A stretch of DNA of 63,664 nt, the filler included, from Octopus bimaculoides (taxonomy: Eukaryota), in the NCBI RefSeq assembly GCF_001194135.2. It is 4 parts of 4 records of this genome, joined end to end, with 100 filler letters (N's around TTAATTAATTAA, not from the genome) between each part and the next. Parts side by side here need not be neighbours in the genome. Positions count along the whole stretch, not along the records: positions 18,986 to 49,850 come from NC_068999.1; 3 more parts are not named here. One strand, 5' to 3'. Both the position numbers and the translations under genes were made by a program. Positions 1-63,664 of this stretch are shown piece by piece (within the stretch, counting starts at the first letter, position 1; the number at the start of each line of letters is the position of its first letter). The notes beneath the pieces are model-generated. The model was not told the DNA's origin. It worked only from the letters and a program-made list of their open reading frames with translations, and did no database searches.

Positions 1-48
<48 letters not shown>
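1..48. repeat. (TG)n microsatellite
   Basis: Perfect TG dinucleotide run; many similar (TG)n/(TA)n runs flank the N gaps throughout the window. Confidence 0.98.
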
Positions 49-51
<3 letters not shown>

Positions 52-365
52 ATGTACGGTGGGGGACATATAATCATATATATAATATAAAAATACTCGT
101 GTGTGTGATCTTTTATTATATAAATATTGACACACACGTATATCGAACTTAATTTAATAAAACAGCTGAAGTAATACCAATATTGGTATTAGTGAATTTT
201 TTATAGCAAAAACAAACTCCAGTGAGTATAATCATGTTTTTTACTCACATGGATAATTGTTCAATAATTTGAAACTTGACCAAACAAATGTAATAAATTC
301 TATTCTTGTTTGCACGAATATACATCCATACGTACATCCATACATACATACGTATACATATACAG

Positions 366-369
366 AAAT

Positions 370-431
<62 letters not shown>

Positions 432-481
432 GTCCTTGTTTGTCCCCTCTATATTTAGCCCCTTGTGGGCAATAAAGAATT

Positions 482-555
<74 letters not shown>
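366..555. repeat. (GATA)n microsatellite interrupted by a ~50-bp retroposon 3' tail (432-483)
   Basis: Two GATA arrays flank tgtccttgtttgtcccctc...gggcaataaagaattaa; a related tail lies on the - strand at ~63580-63640. Confidence 0.85.
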
Positions 556-1029
556 TTACATATGTGTGCTCGCCTGAGTGTGTGTGCTTATTTCTCTTTA
601 AAAAAAGTTTACGTTGTGTGATAAAAAAAAGTGCAATGCATATTCATAAATATATATATAGATATGTGTTTTAATAAAATGTTTTTCAATAAGTAAGTTT
701 TGTCTAAAAAAAAATAATCAAACAGCTTAATTTTAGAAACAGAAAGGAACATTAAAAACATATGACTCTATGTTGTTAAAATTTCTATATAAAATATATT
801 AAATTAACATCAGAAACAAGCTATGTTAAATCGACCGTTATTAATAAATAGATTGATATGATGCGAATATATATTTTATGAAAAGTTTATGTATTACAAA
901 TGTAACATAGAATTTAATATCAATTTTTATATATACGGAGTATTCGATGAATAGAAGCACGCAAGCGTATAGGAATATTTCTTTATGTGAGTGCATTTCT
1001 GTATGGTCGTATGCACAAATATTGTAAAG

Positions 1030-1101
<72 letters not shown>

Positions 1102-1537
1102 NNNNNNNNNNNNNNNNNNNNNNNNNNNNNNNNNNNNNNNNNNNNNNNNNNNNNNNNNNNNNNNNNNNNNNNNNNNNNNNNNNNNNNNNNNNNNNNNNNN
1201 NNNNNNNNNNNNNNNNNNNNNNNNNNNNNNNNNNNNNNNNNNNNNNNNNNNNNNNNNNNNNNNNNNNNNNNNNNNNNNNNNNNNNNNNNNNNNNNNNNNN
1301 NNNNNNNNNNNNNNNNNNNNNNNNNNNNNNNATATATATATATATATATACATTTATATAATGTGTGTGTTAATTCATGCACACATTAAACCGTATATAT
1401 ATAGATAGAATTGCTGATATAATAATTTGTAATCAGCTGTGTAGGCATAATTATAAACTCTTATATCTTGCTAAAACCATACCCACTGTTTTTAAAAAAA
1501 GGAGGGCACATGGAATAATGTACTCCAAGTAGATATA

Positions 1538-1629
1538 GCGGCGCATGGCCTAGTGGTTAGGTTGTTGAACTTATGGTCGTAAGAACGTGATTTCGATTTC
1601 TGGAGCGGGCAATGCGTTTTGTTCTTGAT
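1538..1629 (+). mobile_element. tRNA-derived SINE head (family A, truncated)
   Basis: A-box-like TGGCCTAGTGG and degenerate B-box TTTCGATTTC; clearly similar to the copy at 1835. Confidence 0.75.
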
Positions 1630-1834
1630 CCATAATCCAAGAGTTAAGTTTTAGAGAAGCAGAGTTTGCGACGCGTTTTTAATCCCTGATATAAACTATA
1701 TTTCTCCATGTTGTGGAAATAGTTAATGAACGTCATATTTCACATTTTAAAAGATGATGAGCTGAGACAGCAATCTAGTTTCCAACTTTCGTTCGAATTA
1801 TTTTATATTCATACACACCCCTAATATATATCCA

Positions 1835-2057
1835 GTGGAGCCGCGTGGCTTAGTGCTCAGGGTGTTGGACTCATAATCGTAAGATTGTGGTTTTGATTCC
1901 TGGACCGGGCAATGTATTTTGTTCTTGATCAAAACACTTCATTTCACGTTGCTCCAGTCCACTCAGCTGGTAAAGATGAGTAATCCTGCGACGGATGTCA
2001 TGGGATGAATATATACGCCAGAGAAACCGAGAAACCGGCCCTATGTTCCTTATGGAG
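1835..2057 (+). mobile_element. tRNA-derived SINE (family A)
   Basis: tRNA-like head plus central motif cacttcatttcacgttgctccagtccactcagctg, which is shared with the copy at 62850-63055. Confidence 0.8.
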
Positions 2058-2081
2058 TAATGTGGACTATTCTGTAGATAT

Positions 2082-2235
2082 GGCCAGGTGTTTAAGAAGT
2101 TCCCTTCACGATCGTTTAGTTCTGAGTTCTATCCCACAGCACTACATCTTCGGAAAGTATTTTAACCATAACTAGCGATCAACAGAAGTCTCGTGAGTGA
2201 GATTTGGTAGACGGGAACTGCACGGAAAACTGTGT
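2082..2235 (+). mobile_element. tRNA-derived SINE head (family B, degenerate)
   Basis: Similar to heads at 10181-10312 and 47023/49264 (ttaagaag...ttctga gttc...gatttggtagacgggaactg). Confidence 0.6.
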
Positions 2236-2344
2236 ATCGTCGTTCAGATAACATACTTAAAAAAGTCGGTGCATTGAACAAACATGATTTGCAGCATTTA
2301 GTTCCAGTTGAATTATCTCCCTTTGCGTTTTATTCTCTTACCCT

Positions 2345-2580
2345 TTTATCTTTTACATGTTTCAGTCATTGGACTGCGGTCATGCTGGGGCACCGACTTA
2401 TAGAGTTTTAACCGAATAAGTCGACTCCAATACTTATTTTTGTAAAGTGTGTTACTTATTCTGTCAGTCTCTTTTTGCTGAAGTAAGTTACACGAACGTA
2501 AATAAGTTACAATAACGTAAATAAGCCAACACTGGCAGTCAAGCGGGTGGAGGGTACAAAAACACAAAGACATATACACA
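2345..2580 (-). mobile_element. SINE family B 3' body/tail
   Basis: Reverse complement of the ...ccagcatgaccgcagtccaatgactgaaacatgtaaaaga tail also seen at 53385-53622, 56920-57105 and 60995-61170. Confidence 0.8.
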
Positions 2581-2842
2581 TAGGTATACACACACACACA
2601 TACACACACACACGCATACACACACACGCATACACATACACACACAGTTATGATTTACAGTTTCAATCTTTAAGCAAAAAAACCCGCTTTCGCTAATACA
2701 GTATATTCTATTTCAAATTAGCTAATTTAATTAGTGAAAGCAGAGTTTCTTTGCTAAGACATTATATCTCTAAAGAAATACAGCTATTTGCACAAAATTT
2801 CTCTCTAGTATTCTGACTTGTTTCATATTTGAATCAAGTATT

Positions 2843-2898
<56 letters not shown>

Positions 2899-3074
2899 NN
2901 NNNNNNNNNNNNNNNNNNNNNNNNNNNNNNNNNNNNNNNNNNNNNTGTGTGTGCGTGCGCGCGCGCGCGTGTGCGTGTGTGTGTGTGTGTGTGATTTGAA
3001 CTCAGAATTCATGGATCAGGGACATATATCGCAAGATATTCCGTCCAACATTCTAACAATTTCCTTAATCCACT

Positions 3075-3160
3075 GACCTAGATTGCAACCTTTTTATTGA
3101 CCCCCAAAGGATAAAAAGCAAAATTGACTTCGGTTTCATTTGAACTTCGAGTGCAGAGAA
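3075..3160 (-). mobile_element. SINE family C fragment
   Basis: Matches the central domain of 5862-6040 (gaggtcgactttgcctcttatcctttcgggg). Confidence 0.6.
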
Positions 3161-3636
3161 TTGGCAAAAGTACAGCGAGATTTTCTATCCAATATCATAA
3201 TGATTCTTCTAATTCCTATTATAAGTTAAAAAGAAAAAATATCTCTGTGCCATTTATGCGCAACACTTTTATGCACATTGTCAGGAAAATAGTAAAAGCC
3301 CACAATGTTAGAGTCTTTTATTCTGACGCTTCAAGCATTTAGAAGAACATCTAACTGCCCAAAGGTAAATAAATTCATTAAACTCTTTAAACTTTTTACA
3401 AATTACTCATATTTCAGTTAAAACCGGATTACGAGTTTTCTGATAATCTGAAATTTTATCATCTAGTATAATTTAAGTTTGATTGAATTTTACATTTTGC
3501 TATCAATATCTACACTTGTCACAGACAGAAAGTAGAAGGTTGAATTGGTTGTTAGAAATGTAGGTTCTGACAACAATTGACCCTCAGTAAAGGAGAAGTT
3601 GATAAAAACAAAAGTTGCTGTCTTCAATTCAGTTTT

Positions 3637-4030
3637 CATGCCTATTCTCACATACGGTCATGAATTTTGAGTAATGCTCGAAACAGAACAATCGCGAATT
3701 CAAGTGGCCGAAATGGGGTTCCTCTGAAAGATATCTGGAGTAACGTTACTCAGCAGGGTATGTAACTCGGAGATCAGGGAGTCTAGCCATGTCGAGATGA
3801 TACTTTCCACATTGGGAGGTCACAGCTCCGGTACTACATACATGGGATTAGAACATCACCGGAAAGAATCGCAAGACATATTCTTCAAGCCAATCAACCG
3901 GCAGGAGACCTAGGTGTAGACCAACAACGAGATGATTGGATAATATCCATAGTCTCGATTGGATGCTATGGTGGAGATGCCTGAGAATTGTACCCCAAAG
4001 ACCATCGCGTGAATTGTGAGCAGAGATGGA
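3637..4030 (+). mobile_element. RTE-clade LINE 3' fragment (pseudogenised C-terminus)
   Basis: Translates to MPILTYGHEF*VMLETEQSRIQVAEMGFL*KISGV, the typical RTE PILTYG..W..AEM.FLR C-terminal block, with stops. Confidence 0.8.
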
Positions 4031-5719
4031 TGGATGGATGGAACAACGTCTCATGCTTTTGATTAGCATCTTTTAGTATTTCTCGCAAATACCTTCAGTA
4101 GAGGCGAAAATACGTGACTAAAGTTAGAGGAGTTGCACGAGCACGAATTCGGTGTTTGATTCTTAAGTTGAATAACTTCAGAGTACAGGTTCAACTCTCA
4201 CCTGATGCGACTGTGTTTATGATAGTTGCAATATATCAGCTTTTATCCATCAAACTCAGAATGAAAATTTGAACAACGAACAAAAAATATCCTCTCAGTG
4301 AAATACCTTCATACCTTTTCTTACTTTTCTCCTTGTCAATATATTTTCCCCTTTCTCGCTCTCCTATAGTAATTAACTCATAGTCTTAGCTGCATGGTAC
4401 TGATGAGATTCAACCAAATCGAAATGGCAGCTATATACGATTAAGAATATAAACATTGAAGATTTTATAGCTGAATCGAAAAAAGACATTTAATTAAATA
4501 CAAAACCATTATATCATAAACTCAAAATTTCCTTCGCTAAACTCAGATTTGCTTCACAAGCAATTTTTAAAAAAATAAATGATATTAACTTCTTATAAGA
4601 TGATTCTCTCCCTTACAATAGTAATGAACAACCAATGAGCCAGCATTCTACAATGATTTTCCCAACAAAGAAATATTCTTCGATGTACTGAACTCTTAGA
4701 TTAACTGTCTTTCATCTTGTATTCTATAGAAACTCGAATAAGCAGATCTAGAAAGCAACGAAAATATCTAAAAAGTCAATGAAACTATTTGTTCAATAAA
4801 TAATCTGTTTGAAGTACATATAAAAAATACAATTTGTATTGGTCAAATGTTTTTATTAAGCATTAATCCATTATTGTAAGTAGGGAGGGGGAGCAGAATG
4901 TATTACAATTGATTGATTATAGATTAATGTAATATTCTGTTAGAGCCGATAGTCTGTTGATATGACAGTTGGGTGAAAGAGTTCTAAGAAACGGAATGTT
5001 GCTCGCTTAAATATTTTCCGATATATGATCTGTAACCTTCTTCTGTAATGTATTGGGTCAATTCAACTGATTATACTGCTTCCATTTAAACAATTCTTTC
5101 ACTGTCAATTCAAAAGAGACCAATATATTGCAAGTGATAATAAAGATTTTTCATATTGGCACAAGTCTGTAAGTATGTAGGTGATGATACAGTAGAGTGG
5201 ACTCTCCCATCGTAAACAACAGATGATGATTCCGCAGTTTCTTGCTGAATAACACAGATGATTTGTTTATAGTGATCAAATATCGGCATTGTCTGTTCAA
5301 ATGTACGGTGTGCCACGCATCACATCTGCCCTCCTCTGACAAAACACAGTTGATCAAAAAACAAGAGACTGAGATAATTGAAAAAAAGATTGAATAAATT
5401 ATGCTAATTTTCCTAACTTACTCTGTGTCATGGGCTGCTGTATAATGAAAAGTTAAATTATTTTCTAAGGTCATATCTCTAGTTATGAGACATGGATCAA
5501 GGAATTCAAATATCCATTCTCCGATATAACAGTAAATCGACTTGCTGTGTTTTATTGGAGGACAGCAGAGATGTCAAAATGATCGCAATGACCCTCAATA
5601 TATGATCAGTAATTATATAATTGAACTCTGAGAAAGAGGTAGAGAGAGAAAGAGGAGGCAAAAAAGAAATTGCGGAACCTTCCTCTGTTATTTACGACGA
5701 TGGAGTCCAACGTATATAT

Positions 5720-5774
<55 letters not shown>

Positions 5775-5861
5775 ATCCTTTCTACTATAGGCATAAGATA
5801 ATGGCAGTGCCCCAGCATGGCCACAGCTCATGAGCTGGAACTAGATCAAATCAAATCAAAG

Positions 5862-6040
5862 GCATAAGGGCTGAAATTTTGGGGAGGAGTATAGTCGATT
5901 ACATCGACCCCAATATTCAACTGGTACTTAATTTATCAACCCCGAAAGGATAAGAGGCAAAGTCGACCTCGGCGGAATTTGAACTCAGAAGATGGAGACG
6001 GACGAAATACCACCGCACATTCCTGCCAAGTCGCTGTCCT
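5862..6040 (-). mobile_element. tRNA-derived SINE family C
   Basis: Reverse strand reads ctgagttcaaattccgccgaggtcgactttgcc...gataaattaagtaccagttgaatattggggtcgatgtaatcgact (B-box plus conserved body). Confidence 0.8.
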
Positions 6041-6238
<198 letters not shown>

Positions 6239-6604
6239 GAGAGAAGATACGCCACACAATTCGGCTATGTATTTTATCGGAAAAGGAAGTACCTCACCTC
6301 TCATGGATATATCACACACGCACAAACAGATAGACAAACATAAGCACGCACAATCACATGTGCACATAAATACGCATACACATACATGCATACATGCATA
6401 CATACATACATACACATTCACATATACTCATACGCGCGTACTTACACATACATACCACACATATACACATAGCACACCATGCTAATTCGTTTAAGAAATA
6501 TCGAAAGTCTTGAGGAAGCACCGAGAGGATAAGGAAGGAGATGTTAGGTGTCTTATAAAAAAAAACAATAGCACATTACAAGAAATGAATAAATGAACGA
6601 AGCT

Positions 6605-6787
6605 GATCAATCAGTCAATCAATCAATCAGTCAGTCAATCACTCACTGAATCAAACAGTCAGTCAGTCAATCAGTCAAACAATTACTCATACAACCAGTC
6701 TGTTAATCAAACAGTCAGTTAGTCAATCAGTCAGTCAATCATTCAATCAATCAGCCAATCAATCAATCAATCATTCAATAAATCAAT
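6605..6787. repeat. (CAAT)/(CAGT) mosaic tetranucleotide repeat
   Basis: Visible directly. Confidence 0.9.
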
Positions 6788-7364
6788 ATGTCCTTTCTCG
6801 TAGTTAAAGGTCAGGGGACGGCCTTACATACAAACACCACTCCTTGCTAGCATATTTTATTTATTTCATCAGCTCACTACACTGAATCCCCTATAAATTC
6901 TTTTAAAAACAGGTGAAGCATTTGAATTTCGTTTATGTAAGTGAAAAAAAACGAAATTACGAAATACAAATGATAATGAAATGTCTTTAACGTCAGTGGG
7001 GGGTAAGTCATTGCTTCGTTGCTATAAAATGGTTTGTAAACTTACGAAGGTGTGAAAAGCAAACTTTAAAATGTAGAAGAGCATAAAACTTTAATCTAGA
7101 AACGAGACTAAATACACATAGACATTCTTACACACAACCAACAGCAACAGCAGTCATTACTCAAAGAAAACAGTCTTTGATTATTTATCTATTTGTAATG
7201 GTTTAATTATAGATTTTCAAGTTGAAGAAAGAGAAACAAAAGAAGAAAGATAATTGCTGCGTTTTGTTTCAGAACGTCCTTGAAATAAATAATAATGTTT
7301 GACTTGCGTGTGAAGTCTCCGATGTAAGCTGCTTTGGGTATTGGGGATGAAGGTGATGTTGTTC

Positions 7365-7395
7365 TTGCTGCTGCTGCTGCTGCTGTTGTTGTTGT

Positions 7396-7433
<38 letters not shown>

Positions 7434-7660
7434 TTGCTGCTGGTTCAGGTATATTACGGTGGGGGAACACCGGTGGTGAAGGTGGTGGTGGTGGTGGTGG
7501 TGGTGGTAGTGATGGTATAATCAATTGCTGAGGCGGTGGCGCTGGTGGTGGTGGTAGTGATGATGGTATAGTCTATAGCTGTGGTGGTGGTGGTGGTATT
7601 GGTGGTGTTGGTGGTGGTGGTGGTGGTGTAGTACATTGTGGTGATAGTGAAGTGGTGTAA
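7365..7660. repeat. (GCT)/(GTT)/(GGT) compound trinucleotide repeat with an internal duplicated unit
   Basis: Visible directly; ggtggtagtgatggtata..ctg occurs twice. Confidence 0.9.
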
Positions 7661-8062
7661 TATTGACTCTTTGTACTAGAGTTATTCGTGCTGATGTATG
7701 TTGCTAGTGATAACGATATGAAATGTTGCTGTTATTATTGCTATTGTTTAAGTCCATAACCGACCCACATCAGGCAAAACCTGTGATAGACAACATTCCA
7801 GTCATGACCACTCCTCCTTACTTTAATACTATATTTAGGACTACATTATCCTTATATGTTCCGCCTCGTTTATGGTGGTAAGATGTGATCTGAGGAAGAT
7901 TTAACACCTGCGCGGCACCTTGGACAAGTAACTTCTGTTATAGCCTTGCGAGTAATATTTGGATGTTTTGTCTTATGTATGTATTCTTATGCATATAATT
8001 GCATACCTAGATATGCTCATATAAACCTAAATGATAAACTTCTGGAAAGCTTTATTTTTACC

Positions 8063-8131
8063 GTTGGATCTGTAGTTTTCGAATCAGCTTTCTCTTTTCT
8101 GGTTTTGAAAAGCCTAATTTCTCAAGATTGT
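8063..8131 (-). mobile_element. Second, diverged RLE-retrotransposon C-terminal fragment
   Basis: Encodes NLEKLGFSKPEKRKLIRKLQIQ; 13/22 identical to NLYKLGFSERESDRLIRTLHVQ of the adjacent element. Confidence 0.6.
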
Positions 8132-8149
8132 ATATACGTCTCTTTTATT

Positions 8150-8650
8150 TTTTAACTGTTATAAATCTTCCACTGAGGAGGGAGTCGGTTTCCAACAAAG
8201 ATACATGGCTCCATCTTTGGGATGTAGCTAACACAAACAAATTCACATTTGGAACTTGAGAAAAGTCTTGCATATTTTTACTGTTCCATTCACAGATTGG
8301 ACATGTAATGTACGAATCAGCCGGTCACTTTCTCTTTCTGAAAAACCTAGTTTATACAGATTCTCCTTTAAGCATTTACTAACAAAACCAAGTGCTCGAA
8401 TTATTATTGGTATGAATATGAATTCATAGTCTGGATATAGAAGCTGGAGGTTTCGAAGCAGTTGTCCATAGCTATCCTCTTTCTCTTTGATTTTCAAAGA
8501 AATATTTATATCTGGAAGGCACCTGACCCAAACAACAATATCCGACTTGGTACGCTTACATTTGACAGAAGTTTTGATGGGAATATTCCACCAGTATTCC
8601 TTGAGTTAGTGTTTATGAATGTATTCCATAACAGAGGGATTTTCTAAGTC
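8150..8650 (-). mobile_element. Non-LTR retrotransposon with restriction-like endonuclease (R4/Dong- or CRE-like), 3' fragment
   Basis: EYWWNIPIKTSVKCKRTKSDIVVW (decayed PD motif) then KEKEDSYGQLLRNLQLLYPDYEFIFIPIIIRALG...GTVKICKTFLKF, followed by a short 3' UTR and an A-rich end. Confidence 0.8.
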
Positions 8651-8945
8651 TATTGTATTTATGTATTTATGTATGTATGTATGTATGTATGTATGTATGT
8701 ATGTATGTATGTATGTATGTATAAACGAATAGAGATTTGAAATTAAGATAGATATCTTACGAGCACTCTGGATAAAATCCAAACGCGGCTAACCACATCG
8801 AATTATAGAAAACATTTTGGAATCATTTAAGATAAACAACTAAACTGTTCTCCCTTCGACTGGCAAATCCAGACTTTGCTTCAATAGATTTCATGCAGAA
8901 TACAGGGTATATAATCAATGACTGAAACAAGTAAAAGATATGCGG

Positions 8946-8983
<38 letters not shown>

Positions 8984-10180
8984 NNNNNNNNNNNNNNNNN
9001 NNNNNNNNNNNNNNNNNNNNNNNNNNNNNNNNNNNNNNNNNNNNNNNNNNNNNNNNNNNNNNNNNNNNNNNNNNNNNNNNNNNNNNNNNNNNNNNNNNNN
9101 NNNNNNNNNNNNNNNNNNNNNNNNNNNNNNNNNNNNNNNNNNNNNNNNNNNNNNNNNNNNNNNNNNNNNNNNNNNNNNNNNNNNNNNNNNNNNNNNNNNN
9201 NNNNNNNNNNNNNNNNNNNNNNNNNNNNNNNNNNNNNNNNNNNNNNNNNNNNNNNNNNNNNNNNNNNNNNNNNNNNNNNNNNNNNNNNNNNNNNNNNNNN
9301 NNNNNNNNNNNNNNNNNNNNNNNNNNNNNNNNNNNNNNNNNNNNNNNNNNNNNNNNNNNNNNNNNNNNNNNNNNNNNNNNNNNNNNNNNNNNNNNNNNNN
9401 NNNNNNNNNNNNNNNNNNNNNNNNNNNNNNNNNNNNNNNNNNNNNNNNNNNNNNNNNNNNNNNNNNNNNNNNNNNNNNNNNNNNNNNNNNNNNNNNNNNN
9501 NNNNNNNNNNNNNNNNNNNNNNNNNNNNNNNNNNNTGTGTGTGTGTGTGTGACTTGGGGTAAGGATGGTAGAGGACGTGATGATGCCGATGGTATTATAT
9601 AAGATCTATGTCGTGTGTGAACGGTACAACAACAGGCAGTTCGATTTAATAACAAACGCTCGCAGACAAGAACAGAACGCTGCCACGTCTAACTAATACC
9701 ATTTTTGTTTTCTTAATACACACACACACACACGCATTTATTGTCAAAGATCGCCTATTGGCGGTGAATAAGTGCAGAGGAGAGAAAGCAGAGTAATGAA
9801 GAATTAAAGAGAAAAAGAAAGATTGAGAGAGGGAGAGAGGGGGGAGAAAGAGAAGTGAGGAGTTGGAGGATATGTAACTAATCACGATTGACATTAAACC
9901 AGGCTGTTAGAAAAAGTAAAATGAATAAAAAAGAATGATGTTACATTTATGAGTATGGTGGGGAAGACAAAGAAGTAGAGAGAAAAGAAAAGAAAGAAAG
10001 AGAGAAAGAAATATAGAAAGAAAGAAAGAAAGAAATATATGTATGAGAGAGAGATGGGGAGAGAGAGAGAAAGAATTAGTGAGAGAGATAACAGAGCGGC
10101 GTCGTGTCTGTATGCTAGTATGTCTAACGCAAAATGTTCCAGTACAAAAACAAATTTTGAGAGCGAAGGAATTGGGTGAT

Positions 10181-10312
10181 CCACTCACAAGGCTTTGGTG
10201 GGTCAAAGACTATGGTAGAAGACACTTGTTCAAGGTGCCACGTTGTGGGACTGAGCCATGAACCATGTTTCTGGGAAGCAAGCTTCTTACCACGCCTGCG
10301 CCTCTATATGTA
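10181..10312 (-). mobile_element. tRNA-derived SINE family B head
   Basis: rc aggcgcaggcgtggtaagaagcttgcttccc...tcagtcccac...accttgaacaagtgtcttctac. Confidence 0.8.
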
Positions 10313-12132
10313 TGTACACCTCTATATGTATGCACTTGTGTATGTGTGTACCGGCATAAATTGTTGTAAATAAACTATCGTCTATAATTCCGCAAAGAAA
10401 GGTAACACTTTCTGAGAAACATTTAACGATTCGTAGAATAGACTTCAATAAACGTTATATCAGACGCAGTGCTGGAGCCGATTAATTTATTAAAAATGCA
10501 TGGAAAGCAGTGCTCCAGCTTGGTCGCAATCCATCAGTGAAACAATTAAAAATGGCTAGAAATCAATATTTTTTTTCTTTTATTCTTTTATTTTTTTCAG
10601 TATGATTTGTTTCCTATGATATTTTTTCATTAAGAACAACAATATTAATCTCTTTAAGACTCGTAATTTATAATCGCTTTTTTGAAACTGGGAATTGCTT
10701 TTCCAGCTTAATATAATAGAGTATTCTTCAGAAATGCTCATATCACATTCTAAACAAAATTACGTTTCGCCAAACAAATATAATTCCTATTTTTCTTTTA
10801 TTAATCAAATAAAATAGTAATGTAAAATATAATAATGATGTATTTATCGGGCACAGCAATTATTATATCTTTTTTTTTTGTTTTGTTTTTCTAATAAAAG
10901 ACAATGCAATTTGATTGTTTTTAAATTTGATAACTTTGAAATACCAGGCAATTTCTACATGCTTCTTGGTTTATCATCCACTAGAGAAATAAATATAAAA
11001 TCTAGAGGGGTATTTTTTTTGTGGAATATAGTCATTTTGGTTTATTTCATTTCAGGCTGTATTCCCAAATGATTCCGTTGACAAAAATGGTAACTCATCA
11101 CTCCTAATCACTTCGTATTCTCACCAAAACAAAATATACATAAAATAAATTCGTTCTTAAATCTAAAAGGAAAGAAAGTCAGAAGGGAATTCAGAGNNNN
11201 NNNNNNNNNNNNNNNNNNNNNNNNNNNNNNNNNNNNNNNNNNNNNNNNNNNNNNNNNNNNNNNNNNNNNNNNNNNNNNNNNNNNNNNNNNNNNNNNNNNN
11301 NNNNNNNNNNNNNNNNNNNNNNNNNNNNNNNNNNNNNNNNNNNNNNNNNNNNNNNNNNNNNNNNNNNNNNNNNNNNNNNNNNNNNNNNNNNNNNNNNNNN
11401 NNNNNNNNNNNNNNNNNNNNNNNNNNNNNNNNNNNNNNNNNNNNNNNNNNNNNNNNNNNNNNNNNNNNNNNNNNNNNNNNNNNNNNNNNNNCATATAAAG
11501 GAACAGGGATTTGAAATAAAGATACCTCACGAGCACTCTGATAAAATCCATACGTGGCTAACTACATCGAATTATAGGAGACAATTTTGAATAATTTAAG
11601 ATAAACAACTAAACTGTACTCCCTTCGATTGGTAAATTTAGAGTTCGCTTCAATAGATTTCATGTAGATTACAGAGTATATAATCAATGACTGAAACAAG
11701 TAAAAGATATGTGAATGTGTGTGTGTGGGGGGGGTCTGTCTGTCTGTCTGCGTCTGTGTGTGTACATATAAACGCTATTCCTTCTACCGTTGCCGCAGGC
11801 GCTATATTCAAACACTCGCCGACATCAAGTTTAAAATACGTCCAAGGCCTATTCCTTGTCATTCGTCCTGTACAAAATTTGTGCTCGTGCTACATAACAA
11901 CACTAAGAACTATTTCACCTGAAATGGCTCTACTCTCTTTAAGAGCATTCTAAGAAATAGCATGCTAAGCAAGACTCCATAACATTCAAACAGTTCCTGG
12001 AATAATTCCTCCAACAGAATTCCAGATAAACCGCCTACACTGGGATATATCTCTGCAAGCAATAGCTCTTTACTCGAATATGCGACGGTGCTTAAAATAT
12101 GGCTGTCACATGAAACATGATAAAAGCATACG

Positions 12133-12173
<41 letters not shown>

Positions 12174-12414
12174 CTCTGCATTTACATTATGCATTTTGCT
12201 CGTGTTGAGTATATAATCATAACTGTGAACTTTCGCATATTTTTCACGTATTTTCACATCAAACTTGGTTCATGGGATAGTAAACTCATGTATTGTAAAC
12301 TCATGGGATTGTGGGTTCATAAATTTGTGTATATCATGATGTGTAAATTGTGATGTCATGATGTGTGAAACCTATATATCTGTGTGATAAGGGAGCTCTG
12401 CAAAAGTCTATGGG

Positions 12415-13344
12415 GGCATGTATCTTTTATGCATAAAGTTCGTTTAATGCATATAATTAACGCTCAGAGAAAACCTATCCAGGCTGGAGGTGTGGCAAAA
12501 AAGATTGTGGGGGTCCTGCTTAAAATTTGAAAGTGTGAAATGTTGCTTGTGCATACTGGGGGAGAAGGTTTCATCCCTAACATTCAATATATTCGCTTTA
12601 ATTTTTCAGTGATGCAAAGCTCGCATTTGCTGCCCCGCCCCTTGTATTTGTTGAGCTTAGCAACCATGCTCCGGGTTATCTGGGAGTTGCTCACATCTCT
12701 CTCTTTCAGTGACCATACCATGTTGGATACGGATGTTCTGTGTTCTTTTGCTTTTATCTCTGAGTGAAGCCAAACGCTTTCTGTGAATGTGTTTCCCACT
12801 ATTCCAATATTGGTTTCTGTTATTCCGTTCAAATCCGTAATGTTGGCCCTGTACACAAGTTCTTTTTCGAGACACTGGTTGTTCAGCGTCAGCTGTTTGA
12901 AGATCTACAATTACAGGGTCTTTGGACGATATTCCTAATATTATTATTCTTATTGTGGTTGAATATACTTGACTCTATTGCTATCGTTAACCGTATTTCT
13001 ATTGAAGATCTTGTGGTATTAATGTGAGTATGGGGAATGGCTACCTATTACTTTTAGGAATTTACTATGTTGGTGGCTAAATTCATGCTATGTAGGGGAT
13101 TGTAGCATAAGGTTTTCCTGTGCCTGCACCTCCTGGGTTTATCTACATTTGGCTCAATATAATTCATGCTATTCCTTAAAATGAACTTTTTTAATGCAGC
13201 GTTGTTGTATAGGGCTGCCTTTTCAAAAGTAGCTTTATCGGTGAATAGATTGGAAACTTGTCAGCGAATGCTATTAAGTAAATGTTTTATGATTGACTGT
13301 GGATGGTTCGAATCTATGTCGATGTATGCGTTATCCTCATTTGG

Positions 13345-13348
<4 letters not shown>
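12415..13348 (-). mobile_element. Penelope-like element, Naiad-type, 3' remnant (thumb-linker-GIY-YIG)
   Basis: YIDIDSNHPQSIIK, YHKIFNRNTV, CNCx5[TGA]x5C, LVYRANI...TNIG, KCELCITEK, with frameshifts and stops. Confidence 0.85.
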
Positions 13349-13384
<36 letters not shown>

Positions 13385-14125
13385 NNNNNNNNNNNNNNNN
13401 NNNNNNNNNNNNNNNNNNNNNNNNNNNNNNNNNNNNNNNNNNNNNNNNNNNNNNNNNNNNNNNNNNNNNNNNNNNNNNNNNNNNNNNNNNNNNNNNNNNN
13501 NNNNNNNNNNNNNNNNNNNNNNNNNNNNNNNNNNNNNNNNNNNNNNNNNNNNNNNNNNNNNNNNNNNNNNNNNNNNNNNNNNNNNNNNNNNNNNNNNNNN
13601 NNNNNNNNNNNNNNNNNNNNNNNNNNNNNNNNNNNNNNNNNNNNNNNNNNNNNNNNNNNNNNNNNNNNNNNNNNNNNNNNNNNNNNNNNNNNNNNNNNNN
13701 NNNNNNNNNNNNNNNNNNNNNNNNNNNNNNNNNNNNNNNNNNNNNNNNNNNNNNNNNNNNNNNNNNNNNNNNNNNNNNNNNNNNNNNNNNNNNNNNNNNN
13801 NNNNNNNNNNNNNNNNNNNNNNNNNNNNNNNNNNNNNNNNNNNNNNNNNNNNNNNNNNNNNNNNNNNNNNNNNNNNNNNNNNNNNNNNNNNNNNNNNNNN
13901 NNNNNNNNNNNNNNNNNNNNNNNNNNNNNNNNNNNNNNNNNNNNNNNNNNNNNNNNNNNNNNNNNNNNNNNNNNNNNNNNNNNNNNNNNNNNNNNNNNNN
14001 NNNNNNNNNNNNNNNNNNNNNNNNNNNNNNNNNNNNNNNNNNNNNNNNNNNNNNNNNNNNNNNNNNNNNNNNNNNNNNNNNNNNNNNNNNNNNNNNNNNN
14101 NNNNNNNNNNNNNNNNNNNNNNNNN

Positions 14126-14164
<39 letters not shown>

Positions 14165-14635
14165 CATTGAAAACTCGATTTTTTTCACCGATAATGGCCC
14201 ATTTCTTCGACCAACTAAATTACCTGTTCCTGAATTAACGTATACATATTTCATAAACACATGTAACTTTAACGTAACCCTCGAACAGAATCACCGAAAC
14301 ATAGTGTGTACCATAGCTGTGCATTTTGAATTACTAGTCCAATCCGTCTGGTTGAACTTTTATGCAAGCGAAATCTGCCTCGATATATAGGAAACCGACT
14401 AATACATTCATTGACGTTGCGAAGAGCCACCGGATTGAACATAAACTCGGTTTATGCAATCGAAACAGTTTTAAATTTAAATAACCTCGCTTTTATTCAC
14501 ACCAATGACTCTTTGTAATATTATTGAATGCTATCATTCACTTTTTCCTATATATTGTATGGTAAAGATTCGTTGTGGCAAGTAACACGTCATTGATAAG
14601 TTTCAAGAAGACTGAAGTGCATCTTATGTTATCAT

Positions 14636-15160
14636 GAGTCACTACCGAGATTGAAAGTAGAATAGAAAATTCAAGGAAACCATTTGAAAACATGTCAAAG
14701 GCTTTAACATCAAGAAATATACATATAGAAGCATGAAAAGATCGTTTTAATGTTACATATAGTCCACGCTCTTACATGGACATTGATGAAATCTCTCACT
14801 GATAAACTAGGTTTTGAAATGTGGACATATAGAAGAATGTTAAGAATATCTTGGACAAAACTTAAAACTAATGAAGACTTGTTACTACAATTAATGAATA
14901 CAAAAAGATCATTACTGTCAACTATTAGAAAAAAGAAAGCTTAAGTACTTTAGTCATGTAGTAAGAGTGCAACGTATACAAAGATTGTTGCTATAGAGAA
15001 AGATTATAAGCAAATGCTTGAGGGGAAGACCTACAACAAACTGGTTTGATAACATCAAGGACTGAACTAAACTATCATACAGTGAACGTGTAAGATTGGC
15101 AAAGAAAAGACGCGAAAGGAGATCCTTGATATTCAGCACGCTGATAACAGATGACATCTA

Positions 15161-15211
<51 letters not shown>
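14636..15211 (+). mobile_element. RTE-clade LINE 3' fragment with (GAT)n tail
   Basis: FEMWTYRRMLRISWT...YFSHVVR...RGRPTTNWFDNIKD, ending in a (GAT)n tail at 15162-15211. Confidence 0.85.
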
Positions 15212-15213
<2 letters not shown>

Positions 15214-16341
15214 ACAGAGACGGTTATTTTAATGCTGTTTTAAATGCGTACACCGAATTCTTAGTTTAATATTTTGAATGATTCATGTTTCAAAACTGAA
15301 GAAAAGCACAAAAATAAGTATCTTAATTTCTTTTATCTTTATTTTATTCCAAAAATAATCGATCGCTGAAACAAAGGATCTGATACCATTAAAGTCAATC
15401 ATTTTGTTTGGAATTTTCTAAAATTTACTAAAGCACAAATATATATTTAGTTTAGTTATTTATTAATCCTGTCATTTATTTCGTTATTAAGGTTTAATTC
15501 CGTTATCGATTACCTAATTAGTCTATGCACTCTCCATTTTTCCGAAGCTATTTCTAATTATATAATTATTATCTTTAGTTCGTTTGTTTATGAGATGCTT
15601 GACTGGATGCTGGGTTTGAAGATTGGCTTGATGGTTAGTTAACTGGAAAGATAGATCAATCAGTGGTTTTCTTTTTTCTTTCTTTTTATTTCATTTATTT
15701 ATTTTTGTTCATTGAGTTGTTTTTCTTCAATAATCTTATCTATCTACTTCTCGTATACACACACTCACTCTCTCTTTATCTATCTATCTATCTAGCTTTC
15801 TCTATCTCTTTTCTCTTTCTTTCTCTCTTCTAATTTTGATCATCATTTTCACTGTTGCAATACATATGCATACATACACACATACATATACACATATATA
15901 TATATAGATATATACAAATGTATATAAGTATATATGTGTATGTATGTCTATGTATATGTATNNNNNNNNNNNNNNNNNNNNNNNNNNNNNNNNNNNNNNN
16001 NNNNNNNNNNNNNNNNNNNNNNNNNNNNNNNNNNNNNNNNNNNNNNNNNNNNNNNNNNNNNNNNNNNNNTATATATATATATACAAATGTATATAAGTAT
16101 ATATGTGTATGTATGTCTATGTATATGTATATATTTATGCCAATAGGTATATACTTATCTATATACTTAAGTGTATACATACATATGCATTATATTCATT
16201 CGTATGTATGCGTGTATATATATATGTGTGTGTATGTGCGTGTGCGTGTGCGCGAGCACGTGTGTGCGTGTGTGTGTGCGTGCATATGAATGTATGTACG
16301 TATGTATGTACGTGTGCTTGTAGATAGATAGATAGATAGAT

Positions 16342-16416
<75 letters not shown>

Positions 16417-17166
16417 TTGTAACTTAATTTCATGCCAATGTCCAGGAGTGCAGGGTGCAGTGATTTTCAGCAAATTTTTATACTTGCTGCAGAACATTGA
16501 CTGTATGCAACATGGTGGGTGATGTAACCGCTGTGCTTTATCTGTGTAAGATAGCTTATGCTATGACATTTTCCAGTCAAACATAAAGTGCACAGTTTTG
16601 AACAAGGTCAGTACAGGATAGACCATTTTTATATAACTATTTGGCAGATGAGCTTCAAGGGCGAAGTGTCATCTTCTATGTAACGAATTTGAAAGAGTTC
16701 TCGTGTTAGTATAGTTTAGTCTTAAATGAGTTTTCTATTGGGCCAATATAAGATTTTTCATTTTAGACGATATGAGACAAAACTCGATGTTTGGGCAATT
16801 GCAGATATGTTTGGTTTTTGTTTTCTTTTTGTTTTTGTTTTTTTTTTGCTTCTGTCTGTATCCTGTTATTATGCAACAAAATGATTTTTTTTCTTTTTGT
16901 TACAGAGGTTACAGATTAATTGATTTTTGTGTTGTTTATTGAATGGTTTATGAATTCGTTGTCCAACCAACTAGATCCCCGCTCCTACACAACCCCATGC
17001 GTTTATTTTGGAAAATATTTATGATAAGTGCGCTGAGATTACAATGTATATATGTGTGTACGTGTGTATCTATATATGTACCCACATACAAGCATGCATA
17101 TATGCATATGTATATATATACATACACACACACACATATATATATGCATATATGCACCAACATACC

Positions 17167-17229
<63 letters not shown>

Positions 17230-18818
17230 AGGTATAGGTATGTTGGTGCAAACAAGAAGAATAGAACTCAAAATATGAGCATATGTATATTTTTCCAACG
17301 CACGAAATTCTCGGACTTTGAGTCACTTTGTTACTTCTTCTAAATATTAATACTATATAAAATTTGCTTGACATCTGTTTTGCATTGTCCTTCAAAAATT
17401 GTTGAACTGCCAGAATTATTCAAACTACGGCTGAATAATTACGAATTTTATTTACACGAAACCATTGGTACTGTACTACAGCACTAAACTATTAAATATA
17501 TACATCGATCCATCTTCTCCGCCCACTGTTCCTGGAAGTGTCGTTTATGTAGAGTTCTCAAGCCCCTCTTCCACGGATCCTATCAGAAGCAACTATCGTT
17601 ACACTTTTTAATTTTAGATTCTTAAACGTTATGAAATGAGACTATGGATATTATACAGCCATGTTGTTAGTCTTCCTATAGTCTCCCATCAGTTGGCATG
17701 AGTTGAAGAATCCCGTTTGCGATTCTTTTCTGTATGCGTATATGAGAGAAGCATACAGAACAGAGAGACAGAGAGAGAAGGTGTTATACGGTGTTATGAT
17801 AATTTGAAACATAAGGCAAACTTCATCTTTCTTTATCTTCGTTTTCATGCAGAAGGGACAAATTTTCCATGTTTTGTATCATTTACATGTAATCCTATCG
17901 AATGATCAAATATTCGTGAAAAAGGGAGTAATACCAGAAACACAATGATATCGAATTTTAAACCACGAAGCGGTAGTCAGATAGAAAACCCATTCAATCA
18001 TCTCACAACAATTTTTATGTTACAAAACCTTTGTAACCTTAGGTATTATTACAAATGCAATTTACTTACAATAGAACTAACTGATTCCTAAACTCCCGAG
18101 AGACCGAACACAATACAGCATTACGTCACTGTAATCATATTTATACTCACAAGCGAACACCAGTTTTCCCCAAACGCTATCTAATAACACTAAAGCGTTC
18201 TTCCCAAATGCAACCTATCACTTATTTACTTCATTCAGCAAAAATTAACCCACATCGAATCGATTGTTAATCAACGGTATTCACTCTATACATTCGTTCT
18301 CATATTTACTAATATATTAATTTTGGTCCCTTAATTACATTGTACTAAAAATACGATACGATGTCTGACTGGAAGCAGAACAAATAATTTCCCCCTTTCT
18401 TTCTGTTTGTATAGGGACAGGAAAAGCATTTACTTACTGCACTGAAGAAGCAAGTCTTTAGATTTTATGAATGGTTTGGCATTATTTAGCTAAAATACTT
18501 CCTAGCACTTTATTCATCAAAGCACATGTTCACCTATACTTCTACATACATATGTATACATATACACATGCGTAAATTCACATGCCTCACTAATATGTAT
18601 GTATGTGGGCGGGTGCTTCGTTTTGTTTCTTGTTACTGTAAACAAACACGAAAGTAGATTAATGTCGAAGTTGCACTAGCGACAATTAGGAATAAATTGC
18701 CAAACGACAATAGTAATATTGTATAGAATAGTAAAATACATCAAAAAGAAATACCATTATTACAGAAACATAATTACACTGAAGCACAAACGGTAGATAT
18801 CTTTGCCCAAATATGCAC

Positions 18819-18861
<43 letters not shown>

Positions 18862-19099
18862 CAGATATATATATATATATATATANNNNNNNNNNNNNNN
18901 NNNNNNNNNNNNNNNNNNNNNNNNNNNNNTTAATTAATTAANNNNNNNNNNNNNNNNNNNNNNNNNNNNNNNNNNNNNNNNNNNNATATATACACATACA
19001 TATACACACATACACTCATATATATATATATACACACACTTAAACATTCACACATACAAATATGTATATATATATAAATATATATAAAAAAATCACAAT

Positions 19100-20772
19100 T
19101 AGCTAAAATTTTTATATAAATAAAGTAATTTATGTCTAAATTTTATTTTTCGTTCATCAAAAGAATTAAGTATTATAATTATGAAATAATATCTCTTTAA
19201 ATTCATTATTACATAAATTACAAAAATTATTACCTATACGATAGGATTTCGCCTTACAAACTATCTCCCATTTTAAAATGTAGTTAATATTTTTAGATTT
19301 AATTTCCCAAATATATTTACTAAGGCCAGTAGAATTAATCAAATTTCTATTCTTAAATGAGTGCGTATGTGGAGCCACTCGTAATTTAATTTTATTAGAA
19401 GTCGATCCTATATAAATCTTATTTAAATTATAACCATTATGTTTATTCCCAATCATTGAAGTCACTATGCATTTATACACAACATCCTTCAAATTGCATT
19501 TATTATTATCTCTACATGTACAATTAATCATATCCTGGTCCATTTTATTATTATTATTATTAGAATAAGTATTAAATTTAAATTTATAATACTTATTTAA
19601 CTTAAATATATTAAAAGAAGAGATAATATTAGCAACATTATTAGTAGTAGAATAACCTACACCAAAATTATTAGTAGGAAATATATTATATTTTTTTTTA
19701 TCTCTAAGGAATATATCAATAACTTTTAAAATATCTTTAATAATGTTAGTTTTAACTTGAGCGCCGTATGGAATGATTAGCCAGAGTTTGTTCTTATTAT
19801 AGATATTATTGTATTTATTATTAATATTATTAAATTAATTATTATCATTAAAAAAATTTTAAATTAAATCTTTTATTGTTTCCATTACAATTATGTTTAT
19901 GTTTATGTAGTTTATTATCATAATACCTATTATTCTTATTATAATTACCTAAGAAGACATTATCATGAGTATAAAGGTTATGTTTATCAAAAAGATCATT
20001 ACTATTATAATCATTACTAATAAAATTATAATTATACTTCAGATTATTAAAAAGATTTATATCATTAGTATATCCCGCCTCGCAAAGGGCTTTATTGTAA
20101 TAAGGTGCATGTTTTTCAAAGATCTCTATATTAGATGAAAGTAAAGATATTCTCTTATAAATGTTAATGATTTTTTAATTGAGGGTGGGTGATTACTTTT
20201 CGCATAAATGTATTTAATATTTTCATTAATCTTATGGTAAGGTTGGGTATTACCTGTAGGTAAGTTAAAATTAGCATCTAAATAATTTATATAGTACTCA
20301 TTATAAATAGTAATCTTTAATCCATTTCTTTAAAAATAAAAACTATATATTCTCTTCTTATATATTTCTAGTTTTCTATTGGTGCAATTCTTAGTTAGTA
20401 ATAAAAGATCATCCCTATATAAACCACCCTCCAATTTTAAGTTTTCAAGTTCATGTTCTGATAATAAATATATACCTACTAAATCAGTTACCTGTGCTGA
20501 ATCCGGCACCCCTGTTGGTATATTGAAATAGTCCCTGGTATCTTTCCTAGCCCACATCTTATCATATTTAATCAACGATTTCCTAGCCATTTTAACTACA
20601 TTTACTTCATCATAAGCCATACCTGCCTTCTTCATTGCATAAATTAGGGCCTTATTAAGTACAATCTCATTAATAGAAGAATAATAATTATCAATATCTA
20701 TTTGAATAAATTTATATCTATTTTTATCTTTAATGTTATTAAACCATTTTAAAGTATCAATAGTACTATTTC
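19100..20772 (-). mobile_element. Very AT-rich Naiad-type Penelope-like element (RT + GIY-YIG), 5'-truncated
   Basis: RT FNIPTG...VTDLVGIYLL...GLYRDD; thumb YLDANFNL...SNHPPSI; GIY-YIG VVYKC...KIYIGSTS...LSKYIW...FCNLC (ORFs 20330-20635 and 19166-19543). Confidence 0.9.
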
Positions 20773-21385
20773 ACTGCCATGCAGCATAGTTGCTTGCACA
20801 GGCATCAAACAATCTGCCTTTCACTCTGAGAGAGAGGTCCTTTGTTGCCAGCAAGGGTAGGAGCTCTCTGAACTTTGCCAGCCTAATCTTATTCTCACAG
20901 CTACGCTCTAAGAACAACTACCTCCATACTAACCTGGTCACCTAGATACCTAAAGCTATCTACTGCCTCTAGCTCGCTCCCCTGGCAGTTGATGGAGTCT
21001 ATTTTCTACACATGTTCAGCATTTATTTTGCCTGTGCACCTTCCACATACAAAGGTTAGTTTTTCTGTGAACCTTTTGATGTTGCTGCACCTTTTGTGTG
21101 TCCAGAGCTTACACTGGGTGCATCTTATGGAGTTTCTACCTACACCTTTTCTACAGATTGAGCAGGGTCATCTAACTAAGGGGATTTGCGATTTGTCTGC
21201 CTTCCTATTTACTATGACTTTGGTCTTTGCTAGGTTAACTCTAAGGCCCTTTGATTCTAGACCTTGTTTCCATACCTGGAACTTCTCTAGCTCAGGTAGT
21301 GATTCAGCTATAAGAGCAAGGTCATCAGCTCCCAGGGGCAGCCTGTCTTGAATTCCTCTGTTATTGCCTGGAGGACTGTGATGAC
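20773..21385 (-). mobile_element. RTE LINE RT fragment carrying a PHD-like C4HC3 finger
   Basis: ADDLALIAES...GLRVNLAKTKVIV, then Cx2C-x10-Cx2C-x4-H-x2-C-x13-Cx2C (21036-21164), then VDSFRYLG and AKFRELL. Confidence 0.85.
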
Positions 21386-21398
21386 ATATATAACAAAG

Positions 21399-22090
21399 TC
21401 ATCTTTTTAATTTTTTTTTCAAATTTAGGCATTCCCAACGTATGTTGAATAGTGAGCTCTTTTCACTGAATATATTAGTTAATATTCTAATTGTTTCTTC
21501 AAGACAAATTTCTGGTGGCTTTTTTGGTAGAATAAAGTTGCAGTATTTCTCATGCTCTGATGGAGCTAGTTTACGCAAAAGAAGTCTTACCTTCTTTTCG
21601 TTTGTCCAGCCTTTGTACTCTTCTTTAAATATTTTTTTATACCTTCTATAGCATGAAGGAAATATAATCCCATCTTCGGGATTACACAGGAATTCTTCAA
21701 TGGAGTTGGTTACTCCATCTGCTGAATACAACGCTACTGTGTTGGATTGTAGCAATAACCCTATCAACTGCTGGTTTAGCTGTTGTTGTTGTTGCTGTTC
21801 ACAGTATTCTTGCTGCTGCTGTAACAGCTGCTGCTGCAGCTGTTGTTGTTGTTTCACAACGGAAGCTAGTGATTCTTCCATTTTGACACTCCTACGAGCG
21901 TTCGTAGCCTTGTTACCACTATTATAATGACACCGTTATACAGTGGGAGGTATCCTCGTTGCCACTGATATGACATATGACTTCTTGTCGTCACTGTTAT
22001 AATATTAAACATTCCTGATGTTCTCTTATTACTCTCCAACTGTATATCTTCAACAAGCACTCAACAATATCTCTATTCAATAATTTCTTT
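21399..22090 (-). mobile_element. Ty3/Gypsy gag N-terminal fragment (copy A) with LTR end and PBS repeats
   Basis: ORF 21399-21881: poly-Q then NSIEEF..NPEDG..F...KVRLLLRKL..EHEKY.NFILPKKP; homologous to copy B; PBS-like TGGCAACGAGG upstream. Confidence 0.85.
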
Positions 22091-22099
22091 TATTTGAAA

Positions 22100-23731
22100 C
22101 GGTGGCTTCATTTTGGAGCACACACCTAGTTTATTCAGGAAAGATATTGTTTTTCAGTTTGTCTGACAATTTATTTGTACTGCAGGAAAAACCATTCACA
22201 TTTTTACAGAAAAGATTTATGGGGAGGTCTCCTATAAGTTTAATAATTCCATCCAGTCAGTTCCAAATAAGTTTGTGGTATTATCTAACACAAAAACTTT
22301 AGCTTCTAAGGTTTTTTCATGAAATGTGATGTTACTTATCAATTTGCCTTTAAAATATTTTTTCCTCAAACATCACGAACAATTTTTGAAGTTTTATCTA
22401 ATTTAGGTTTCCTGGTTTTTTCCATGCATCTGTGATAATTATTGAGATATTGCTACCTGTATCCAATTGTAACTTTACGTTTGTGTTATTAATTTTTAGA
22501 TACAAAAATTTTCTTTGAGGCTCATTCATATTTTTTGTCACTGATAATCCATTTATGCAATTTTTTCTGTTGAACCACCCTTTAGGTTCTGTTTTGCTGT
22601 GTGATTCTTTATGGCCTATTTTACCACACTTAAAGCATTTCAATATTTCTAAACAAACAATTATTTTTAAAATGTGGAACACTGCACTCATAACATAGAT
22701 TCAGTCTTGATATTTTTTCTCCTTTTTCTTATTTGTTACCGGTCAACACACTTGAATCTGAGAGCAGTCTTTCTCTTCAATTATATTTGTGTCAAGGTTA
22801 TTATCTGGCATTCTTCTGTTACTACCTGTACAGTTAAATTTTGGTCCTGTTCTAATTTTGTTAATATCTGAGAACGTATATCTGTATCTTTGTTTGCAGT
22901 AAGTCCTTGAAGAAGAATGAAACACTTGAACATGTCCAGGATCAAATCATTCAATTTGAATTTCTCACACTCTCTGTTACCCACTCCAGCATAGGTGATG
23001 AAATCTTCATCTTCTTTGACCAAATTCAAATATTGCCAGAGAGTATTGAATAGGGAACTTCTTTCGCTGAAAATTTTCAATAAAATATTGTTTCTTCGAA
23101 ACAAATTTCACCTGGTTTCTTCAGCAGAATATAATTACTATATTTTTTTGTGTTTGACAAGGGATAACTTTTTTAAAAGTAGCCGTACTTTTTTCCTATT
23201 GGACCAACTTTTACACACTTTTTTGAAGATTTCTTTGTATCTACGAAAATATGCAACCTTCTGGGTTGTATTTGAATTCTTCAATTAGATTTGCAACGCT
23301 GTCTGGCAAGTAAAAACCTGAAGTATTTTGAGACTCTTTCAACATTAATTCCAGCAACTGTTGGTTTTGTTGTTGTTGCAACTGCACCACAAAGGTCAGT
23401 AAGTTCTCCATGTTAAAATTACTTTTTCTTTGATTTCGTACAAAAAAAAAAAAAAATTAAATGTCCAACGCAAGCTTTGAACAACTTATTGCCAATTTTA
23501 TGTCCTATTATGTTGGATATATAATATAATGAAGCAGCGGGGAAGGAAAGTATTTACATGATGCATTACTATTACTATTACATAAGACTCAATGCTCTCA
23601 ATCACAGCTCACAGTGAACTGCTTACCAATTCAAACTGCCAATCATTCACAGTTCTTTATCTAATAACAGTGAGTCAGTCCACGTTTAGATAACTGTTAT
23701 TTTGAAAGATAATTTCTCAATTAGTTTTACA
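22100..23731 (-). mobile_element. Ty3/Gypsy element (copy B): LTR, PBS, gag with CCHC knuckle, aspartic protease; truncated
   Basis: ATG at ~23413; KCFKCGKIGHKESH knuckle; LQLDTGSNISII protease motif; decayed PBS TTGGCAATAAG at 23485-23495. Confidence 0.85.
23511..23731 (-). repeat. LTR of Gypsy copy B
   Basis: TGTAAAA...TCCAACA termini, 221 bp, just upstream of the PBS; no partner LTR in the window. Confidence 0.6.
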
Positions 23732-23863
23732 TATTTATTCAATGAGTTGGTAATCATGAATACTTATAAATACTTAGAAACTATTGCATTGTCCTAAATA
23801 CTCACAAGTATCTGTCAATTGGTTATGTGCAACTCGGTGTAGCAGTTTGTGAAGTCTTTTCAG

Positions 23864-23884
23864 CTTCAATAAAATACTATTTTG
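23864..23884 (+). CDS. Candidate 21-nt microexon of unidentified host gene (xSIKYYF)
   Basis: ttttcag|...|gtaagt; phase 1-1, compatible with the next candidate exon. Confidence 0.3.
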
Positions 23885-24048
23885 GTAAGTGAGTACTATT
23901 TTCTTCCCATTGTGCTTACATGCATGGATGTTTACACACACACACACACATTATATGAACCTGTAGCTTTGCTTCAATGTTTATGTATTACATGTATGTA
24001 AGTTTGTGATTGTATACATGTTTATGTGAGTGTATGTATATATAATTA

Positions 24049-24480
24049 TATTGGGTTGGCAAGAAAGTAATTTCAGTTTTTTGGTGTGAAATAAAAGTCA
24101 TTTTTTTTCATACAAAGAATGAACTTTAATCAATTATATATTTTCTATTTTGTTCAATGACTTTTTGCCATCTTTCTGGCAACTTCATGATTCTGTGCTC
24201 ATAGAACTTCTGGTTCTTAGCCAAAAACTGAAGCAAGTGTGCTTTCAGGTCATCATCATTATTGAAAGCTTTACCATTCAAAGAATTCTGCAAATATCAA
24301 AATAAATGGTAATCTGATGGTGCAAGGTCAGGGCTATATGGTGAATGTAACATCACTTCCCAACCAAGCTCCAATAATTTTTCAGGAGTTAGCAAAGATA
24401 TGTGTGGTCTAGTGTTGTCATGATGGAATGCGATTCCTTTGTGATTTGCCAATTCTGGCCATTTTTCTCTGGTTGCTTCC
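24049..24480 (-). mobile_element. mariner transposon 3' half with TIR
   Basis: TIR TATTGGGTTGGCAAGAAAGTAATT; rc encodes HDNTRPH...HSPYSPDLAPSDYHLF...RWQKVIEQN. Confidence 0.9.
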
Positions 24481-24603
24481 TCCAGTTTGGAAAAATGGAG
24501 ACCACCTCCTCCTGTGGGATGAAGTTAAAATAATAGACAGAGAACACCACTGGAAAATACGAAAACTAAAAGAAGCAGCACATATGCTAGGAAATTTCCC
24601 CAA

Positions 24604-24644
24604 GACACCTGATGAAGGCTGGATATCAGCTGAAATGTTGTGTT
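24604..24644 (+). ncRNA. Minimal type I hammerhead ribozyme (pLTR copy 1)
   Basis: GACAC-CTGATGA-A-GGCTG.gatat.CAGCT-GAAA-TGTT-GTGTT; core intact, wobble pairs in stems II and III. Confidence 0.75.
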
Positions 24645-24741
24645 AACTACAAACAAGATGAGGACAAATATCCGTCAAATGTAAATAATGTACATAATTC
24701 CTCATCTCTTAAATATAGAACTGTGTTATTATTATTATTTA

Positions 24742-24811
24742 GGTCACTGCCTGGACTCGAACTCAGAATCTTGGGGTTAGTAGCCCGCACTCTTAACCAC
24801 TACGCCATATG
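24742..24811 (-). promoter_or_regulatory. tRNA-like Pol III A/B-box module in inverted pLTR
   Basis: rc catatggcgtagtggttaagagtgcgggctactaaccccaagattctgagttcgagtccaggcagtgacc. Confidence 0.8.
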
Positions 24812-25433
24812 GTCAGGGCTATATGATGGATGTGACGTCACTTCCCAACCAAGCTCCAATAATTTTTCAGGAGTTAGCAAAAATATGTGTGGGCAACTAT
24901 GGAGTGAATTTTAGGGCTTATAAATCTAATATTCTCCTATCTTTTCTTAATACTGGTTCCCATATGCTGTTCGTATCTGCACTTGGTCTGCTTAGGAGGT
25001 TGTTGTATCCTAGCCTATGTGCTGCTTCTTTTAGCTTTCTTATTTTCCGGTGGTGTTCTCTGTCTATTATTTTAACTTCATTCCACAGGGGGAGGTGGTC
25101 TCCATTTTTCCATTCATGATCAGCTATACCTGATTTATCAATATCTCCTCATGTCACAGCTTTGTGATGTTCATCTACCCTTATCTTGAGAGGGCGGCAT
25201 GTTTCACCTTTGTATAACCTACTACCTCCCCCTGTGGGATGAAGTTAAAATAATAGACAGAGAACACCACTGGAAAATACGGAAACTAAAAGAAGCAGCA
25301 CATATGCTAGGACACAACAACCTCCTAAGCAGACCAAGTGCAGATATGAGTAGCATATGGGAACCGGTATTAAGGAAGAATAAGAAAATATTAGATTAAT
25401 AAGCCCTAAAATTCACTCCATAATTGCCCACGG

Positions 25434-25505
25434 GGCATATGGTGTAGTGGCTAAGAGCATGGGCTACTAACCCCAAGATTCCGAGTTTGATTCCAGGCAG
25501 TGACC
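25434..25505 (+). promoter_or_regulatory. tRNA-like Pol III A/B-box module in 5' pLTR
   Basis: TGGTGTAGTGG ... GTTTGATTCC (CpG-decayed boxes). Confidence 0.75.
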
Positions 25506-25570
25506 TGAATAATAATAATAACATCGAAAAATACCTTAGGAATGAGAACCCGGGTTCGAAATTTCCTCAA

Positions 25571-25616
25571 GATACCTGATGAAGGCTGGAGGGTATATCA
25601 GCTGAAACATTGTGCT
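25571..25616 (+). ncRNA. Minimal hammerhead ribozyme (5' pLTR, copy 2)
   Basis: CTGATGA 25576-25582, stem II GGCTG/CAGCT, GAAA 25604-25607; stem III damaged (CG>CA). Confidence 0.7.
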
Positions 25617-26653
25617 AACAACAAACAAGATGAGGACAAATATCTGTCAAATGTAAATAATGTACATAATTCCTCATCTCTTAAATATAGAACTGTATTA
25701 TCTAATCAGTACAGAGCTAACTTTACACTTCAATAGAGACATATAGAAAAACTCCATCAAAAACTAGCTTGTCTTTCAAACCATCTAACTTTCCTGTGTA
25801 GATGTAGAGACTCAAAGCTTATACCACCTGGCTTAAATATAATGACACCAGTAGATTCACATAAAGCTAGAAGAGTAGCGGAAAGGGCAGGGCATGCCCT
25901 CATCCATGAGAGGATCCATTACAACCACTGGAAAAAACATCAACTAAATAACAAAATCAAAAAGAGGTTATATTCATTACTTAGGAAAATAACCAGAGAT
26001 GATGACAGAAAGAGAATCCAACAAGATCTAGAAAAGTCGTACATAAAAGAATTTGAAATGGTGAAAACACACCAGATTAAGAAGTTTATGTAACCCAAAG
26101 GTCAGAGAATGAAGACTGAAGTCCGTCACCCACCTGTGAAAGCAGTAATTAATGTAAGTCTAGAAAAGTTTGCTTTCAAAAGACTAGTGACAATTCCATC
26201 ATAATAGTTCCAGAGGACAAGGGAAATGCTACCGTGGTGATGAACAAGTCTGACTACTTGGAAAAATTGACAACTCTTATAAGTGATGGTAGCTATAACA
26301 AAGAAAAGAAAGACTCAACTCTGAAAACAGAGAGGAAGTTGTCACAGATCTTGATCAAGAACAAGGATCACTTTACACCAATGAAGTACAGACAACTGAC
26401 TCAACACCACAATAAACTACTACACATATATGGTAGGATGGTATTCCACTAAGACCTAGTTGAGGTTCAGCATGTCAATATTGTACGTGAAGAATTCCAC
26501 CTACTTCACAGAATTGATCAAGGATACCCCCACTGAATCCAACCAGATGGTGAGTATAGATGTGATAAGTCTGTTCACCAAAGTCCCAACTGGCGAAGTA
26601 CTTACTATTTTTTAAATCTCACAATGAGAGATATTCAGCAACAGTACTTTGTA

Positions 26654-26825
26654 GTAAAGATTGTTTGCCAACATAGCATGGCAATCCTGGTTTAGGACGA
26701 ATATTGCTGTAATTTAGCCCCAGGAGACATTGTCTTCAGCTGGCTATAAGGACACAGATCATGTCATATAAGGACACAGATCATATTATGTTGACTGCCA
26801 TATTATGCTGACAAACAATCTTTAC
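26654..26825. mobile_element. MITE with ~33-bp imperfect inverted repeats inserted in the PLE RT
   Basis: gtaaagattgtttgccaacatagcatggcaatc / gactgccatattatgctgacaaacaatctttac. Confidence 0.75.
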
Positions 26826-28069
26826 TGGTGAAGCACTATCAGTGATTGATTCGAGAAAAACTAGTAACAGACACCCATCTAAAAGAACACACTAGTATAC
26901 CAATAAGAAACCTGATGGAAATGTTGATCTTCTGTGTAGAAACTACCTACTTCAGTTTGGACACTGATATATATCAACAAGAAGAGGGTTTAGCTATGGG
27001 TTCACCATTATCACCAATAATAGCCAATATGTACATGGAATNNNNNNNNNNACCATTATCACCAATAATAGCCAATATGTACATGGAATACTTTGAGAAT
27101 TTGGCTTTAGGATCAACACCACTAAAACCAACCCTATGGCTGTGATATGTAGATGATACCTTTATACTCTGGCCCCACCAGGAAGATGTCCAAGTGCTGT
27201 TAGATCATGTGAACACAAAAAAGCCATCCACACAGTTGACAATGGAAAAAGACAAAGACAACCAGCTAGCATTCCGGGATGTATTAATAACATGCACCAA
27301 GCATGAATTCAGGACATCTGTATACCGCAAGCCAACCTTCACTGGATGATACCTCAACTTCATTTCCCACTATCCATACAATGTAAAGAAAGGGATTGCT
27401 CAGTGCCTGAAACATCGAGCAAAGAATATAAGTATACACACTACAAAGAAATGATCAAGCTCAATAACAATCTATTAAGCAACATACTATCCCAAAAACA
27501 TACTATCCACTCCAATTATGAAGAAAAGAGGGGATGAAACCAATAAACTGTCCACAGTCTGTCTACCCTATGTGAAAGGCGTCTCTGAAAAGATACAAAA
27601 GATATGCGGCCCATATGACATTAGGACAGTATTCAAGAGTAATACAACACTTCGCAAATATCTCCTTCGAGTAAAACCACCAACAGAAGAGAATATGACC
27701 AAAAACTGCGTATACTCCATCCCATGCAGCTGTGGTAGGTCATACAAAGGCGAAACATGTCGCCCCCTCAAAATAAGGGTAGAGGAATATCACAAAGCTG
27801 TGACACGAGGAGATATTGATAAATTGGGTATAGCTGATCATATATGGAAAAATGGAGACCACCTCCTGCTGTAGGATGAAGTTAAAATAATAGACAGAGA
27901 ACACCACTGGAAAATAAGAAAACTAAAAGAAGCAGCACATAGGCTAAGACACAACAACCTCCTAAGCAGACCGAGTGCAGATATGAGTAGCATATGGGAA
28001 GTGGTATTAAGGAAGGATAGAAATATGTTAGATTTATAAGCCCTAAAATTCACTCCATAGTTGCCCACT

Positions 28070-28140
28070 GGCATATGGCGTAGTGGTTAAGAGCGCAAGC
28101 TACTAACCCTAAGATTCCGAGTTCGATTCCAGGCAGTGGC
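28070..28140 (+). promoter_or_regulatory. tRNA-Arg-like Pol III A/B-box module in 3' pLTR
   Basis: A box TGGCGTAGTGG (28076-28086), B box GTTCGATTCC (28121-28130); CT-ACT-AA loop; AAGATTCCGAGTTCGATTCCAGGC resembles tRNA-Arg(ACG) AAGATTCCAGGTTCGACTCCTGGC. Confidence 0.8.
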
Positions 28141-28302
28141 TATAATAATAATGATGATGATGATGATGATGATAACATTGAAAAATACCTTAAGAATGAG
28201 AACCTCGGTTCGAAATTTCCAAGCAGTGACCTGAACAATAACAATAATAATAACATCAAAAAATACCTATGGAATGAGAACCCAGGTTCGAAATTTCCCC
28301 AA

Positions 28303-28348
28303 GACACCTGATGAAGGCTGGAGAGTATATCAGCCAAAACGTTGTGTT
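28303..28348 (+). ncRNA. Minimal hammerhead ribozyme (3' pLTR, copy 3)
   Basis: GACAC-CTGATGA-A-GGCTG..CAGCC-AAAA-CGTT-GTGTT; G12>A consistent with CpG decay. Confidence 0.7.
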
Positions 28349-28479
28349 AACAACAAACAAGATGAGGACAAATATCCGTCAAATGTAAATAATGTTAAAT
28401 TCCTTTGTTATTGACTATGATGTACAAGAGGGGGTTGAGACCCTGAAGTCAATGCTATACTCATTGCTAACCTTCACCT

Positions 28480-28655
28480 TACTGACAGCATTCCTATACA
28501 TGACTGTATAGCTCTCACCAACCACTCATCCCAACTTCCGCACTGACCACCAGATAAGGGAGTGGGGTCTCTGTCAAAGGCTTCTCCATGTCAACAAAAG
28601 CCAGGTACAGGGGTTTATTCTTGGCTAGATTTTTCTCCTGCAGTTTGCCTAACCA
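28480..28655 (-). mobile_element. RTE LINE RT fragment
   Basis: LQEKNLAKNKPLYLAFVDMEK, matching the RTE at 34260-34330. Confidence 0.85.
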
Positions 28656-28664
28656 GGAATATAT

Positions 28665-29912
28665 ATGTTCATTAAAGATTTCCCCTGAACCACTTCCAGT
28701 TATTGCAGGAAATGGAACTTGTACAGGTATAATCATATATGCCTCTACATGTCACAGTGTAAATTGCAGCTTTGTACTAGTATTCATTTGTCTTTTACGG
28801 TTGCTGAAGTGGACTAAGGTGTTATAATGGAGGCAGCTGAATGCAGATCAGTGACCAGGTTCTTATACTTGAAAGGTTGTACACCAAAAGGACTTTCAAT
28901 GAGATGAAAGAAATTTATGGTGACGATGCATCATCATACAACGTAGTCATGCACTGGCATTATCAGTTCAAATGTGGTTGGATATTGGTGGAAACTGCTC
29001 GTACCACATTTTGCCATTAATGATGACACCATCCATAAAGTGGAAGCCACCATTTTGGAGGATCATGGCATAACTATTCAGCAACTAGCCCAAGAAGTAA
29101 AGATAAGTGTAGGGTCTGTGGAAAAAAATTAATGACGACCATTTGCACATGCAGAAGTTGTCTGCATGATGGATTCCCTGGATGCTCACACCTTTTCTGA
29201 AGCAGGAATAAGTTAATTGCTCCCAGGCTCTTTGGCAATATGCCAAGAAAATATGCCAAGAGGAGGACTTACCACACAGGATGAAACATGGGTCCATCAC
29301 TATGATCCTGAGACTAAAGTCCAGTTGAAGCAATGGAAGCATGATAACTCATCACCTCCAAAGAAGGCTTGTGTCCAACCCTTACTAGGCAAGGTGATGC
29401 TCACAGTCTTTTTGGACCAGCACAGAGTAGTGATGATGGATTTTCTGGCAAAGGGCACCACAATTAACAGGGCATATTATGCTTCCCTGCTGTAGAAATT
29501 GCAGGACGCCATCAAAGCAGAGAGGCATGGCATGCTGATCAAAGGAGTCCACCTCTTCTAAGACAATGCCACAGTTCACAATGCACATGTTGCCCAGATG
29601 AAAGTACACTCCTGTGGCTATGAAATCCTTCCTCACCCACCTTACTCTCCTGACCTCACACCATCTGATTTCCACCTCTTTCCAACCATGAAGTCTTTTT
29701 TGAAGAGGAAGCACTTTTCGGATGATGATGAACTTATTTCCAAGGTAAAGTCTTGGCTCCAGACGAGGTCTCCACAGCTGCATAAAGTGATGGGAGAAGT
29801 GTGTCACTATTCATGGTAGCTTGTAGAGAAGGACTAATAATTATGCCAAGTTTCGTTTATCTCAGTCCTTGGGAAGTGGATCAGGGGAAATCTTTAATGA
29901 ACATCCCTTGTA
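28665..29912 (+). mobile_element. mariner transposon (irritans-like, DD34D), pseudogenised, both TIRs
   Basis: TIRs 28665-28697 / 29872-29912 (ATGTTCATTAAAGATTTCCCCTGA.CCACTTCC); DETWVHHYDPE, DNATVH, HPPYSPDLTPSDFHLF. Confidence 0.9.
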
Positions 29913-30335
29913 GCTTCAGTCACGCTCCTCCTGCCTGGCATAAATCCGAACTGCATCTCATCTACACTAACTTTGATGAAAAAACACATTTGACCAACAC
30001 ATTGAACAAATGATCAATTGAACAAATGATCAATTGAACAAATAATCAATTAGTTAGTTGGTTAGATATTTAACCAATAAAAAAGTGATATTGAACCAGT
30101 GTGTGTGATATCATCAGCATAATGACCTTCCCAAGACACAACAAAATTTGTTTCAACACATAAATTCACATTAAGAATCTTGCAAAACAAATACAAATAT
30201 TTTAATTTTAATTATTTAAATATGTATCACAATTATGTAATTAGATATTTAATGTTTATCTTAATGAAACAGTTGTTGAAGTATATGTAAAATTCATGTT
30301 TTCCTGCTTTTATTCTAAATATGTTGCTCTTCAAG

Positions 30336-30386
30336 ATCATTTTAGAAGATTATGTATATATGTACAAGCCAGTCCACTTGCATTAG
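30336..30386 (+). CDS. Candidate exon (DHFRRLCIYVQASPLAL)
   Basis: ttgctcttcaag|...TAG|gtatca; phase 1-1; an alternative acceptor at 30345 gives another open frame. Confidence 0.3.
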   Translation: MILEDYVYMYKPVHLH

Positions 30387-30629
30387 GTATCACTACAGAA
30401 CGCCATACAATGGAGACAAACACAGTTTGAACACCCCAAAACACACCTTTTGCTTCATCATTTTCATGTCAAAAATATTTTCCAAGAAAAATTATATATC
30501 ATTTGAAAGTTTCTGATGTGAACTTTCTTCTCATATAGTTTTAATTAAAATCCAACAGTTACATATGTCAGGGCCCCTCAAACACCCTGGTATTTCCACA
30601 CATTTACAAAGTTTGTCCCATTTCAAACA

Positions 30630-31012
30630 TTGGGCAATATGCTGTGCTTGAGAAGAACTGTCAAACCAAGTGAAATCATGCCAGTGTCACGTAACTGGCA
30701 CCCATACTGGTGGCACATAAAAAAGTACCCTTTGAATGTTGGGCTTCATGGTGGTAGTGATAAGTGACCGAGACCTTGGCAATATACTGTACTCGAGAAA
30801 ACCTGTCAAGCCAAGTGAGATCATAGTCATGGCTGATGCCGGTGTTACATAACTAGCACCCATGCTGGAGGCACATAAAAAGCACCCACCACACTCTTGG
30901 AGTGGTTGGCGTTAGGAAACCATGCCAACTCTGATTGGAACCTGGTGCAGCACCCCAGCTTACCAGTTTTCAGTCAAACCGTCCAACACATGCCAGCACG
31001 GAAAATGGATGT

Positions 31013-31047
<35 letters not shown>
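30630..31047 (+). mobile_element. RTE LINE 3' UTR fragment with two tandem ~140-bp units and (GAT)n tail
   Basis: Ends in ccgtccaacacatgccagcacggaaaatggatgttgatgatgat, the tail shared by many copies in this window. Confidence 0.85.
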
Positions 31048-31639
31048 TAGGAAACCTGAACTGAAATTCTGCCAATCATAGCCATTTTTAATAGTCTATT
31101 GAAATTTTATTGAAACGGTATCGTGTCCCAAAATCTCATGATTTATTTACCTCCATACCTACTACAAAACTCAAGTTCCTGTGGCTTATAGTTTTAGATT
31201 TAGCTAGGTCTGAAAATACTGCAAAATCGACCATTTGTTACACATAACTAAATGAGCTTTACATAAATATTTAAAATATTGCCAAACAAAAGTTTTTGTT
31301 CCAAGAACCTGAGAAAAACAGGCAACTACTATACCATGATCGCTATTAATTTGTGTAATTTGAAGGAGACTATCACCTCAAATAAAGTTACTTATTCATT
31401 TAGGCAAAATAGGTAGAATTTCAACCAATTCATTGACCATTCAAATTGTTATATTTCCTAAAATATTCATCCAAATTTCACTAATGTGGTATCAAAATGT
31501 TTCTTTTTGAATTCTCATCAAGAAAAAGTACAGTAGAAATTACATTTAAATATTTTCAAAAACTGATACTGATATCTTACTTGCATTACTGTAATGTATT
31601 GGAGTTTAACAGCTTGTTATTTAATGAAGTCTTAACTAC

Positions 31640-32400
31640 TATGAATTTATTTTTTTACTCAATTTTTAATACCTCTGCCAAAGTATACGAATCTCAGAAG
31701 ATGCTCAGATAAGAAGTTTTGTCTTTTCAACTTCGTTTGTCTACTCTTCTGTTTCTGCGCAGATCATAAACCTCTTATTAGTTCTTTTCATTATCCTGTC
31801 TATTTCATTACCATGTCAACATGTAAATATAGTTTCAATAGTTTCGTCTTCCTCGTTGTTGCCTTAAGATAACCTTAGTTCACATATATCCTTAACCACC
31901 ACATATTCATTTATTCAAGTTTATCACAGTCACTTATTTCTCTAATTTTGTCATAGATTGGCTGACCAAAAACTCTCAGATTTTTCAATTCTATTTTACT
32001 ATTATCAATATTTGCTCTTTCGTTAAATTATGCTACCAAATACCAAAAGAATATTTTTCTCCCTCGTGTTCTGACCACCTTAACTCTGGTACCCCCTCTC
32101 TCTCTCTGCCTCACTCTGTCTCTCTCTCGACCTCACTCTGCCTGTCTCTCTCTCTCTCTTTTAATTACCACTCGCTTTGCCAAGACTTCCTCCTCCACCA
32201 CCACCCTAACCCTATATAAACTAGCATATGCACTTGGATTCCCCAACTCGATTTTTTAATACCTCTGCCGAAAGAATACGTACCCAGAAGATGCTCTCGT
32301 CTAAATTTGCTAGTTCGCGATACGCCCGCCCTCCGCCTGTACCGGAAGTTCCTATCCTCTGTCATCCTTTGGTTATCTCCCATGAACACTTCTAAAGGCT
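31640..32400 (-). mobile_element. Two degenerate LINE (CR1-like?) 3' remnants, 31640-31990 and 32165-32400
   Basis: Share gagcatcttctg.g..cgtat.ctt.ggcagaggtattaaaaa; clade assignment uncertain. Confidence 0.4.
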
Positions 32401-32479
32401 TTATGCCATCCCCACCCTTACTTAGGGCTTATCTCCTATGTAAGGTAGTGATCATATAGTGCATAAATATGATGGTGTA

Positions 32480-34435
32480 GTGTATGCAGGTTGAATTGAA
32501 GGCTATTGTTTGTTTATGAATTCTGCCAAATGCAAGCTTTCTTTTCAGGTACATGACAATGCTGTCCCCCGTCCCAGGGTCTCACAGGCGCACACCTCCC
32601 ACACCCTCAGGGTTGGCACTCTCAATGTCGGCACACTGAAAGGTAGGTCTGGTGAGATTGTTGAGATGCTTGGACGGAGACGTGTCATATGTGCTGCCTC
32701 CAAGAAGTAAGGTGGAGAGGAGGTTCCGCTAGGTTCCTCACAAGCAAAGAACACAGGTACAGGATTTTCTGGACACTGACGAGGTCGGGGGCATGGGTAT
32801 ACTTCTTGTGGGAATACTTAAGATTAGATTAGTGCTTCATCATGGGTTAGCAACCATTATCTCGGCCTATGACACCCGCTTGCAGACTACCTCGTTGACA
32901 AATGACAGGAACCTTCCATTTGTGACTGGTGACTTCAATGGACATGTTGGACAACATGCAGGGGCTTCCATGGCGTACATGGAGGTTGTGGTTTTGGTTC
33001 CCGCAATGAAGAGGGAACCAGGCTGCTAGAGTTCTGTGATGCAAATGATCTTATGGTTTGCAATACAAACTTCAGGAAACCTGCCAGTCACCTAGTCACC
33101 TACCATTCTGGCAGACACACTAGCCAAATTGACTACATCCTCACCAGAAAAAGGGAAAGATGGCTGCTTATAAATGCCAAAACCTTCCCAGGCAAAGAAT
33201 GTACCCCACAACATAGACTGGTAGTTAACGACTTCAGGATCAGGGCTAAATGGATGCCCACAAGATGACCAGCATGGAGGAGAAGGGTTTGGAAGTTTAA
33301 AGATCCTGCAAACGGACAGAGATTTAGAGACATATTACTCGAAGCCTTTGACGAAATAGAGGGGGATATAGCTTCAAACGATGTAGAAGACAACTGGAGG
33401 TTTCTATGGGACAACCTGCTGAGGGCCACTGACCAGATCTGTGGATGGTGCAAAGTCCCCTCTCGACCCAAAATAATGTGGTGGTGGAACAATGTTGTTG
33501 ACAGGGCTATTAGACAAAAGAAACAGGCTTGGAAGGACTGGAAGAACAGTGGTAGCAGAGAATTGTATCAGACTGCCAGAAGGGAAGCTAGGAGACAGGT
33601 TTATTTAGCCAGAGCGGAAGCAGATAAGAAAAAATTTGCCAATGTTCTGCGCCATGAGGACCAAAGACTTGACACTGCTGTCCCCCGTTGCAAGACAGTG
33701 TGTGAGAGAGAATCGTGATGTCATAGGAGAGAAATGTGTCCGCATGAATGATGGTTCACTTGCACTAAACAAGGCTGCAAAGAGAGAGGTTTGAAGACGC
33801 CACTATGAAAAGTTGCTCAATAATGGGAGAAAGAGAGTCTGCCGAATGTCGACCCAACAGAGGGACCAGCTATCTGAATTGACAGTACCTCATTGATAAA
33901 GCAATTAAGAGTATGAAAACAGGGAAAGCTCCCGACCCATCAGGAATCACTGCAGAGATGCTCAAAATATCTGGCAGTGTTGGCTATAACCTAGTCACTC
34001 GTATAGTTAACCAGGTGATACATGAAGGAGTCATACCCAATGACTGGTGTAGTAGCACCATAGTCAACTGCTACAAAGGTAAAGGTGACGCTTTAGATAC
34101 AAATAATTACAGAGGTATCAAGTTGTTGGATCAGGTAATGAAGGTCACGGAGAGGGTCATAGCCCAACTATTTAGGGAGAGAGTCAGTTTAGATGAGATG
34201 CAGTTTGGGTTTGTGCCAGGGAAAAGCACCACTGATGCTATATTTCTGGTAAGACAGTTGCAGGAGAAATACCTAGCCAAAGATAAACCTCTGTAACTGG
34301 CTTTTGTTGACATGGAGAAAGCCTTTGACAGGGTTCCCTGTTCCCTTATCTGGTGGTCAATGAGGAAACTTGGGATAGATGAGTGGTTAGTGAGAGCTGT
34401 GCAAGCCATGTACAGGGACGCTGTCAGTAAGGTTA
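32480..34435 (+). mobile_element. RTE LINE 5' half (APE endonuclease + RT N-part), pseudogenised
   Basis: LRVGTLNVGTLKGRSGEI; GDFNGHVG; SQIDYIL; QHRLVV; KAPDPSGI; NNYRGIKLL; LAFVDMEKAFDRV. Confidence 0.95.
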
Positions 34436-34599
34436 TGAGAAAAGAATAAGGAGTGGAGGATGAGTGAAAAGGGAGAATGTTAGTTTTGGTAGTAGTGGGG
34501 CTACGTGAGTGACTTGACCAAGTTTCAGCCTCCTGTGCATAATCTGGAAGGTTTGACCTCTGTGGTCCTGAATGAGTCTATGACTGAGATCTATTGGAC

Positions 34600-35500
34600 A
34601 GATCTTGTACTTACAGGCATTGACTTGCTCGGGTTTTGGGGTAGAATTTGGGTTGCTTCTTCCATACAGAAATTACAGTTTCCTGTTACCTATGTATTGA
34701 GCTGTTCTTGCTAGGATCTTCCATTGGAAGTCATATTTTTTCATGTAGGGTTGCAAGACTGTAGATGCTGATCACATTGGATTTTGAAGTTGTTAGCTGT
34801 AAGACCTATAGACACTTTGCAAGTATTGTGATAACCATATACAGTATTACGTTGAAGATGTTTGAAAGTGAACACTGTTTGGAGTTTGTGAAGTAGCACT
34901 TGATATAGGTTGCATTGTTTTCTCATGGATTATGTTAGTTAGGTTGTTATTCCTTTTGTTACTTATGTTGGGTAACTGTCATTATTTTCAAGATGGATCC
35001 TAATGGTAGTATTGCTAGTTTCATGGCTATTACTGCTCTAGGTAAAGTAGTGCCAGTAACATGGTTAATATTAGAATATTATATATTAGAATATGTTTTA
35101 TCCTAGTTATTATTGGCACTACTATTTAGGTTGGTCCTGTTATTATGAAGTTCATAGGTCATGTCATGGTTACTATTCTTGTTATAATGATTGTTACTAT
35201 TTCTATAATTACTAGAATCATAGTAGTATGTAATGAATTTAGCTGTATTGGATGAAGTGATATCTTGTACTATGCTAAGTGAAGTGGAGTGGGAGAATTT
35301 TATTATACTGTAGTTGAAAAGTTTTGCTGTATCTGTGCTAGGGATTCAGATGTTAGTCGGGCCTATGCCTGACTAGAAAATTTGGGCAAAAGAGGCAATG
35401 AGTTTGGAGTTACACAGAGGATTATATCATGTTATTTTTCTTTGTAGACTCTGCAGATTCTTTTCCTATTGTCATGATTGTGTGAGTTATTATCTCAGTT
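34600..35500 (-). mobile_element. Highly decayed Naiad-type PLE remnant (linker + GIY-YIG)
   Basis: RKIT*YNP, HRYSKTF.NYSIIKFSHS, SIGLTANNFK, QWKILAR, CNFCMEE across frameshifts. Confidence 0.7.
35448..35481 (+). CDS. Candidate exon (DSADSFPIVMIV), antisense within Naiad remnant
   Basis: gttatttttctttgtag|...|gtgagt; phase 1-2 links candidates 30336 and 37413, but it overlaps a TE remnant. Confidence 0.25.
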
Positions 35501-35680
35501 TTAAAAAACCTTCACAATGTAAATATGTTAATAGTTACCATGGGTAGCAAAAATTACACAAAAAACCAGGATATCACACCCGTTTTATAGGTAGATATAC
35601 CAAGTTGAAGTGATGCATTTTGAGTAGATATGAATAATAACAATAAATGGAGCAAAACGCATATAAATAAAAGTACCTTT

Positions 35681-35771
35681 AATTCCTACACATGTTTCAA
35701 AATATATGTGTACTCTACTCCAAAGAAGTAAGAGCTGCTGGAATTCCACATATATTCATCGTCAGGGAACC
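35681..35771 (-). ncRNA. Type I hammerhead ribozyme with extended stem II
   Basis: rc GGTTCC-CTGACGA-T-GAATATATGTG...CACATATATTT-T-GAAA-CATGTGTA-GGAATT. Confidence 0.8.
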
Positions 35772-35879
35772 AACATATAGAAGCAAGACAAATGCGAAAT
35801 GATGAGGTAACTTACGAGTTATAATATTACATGGCTAAGTAAGCGTCGGCAGTGTCGACGACGCTGATGCCACTGCCAC

Positions 35880-36060
35880 CACCACCACCACCACTATCAT
35901 CATCATCATCATCATCGAAAAATACCTTAGGAATGAGAAATCAGGTTCGAAATTTCCCCAAGACACCTGATGAAGGCTGGAGGGTATATCAGTCAAAACG
36001 TGTTAACAACAAACAAGATGAGGACAAATATCCGTCAAAAGTAAATAATGTAAATAATTT
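35880..36060 (+). mobile_element. Solo pLTR fragment of the Penelope family with decayed hammerhead (35962-36004)
   Basis: catcgaaaaataccttaggaatgaga...gacacctgatgaaggctggagggtatatcagtcaaaacgtgtt...gtaaataatgt. Confidence 0.9.
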
Positions 36061-36189
36061 ACATATGAATGAGTTTGAAAATATTCAGAAAGCTCTTTAC
36101 TGTAGTGGTAACAAAGGGCTTCTTTCTCAGTGTGAACAACATTCTATTATGTGTATGTGTATAAAGAGCAATGTTTAATATTGGTGAGA

Positions 36190-36530
36190 CATGAGCCTCA
36201 AATGTAAAGGAGTTGCAAAGACCAAGCTCTGGTGAATATGTAATTTGTTAGTATACATGGACAGTACAAATGATCTGAGAAAAATACTGGATATAAAAGG
36301 AATCAAATGTAATATGCAAGAAAGAAGACTGTGCTTGTATGGACAGGTGACACATATATAGGATGACAATTTTATAAAGAAATGCTAACCATATAAAATG
36401 GAATGTGGAAGAGGGTGATTAGAGTAGACAAAGACAATATGATGGAGTATGATCTCAAGATATTAAACCTCACAAAGGAGATGACAAGATCATGTTACTA
36501 GGTGATATGTAGTGCTGGAGAAGACCCAAA
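36190..36530 (+). mobile_element. Old RTE LINE 3' remnant
   Basis: LRKILDIKGIKCNMQERRLCLYGQV, resembling 50960-51040. Confidence 0.65.
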
Positions 36531-37412
36531 CCACTTGTGCAAGAATGGTGAAACATACACTAAATGGTAGTAATGATGGGGACTAGAATATATAATATAT
36601 ATGTCTATATCTGGGCCTTTTACCTATTTTGTACCTGTTACCATTTGTATCCCTCTATCCTTCTTTGCCACCAATCATGATGCCTAAGGAGCAAGGGATT
36701 GCATCAGATCTGTTGTTATCTAATATACTCCTCCATTAACCTTCCTGTACTACTAGCCATAATTCCCACTTCTCAAAGTCACTCATTAGCATCCATCACT
36801 CTCTTTCTATCACCCATCTCCATAGCTACTATTCAGTAGTGCTCTGTCATACCAGTTGACATTATTATCCAGGCCACTCATTATTGACATCCATTACAAC
36901 TTCAATCCATCATTCATCCCTCATCTTTCTTATTATCAAACATTCAGTTACTTTTAGTATATCTCTCCCATTACACCCTGCCATTGCTATCTCTGCTTAT
37001 TATTCCTTCTAGCATTGTTATTCCCATCTTTCTACTTTCTTTCACACTGTCACCTCATTCACTATTTCCCCCCACATACTCTTGCTTCTTTATCCCTCTC
37101 ACATTAGTTCTTTTGCAATTACCCTCTTTTGTATTCACTCAGTCACATTACCTTAATGAATGCAGAAAACATTGTGGGACATAAAGCAACTTCACTAGGG
37201 GGCAGACTCCAAATAAGTGCCTTATACTGTGATAAACTACCCAGCCCATGCCAGCATTGAAAGCAGATGTAATTTGATGATAGTATTAATTGTTAAATCA
37301 AGTAAAACATTAGACTGTGAATATAATTAACATGAAAATTTTAATTAAAAAATCAAATCTTACCATTTACACCCTTTCAAAAAGTTGTTGTTTTTTTTAT
37401 TAAATTCTTCAG

Positions 37413-37455
37413 AGTAACTGACAAGTTCAGGCTGCCTGGAGAAATCACTGGAATA
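37413..37455 (+). CDS. Candidate exon (VTDKFRLPGEITGI), unidentified protein
   Basis: T-rich tract ttcttcag|...|gtaaga; phase 2-0; open frame in unique sequence. Confidence 0.45.
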
Positions 37456-37721
37456 GTAAGAAAATGAAATCAAAATATAATTACATTTTCTCTTGCAACA
37501 GTTGCTTTATTTATTTATTTATGTATTTATTTACTTACTTATTTATTTATTTCTTTAAGAACATATACATGAATTATATATTTTTCCTAATTGTTTTCCC
37601 AAAGTCTTAGAAAAATGAATTTCCAACTACATTTCTTTTCCTAATTATAACTTTATTCGCAACATTAATACCTTGCAAGACCAATGAATACCTAACATTC
37701 TCATTTCTCTGTCTCCATCAG

Positions 37722-37787
37722 CTTCCTTATATAAGAAAGTATTACTGTAAAGAACCACCAGAGTATTTTCCATTTTCTGATTTTCTA
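37722..37787 (+). CDS. Candidate exon (LPYIRKYYCKEPPEYFPFSDFL), unidentified protein
   Basis: Strong acceptor attctcatttctctgtctccatcag|, donor |gtaatt; phase 0-0 after a 266-nt intron. Confidence 0.45.
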
Positions 37788-38097
37788 GTAATTGTTTATT
37801 TTCTCTTATTAGCTATAGATTTAAAGTTTATTCTATTCAGCAAATCATAATTTTTTGAGAATATTTGTACATTATATAGTTAAATGTCTTCTATTCCTAA
37901 TAAATAATACTTTTTAGCTTTCAATCAAAAATGGACTTTTACTTATGAATTGAAAGTTTCTAATTTTATCAATATAAAATATCTTAGACTTCCTTAAGTT
38001 CTTCATTTTTCTTTCCTTGTGTTCCAATATTTACTGTTTTATTATCACCAATAACCTTTCATGGTGATCACATGTATTTCATAAAGTCAAGACTATA

Positions 38098-41000
38098 TCT
38101 GTATATATAAAAAGCAGGATGTGTGTGTATGTGTGTACGTGAATGTAATTTATGCACATCCACAAATTAGCACACGTCGCTCCAATTTTAGGACATTCGT
38201 CATGACCCTATCTGCATTTTCGTCAACTTTTTCTCTCAGAGGCACCCGCGTATAGCTGTAAAAATCAATTTTCAACCATAACTTTTACTAATTTTGAAGT
38301 TTGCTAACATGGCGAAGTCAAAGTGTGCATATGCGTGTGAGGGAGAGAGAGTAATTGTGTGTTGATGTATGTGTGTGTGTGTGTGTGAGAGGGGGAGTGA
38401 TGGAGAGATAGAGATTGTTTGCCAGCGTCTAACAAAAAAAGTAAAGAAAAAGTGGGAGAGGGAGACAGAAAGCGTCTAACGAAAGAAAAGGTAGGTAAGG
38501 AAGACAGAGTAGGTGTAAAATGTAAAATGCTTTTTTTTTCTTAAACATGAGATATAGTTTCAAATATAAGATGTTTTTGAGATTATATATACTTTCTCAC
38601 ACAACAATTAAAATATATTTATTTTAAATCATTCATCTTTCTCCCCCTCTCACTCTCACACACACACACACACACATACATACTACTTTGGGAGCGAAAG
38701 AGTTTTGTTTATATTTCACGCCGAAGAAAAAAGTTTATTGTCAATCCATTTATTTAACAACAATGAAACAAAGAGGTATGTAACAATTTGTCAGTGAATT
38801 ACACAATATAAATGGGTAAAATTTCCAAGGCTTCCACCACACCCTAACCTGTTTTTCAGACCACAAAAAGGGTTTTGTAGCATATTAGCAGGCCAGGATA
38901 GTTGATTCCATGCAAAAAATCCCATTTATTTTTTTCTTAGTGAAAATCGTACGAGTGTTATCTAAAAATTTAGCTGTAGCTTTTCATGGTAAATTCGAGA
39001 TTTAAAAATATGTTTTCCACATTCTTCATCTCCGTATGTTGGTTAATTCAATTAGAAAATAAAACCTAATGAACGATGTAATTAGCAACTAGCACATTTT
39101 GTTTCTTAGTTTTTGTTTACTTCTCTGTTTAAATTCTTTACTTGACTGTTATATTTCTTACGAAGAGTGGAAAAATGTTTTCCATATTCTTAATCTCCGT
39201 ATTTTTCCCATACATTGAAAAATAGATGGTGAAAAGATTAATGGGTGTGGGGGGTGAAATTTCCAAGGCTTCCACCACACCCCAACCCGTTTTTCAGACC
39301 ACAAAAAGGGTTTTGTAGCATATTTCTTACGTAGAGAATCTGCATCCTTAATTTTTAAAATTTTATTATATATTTTAATTTTATTCTATTCNNNNNNNNN
39401 NNNNNNNNNNNNNNNNNNNNNNNNNNNNNNNNNNNNNNNNNNNNNNNNNNNNNNNNNNNNNNNNNNNNNNNNNNNNNNNNNNNNNNNNNNNNNNNNNNNN
39501 NNNNNNNNNNNNNNNNNNNNNNNNNNNNNNNNNNNNNNNNNNNNNNNNNNNNNNNNNNNNNNNNNNNNNNNNNNNNNNNNNNNNNNNNNNNNNNNNNNNN
39601 NNNNNNNNNNNNNNNNNNNNNNNNNNNNNNNNNNNNNNNNNNNNNNNNNNNNNNNNNNNNNNNNNNNNNNNNNNNNNNNNNNNNNNNNNNNNNNNNNNNN
39701 NNNNNNNNNNNNNNNNNNNNNNNNNNNNNNNNNNNNNNNNNNNNNNNNNNNNNNNNNNNNNNNNNNNNNNNNNNNNNNNNNNNNNNNNNNNNNNNNNNNN
39801 NNNNNNNNNNNNNNNNNNNNNNNNNNNNNNNNNNNNNNNNNNNNNNNNNNNNNNNNNNNNNNNNNNNNNNNNNNNNNNNNNNNNNNNNNNNNNNNNNNNN
39901 NNNNNNNNNNNNNNNNNNNNNNNNNNNNNNNNNNNNNNNNNNNNNNNNNNNNNNNNNNNNNNNNNNNNNNNNNNNNNNNNNNNNNNNNNNNNNNNNNNNN
40001 NNNNNNNNNNNNNNNNNNNNNNNNNNNNNNNNNNNNNNNNNNNNNNNNNNNNNNNNNNNNNNNNNNNNNNNNNNNNNNNNNNNNNNNNNNNNNNNNNNNN
40101 NNNNNNNNNNNNAATGATAAGGGCGACATATCCATCTCTGAACTGTACAACACAGTGGACAACCCTTCTGATCTTTTGGAAACAGTGTTCCCCAATCTGG
40201 AAAGTAACTATGCAAACATCAGTTGGCTCAGTGAAAGAACCATCCTGGCCCCCAAAAATGTAGCTATCAGTGCTATCAATGACCAGCTCATAAGCCGAAT
40301 TCCGGGTGAGGAGCGCATCTACAAATTGATCGACCGGACCTGTGACCCCCAAGACATTGTCAATTACCCTATCGAGTTTCTCAACTCATTGGAGCCAGCA
40401 GGGCTTCCACCTCACATTCTTAGGCAAAGGGTTGGATGCCCAATTATGCTAATCAGAAACTTGCTTCCGCCTAAATAGTGCAATGGGACCCGCTTAGTAG
40501 TTAAGTCCCTGATGCCCCACTTGATTGAGGCCACCATTGTTACAGAATGCGGGAGGGGTGAAAATGTTTTCATTTCAAGGATGCATCTTTATCCCTCAGG
40601 GTCAGACATGCCATTTCACTTCTGCAGATCGCAGTTCCCGGTGAGACCATGCTTTGCCATGTCCATCAACAAATCCCAAGACCAAACACTATCGGTGGCA
40701 GGCATCTATTTGAGGGAGCTATGCTTTTCACATGGGCAACTTTATGTGGCCTGCTCCCGTGTGGGTAGTAGAAACGCTCTTTTTGTGTATGCTCTTCAGG
40801 GCAGAACATGCAATGTTGTCTATAGCGAAGTTTTATAGACAAGTTGTCATTGCAGCTGATGTGGTTATAAACAGTGATCTGGAAGCATTGGCCAGACATA
40901 TTCTCAAACCATGGCAATATGACTTATGGACTCTTCCTCTTTTTTATTGGACAATGCTGACTTCTCCAACAACAATGCTCACTCAGCTGATATCAGTGAT

Positions 41001-41360
41001 TGGCTAAGTTGCTCATAGTGTTAACCTAGAAAGGACAGGCCCCTTATTTTTTGGTTAAGGCTGTTGGTAAGTTTTCCTAAGTTGCTCTAATCCAGATCCC
41101 CAATGCAAACCTTCAGATCAACCTTCTCCTATGCAAATCTCTAATGCAACTTAAAACAGTCAATGAGTGGAAATAACTGATAAACTAATTCCTTATGGGA
41201 TTTCCCAATCAAATTGCCAGCAAACCATTTTCAGCCAAACCAATTTCAATGGATTTCGCTCAAATCTGATGTCGATGTTACTTATTTTGGTTTGAAATAA
41301 AGCACTTGATCACTTAATAATCCTAGCTTAATCCCGGGTAACGCCGGGCTATACTGCTAG
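38098..41360 (+). mobile_element. Helitron, internally deleted
   Basis: 5' A|TCTGTATATATAAAA; 3' hairpin CCCGG-GTAACG-CCGGG then CTAG|T; helicase remnant inside. Confidence 0.9.
40113..40838 (+). pseudogene. Helitron PIF1-like helicase C-terminal part
   Basis: ERTILAPKN, PIEFLNSL.PAGLPPH.L, PIMLIRNL, QFPVRPCFAMSINKSQDQT, FSHGQLYVACSRV; one in-frame stop at ~40476. Confidence 0.9.
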
Positions 41361-41464
41361 TTATAAATATAGGGTTTCATTTTCAAAGCAAAACAATGTT
41401 CAGTCTTATACAAAGTACAAATACATCTTTTTTTTGTCTTTTTTAATAGTTTGGTCTGGGAGAA

Positions 41465-42545
41465 AGAGTCATGCCAGTGGCCTTTGCAGGTTCTCCAAGC
41501 TGCAGGATATCAACATAAACTGCTTCTGAAAAACATAGGCAGGAAGGGAATTCCAAAGAACTGATGCTATAGGAAGAAATGACTGCGTGAGGTGGTTAGT
41601 GTGGGATCTGATGAGAAACGAGATGTATAAGTGAAGGTAGCATGAGATCTGCTGACTTCAAGGAGTACAAGCCATGGTAGTAGCAGTAGAAATGACAGAG
41701 TGTGGAAATGAATATCTGTGAGCCAGAAGTTGGAATGTGTTGTTAAGTAACATCATGTGAATTAGTTGGATGGCCTTTTTTTTAAATGTTACTAGAATCT
41801 GCAGCATCAGTGCCATTCCATATGTGAAGCAGTTTTCAAGTATGGATCTTATTCAAGCTTTGTAAAGGGTTTGTTGTTGTTGGGGGATTAAGTATGAGGG
41901 GTTGCTGAAAAGTTCCTGGTTGGAGGACCAACTTTCCAATTTCTTTAACAGGGCTTAGAAAAACTGAAAGACTGCTGCAATAAGTGTAAGAATCTGAGAG
42001 GGAATTATGTTGAATAAAATCATAACTAACTGATCCTCCTGTATTTTCTTTTACTGAAAGCCAGGACCTTTACAGTACTTTACATATTTTCTAGTTCTGA
42101 AGAAGGCCATTTCTGTGATGCTGCTTTTGCTATATTGAAGATGTGACATAGCCAGGAGAAATCTTTAGTAATGGTGAAGCCTAAAATTTGTAGTGACATT
42201 GAGGGTTCTAGTTGTATGTTACTCATGTTCAGTGAGGCTGGAGGCACATGATAGTTTTCTTAATATATGTAGTGTTTGTGTCCTTATGCTGTTGAAGTAG
42301 ACAAAACTGGCACGAGAATGAAGCAGACAAGACTGGCATCAAGGTCTTTGGGTTGTTGTTCATGGAGCCAGTTCAGTCTAAGTAGTATTTGGATGACACT
42401 TGAGTGCTGAAGATTAGCGAAGAGTGAAAGATGGAGATCACCTGTATAGGCATAAACATTATGAGAGATGATGGCAAGTAGTTTGTTGATATATAGCAGG
42501 TAGAGTGTGGAGAACAGAATCAAAGCTTGGGACATCCCTTATTTT
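41465..42545 (-). mobile_element. Decayed CR1/L2-like LINE RT and 3' region
   Basis: GMSQALILFSTLYLLYINKL...AYTGD corresponds to the GVPQGS.L.P.LF.LYINDL...YADD block. Confidence 0.7.
41893..42086. mobile_element. mariner-derived MITE
   Basis: TATGAGGGGTTGCTGAAAAGTTCCTGG ... CCAGGACCTTTACAGTACTTTACATA imperfect TIRs with TA ends. Confidence 0.7.
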
Positions 42546-42689
42546 ATTTGATGTAAGTCATATAGAGCACCATCAGTACATGCTGTGTTGGTGCAATAAA
42601 ACAGGAAGCTTCCAATCCAAGAAATGAGAGAAGGATGGCAGTCTAGACTGAAGACCCACATGGCTGACATAGCTGAATGCTTTACTGAT

Positions 42690-43110
42690 GTCAAGTGCAA
42701 CATTTTTCATTAAGATCATCACTGTGGGCTTTCTTGATCTGAGAAATTGTCCTGCCCACTACACTTATTTTCATTTTGCCTTCTTCTAACATGGCTCTTT
42801 GGTAACTGTACAGACTCAGATTTGTTTGAAACATTTGGTGACATTCTTTGCACAGAATCACTGAGATTTTTTCACTGATGGTGGCCAGCTTTTTCTTCCT
42901 CATTTGCTGTCTTTGGAGCACCTTGCCTCTTCTATCTTGCTCAAAGAGTTCACAGCTAAAGTAGCAGAGATTCCTCCATTGCTTTCTATCCTCTTTAACA
43001 GTTTCAAACTCCTTTGATGGAATGTTGCAGAGTGAGGGTCCACTTCAGAAAGTCTCTAAACCTCAGCTGCAGTCTGCCATGGTGACATTGCCAGTTCAGA
43101 ATAAAAGATA
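42690..43110 (-). mobile_element. RTE LINE C-terminal remnant with C2H2-like finger
   Basis: EDRKQWR...CKECHQMFQTNLSLYSY. Confidence 0.6.
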
Positions 43111-43238
43111 GTCTTCAGTAATTTTAGTATCCATCCTTTGAACATGGCCTATCCACTGCAGCTGATGCATGATAACATCTTGATGGTTGCAATTTATACT
43201 TGTTTAAAACAAAGATGTCAGTCTTCTTTCCTTTCCAG

Positions 43239-43286
43239 TTAATACCTGTTGTGATGAGAGTTACAACACCCCATTGCAAGAGATAG
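43239..43286 (+). CDS. Candidate exon (LIPVVMRVTTPHCKR* in phase 0; alternative frame NTCCDESYNTPLQEIDWS)
   Basis: Strong acceptor gtcttctttcctttccag|; reading frame ambiguous. Confidence 0.3.
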   Translation, partial: LIPVVMRVTTPHCKR

Positions 43287-43884
43287 ACTGGTCTGAGTAA
43301 AGTATAAATAGTAAATATCTGAGTGAGTTCAGAATTTGGAATCAAGTGAAGTTCATGTTAGTTCACAGTGAAGTCAGAAGGTGTCAGTTGGTTAGTTCAC
43401 AAGGAATATTGATTGCTGGTTCGTAAAGAGATGTGTGTGTGTACATGTATGTGGGGTTATCATGTGTGTATGTACATGCATGGGCCTGTGGGTGTATGGG
43501 AGCATGTGTGCATTGTGTGGAGTGATGTGCATTTTGTGTATGTGTGTGCATATGAACATGTATATATGTGTGAGGCTATCGTGTGTGTATGCATATGCAA
43601 ATGCTTGTGTATATGTGTGCAACCCTATAGTGTGCATGTGTATTGTTTGTGTGCAAAAGTTGTATGTGTTTGTGTGCTGCATGTGTGTGTCTGTGTTCAA
43701 GCATGTTGTGTGCATGTGCATTGTGTGCTTTTTGATGAGAATATTGTGTTGTGGGGGAATGTATGGAGGTGTGAGATGGGATAGGGGTGGCAAGAGTTAG
43801 GGATTGAGAGGTGGGACAGGGGTGATGAGAGTTAGGGGTTGGCAGGTTTTGGGTACTAGTGTGTGCAAATGCATGTGCATGTGA

Positions 43885-45284
43885 GTGGGTATGGGAGTAT
43901 GCAGTGGGGGAAGGTGCGCTGAAAGTGTAGCTGCTAGAATAAGAATAGCCTGGGCAAAGTTCAGAGAGCTCTTACCCCTGCTGGTGACAAAGGGTCTCTC
44001 TCTCAGAGTAAAAGGCAGACTGTANNNNNNNNNNNNNNNNNNNNNNNNNNNNNNNNNNNNNNNNNNNNNNNNNNNNNNNNNNNNNNNNNNNNNNNNNNNN
44101 NNNNNNNNNNNNNNNNNNNNNNNNNNNNNNNNNNNNNNNNNNNNNNNNNNNNNNNNNNNNNNNNNNNNNNNNNNNNNNNNNNNNNNNNNNNNNNNNNNNN
44201 NNNNNNNNNNNNNNNNNNNNNNNNNNNNNNNNNNNNNNNNNNNNNNNNNNNNNNNNNNNNNNNNNNNNNNNNNNNNNNNNNNNNNNNNNNNNNNNNNNNN
44301 NNNNNNNNNNNNNNNNNNNNNNNNNNNNNNNNNNNNNNNNNNNNNNNNNNNNNNNNNNNNNNNNNNNNNNNNNNNNNNNNNNNNNNNNNNNNNNNNNNNN
44401 NNNNNNNNNNNNNNNNNNNNNNNNNNNNNNNNNNNNNNNNNNNNNNNNNNNNNNNNNNNNNNNNNNNNNNNNNNNNNNNNNNNNNNNNNNNNNNNNNNNN
44501 NNNNNNNNNNNNNNNNNNNNNNNNNNNNNNNNNNNNNNNNNNNNNNNNNNNNNNNNNNNNNNNNNNNNNNNNNNNNNNNNNNNNNNNNNNNNNNNNNNNN
44601 NNNNNNNNNNNNNNNNNNNNNNNNNNNNNNNNNNNNNNNNNNNNNNNNNNCTTTGGAAATATGCTATGCATGAGAGGACCCGGCAAGCCACGTGAGACCA
44701 AAATCCAAGGCCTCTGCCAGGGATGTAGTCAGCCCACTTATGTGTACCTTTCCTTCATTGTGAAGACCTGTTGAGGCAAATGAAATCAAAATCGAAATCG
44801 AACTAAATTCGACGACTGGCCCCCATGCCAATGTCTCCTTCATTGGACACTAAACTCAGCTTGCGAAGACCTGTTGGGGCAAGTGAAAGCGAAGTCGTGA
44901 TGGCACCTGTACCAGTGGAGCGCTAACAGCACCATTCGAGTGTCATCGTTACCAGCGTTGCCTTCCTGGCACTTGTGGTATGTAAAAAGTCGTTCGAGCG
45001 AGATTGTTGCCAGTGCCACTGGACTGTGCAGATGGCATGTAAAATACACCATTTTGAGCGTGGCCGTTGCCAGTACCGCCTGACTGGCCTTCGTGCTGGT
45101 GGCACATAAAAGCACCCACTACACTCTCAGAGTGGTTGGCGTTAGGAAGGGCATCCATTTGTAGAAATTCTGCCAAATCAGATTGGAGCCTGGTGTAGCC
45201 ATCTGGTTCACCAGTCTTCAGTCAAATCGTCCAACCCATGCTAGCATGGAAAGTGGACGTTAAACGATGATGATGATGATGATG
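43885..45284 (+). mobile_element. RTE LINE 3' part (gap 44025-44650) with (GAT)n tail
   Basis: ARIRIAWAKFRELLPLL; family 3' UTR and tail catggaaagtggacgttaaacgatgat. Confidence 0.9.
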
Positions 45285-45949
45285 TGTGGTGTGTGTACCG
45301 AGTTGAACAGTATGTAGGAGTGTTTGTATAGTGGTGTGTGTAGTGACGACACTGGAGAGTGTGTGTGCATAATGGTGTGTAGTGTGGGTACTCGGAGGTG
45401 TTGGTTGCTAGTGTGTATGGAGTGGGAAGGTGTGTGCGGGTGTGTGCATAATGGTGTGTAATGTGAGTACTGAGTTAAACAGTGTGTGTGGGTGTTTGTA
45501 TAGCGGTGTGGGTGGTGAGGGTACTGAGTTGGGGGTGTACAGATGTGGCGGTGGGAGGTGTATGGGAATCTGTGTGGAGTTGGTGTTAGATGAAGAAAGG
45601 AGGGAAATTTAAGGCCATAAGGAGTGAAGAAATAAAGGGAGAAGAGTAATTCGTGTTCACGATAAAATAAGTATCAGGCTTCAAATGAAAATAAGTACTG
45701 GGGTCGATTTGTTTGACCAAAAATCCTTCAAGGCAGTGCCCCAGCACTGTCACAATCTAATGAATGAAACAAGTAAAACATGCCATTTCAACCATGTGTT
45801 TTGCATTATTTTATTAGACAGAAAATCTTATGGATCTTTTCTGTTGTTGCCACAGTTTTTGAAATTTTAAAATTAAGTGAAAATTTTCAAATTTGGTATA
45901 TTGCTGTAATTTTCCACACTGAATCTAATTTTGTTATTCACTTGTTCCA

Positions 45950-46576
45950 GAAAATCGTTTTGTGGCGTGATGAATCATGGTACACAATGAAGCTATCTGA
46001 TGGTAGGGTGTGGGTGTTACGAATGCCTGGTGAATGATGTGCACTAGCCTGCATAGTGCTGACTGTGAAATTCAGCGGTGATGGGGTCATGATGTGGCTG
46101 TGGTTCTCCTGCATGGGGCTTGGGCCCCTCATTGCTTTACTCGGCACTGTCACAGCACAAGTTTACGCTGACATTTTAAGCACTTTCATGCTGCCTACCA
46201 TCAAAGACCAGTTTGGGGATGACCTTTGTGTCTTTTAACACAACTGAGCACCCATCCATACTGACAACATCCTGCTAATGAAATGGCCTGTGCAGGGTCC
46301 CGATTTAAATTCCATAGAATATCTCTGGAATGTTTTGGAATGCCAACTTCATGCTCAACCACACTGACCCACATTGATATCCTTGCTCATTTCAGCACTC
46401 TGCAAAGAGTGAGCTGCCATTCCCCAAGAAACCTTCCATCATCTGACTGAAAGTATGCCTGCGAGAGTGGAGGCTGCCAACACTGTATTAACTGCCAGTG
46501 TTCCTGATGGAGGGTGACCTAAACTTGTACTTCATTATCAGGTGGGTGTCTGGATACTTTTGATTGCATAGTGTAT
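45950..46576 (+). mobile_element. Tc1-like transposase remnant with 3' TIR
   Basis: VLWRDESWY, VMMW.WFS..GLGPL, WPVQGPDLNSIEYLW; end gatacttttgattgcatagtgta. Confidence 0.85.
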
Positions 46577-47022
46577 GTTTGAAGTCACTCCAAGTATGCT
46601 ATGTGACTTCAGATGATGTTCTTTTTAGTTTGCCACCCAAATGGGGAATGCTATCGCTCTGTAGTGATTTACAACAAACGGTCATGAATCTAGCGGTGTA
46701 TGGTGTGGGGAGAGGCACAACAAGGAGTTTTTACTGCATTTTAAACTTTGAAACAAAATATTTTTTACAAATGTTAACTACCTTAAGAAAACTATATCAG
46801 CTAAGCAAATGGCCTTCCCTATATGCATTAAAAGTATTATAACATAATCTGAGCACTATTTCAGGAAGTTATTGCCATTCTCAATGAGCATATAAAAGAC
46901 AAATTTGGCTGGAGTAAAATGAGTAACACAAGACAGGATAAACTTTTCTGCTTCAATTTTCCAGAAAAGATCAGAAAAGCAAAAAAAAAAATTTAATATT
47001 TAAAAAAAAATTAAATATCAGA

Positions 47023-47058
47023 TGCAGGTATGGCTGTGTGGTAAGAAGCTTGCTTCCC
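47023..47058 (+). mobile_element. SINE family B head, 5' piece (split by insertion)
   Basis: gcaggtatggctgtgtggtaagaagcttgcttccc; continues at 49264. Confidence 0.85.
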
Positions 47059-49263
47059 GTGTGCATGTGTTTAGATGGCTTCTTGCAAAAGACCAGGAGA
47101 GACGTGAGTCTGTGGGCTCTGTCTTTTGAAGGAAAGAAGAAAACTGTTGAGGTAGGTGACTTTGTTCGTTTGAGCTGGGCATAATATATTGTTTGTCTAT
47201 TTTTTCAGTAAATTCTGCCCAGCTCTGGAGCAATTTCGCCTACTCTTGGCATTTTTTTATTGCTTGTGTTCGCAAGCAAAAGTTGATTTTTTGGGGGCGT
47301 ATCCCTGCCCGAAAAAAAGAGAAAGTTGAACTTTATTTTTGTGCTTGTTCTGGTCGCAGTGTTCCAGCTGAATTTTTGCTACCAAAAAGGCCAAAAAGTT
47401 TTTTCACTCTAAGTGAATAATTGTGGAAGTTCCTGTGTGTTCCAGTCGTGTGGTTCCAGGTTCGAACAGTAGGTCCAGATTACCTAGTGGCTGAAGGAAT
47501 TGTTTGCTGTGCTTTTTGAACTGTTTTCTTTTTCTTGAACTGTTTTTTTCCTTTTTTGTTGTGACTTCTTTCTTTGAATTTTTTGAACTGTTTTCTGTTT
47601 ATTTGTGTTTTTCTTTTTTGAACTTTAAAAAAAAAAAACATGGTGAAGAAGCAGAGCGCTGCCTTGGAGTGTGAGGTTATCCCACCCAAGGAGTGGTTGA
47701 AAGATATGAACAATAGAACGGTGGTGCTAAGGACCTATTCTAGGTCTCTTGGCACCATTGTTCAATACAATAAAGATTGCATTGAGAAAGAGTTGGCAGA
47801 ATACCTGCCAACTCTAAAATTTATTTCCTGGGGGTACAAATTTGCAACAGTATGGTTGCTATTTGGTACCCCCGAGGAAGCCTGTACCTTCGCGGGGAAA
47901 CCCCTGGAAGGAAAGGAAATTGTGTTCTTCCCCACTTATTGTGGGAGAAAAATAATAAGAGCCTCGATGTGCAGGCTACCCCACCGGGCATGGAGGCCGG
48001 ATGGATTGAAGATACCATCCAGCGAGGCCTGGGGGATAGCGGCCTCAAGTTGCTCAATGTAACTATGGCTCCCACGGTCAACTGGGAAGGGTCAAAGGTA
48101 ACTTTGACCCAGTGGACCTCACCGGCCACGGGGAAAATGACTTTCCTGGACTTTTTGACAATGGCAGGTTCGAGGTATCCAGTGATACTGGAGGGTCGCC
48201 CCCCACCCCAGTGTCACTCGTACCTGGAGTCGGTCCATGTCAAAAAGGATTGTCCAAGAGACCGTGGCAAGGCCCCGGAGCAGGGAAAGATAAAAAAGCA
48301 CTCCGCCCTCTCATTGCAGAGAGAGGCTGAGGAGGTTGTTGAGGAATCAAATTCAATAAATAGAAAAAGAAAGGTGAGCAACGATAGTTGCTCACCAGAA
48401 GATGATGTGCAGGATGTGGGAGAGGAGATAGATCCCCCGGGTGTGCCGGTGGAGGCCTCGACTCACGCAACCGGGAAAAGAAAAAAGAAAAAGAGAAATC
48501 GAAGACGGTCAGTGGGTGTTGATGTGCCGTTGATTGANNNNNNNNNNNNNNNNNNNNNNNNNNNNNNNNNNNNNNNNNNNNNNNNNNNNNNNNNNNNNNN
48601 NNNNNNNNNNNNNNNNNNNNNNNNNNNNNNNNNNNNNNNNNNNNNNNNNNNNNNNNNNNNNNNNNNNNNNNNNNNNNNNNNNNNNNNNNNNNNNNNNNNN
48701 NNNNNNNNNNNNNNNNNNNNNNNNNNNNNNNNNNNNNNNNNNNNNNNNNNNNNNNNNNNNNNNNNNNNNNNNNNNNNNNNNNNNNNNNNNNNNNNNNNNN
48801 NNNNNNNNNNNNNNNNNNNNNNNNNNNNNNNNNNNNNNNNNNNNNNNNNNNNNNNNNNNNNNNNNNNNNNNNNNNNNNNNNNNNNNNNNNNNNNNNNNNN
48901 NNNNNNNNNNNNNNNNNNNNNNNNNNNNNNNNNNNNNNNNNNNNNNNNNNNNNNNNNNNNNNNNNNNNNNNNNNNNNNNNNNNNNNNNNNNNNNNNNNNN
49001 NTCCAGGCCTTTCGGCAAGCAGCAGGAATCTTGCTTGAGGGCCCGGATAAGGAAGATTGAACTGTTGAATTTTGTAAAACTTAATTTTGTGAAATTTTAA
49101 TTGTAAAATTGAACTATGTTTTCGAGGGATTATCGGTCGGGGGGCGCCGGTGCCACTCTCATCTGTATTGATTTCATTATCATTTCATCTCATTAATGTA
49201 TTTGTCTAGACTGCAGCTTCTTCCTTATCTATGTACAGCCTTTATGGCTAATATAATGAAATA
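47059..49263 (+). mobile_element. L1/Tx1-like non-LTR element (ORF1-like; gap 48538-49001) with 16-bp TSD
   Basis: TSD aagaagcttgcttc(c/t)c at 47043-47058 and 49264-49279; ORFs 47640-48062 and 47852-: RRM-like LLFGTPEEA and degenerate knuckle CHSYLESVHVKKDC; AATAAA-like 3' end. Confidence 0.7.
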
Positions 49264-49398
49264 AAGAAGCTTGCTTCTCAACCACATGGTTCTGGATTTA
49301 ATCACACTGTGGGGCACCTTGAGTGAGTGTCTTCTACTATAGCTTTACGCTGACCAAAGCCTTGTCAGTGGGTTTGGTAGATGGAAACTGAAAGAAGG

Positions 49399-49402
<4 letters not shown>
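49264..49402 (+). mobile_element. SINE family B head, 3' piece
   Basis: aaccacatggttctggatttaatcacactgtggggcaccttgag...ggtagatggaaactgaaagaag. Confidence 0.85.
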
Positions 49403-49430
<28 letters not shown>

Positions 49431-49679
49431 NNNNNNNNNNNNNNNNNNNNNNNNNNNNNNNNNNNNNNNNNNNNNNNNNNNNNNNNNNNNNNNNNNNNNN
49501 NNNNNNNNNNNNATTTAATAAAAGCATCTAAATATGAAACATGAAAATTGTTCAAACTGAAGACCTTCTTGAGCGACACTATTTTTCGAGATGAATAAAT
49601 AAAATTGACTACTAAGTATTTATGGAATTCTGATTTACTGTTGGGTGACTTTTGGCCAAACCCTATATATATATATATA

Positions 49680-50030
49680 TCATCATCGTCATCATCGTTT
49701 AGCGTCCTCTTTCCATGCTAGCATGGGTTGGACGATTTGACTGAGGACTGGTGCAACCGGATGGCTACACCAGGCTCCAATCTAATTTGGCAGAGTTTCT
49801 ACAGCTGGATGCCCTTCCTAACGCCAACCACTCAGAGAGTGTAGTGGGTGNNNNNNNNNNNNNNNNNNNNNNNNNNNNNNNNNNNNNNNNNNNNTTAATT
49901 AATTAANNNNNNNNNNNNNNNNNNNNNNNNNNNNNNNNNNNNNNNNNNNNGTCTTCCTGGGTCTATCTCTTCCACAGATTCCCTCAACTGCTAGGGTGTG
50001 ACACTTTTTCACACAGCTATCCTCATCCAT
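49680..50030 (-). mobile_element. RTE LINE 3' fragment (gapped)
   Basis: Reverse complement of the family tail and C-terminal coding segment. Confidence 0.85.
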
Positions 50031-50325
50031 GAGGCTCCAGCAGGGGATGGTGGCAAACCCTGCTGTACTCTTTCACCACAACTTTCTCTCACTCTTACTT
50101 CCTGTTTCTGCTGTGCCTGTAATTCAAAGGGTCAGCCTTGTCACACCGTGTCACGCTGAATACCCCCGAGAACTATGTTAAGGGTATATGTGTCTGTGGA
50201 GTACTCAGCCACTTGCACGTTAATTTCACGAGCAGGCTGTTCTGTTGATCGGATCAACTGGAACCCTCAATGTCGTAAGCGACGGAGTGCCAACATTTTT
50301 GTCGAGATCAGAAATAAACTGAAAC
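50031..50325 (+). mobile_element. SINE-like repeat, 3' portion
   Basis: ggctccagcaggggatggtggcaaaccc...gatcaactggaaccctc...gacggagtgccaaca; family assignment by recollection only. Confidence 0.45.
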
Positions 50326-50827
50326 AGAGTTTCAACTGGTTAGAGTGTGAATTGAGAACGCAAACAAGGAAGCTCTTTTCTTCAATGCCCTACACACACA
50401 CACACACACACACTCACACAGACACACTTACACTCATTCATACATGCATGCTAATGCACAGGCACACACATGCATCCATACCTTGTTTTAATATCAAAGA
50501 ACTAGATTTTAAAAACAGCTAGTTTTAACAAAAGGTTTTTTTTCTATGGCGGGTTAACTTGAATATTGTTTGTGTTGAAATTGATGAAAATGTACAACAC
50601 AAATGTTTTGTGTATAGAGTTTATCATTAATTATAATCCTTTTCATGAAATAAATTATGTAGTTGAATAGCGTTAGTGACCTACTTTTCCAATAAATGTT
50701 TAATAAATGCTTTTGGCTCTATTGAGTTTAGCATGATCACAAACTGAAACAAAGGAACAAAGGAATGCAGGGTTGTTTCAAAAGTACTAAAAGTACTAAT
50801 TGCTTTGTATATACACACATATATATC

Positions 50828-51584
50828 AGCCATGCTACATGGCAGTGAAACATGGGCTGTAACTGCTGAGGACATACGTAAGCTCGCAAGGAATGAAGCC
50901 AGTATGCTCCGTTGGATGTGTAATGTCAATGTGAATACCCGTCAGAGTGTAAGTATCTTGAGAGAAAAGCTGAACATTAGAAGCATCAGTTGTGGTGTGC
51001 AAGAGAGACGATTGCGCTGGTATGGACATGTGGTGAGAATGGATGAGGATAGCTGCGTGAAAAAGTGCCACACCCTAACAGTTGAGGGAACCCGTGGAAG
51101 AGGTAGGCCCAGGAAGACCTNNNNNNNNNNNNNNNNNNNNNNNNNNNNNNNNNNNNNNNNNNNNNNNNNNNNNNNNNNNNNNNNNNNNNNNNNNNNNNNN
51201 NNNNNNNNNNNNNNNNNNNNNNNNNNNNNNNNNNNNNNNNNNNNNNNNNNNNNNNNNNNNNNNNNNNNNNNNNNNNNNNNNNNNNNNNNNNNNNNNNNNN
51301 NNNNNNNNNNNNNNNNNNNNNNNNNNNNNNNNNNNNNNNNNNNNNNNNNNNNNNNNNNNNNNNNNNNNNNNNGGCACATAAAAGACACCATTTCGAGCGT
51401 GGCCGTTTTCGTGCGGGTGACACGTAAAAGCACCCACTACACTCTCTGAGTGGTTGGCGTTAGGAAGGGCATCCAGCTGTAGAAACTCTGCCAAATTAGA
51501 TTGGAGCCTGGTGTTGCCATCCGGTATCACCAGTCCTCAGTCAAATCGTCCAACCCATGCTAGCATAGAAAGCGGACGTTAAAC

Positions 51585-51617
<33 letters not shown>
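50828..51617 (+). mobile_element. RTE LINE 3' part (gap 51121-51372)
   Basis: AMLHGSETWAVT...QERRLRWYGHVVR...GRGRPRKT plus family tail. Confidence 0.92.
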
Positions 51618-51618
<1 letters not shown>

Positions 51619-51654
51619 ATAGATAGATAGATAGGTAGATAGATATAAAGCATG

Positions 51655-51899
51655 GCTGTTGCCAGTGCCACCTTTTGAGCGTGGTCGTTGCCAGGACCAT
51701 CTGACTGTCCCTCATTCTGGTGGCATGTAAAAGCACCCACTGCACTCTCGGAGTGGTTGGCATTAGGAAGGGCATCCAGCTGTAGAAACTTTGCCAGATC
51801 AGATTGAGCCTGGTGCAGCCTCTGGCTCACCAGTCCTCAGTCAAACCGTCCAACCCATGCCAACATGGAAAGTGGACGTTTAAACGATGATGATGATGA
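51655..51899 (+). mobile_element. RTE LINE 3' UTR fragment
   Basis: Second tandem copy of the family tail with (GAT)n. Confidence 0.88.
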
Positions 51900-52034
51900 T
51901 ATATATATATATATACATACAGATATATGTGTGTGTGTATGTGTGTGTGTATATCTCGGCAAAAGAGACCGAGAGAATAAATACTAACTTTGATGGGTTT
52001 TGGCCAGTATAGACTCAGGTCATGTCTAGCTTAA

Positions 52035-52360
52035 TAGCACCACCTGGTGAAATCTTTTAGTCACATATGGGTCACCATGGCCCACTCTAGTAAAGAGGAG
52101 GTTGGTCTGGAATTTTTTTGAGAAATTTGTCCAGAGAACTTTTGAATTTTATGGGATCCATTTCCATTTTTATGTATTTTGGTATGGTATTAAAGAGAGC
52201 TGGACCGGTTAAGGTAAAGTAGTTGTAGCATAATGTTGCTATGTGTCCTGAGTTCGATATTTGTAGTGGGCAGATAGCACAGGGGTTAAGTCTTGGATGG
52301 ATTTTAAAACTGATACCAACATCATTTGTGCAATATTGATGGAATATTTTCCACATCACA
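52035..52360 (-). mobile_element. CR1-like LINE 3' remnant
   Basis: FTLTGPALFNTIPKYIK...FKSSLDKFLKKIPDQP. Confidence 0.8.
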
Positions 52361-52515
52361 CAAATGATGTAGCACTCCCAGCAGCATTGCAGAGAGTAGA
52401 GATTGTCATTAAATGGATTTTCTACAATATAACTGCTTCAGTTTTAAGACCTTCTCTCAGACGAAGTAATTTGCAAGATAACTATAATTCCAAACACACA
52501 AACTGTTGACATTAA

Positions 52516-52737
52516 CCCTTTCATTACCAACCCGGCTGAAACCAGCTCTGCCTCTGAGTACAAATGTCTTGTTTTCATAAACTTTGAATTAAAATCTTCC
52601 ACCAAACCTTAGTCACAATTTATGTTCCTAACACTAGCTGAATGATAACTAAATTATTTTACTAAATTCTTTGTTACATCTAAGGTAATTTTAAAAAAAA
52701 CACAGAGCATCTCAAAATAAATACAGTAACGAAAGGG
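52516..52737. mobile_element. piggyBac-type MITE
   Basis: TTAA|CCCTTTCATTAC ... GTAACGAAAGGG|TTAA. Confidence 0.88.
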
Positions 52738-53384
52738 TTAAACCAACAGCAAGCTTCAATTGAAAACATTTACTACATAAGCATTTTCTTTCTTTCTTTC
52801 TGTTTTTCCTGTTGCAGCATCTTTTTTGCCAACTTTCTTTCTCTTTTAAGTATTCTTTCAAAACTCACATGCACTTNNNNNNNNNNNNNNNNNNNNNNNN
52901 NNNNNNNNNNNNNNNNNNNNNNNNNNNNNNNNNNNNNNNNNNNNNNNNNNNNNNNNNNNNNNNNNNNNNNNNNNNNNNNNNNNNNNNNNNNNNNNNNNNN
53001 NNNNNNNNNNNNNNNNNNNNNNNNNNNNNNNNNNNNNNNNNNNNNNNNNNNNNNNNNNNNNNNNNNNNNNNNNNNNNNNNNNNNNNNNNNNNNNNNNNNN
53101 NNNNNNNNNNNNNNNNNNNNNNNNNNNNNNNNNNNNNNNNNNNNNNNNNNNNNNNNNNNNNNNNNNNNNNNNNNNNNNNNNNNNNNNNNNNNNNNNNNNN
53201 NNNNNNNNNNNNNNNNNNNNNNNNNNNNNNNNNNNNNNNNNNNNNNNNNNNNNNNNNNNNNNNNNNNNNNNNNNNNNNNNNNNNNNNNNNNNNNNNNNNN
53301 NNNNNNNNNNNNNNNNNNNNNNNNNNNNNNNNNNNNNNNNNNNNNNNNNNNNNNNNNNNNNNNNNNNNNNNNNNNNNNNNNNNN

Positions 53385-53622
53385 TATATATATGTATGTA
53401 TGTATGTGTATATATTTGTGTGTCTGTGTTTGTCCCCACCAACATCACTTGACAACCGATGCTGGTGTGTTTACGTCCCCGTGACTTAGCGGTTCGGCAA
53501 AAGAGACCGATAGAATAAGTATTAGGCTTCCAAAGAATAAGTCCTGGGGTCGATTTGCTCGACTAAAGGCGGTGCTCCAGCATGGCCACAATCAAATGAC
53601 TGAAACAAGTAAAAGAGTAAAA
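53385..53622 (+). mobile_element. SINE family B body and tail
   Basis: tttgtccccacc...cttagcggttcggcaaaagagacc...ctccagcatggcc...atgactgaaacaagtaaaaga. Confidence 0.88.
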
Positions 53623-55075
53623 GAATCTGTCTGTGAGTGTGGCTATTTAAGCAATGAATTCGTGGATGGTTAAAGGGTTGGAAGGGTACTGATGAAGAAG
53701 CAAAAACTCCTGAAATATGGCATTTATGCCCATTACCCATTTTTCATCTTTGATACATCTGGCATCTCCAATACAAAATGTAATAACAAAATCAGTGCTG
53801 GCTATAATTACTTCAGAAATTCTGTAAAGATAACCTTAACAGGTGATGTAAAGCGTACTGCTAACACAGTAGAACACAATATTGACTTGTGTGTGTGGGT
53901 GAGATGTGTGTGTATGACGTGTGTGTGTGTGTGTGTACGTATGTATATATGTATGCATGTCAGCTCCTATCAAACAGTCCAAAACAGACGTTAAATGATA
54001 ATGTATGTATGTATGACTCAATTAAGCAGTGTCTATATAATTTTCTGAGTGTCATATATAAGAGGATACATTTCATTAAATAGATTATAAAGGGTAAAGA
54101 ACTTTGAGTAATGTAGTCCTAGATATACAATGCCCGGAAAGAAGTTATGATGGTTATTAACTGGAATGTCTTTGGTCATAAGTCTGTCCAGTCAAGGCGG
54201 AAATGGGACCAAATAACAAAAACAACAACAACAACTTAATAGTGAATTTGACAGATTAAACGGTTTGAAATTTTGTGTCCGACACTGCACCAAAGTTAAT
54301 GTCCTAGAATGGCCTCACTCTATGGCTAAAACAAACTGAAACACGTGAAGGACATGACGGGTTTTCTTGTGACTGGACACGAATCCACTAACTGGTTGGC
54401 TGGCTTTGTTGCTTGTCTGTCTGTCTGTCTGTCTGCTGCACTCTTATGGAAACACACACAGACACATACACACACACTCACAAAGACACGCACAGATGAC
54501 TGAAAGAGAGAGAGAGAGAGAGAAACAGTAGCAGTGACAGGAGCAGAGATTAAATATAACATTTCGACAGGAAGGAAACAGCTGATCTTATGATGAGTTT
54601 AATAAGAAAACCAGGTCAGGTGTTAGTGAAGTAACTACTTGTCTATTTGCCTCCACATCTCATCCTCCTCATCACTCTTCTCCGGACAGATTGTCTCACA
54701 GTCCATCTATTTATCTATCACACACACAAACACTTATATTACACAGACACACGCATATTACAAACAGACAGATGCACTTGTGGAGAGAGAAAGAGAGAGG
54801 GAGGGAGACAGAAGAGGGGGAGGAGACGAGGGGGGGGATGATCTTTCTCTCTGCTTATCTCATTTCTTGACTTTGCTGCGTCTATCAACACTGTCTGACG
54901 AGCTGCATGCCTGTCTGTCTATCTGTATGTTTAGTATATATATATATATCGGTCGTTCATTTAACGTCCGCATATATAAATATATATATTTTTGTCCCAA
55001 CCATGCTAGCATGGAAGGTGAACTTAAACGATGATGATGGTATACATATATATATATATATATATGTGTATATAT

Positions 55076-55187
55076 ATCATCATCATCATCATCATCATCG
55101 TTTAACGTCCGCTTTCCATGCTAGCATGGGTTGGACGATTTGACTGAGGACTGGTGAAACCGGATGGCAACACCAGGCTCCAATCTA
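55076..55187 (-). mobile_element. RTE LINE tail
   Basis: (CAT)n then tttaacgtccgctttccatgctagcatgggttggacg. Confidence 0.85.
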
Positions 55188-56919
55188 AATGTACATGTAT
55201 ATACATATATATATATGTATATATATATGTATATATATATATGTATATGTATGTATCTATATATGTATGTGTGTGTTTGTGTCTGTGTTTGTCCCCCGAT
55301 CATCACTTGACGGCCAATGTTGGTATACTTATGGGGAAGGAAGAACCGCTTGAAGTAGTTAGTGCATTGTCTGGGGAGGTGAACGTATATGGGTGACAAG
55401 AGGATGAAAATAATTGAGCCAAGAGAGCCTGAATCATGACCATAAAACGATAAATTTAAATGTTTAATACAATTTATCTGTATTCTAGGTTACAAAATTC
55501 AATAAAATGAATTACAACTTGAACACCAAGTGTATCCCTTTCTTATAATAGGTGCACTGTTATGGTTGTGTATTGTAGAAGGTAAGTTAATAAGTTAGCA
55601 ACTGTAAAAATACTGCTTCAGAAAACCACTCTAACCCATACCAACATGGAAAAGTAGACATAAAACAATGATGATACTGAATTGTATCCTGAACTCTCAT
55701 GTGCATCTAGATGTTTGGTGGTGGTTTTATACGTAGAGACAAGAAATTATGGAAGTTCAAACTTGCTGCAGAGAATAAAAATCATATCCCTTGCATATCC
55801 AGGTGGTATTTCATTTTTAATAATTTTGTTTTGTTACATAAGTGGTATATTTCTTTATTGCATATCTAGTCTGCAAGTGTTGTCTGTATACAACATGCGA
55901 TGATGAATGGCATGCTGTTTTGTGTACTTTTCTCAATTATTGCAGTTTGTCATTGAGAGAACATAAGTTGATGAGATAAACATATGGCTACTTTCCAACT
56001 GCTTACAACCTTGTTACATGCAAAAGTGCATTCAGGTTCAACTTAGATTGTAAACCTTTCCAATTTGTATTTAGCCTCTCTCCTTCACTAACTCATGCTT
56101 GATACACATGGTAAATGGCCCCACATAGTAAATGGCTTGCTAGGAATTTCAACAAAGATCCCTTTGTTACTGGAGTTTCTCCTTTACACTAAAAAATAAT
56201 GATTGTGAGAATTACACAGGCCAACACCAAATAAAGCTTCAATGAACAGGTTTGTTCTATGATGTGGTGAAATAAAATATTGCATGGCAAAGATGAAGGT
56301 TTTAGTAAGAAGAAAGAAGACAGGACTCTGATACCATCAAGGAAATGGCCTTGTTCAATTTGTAGAAAAGGGGTATGTATAAACTCCATATGAACCTGAA
56401 AAATCTTGGAAAAAATCTCAGGAATTCACAAAAAAGTCTCATAAAAAAAACAAGATATCATGTCTCACCAACAACGATGATGGTGTCCATGAAGTTGAAG
56501 TCTTGTAGTACACTTATTCCAAGAACACATACTTAAATTTTATGTATCTTCCATGGAAAGTGGATGTATTTACACTTTCAAAGGGGTACTGCCCCGTGTT
56601 ATAAACCCCGTTAGTGGGGTTAAATGATATTCTAAGATGGTGAAATTTTGTAAATCGTCTTTATTTAGTACCTAGTAGTTATATTGTTATTTTCATTGAA
56701 ATCAGAGGCATTTGGAATTTCACAGGGGGTAATCGCAATGGAAAGTAAATTTTATGCACCTCATTGTCTTTTTCATAAAATTTTACATTAGAACACATAC
56801 TTTGTTTTTATGTATCTTCTATTCCCTTTCATCCTATAGATGTACAGACACACAGATTTTGAGCTTTATTATATAGATATATATATATATGTATATATAT
56901 ATATGTATGTATGTATGTA

Positions 56920-57105
56920 TTTGTTATTTGTGTCTGTGTTTGTCCCCCCACCCATTATTGCCTGACAACCGATGTTGGTGTGTTGCCCATAACTTAGCAG
57001 TTCAGCAAAAAGGTACCAATAGGATAAGTCTTGGGGTTGATTTGTTCAACTAAAGGTGGTGCTCCAGCATAGCCACAGTCAAATGACTGAAACAAGAATA
57101 AAAGA
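56920..57105 (+). mobile_element. SINE family B body and tail
   Basis: Same tail as 53385-53622, CpG-decayed. Confidence 0.82.
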
Positions 57106-57530
57106 ATAAAAAAATAGTATAATAGTGACTAAGTACCACAAAAATTTATATCCTCAAAATTATCGTCAGCATGAAGATACTGTACTTGACTTGGGTGGGT
57201 AGTTAAGTTGAAGGTAAAGTCTATCGTGACGAGTTTCTCTTCCTAATTAATCCATTTAGTCCAGGTAAATTATAAAAAATTAGGTCAACACAAAATTGCA
57301 TATTTTTCTTTACAAAGCAGGATGTTCTTAAACAGCTACGCTTTAACTTATAAAACACATATATACATAGATAAACATGCAGAAAAAAACAGACTACGTG
57401 TGCTTACATATACGTGTGTGTGTGTGTGTATGCATGCCAACATGGAAGGCGGATGTTAAACGATGATGATGATGATTATATATATNNNNNNNNNNNNNNN
57501 NNNNNNNNNNNNNNNNNNNNNNNNNNNNNN

Positions 57531-57566
<36 letters not shown>

Positions 57567-57589
57567 CTTTATTTTCTTTCCTTGTTTCT

Positions 57590-57730
57590 TTCTGTGTTCC
57601 TTTCTGTGGAAGAGCATAGACTGGAAACGTTAAAGACTTTTTTCACTTCCCGAGCGTTAAACTAATACATCTGTTAGTTGTCTACACCACCTGTCTTCAC
57701 CATTTGTATTTTTGTGAATTCTCCCAATAA
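57590..57730 (+). mobile_element. PLE-terminus-like repeat with variant hammerhead core
   Basis: CTTT-CTGTGGA-AGAGC..GAAA-CGTT-AAAG. Confidence 0.45.
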
Positions 57731-58471
57731 ATATATATGTATGTATATATATATATCAGTTTAAGTAATGAGGAAGGCAAGCGATTAGTCAAGGCAGGAT
57801 TATGGCATTTAAATTCATTTGATTCAACCTAAAAATAGCAAAGTAATACAAAACTGGTAAAGATAATAGAGATAGTCTCTGACAACTATTTCTGGGATAC
57901 TCCAGCCATTGGATCATCGTATCGATTGAAGACTTTGATCACCTTTTTGTTTCAGGGACATCTAGGAATGCTACATTATCCGTAGTGCCCTTTATGGTTT
58001 CTGTGTAGTCAGGTGTGATTTAAGAGATAGTTGGCTTATTTCTAGCAGACTGCACAACCACATAGAGGTTAACCTCTTTTATTTTATTTATTAACACACA
58101 CACGAGTTTTGTAATTGGTTTGCAAGGTCCTTGATGTGAACTTGAGAGTAATGACCCTACTGAGAAACAAAATGTGTGTGTGTGTGTGTGTGTGTCTATC
58201 TGTGTGTACGTGTGTGTGTCTGTGTTTTAATCAGCAGCGTAAATTGTATCAGTTAATTTTTGATTGGTATTAGTTGGTAACATAATATTATAAAAATGGC
58301 AATCATGTGATGGGGATGTGGAAGTGTGGTGGTGGGGGGGGGGTTGAAAACAATTGATAGAGAGAAAGAGAGAGTTAAAGAGAGAGAGAGAGAGCGATTC
58401 AGAGGGTGAAGGTGAGGGTTAGAGAGAGATGTGGATCAGTGTGCATGAGAGACTGTGCATGTATATGTTTG

Positions 58472-58502
<31 letters not shown>

Positions 58503-58620
58503 TTGTAAGGGAAAAACAGACACTGTGTGTGTGTATGCATGTTTGTGTGTGTATGCATGTTTGTGTGTGCAAGTGTAAGAGAGAAACGGACTGTGTGTGT
58601 GAGAGCATGCACGCATGTGT

Positions 58621-58660
<40 letters not shown>

Positions 58661-58685
58661 ATGTGTGTAAGAAAACAACATAGAC

Positions 58686-58792
58686 GTGCATCCAGCTGTA
58701 GAAACTCTGCCAGATCAGATCGGAGCCTGATGCAGCCTTCTGGCTTGCCAGTCCTCAGTCAAATCGTCCAACCCATGCTAGCATGGAAAGTG
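58686..58792 (+). mobile_element. RTE LINE tail
   Basis: gcatccagctgtagaaactctgccagatcagat...catgctagcatggaaagtg. Confidence 0.85.
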
Positions 58793-60119
58793 NNNNNNNN
58801 NNNNNNNNNNNNNNNNNNNNNNNNNNNNNNNNNNNNNNNNNNNNNNNNNNNNNNNNNNNNNNNNNNNNNNNNNNNNNNNNNNNNNNNNNNNNNNNNNNNN
58901 NNNNNNNNNNNNNNNNNNNNNNNNNNNNNNNNNNNNNNNNNNNNNNNNNNNNNNNNNNNNNNNNNNNNNNNNNNNNNNNNNNNNNNNNNNNNNNNNNNNN
59001 NNNNNNNNNNNNNNNNNNNNNNNNNNNNNNNNNNNNNNNNNNNNNNNNNNNNNNNNNNNNNNNNNNNNNNNNNNNNNNNNNNNNNNNNNNNNNNNNNNNN
59101 NNNNNNNNNNNNNNNNNNNNNNNNNNNNNNNNNNNNNNNNNNNNNNNNNNNNNNNNNNNNNNNNNNNNNNNNNNNNNNNNNNNNNNNNNNNNNNNNNNNN
59201 NNNNNNNNNNNNNNNNNNNNNNNNNNNNNNNNNNNNNNNNNNNNNNNNNNNNNNNNNNNNNNNNNNNNNNNNNNNNNNNNNNNNNNNNNNNNNNNNNNNN
59301 NNNNNNNNNNNNNNNNNNNNNNNNNNNNNNNNNNNNNNNNNNNNNNNNNNNNNNNNNNNNNNNNNNNNNNNNNNNNNNNNNNNNNNNNNNNNNNNNCGTA
59401 TCCAATTAACTAAAGACTTGTTTTGTTTACGCTTTTCCCTCCGGTTCTTTGTTCTATGTGTGCCATAAATATCGCCATCCGTTTAGAGAAAAATTTGTAG
59501 TTTAGAATCAGTAGTTCTTTGACTGCTATTTCTAAATTTTCAGTATGTTGGAGAAGCAACTCAATGCTAATCCCTGTATATTTATGATGATAAATGGTTT
59601 TACCGATAAAGGTTTTTTCATACTGAACTACTTGGCAAAATTGTTAATTATTAATTCTATTATTAATTGACGATTCCCTGCCCTTATTCTTGTATATTTT
59701 ATATATATATATATATATACATACATATATATATATTCTTTTATTTGTTTCAGTCATTTGGGTGCGGCCATGCTGGAGCACCACCCTTCTGTTTCATGTT
59801 CAAACTGACCAAATCTGTCTGTCCTCTCACACCTACCCTACAACATCATTCTAAAAATATACAACCACATCATTGAAATCTCAAAGCTGCAAGATAATGT
59901 ATGATTAATTGAAAACAATGTGAATAAATAAGTATTAGATTTGACAGAATAATTTGAATGCTAAATATTTAATGTAGGATCTCTTACATGTAGTACAGTG
60001 ACTTACAAGGCTCTGGTTAATTCAGAGCATTTAAAATCTAAGAACAGCATTCAAGGGAAGTAACTCTAATAATATCAAGCAAATGCAATAAGGCGTGGAT
60101 CTGATTTTTTTTTTTTTAA

Positions 60120-60409
60120 CCATTACCTACCAGTGATCTCATATGAGATCACTTAAAACTTACAAATTTCGTAATTATCTGTCAATATTTACACATATCT
60201 AACCTTTTTGCTATATCTACTAGGTATATTTCTCTGATATTCAAATGAAATTTGCTAATTTTTCACCCAATATCTCACTTATTTCTATTCGAAATGTTAT
60301 TTTGAAATGTTATTTTGATCATTCCAGCGTGTTTCTAAGGCTGTTTTATGCTAGAAATCAAAGTTTCATGAAAAAAATTCCAGTTAATAGAATTATGGGA
60401 GGTAATGGG
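60120..60409. mobile_element. piggyBac-type MITE
   Basis: TTAA|CCATTACCTACCA ... TGGGAGGTAATGGG|TTAA. Confidence 0.75.
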
Positions 60410-60994
60410 TTAATGTGAGACACCTAATGTATGTACACTTCTATATGCACTCAATACAACTAAGAAAAACTAGAGTATTCCATGTCATAGAAACAAACAG
60501 ACAAGCCCCCTTTTATGATGACACTAGTGTACGTGTGCGTCTGTGTGTGTGTTGCAGATGTGGCATGCAAGTTGTGAAGAGGAGTAAAACAAAAGCCATC
60601 CCAATATTTAACATCAAGCATCCTTGAACACATGTTGGTCAGGCCATTGCAGCATGACTGGAAGTCCCCTGATATACACACTTCACCGTTATTTTCAGTC
60701 ACATGCCTCATTGGAAACTATTTTAAGTGACAATCATAGCCTCCACACTTCCTTCCTCCTACTCTTTCTCTTTCCCACACCCATTTTCCATCTCTCGCTC
60801 TTACGCTCCCTTATTTCTTTTCTCCCTCTCTCTTACTCTATTCCTCCGTTCTCTCCTCTCTTTCTATCACTTTCTTTTCCCTTTGTTTTTAATCTCATAT
60901 TTTCTCCTTTCAACTCTCTCTTTCTCCCAATTCTTTCCCCCTCTTTCTCTCCCTCTGTCTTTCTCTCTGTCTTTCCATTTTTTAATTCTTTTAT

Positions 60995-61170
60995 TCTTTT
61001 ATTTGTTTCAGTCATTTGACTGCAGCCATGCTGGAGCACCACCTTTAGTCAACCCCAGAATTTATTCTTTGTAAGCCAAGTACTTATTCTATCAGTCTCT
61101 TTTGCTGAAGCACTAAGTTATGGGGACCTAAACACACCAACATCGGTTGTCAAGCGATGGTGGGGGAACA
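60995..61170 (-). mobile_element. SINE family B tail
   Basis: tttgtttcagtcatttgactgcagccatgctggagcacc (reverse complement of the tail). Confidence 0.82.
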
Positions 61171-61722
61171 AACACAGACACACAAGGGTCTCACACACAC
61201 ATCAGGTCATCCCATAAGTTCTGTCCGAATTTTGAATAAAGAAAACAAGTGATCCATTGTTATATTTAATTGAAATTTAATCATCGATGTACTTTCCCTG
61301 ATTATCTATGACTTCCTTCCATCTATTTACAAGCTTTTCAATCCNNNNNNNNNNNNNNNNNNNNNNNNNNNNNNNNNNNNNNNNNNNNTTAATTAATTAA
61401 NNNNNNNNNNNNNNNNNNNNNNNNNNNNNNNNNNNNNNNNNNNNTTTTGTATGATTGTGTATAGAGGAATATATTATTTTGCTTAAAAGAGTTCCAACAC
61501 TGTCTGTTTTTTATGTTTTATTTATATTCCTGCAGAACTAATGTGGGGTATAGAATATGGAATATACAATATATAATATGATATACAATATACAATATAA
61601 AATAAAATTAAATTAAAATGGATGGCACCATGAAAGAAAGTATTGAATGTAGATGAAATATTGAGTGTTCAATATAAAGGATCAAATATATAAATATATA
61701 AATATAAATATATATATATAAA

Positions 61723-61762
61723 GGCGACTCGAGTTTCAGGGCTATTTCCCTTCGTCATGGCC
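61723..61762 (-). ncRNA. Isolated minimal hammerhead ribozyme
   Basis: rc GGC-C(A)TGACGA-AGGG.AAATAG.CCCT-GAAA-CTCGAG-TC-GCC. Confidence 0.7.
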
Positions 61763-61841
61763 GGTATGACAGACTTTATATATATACACACTTATATATA
61801 TATATACACACTTATATATATACACACACAGGTATACACAT

Positions 61842-62642
61842 ACAGAGCGTAATGGGTAAATTGTCGCTGTTTTATACTTTTAATCTCGCGCATGCGCTCT
61901 GTTTGCTTTTGATTTTGTCGGCAACACACTATAGTAGGGTCAGTTGAGTACCGTCTGTGAGAAAAACAGCAACATGACTCTGCTAGAAATTTTCAAACGA
62001 CATGCTGTACTGCTTGATATTCGCGCGAGTAAAGTGCAGAGGATTCGGAAAGGGTCGGATGAGTCTCATGGTGATTACGAAGTTGTTTGGAGTGTTCACT
62101 AGTGATGGCGATGCTATGCCTCCATTCATTTTCCCACACGGCCTCAAACCCAACACGGAGGCCTGCGTCAAATGCCTGGAGGAGGTAGTGCTGTCCTGGG
62201 TCAATAAGATGGCTGCTGGAAGACCCTATGTCTGGCAGCAGGACTCTGTACCATGAGACAGAAGCAGGACAACTCAGACAATTTCTGCAACTAAACACCC
62301 CTAGCATCTGACCACCAAACTCCTTTCACTGTAACCCCCTTGATTATTGTGTGTGGGGCGCAGTTGAGCGAGAGACCAACAAAACTCCTTGCAATACCAA
62401 AAATGAAATGATGGCAAGGACTAAGGCAGCGTTGACCAACTTAAACAAGGAGACTGTGCAGGAGATTCCGAAGTGGTCTGGAGGTCGTGGTTGAAGCCAA
62501 TGGCGATTTTATTGAATACATTTACTCTTTAGTATTTCAAGATATTTTTACGTAATTTTGGTAAATATCTGTGAAAATGAGATATCAGTGTTATATTCAT
62601 TTTTGTGTAATTTAGACGACAGTTTATTCACCGCACTCTATA
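61842..62642 (+). mobile_element. maT/DD37D-type Tc1/mariner element, internally deleted
   Basis: FGVFTSDGDAMPPFIFPHG...RPYVWQQDS...PPNSFHCNPLDYCVWGAVE...VEANGDFIE; TA-terminated ends. Confidence 0.88.
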
Positions 62643-62849
62643 TAGATACATATAAAAGTTTCGTAGAACGAATCGACTTAGTACTTTTATATATAAGTAT
62701 GCAATGGAAAAAAAATACTGGCTCATGTTTACGTGTGTCACGCGTAATTATTTGTGTGTGCGTGTCTGTCTGTGTGTGCATGCGTGTGTGTGAGTGTGTG
62801 TATGTGTGTGCGTGTGTGTGTGTGTATGTGCGTGTACGTAATGACACTC

Positions 62850-63055
62850 TTGAAAGTTTCCCTCCGAGGCAGAAGTCCAGGCAAGGTTATTTATGGAAGA
62901 CCAGCAGTTGCCAATGCATACCAGCCCCCTCTCTCCGCGTCACTCACCGATGTTATCCAAGGGAAAGGGAAAGGCCGATACAGCTTAGTATTACTGACAT
63001 TGCAATTCATTTCTACAGCTGAGTGAACTTGAGCAACGTGAAATAAAGTGTCTAT
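62850..63055 (-). mobile_element. SINE related to family A (same central motif, different tail)
   Basis: rc acactttatttcacgttgctcaagttcactcagctgtagaaatg...ctggtcttccataaataaccttgcc. Confidence 0.65.
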
Positions 63056-63516
63056 TGAGCTCTTTGGGTCGATATTTCTATCAAAAATATTCCTAACTTC
63101 CGTCCGAAGAATCTACGTCTAAGATTCCTAATTCAAAGCTTACTGACCACTGCTTTCTCCGGACTATCTTTTCCTTCCTTCTTTTCCTCTCCTTTGGACT
63201 TTTCCCTTTTTACGATGAAGAGCCATGTTCGAAACGTCATTTCCACTCCTATTTTTCCATCTAAAACTTTCACTGGGCGTCAATCTAATATATTCACTGT
63301 GTACGTTTAATTGACTTTTTTTTTTGTTTCATTATGCTTTTTTCTTATTTTTAATCGTCGATACCGACAAACTCCGTCCAAACGTAACCTTATCATGCGA
63401 ACAATGAGTGATCAACAACGAATTAAAGAATGAATAATTTCTTTTAATAGAAGAATGTTATTAATGCCAAAATGTTAGTTACATGTGAAAACATTCGCAA
63501 CTAATAGAAAGGTAGT

Positions 63517-63577
<61 letters not shown>
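63517..63577. repeat. (GATA)n microsatellite
   Basis: Visible directly. Confidence 0.95.
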
Positions 63578-63578
<1 letters not shown>

Positions 63579-63664
63579 CATTTCTTTTATTAGCCACACA
63601 GGGCTCAACGAAGATGGGACAAATACAATGTAGAGCTTTTCTTTTTGGGAGGGGGAAGGAAGGA

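What the first reader, a model, noticed from the sequence alone, without database searches (positions are those of the whole stretch)
25434..28400. Penelope retroelement apparently built for RNA polymerase III: tRNA-like promoter in both pLTRs and a TTTT-free 2.7-kb sense strand
Seen: each pLTR carries a tRNA-Arg(ACG)-like module with A box (TGGCGTAGTGG) and B box (GTTCGATTCC), at 25434, 28070 and inverted at 24742. It lies upstream of the hammerhead and the RT-GIY-YIG ORF. Reading the + strand from 25437 to 28400, I found about 20 TTT trimers and no TTTT, except a T6 at 26608-26613 inside a secondary insertion. If T is about a quarter of bases, the chance that none extends is roughly 0.75^20 = 0.003 (rough, by-eye count). 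The RTE at 32.5-34.4 kb has several TTTT runs on its sense strand. Established: T4 or longer terminates Pol III, and tRNA-derived hammerhead repeats exist (e.g. Schistosoma Sm-alpha). Inference: this is an autonomous, protein-coding PLE transcribed by Pol III and processed by hammerheads. It would need cap-independent translation and could be the master partner of tRNA-hammerhead SINE/retrozyme-like elements. I cannot confirm whether it has been described before.
Basis: partly seen in the sequence, partly recalled or inferred. Interest (0 to 1): 0.9.

Follow-up and report, generated by a model that had tools for sequence, protein, structure and literature searches.

The report
Penelope retroelements carrying a tRNA-type promoter
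This dead Penelope-like retrotransposon belongs to a previously undescribed group whose members all carry a tRNA-derived RNA polymerase III promoter module just upstream of their gene and have lost nearly all T-runs (Pol III stop signals) from the coding strand, which suggests, but does not prove, that Pol III transcribes a protein-coding mobile element.

Summary
The window has a decayed Penelope-like element (PLE). It carries a 72-nt tRNA-derived module with A and B boxes in both pseudo-LTRs and in an inverted fragment. The sense strand has no T4+ run for 3.5 kb, except a T6 at the edge of a secondary insertion. The N-gap is an assembly artefact flanked by an exact 38-nt duplicate.

Eight relatives carry a homologous module at the same place, between the stop codon and the ATG/hammerhead. 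They include a young Harmonia axyridis copy and near-intact marine-metagenome units. Only the A and B boxes are conserved in the module. No cloverleaf folds, and ARAGORN and Rfam call no tRNA.

Module-bearing elements have 10 T4+ runs in 25 kb (38.7 expected). Four close relatives without the module have 90 in 12 kb. Against synonymous-codon shuffles, the clade's ORFs are the five lowest of 44 PLE ORFs. The depletion is specific to T (0.30, against about 0.9 for A, C and G).

Pol III read-through transcription is the best explanation but is only inferred. I found no prior description. The tRNA-Arg(ACG) label is unsupported.

The parts
24488..24729 (+). Partial PLE fragment. A piece of the ORF end (matches 27845-27949) is fused directly to the hammerhead/tail region (matches 25558-25701). 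It has no tRNA-like module.
   Evidence: Repeat families D2, D3 and D8; sequence read.
24742..24811 (-). Inverted copy of the tRNA-derived module (A box 24797-24807, B box 24753-24763).
   Evidence: (I3, I5); model R1 scores 64.7 bits.
24811..24892 (.). 82-nt mariner fragment, a duplicate of 24326-24407. It lies between the inverted module and the inverted PLE ORF end. The breakpoint is at the module's 5' edge.
   Evidence: Repeat family D6; mariner transposase C-terminus read on the reverse strand of 24060-24490.
24889..25225 (-). Inverted, 5'-truncated copy of the PLE ORF 3' end. This head-to-head arrangement is typical of PLE insertions.
   Evidence: Inverted repeat I1: 337 nt, 90% complementary to 27732-28068.
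25208..25433 (+). Start of the upstream pseudo-LTR: a remnant of the ORF C-terminus and 3' UTR from a truncated upstream unit.
   Evidence: Repeat families D1 and D2, 86-91% identical to 27845-28071.
25434..25505 (+). tRNA-derived module of the upstream pseudo-LTR. A box 25440-25450 is TGGTGTAGTGG. B box 25484-25494 is AGTTTGATTCC, which carries a C-to-T change. An (AAT)n run follows.
   Evidence: (D7).
25542..28039 (+). Decayed PLE ORF: N-terminal region, then RT, then a GIY-YIG-like C-terminus. The ATG at 25542 lies 37 nt after the module. The frame reads through the hammerhead. The copy has in-frame stops, frameshifts and an insertion. The stop codon is at 28037-28039.
   Evidence: Pfam RVT_1 E = 2.8e-10; 1097 homologues, best E = 1e-220.
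25570..25622 (+). Minimal type-I hammerhead motif (CUGAUGA, a helix II of about 5-6 bp, GAAAC), lying inside the N-terminal coding region.
   Evidence: It is homologous to L001, L002, L084 and L085, which carry CCTGAYGA-GGCCGG...GGCCGAAACGTT. Rfam does not score it.
26600..26846 (.). Secondary insertion in the RT region with 34-nt inverted repeats (26653-26686 and 26793-26826). The only T>=4 run of the element (T6, 26608-26613) is at its left edge.
   Evidence: (I7). L001 lacks about 240 nt here.
27042..27089 (.). Assembly artefact: 10 N plus a second exact copy of the preceding 38 nt.
   Evidence: Repeat family D10.
28070..28141 (+). tRNA-derived module of the downstream pseudo-LTR. A box 28076-28086 is TGGCGTAGTGG and B box 28120-28130 is AGTTCGATTCC. 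It lies about 30-37 nt after the stop codon.
28142..28301 (+). Microsatellite (ATA/ATG)n plus a 78-nt tandem duplication of the start-codon region (28163-28220 and 28241-28298).
   Evidence: Repeat families D5 and D9.
28302..28397 (+). Hammerhead motif of the downstream pseudo-LTR, with its core GAAAC decayed to AAAAC, followed by the 3' tail. Similarity between element copies ends at about 28397.
   Evidence: (D3, D4).
35900..36059 (+). Solo 5'-truncated copy of the same family (start-codon region, hammerhead, tail). It begins in a microsatellite, lacks the module, and ends at the same 3' point.

Best explanation
The window holds a dead copy of a canonical endonuclease-bearing Penelope-like retrotransposon. 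It belongs to a lineage whose repeat unit is built as follows: tRNA-derived A/B-box module, a short spacer, the ATG, an N-terminal coding region containing a minimal hammerhead, RT, a GIY-YIG-like domain, the stop codon, then the next module.

I propose that the module is an internal type-2 RNA polymerase III promoter, like the head of a tRNA-derived SINE. Pol III would start at the module's 5' edge and read through the whole unit of about 2.7 kb. In tandem or pseudo-LTR arrangements it would read through more than one unit. This is possible because selection has removed T-runs, which are Pol III terminators, from the sense strand. Transcription would then end at the first T-run in flanking DNA. 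Because the promoter lies downstream of the start site, it would be copied into every full-length insertion.

Shown here: the anatomy, the conservation of only the A and B boxes, and the T-specific, clade-specific loss of T-runs.

Inferred: that Pol III actually transcribes the element, how the protein is translated, and what the hammerhead does.
For: 1. The module is integral and old. Homologous modules occupy the same position in L001, L003, L086, L002, L084, L085, L087 and L096 (Harmonia axyridis). A sequence model of the module finds no comparable match in the 80 other PLE loci or in the near relatives that lack it; its only other hits are three weak minus-strand matches (16-23 bits) in the flanks of L086, L096 and L097.

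2. Only the promoter boxes are conserved. The invariant columns are T.G...AGTGG.TA and GTT..A..C. RNAalifold predicts no pairs, and single folds are no better than shuffles. A-to-B spacing is 32-33 nt, or 49-51 nt in one sublineage.

3. T-runs are depleted.
- Module-bearing elements have 10 T4+ runs in 25.0 kb against 38.7 expected (P = 4e-8). Four near relatives without the module have 90 in 12.0 kb.
- The T4-free zones coincide with the elements inside T-run-rich flanks.
- Against synonymous-codon shuffles, T3+ runs number 26 against 63.5 expected (P < 0.0005).
- The five clade ORFs are the five lowest of 44 PLE ORFs.
- The ratio is 0.30 for T but 0.89-0.93 for A, C and G. In other PLEs it is 1.03 for T.
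- Phe codon use is heavily biased to TTC in the clade.

4. In an NJ tree, L088 and L089, which lack the module, nest inside the module-bearing group and have normal T-run counts. This suggests the constraint relaxed after the module was lost.

5. In compact units (L084, 2685 bp) the module is almost the only non-coding DNA.

6. Three copies break or begin within about 4 nt of the module's tRNA-like +1 position: the L002 palindrome axis, the L087 inverted copy, and the window's inverted module. I noticed this after the fact.
Against: - There are no expression, 5'-end, cap or polymerase-occupancy data.
- A Pol III transcript of about 2.7 kb that encodes a protein has no precedent I could find. 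Known Pol III-driven retroelements are shorter than about 1.3 kb and non-autonomous (PMC10886601).
- Some module-bearing elements still have T4 runs: L087 two, L003 four, and L001, L086 and L084 one each.
- The correlation rests on essentially one gain and perhaps one loss, and the tree has no support values.
- The ATG lies upstream of the hammerhead cleavage site, so a cleaved RNA would lack its start codon.
- Several loci are metagenome contigs from unknown hosts, and the L002 palindrome may be an assembly artefact.
- Under a first-order Markov null, this window's copy alone is not significant.
Confidence: 0.55

Rival explanations
1. The module is a working Pol III/TFIIIC element, but it does not make the full-length RNA. 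Either it drives only a short SINE-like RNA (module, hammerhead, tail), or it binds TFIIIC as a boundary that keeps the pseudo-LTR open. Pol II makes the mRNA and the template RNA. T-run loss would then have another cause, such as codon preference or avoiding U-rich splice or decay signals.
For: - Solitary copies such as L096 have the module only at the 3' end. There it could transcribe only the hammerhead and tail before a flanking T7.
- The L087 inverted copy is a short unit that starts at the module.
- D. virilis Penelope and Chlamys use Pol II-type promoters in the pseudo-LTR (PMC8557442).
- Some T4 runs persist in module-bearing copies.
Against: - It does not explain why T-run loss is T-specific, exceeds codon usage, spans the whole ORF, and disappears in the sister elements without the module.
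- A terminator just after the tail would be harmless or even useful under this model, yet none has evolved inside the unit.
- Compact units leave no obvious non-coding space for a Pol II promoter.
Confidence: 0.25
2. The module works as an RNA structure, not as a promoter. It could be a tRNA mimic cut by RNase P and RNase Z to punctuate multi-unit transcripts right after the stop codon, or a tRNA-like element that helps translation or RT recognition.
For: - It sits 15-40 nt after the stop codon and 25-40 nt before the ATG, which is an ideal punctuation point.
- It derives from a tRNA. From memory, the 5' half of the L085 module resembles tRNA-Glu.
Against: - ARAGORN and Rfam call no tRNA in any copy.
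- There is no consensus structure and no covariation, and the 3' strand of the acceptor stem is not complementary.
- Conservation is confined to the A and B boxes.
- It does not explain the T-run loss.
Confidence: 0.08
3. The finding is coincidence. A tRNA-derived SINE happened to insert into an ancestral copy, and the T4-free strand simply reflects an A-rich, T-poor coding sequence.
For: - PLE sense strands are A-rich.
- This copy alone gives P of only about 0.001-0.1, depending on the null model.
- Unrelated tRNA-like hits do occur in the flanks of other PLE loci (L010, L071, L067).
Against: - The module is conserved in position, and in its boxes only, across elements as low as 46% amino-acid identity, from an insect and from marine samples.
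- 43 PLE ORFs without the module, with similar T content, show no depletion.
Confidence: 0.03

Closest known systems
Canonical EN+ Penelope-like elements (Penelope, Poseidon, Neptune; for example D. virilis Penelope and Anolis PAc)
   Same: [quoted passage not shown]
- Pseudo-LTRs formed by partial tandem copies.
- Inverted 5'-truncated copies.
- A minimal hammerhead with a palindromic AACGTT in place of helix III, overlapping the start of the ORF as in PAc (PMC11167929, PMC4209133).
   Different: - Described PLE pseudo-LTRs carry Pol II-type promoters or introns (PMC8557442). None of the PLE papers I read mentions a tRNA-like module or Pol III.
- Here the pseudo-LTR's non-coding part is essentially a tRNA-derived A/B-box module, and the sense strand has lost its T-runs.
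Sm-alpha / Sj-alpha SINE-like elements of Schistosoma
   Same: A tRNA-related Pol III promoter combined with a hammerhead ribozyme. Multimeric Pol III transcripts are thought to be cut into units, and tandem copies are needed so that the promoter is retained (PMC6765202).
   Different: Those elements are a few hundred nt long, non-coding and non-autonomous. Here the same pairing sits on an RT-encoding unit of 2.7 kb.
TRIMp3 elements: Cassandra (5S rRNA in the LTRs), Helenus (tRNA-like) and Ajax
   Same: A promoter derived from a small-RNA gene is embedded in the terminal repeats of a retrotransposon, so that it is regenerated on copying. Conservation is confined to the promoter boxes (PMC10886601).
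   Different: They are non-autonomous LTR elements of 311-1263 bp with a PBS and PPT. Their author attributes their short length to Pol III processivity. The present elements are autonomous PLEs roughly two to nine times longer.
tRNA-derived SINEs in general
   Same: A degenerate tRNA head that keeps its A and B boxes about 33 nt apart but has lost the cloverleaf. No T-runs lie inside the transcribed body. Termination occurs in flanking DNA.
   Different: SINEs encode nothing and depend on a LINE partner. Here the head is fused to the autonomous element itself.
Metazoan non-LTR retrozymes
   Same: Tandem hammerhead-bearing repeats, recently proposed to be non-autonomous derivatives of PLE pseudo-LTRs (bioRxiv 10.64898/2026.07.22.740005). 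The short module-hammerhead-tail copies seen here could be of this kind.
   Different: That preprint never mentions tRNA, Pol III or a promoter. I did not test for circular RNA here.

Membership tests
Penelope-like element (EN+) | PLE-type reverse transcriptase | tested here: met
   Pfam RVT_1 E = 2.8e-10. YVDD and GLAMGSPLSP motifs are present. 1097 homologues carry the RVT_1, DUF8422 and HTH_animal architecture. The protein clusters with PLE ORFs in the tree.
Penelope-like element (EN+) | C-terminal GIY-YIG endonuclease | tested here: inconclusive
   Pfam GIY-YIG scores only E = 0.23 in intact P0002 and gives no hit in the window's C-terminus. The motif VYSIPCSCGRSYKGET..R..EH aligns with the family consensus. 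Some homologues carry a precomputed PF01541 hit.
Penelope-like element (EN+) | Pseudo-LTRs from partial tandem copies, often with an inverted 5'-truncated copy | tested here: met
   Direct repeats 25208-25701 and 27845-28397; inverted copy 24889-25225. Relatives show the same arrangement.
Penelope-like element (EN+) | Minimal hammerhead motif in the pseudo-LTR | tested here: met
   CUGAUGA, helix II and GAAAC are present with a palindromic AACGUU. This rests on motif and homology only. Rfam's hammerhead models do not score it, and cleavage was not tested.
Type-2 (tRNA-type) Pol III promoter | A box TRGCNNAGTGG and B box GGTTCGANNCC, 30-60 nt apart, on the sense strand | tested here: met
   At most one mismatch in each box, with spacing of 32-33 or 49-51 nt, in all nine module-bearing elements. 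These are the only invariant blocks.
Type-2 (tRNA-type) Pol III promoter | No T4+ terminator inside the transcribed unit | tested here: met
   Module-bearing elements have 0.40 T4+ runs per kb, against 7.5 per kb in relatives without the module. The depletion is T-specific and exceeds codon usage. The purge is not absolute: 10 runs remain across nine elements.
Type-2 (tRNA-type) Pol III promoter | TFIIIC/Pol III binding and transcription starting about 10-20 nt upstream of the A box | not testable with these tools
   The only indirect hint is that three copy ends or breakpoints lie within about 4 nt of the tRNA-like +1.
tRNA gene or functional tRNA-like structure | Cloverleaf with acceptor stem and anticodon arm | tested here: not met
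   ARAGORN finds 0 genes and Rfam gives no tRNA hit even at E <= 1-10. There is no consensus structure. Fold z-scores range from -1.8 to +1.2.
SINE | Short, non-coding, non-autonomous | tested here: not met
   The module is part of a 2.7-kb unit that encodes RT. An intact 847-aa ORF is present in L002.

The most novel reading that the evidence does not exclude
A lineage of autonomous, protein-coding retrotransposons in insects and marine animals uses an internal tRNA-type promoter, so that RNA polymerase III makes its full-length RNA of 2.7 kb or more. That RNA would serve as both the template for reverse transcription and the messenger. This would be the first autonomous retroelement, and one of the longest natural transcripts, assigned to Pol III. 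It would also be a natural source of tRNA-hammerhead SINE- or retrozyme-like offspring.
Probability: 0.45. Interest if true: 0.92.

Novelty: new variant of a known kind. Interest (0 to 1): 0.8.

Why it matters
Autonomous retrotransposons are taken to be Pol II units. Pol III is thought to serve only short, non-coding passengers such as SINEs, Cassandra and Helenus, whose small size is attributed to Pol III itself.

A conserved tRNA-type promoter on a 2.7-kb RT-encoding element, together with lineage-specific removal of Pol III terminators, challenges that division. It offers a simple answer to how such an element carries its promoter with it. It also raises the question of how an uncapped Pol III transcript would be translated, and it suggests an origin for tRNA-hammerhead SINEs and animal retrozymes.

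The Harmonia axyridis copy is 99-100% identical between its inverted arms. This gives a named, probably active family in a species that can be reared in the laboratory, so the idea can be tested directly.

Tried and rejected
- ARAGORN at default settings and Rfam at gathering and E-value thresholds found no tRNA or hammerhead in the window or relatives. Lowering ARAGORN's threshold produced only noise: 27 and then 945 scattered calls. I dropped this approach.
- A/B-box regex hits in L010, L071 and L067 turned out to be unrelated tRNA or SINE-like sequences in flanking DNA, not part of those PLEs.
- L022 and L007 ranked low for T4 runs but have no module. L007 has many T-runs in its 3' region. 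I treat them as sampling noise from short ORFs.
- I could not identify the host of the window. There is no host gene among the ORFs, and a search with the RTE fragment returned only unnamed or mislabelled entries.
- The second B-box-like motif, GGTTCGAAATTTCC, lies about 20 nt before each hammerhead. I considered it an extra TFIIIC site. It lies in the N-terminal coding frame (R-V-R-N-F), is repeated in frame in L001, and is absent from the compact sublineage. It is probably coding sequence.
- The RNase P/Z punctuation idea is rejected for lack of any conserved fold.
- Seven literature searches and seven papers read found no description of a tRNA-like module or of Pol III in PLEs. Repbase entries and closed-access papers could not be searched.
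Full report
**1. What is in the window**

Positions 24488-28397 hold a nest of fragments of one Penelope-like element (PLE) family, inserted into a mariner-like transposon.

The main copy is a partial tandem. An upstream pseudo-LTR (25208-25701) repeats the last 0.5 kb of the unit (27845-28397) at 85-95% identity.

The coding frame opens at an ATG at 25542. It runs through a minimal hammerhead motif, the RT (YVDD) and a GIY-YIG-like C-terminus, to a stop codon at 28037-28039. The copy is dead. It has in-frame stops, frameshifts and a secondary insertion of about 240 nt at about 26600-26846.

Pfam gives RVT_1 at E = 2.8e-10. The protein has 1097 homologues with the RVT_1, DUF8422 and HTH_animal architecture. 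The GIY-YIG domain is recognisable by motif only; Pfam scores it at E = 0.23 in an intact relative.

**2. The assembly gap**

27004-27041 and 27052-27089 are identical, and the 10 Ns lie between them. Removing the Ns and one copy removes 48 nt and gives an uninterrupted GLAMGSPLSPIIANMYMEYFENLALG...YVDD. The gap is an uncollapsed overlap. The flanks are continuous and in frame.

**3. The observation**

The tRNA-like module is at 25434-25505, at 28070-28141, and inverted at 24742-24811.
- The A boxes match TRGCNNAGTGG.
- The B boxes match GGTTCGANNCC with one mismatch. The upstream copy carries an additional C-to-T change.
- A-to-B spacing is 33 nt.

The + strand of 25434-28400 has 25 exact TTT and a single T>=4 run, the T6 at the edge of the insertion. 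The T4-free stretch spans 25110-28629, in a piece that averages 9 T4+ runs per kb.

For this copy alone, P is 0.001-0.008 with a simple binomial. A first-order Markov null gives only about 0.12.

ARAGORN and Rfam find no tRNA and no hammerhead.

**4. Relatives**

I used the conceptual protein to fetch the DNA of relatives. I also fetched 80 diverse PLE loci from metagenomes.

A homologous module lies between the stop codon and the ATG/hammerhead in:
- L001, L003 and L086 (about 72-74% nucleotide identity to the window in the RT region for L001 and L003);
- L002, L084 and L085 (about 52-53% amino-acid identity to the window's protein); L002 has an intact 847-aa ORF, L084 has a single in-frame stop, and L085 is 5'-truncated with a 545-aa ORF;
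- L087 (a Tara Oceans contig);
- L096 (Harmonia axyridis, OU611932.1).

These are documented.

L084 assembles as a circularly permuted 2685-bp unit. In it the module is almost the only non-coding DNA: stop codon, about 15 nt, module, about 25 nt, ATG.

The Harmonia copy has inverted arms that are 99-100% identical, so it is young.

A sequence-only model of the module gave no comparable match in the 80 metagenome PLE loci or in the near relatives L088, L089, L097 (Diabrotica) and L098. Its only other hits were three weak minus-strand matches (16-23 bits) in the flanks of L086, L096 and L097.

**5. What is conserved in the module**

Across nine and then eight aligned copies, the invariant columns are the A box (T.G...AGTGG.TA) and the B box (GTT..A..C). 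Everything else varies.

RNAalifold predicts no base pair. Single-sequence folds are not cloverleaves and are no more stable than shuffles.

This is the pattern of a SINE head kept as a DNA promoter, not of a structured tRNA mimic.

**6. T-run depletion is specific to the clade and to T**

In the RT-coding regions of 84 PLE loci, the four members of the window's clade rank 2nd, 3rd, 4th and 6th lowest for observed/expected T4+ runs. Most PLEs are at or above expectation.

I then shuffled synonymous codons, which keeps both the protein sequence and the codon usage.
- Clade ORFs have 26 T3+ runs against 63.5 expected (P < 0.0005), and 4 T4+ runs against 8.9 expected (P = 0.03).
- Among 44 PLE ORFs of at least 1200 nt, the five clade ORFs are the five lowest, at 0-0.49. 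The other 39 range from 0.67 to 1.43.
- The pooled ratio is 0.30 for T but 0.89, 0.93 and 0.92 for A, C and G. In other PLEs it is 1.03 for T.
- Phe codons are almost all TTC in the clade. They are balanced or TTT-rich elsewhere.

Over whole elements:

| Group | T4+ runs | Length | Per kb | Expected (iid) |
|---|---|---|---|---|
| Nine module-bearing copies | 10 | 25.0 kb | 0.40 | 38.7 (Poisson P = 4e-8) |
| Four closest relatives without the module | 90 | 12.0 kb | 7.5 | 52.0 |

In genomic loci the T4-free zone coincides with the element inside T-run-rich flanks. Examples are L085 2309-5164, L086 2646-5731 and L096 1996-4970.

In an NJ tree, L088 and L089, which lack the module, nest inside the module-bearing group next to L096. 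The simplest reading is that the module was lost once and T-run avoidance then relaxed. The tree has no support values, so this is only suggestive.

**7. Copy ends**

Three copies begin or break within about 4 nt of the module's tRNA-like +1 position:
- the axis of the terminal palindrome in L002 (position 49, with +1 at 50);
- the inverted short copy in L087, which starts 2 nt before +1;
- the window's inverted module, whose homology to the direct copies stops at about +4, where an 82-nt duplicated mariner fragment begins.

An RNA 5' end at the module would produce this pattern. I noticed it after the fact, other inverted copies are truncated elsewhere, and the L002 palindrome could be an assembly artefact.

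**8. Mechanism**

The best-supported reading is that the module is an internal type-2 Pol III promoter. Selection would keep the sense strand free of Pol III terminators so that transcription can run through the unit and into the downstream pseudo-LTR, ending in flanking T-runs.

This would explain four things:
- why only the boxes are conserved;
- why the depletion affects only T, only the sense strand, and only this lineage;
- why compact units need no other promoter space;
- why the promoter is inherited by full-length copies.

It does not explain translation of an uncapped RNA. It also does not explain the role of the hammerhead, which would cut off the ATG.

The rivals fit less well. The first is a Pol III or TFIIIC element that makes only a short RNA or acts as a boundary, with Pol II making the long RNA. 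The second is an RNase P/Z punctuation signal. The third is coincidence. Only the first remains a serious alternative.

**9. Comparison with what is known**

The element is a canonical EN+ PLE in every feature tested except the GIY-YIG Pfam score.

The pairing of a tRNA-type promoter with a hammerhead is known from the Schistosoma Sm-alpha SINE-like repeats (PMC6765202). Promoters derived from small-RNA genes are known inside the terminal repeats of Cassandra, Helenus and Ajax. All of those are non-autonomous and shorter than about 1.3 kb, and their author ascribes that length limit to Pol III processivity (PMC10886601).

The PLE and hammerhead papers I read do not mention tRNA-like modules or Pol III for PLEs (PMC4209133, PMC8557442, PMC11167929, and the 2026 retrozyme preprint). 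Within the open literature I could search, this appears undescribed. Repbase annotations could not be checked.

**10. Verdict**

I rate it a new variant of a known kind, with a substantial chance of something more fundamental.

Noticed in passing
window 27004-27089: The N-gap is flanked by an exact 38-nt duplicate, so it is an uncollapsed assembly overlap. Other gaps in this piece (39392-40112, 44025-44650, 48538-49001, 49431-49512) were not examined.
   Followed up: yes
window 24054-24487 and 24811-24892: A mariner-like transposon lies on the reverse strand. It has an ITR-like end, TTGGGTTGGCAAGAAAGTAATTTCAG, and a transposase C-terminus with HHDNTRPH...YSPDLAPSDYHLF. An 82-nt piece of it (24326-24407) is duplicated between the inverted module and the inverted PLE ORF end. 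This could be a long target duplication or a template switch. It remains unexplained.
   Followed up: partly
window 28800-29420: A second mariner-like N-terminus lies on the + strand (…RFLYLKGCTPK…EMKEIYGDDASSYNVVMHWHYQFKCG…), with stops. 33-nt inverted repeats lie at 28665-28697 and 29872-29904.
   Followed up: no
window 26600-26846: An insertion of about 240 nt in the RT region has 34-nt inverted repeats (MITE-like or hairpin-forming). I did not determine its family or its target duplication.
   Followed up: partly
window 25553, 28207, 28285, 35944: The motif GGTTCGAAATTTCC resembles a second B box and lies about 20 nt before each hammerhead. It is in the N-terminal reading frame (RVRNF). 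In L001 a related 21-nt unit is repeated in frame (VRKVSSQ). It is probably coding sequence rather than a promoter element.
   Followed up: partly
window 25575-25622, 28307-28354, 24608-24652, 35966-36010: The hammerhead copies show changes typical of CpG decay compared with relatives: CCGG to CTGG, and CGAAAC to CAAAAC or TGAAAC. The core G of GAAA is lost at 28307 and 35966. The host genome probably methylates CpG.
   Followed up: partly
L084 356-362: In this otherwise open 2685-bp unit, the only T>=4 run (T5) overlaps the only internal in-frame stop codon (AAT TTT TAG). A single local mutation or assembly error may have created both.
   Followed up: partly
L084 1-43 and 2686-2728; L002 1-94: The L084 contig is circularly permuted: its ends overlap by 43 nt. 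This implies tandem DNA or a circular molecule. The L002 contig starts with a 46-nt perfect palindrome centred on the module's 5' edge.
   Followed up: partly
L087 658 and 694: This module-bearing element keeps two T4 runs about 55-95 nt after the hammerhead, in both its direct and its inverted copies. Either T4 is a weak terminator in that host, or the family is an exception.
   Followed up: no
window 33913-34296 and 21399-21881: An RTE-type RT fragment of 127 aa lies on the + strand. A 160-aa ORF with a polyglutamine-rich N-terminus lies on the - strand and may be a retroelement gag-like remnant. The whole piece is dense with transposable elements, and I saw no host gene.
   Followed up: partly
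L086 6719-6780 (-), L097 14413-14477 (-), L096 5620-5684 (-): Module model R1 gives weak hits (16-23 bits) in flanking DNA. These could be genuine tRNA genes or SINEs near the elements.
   Followed up: no
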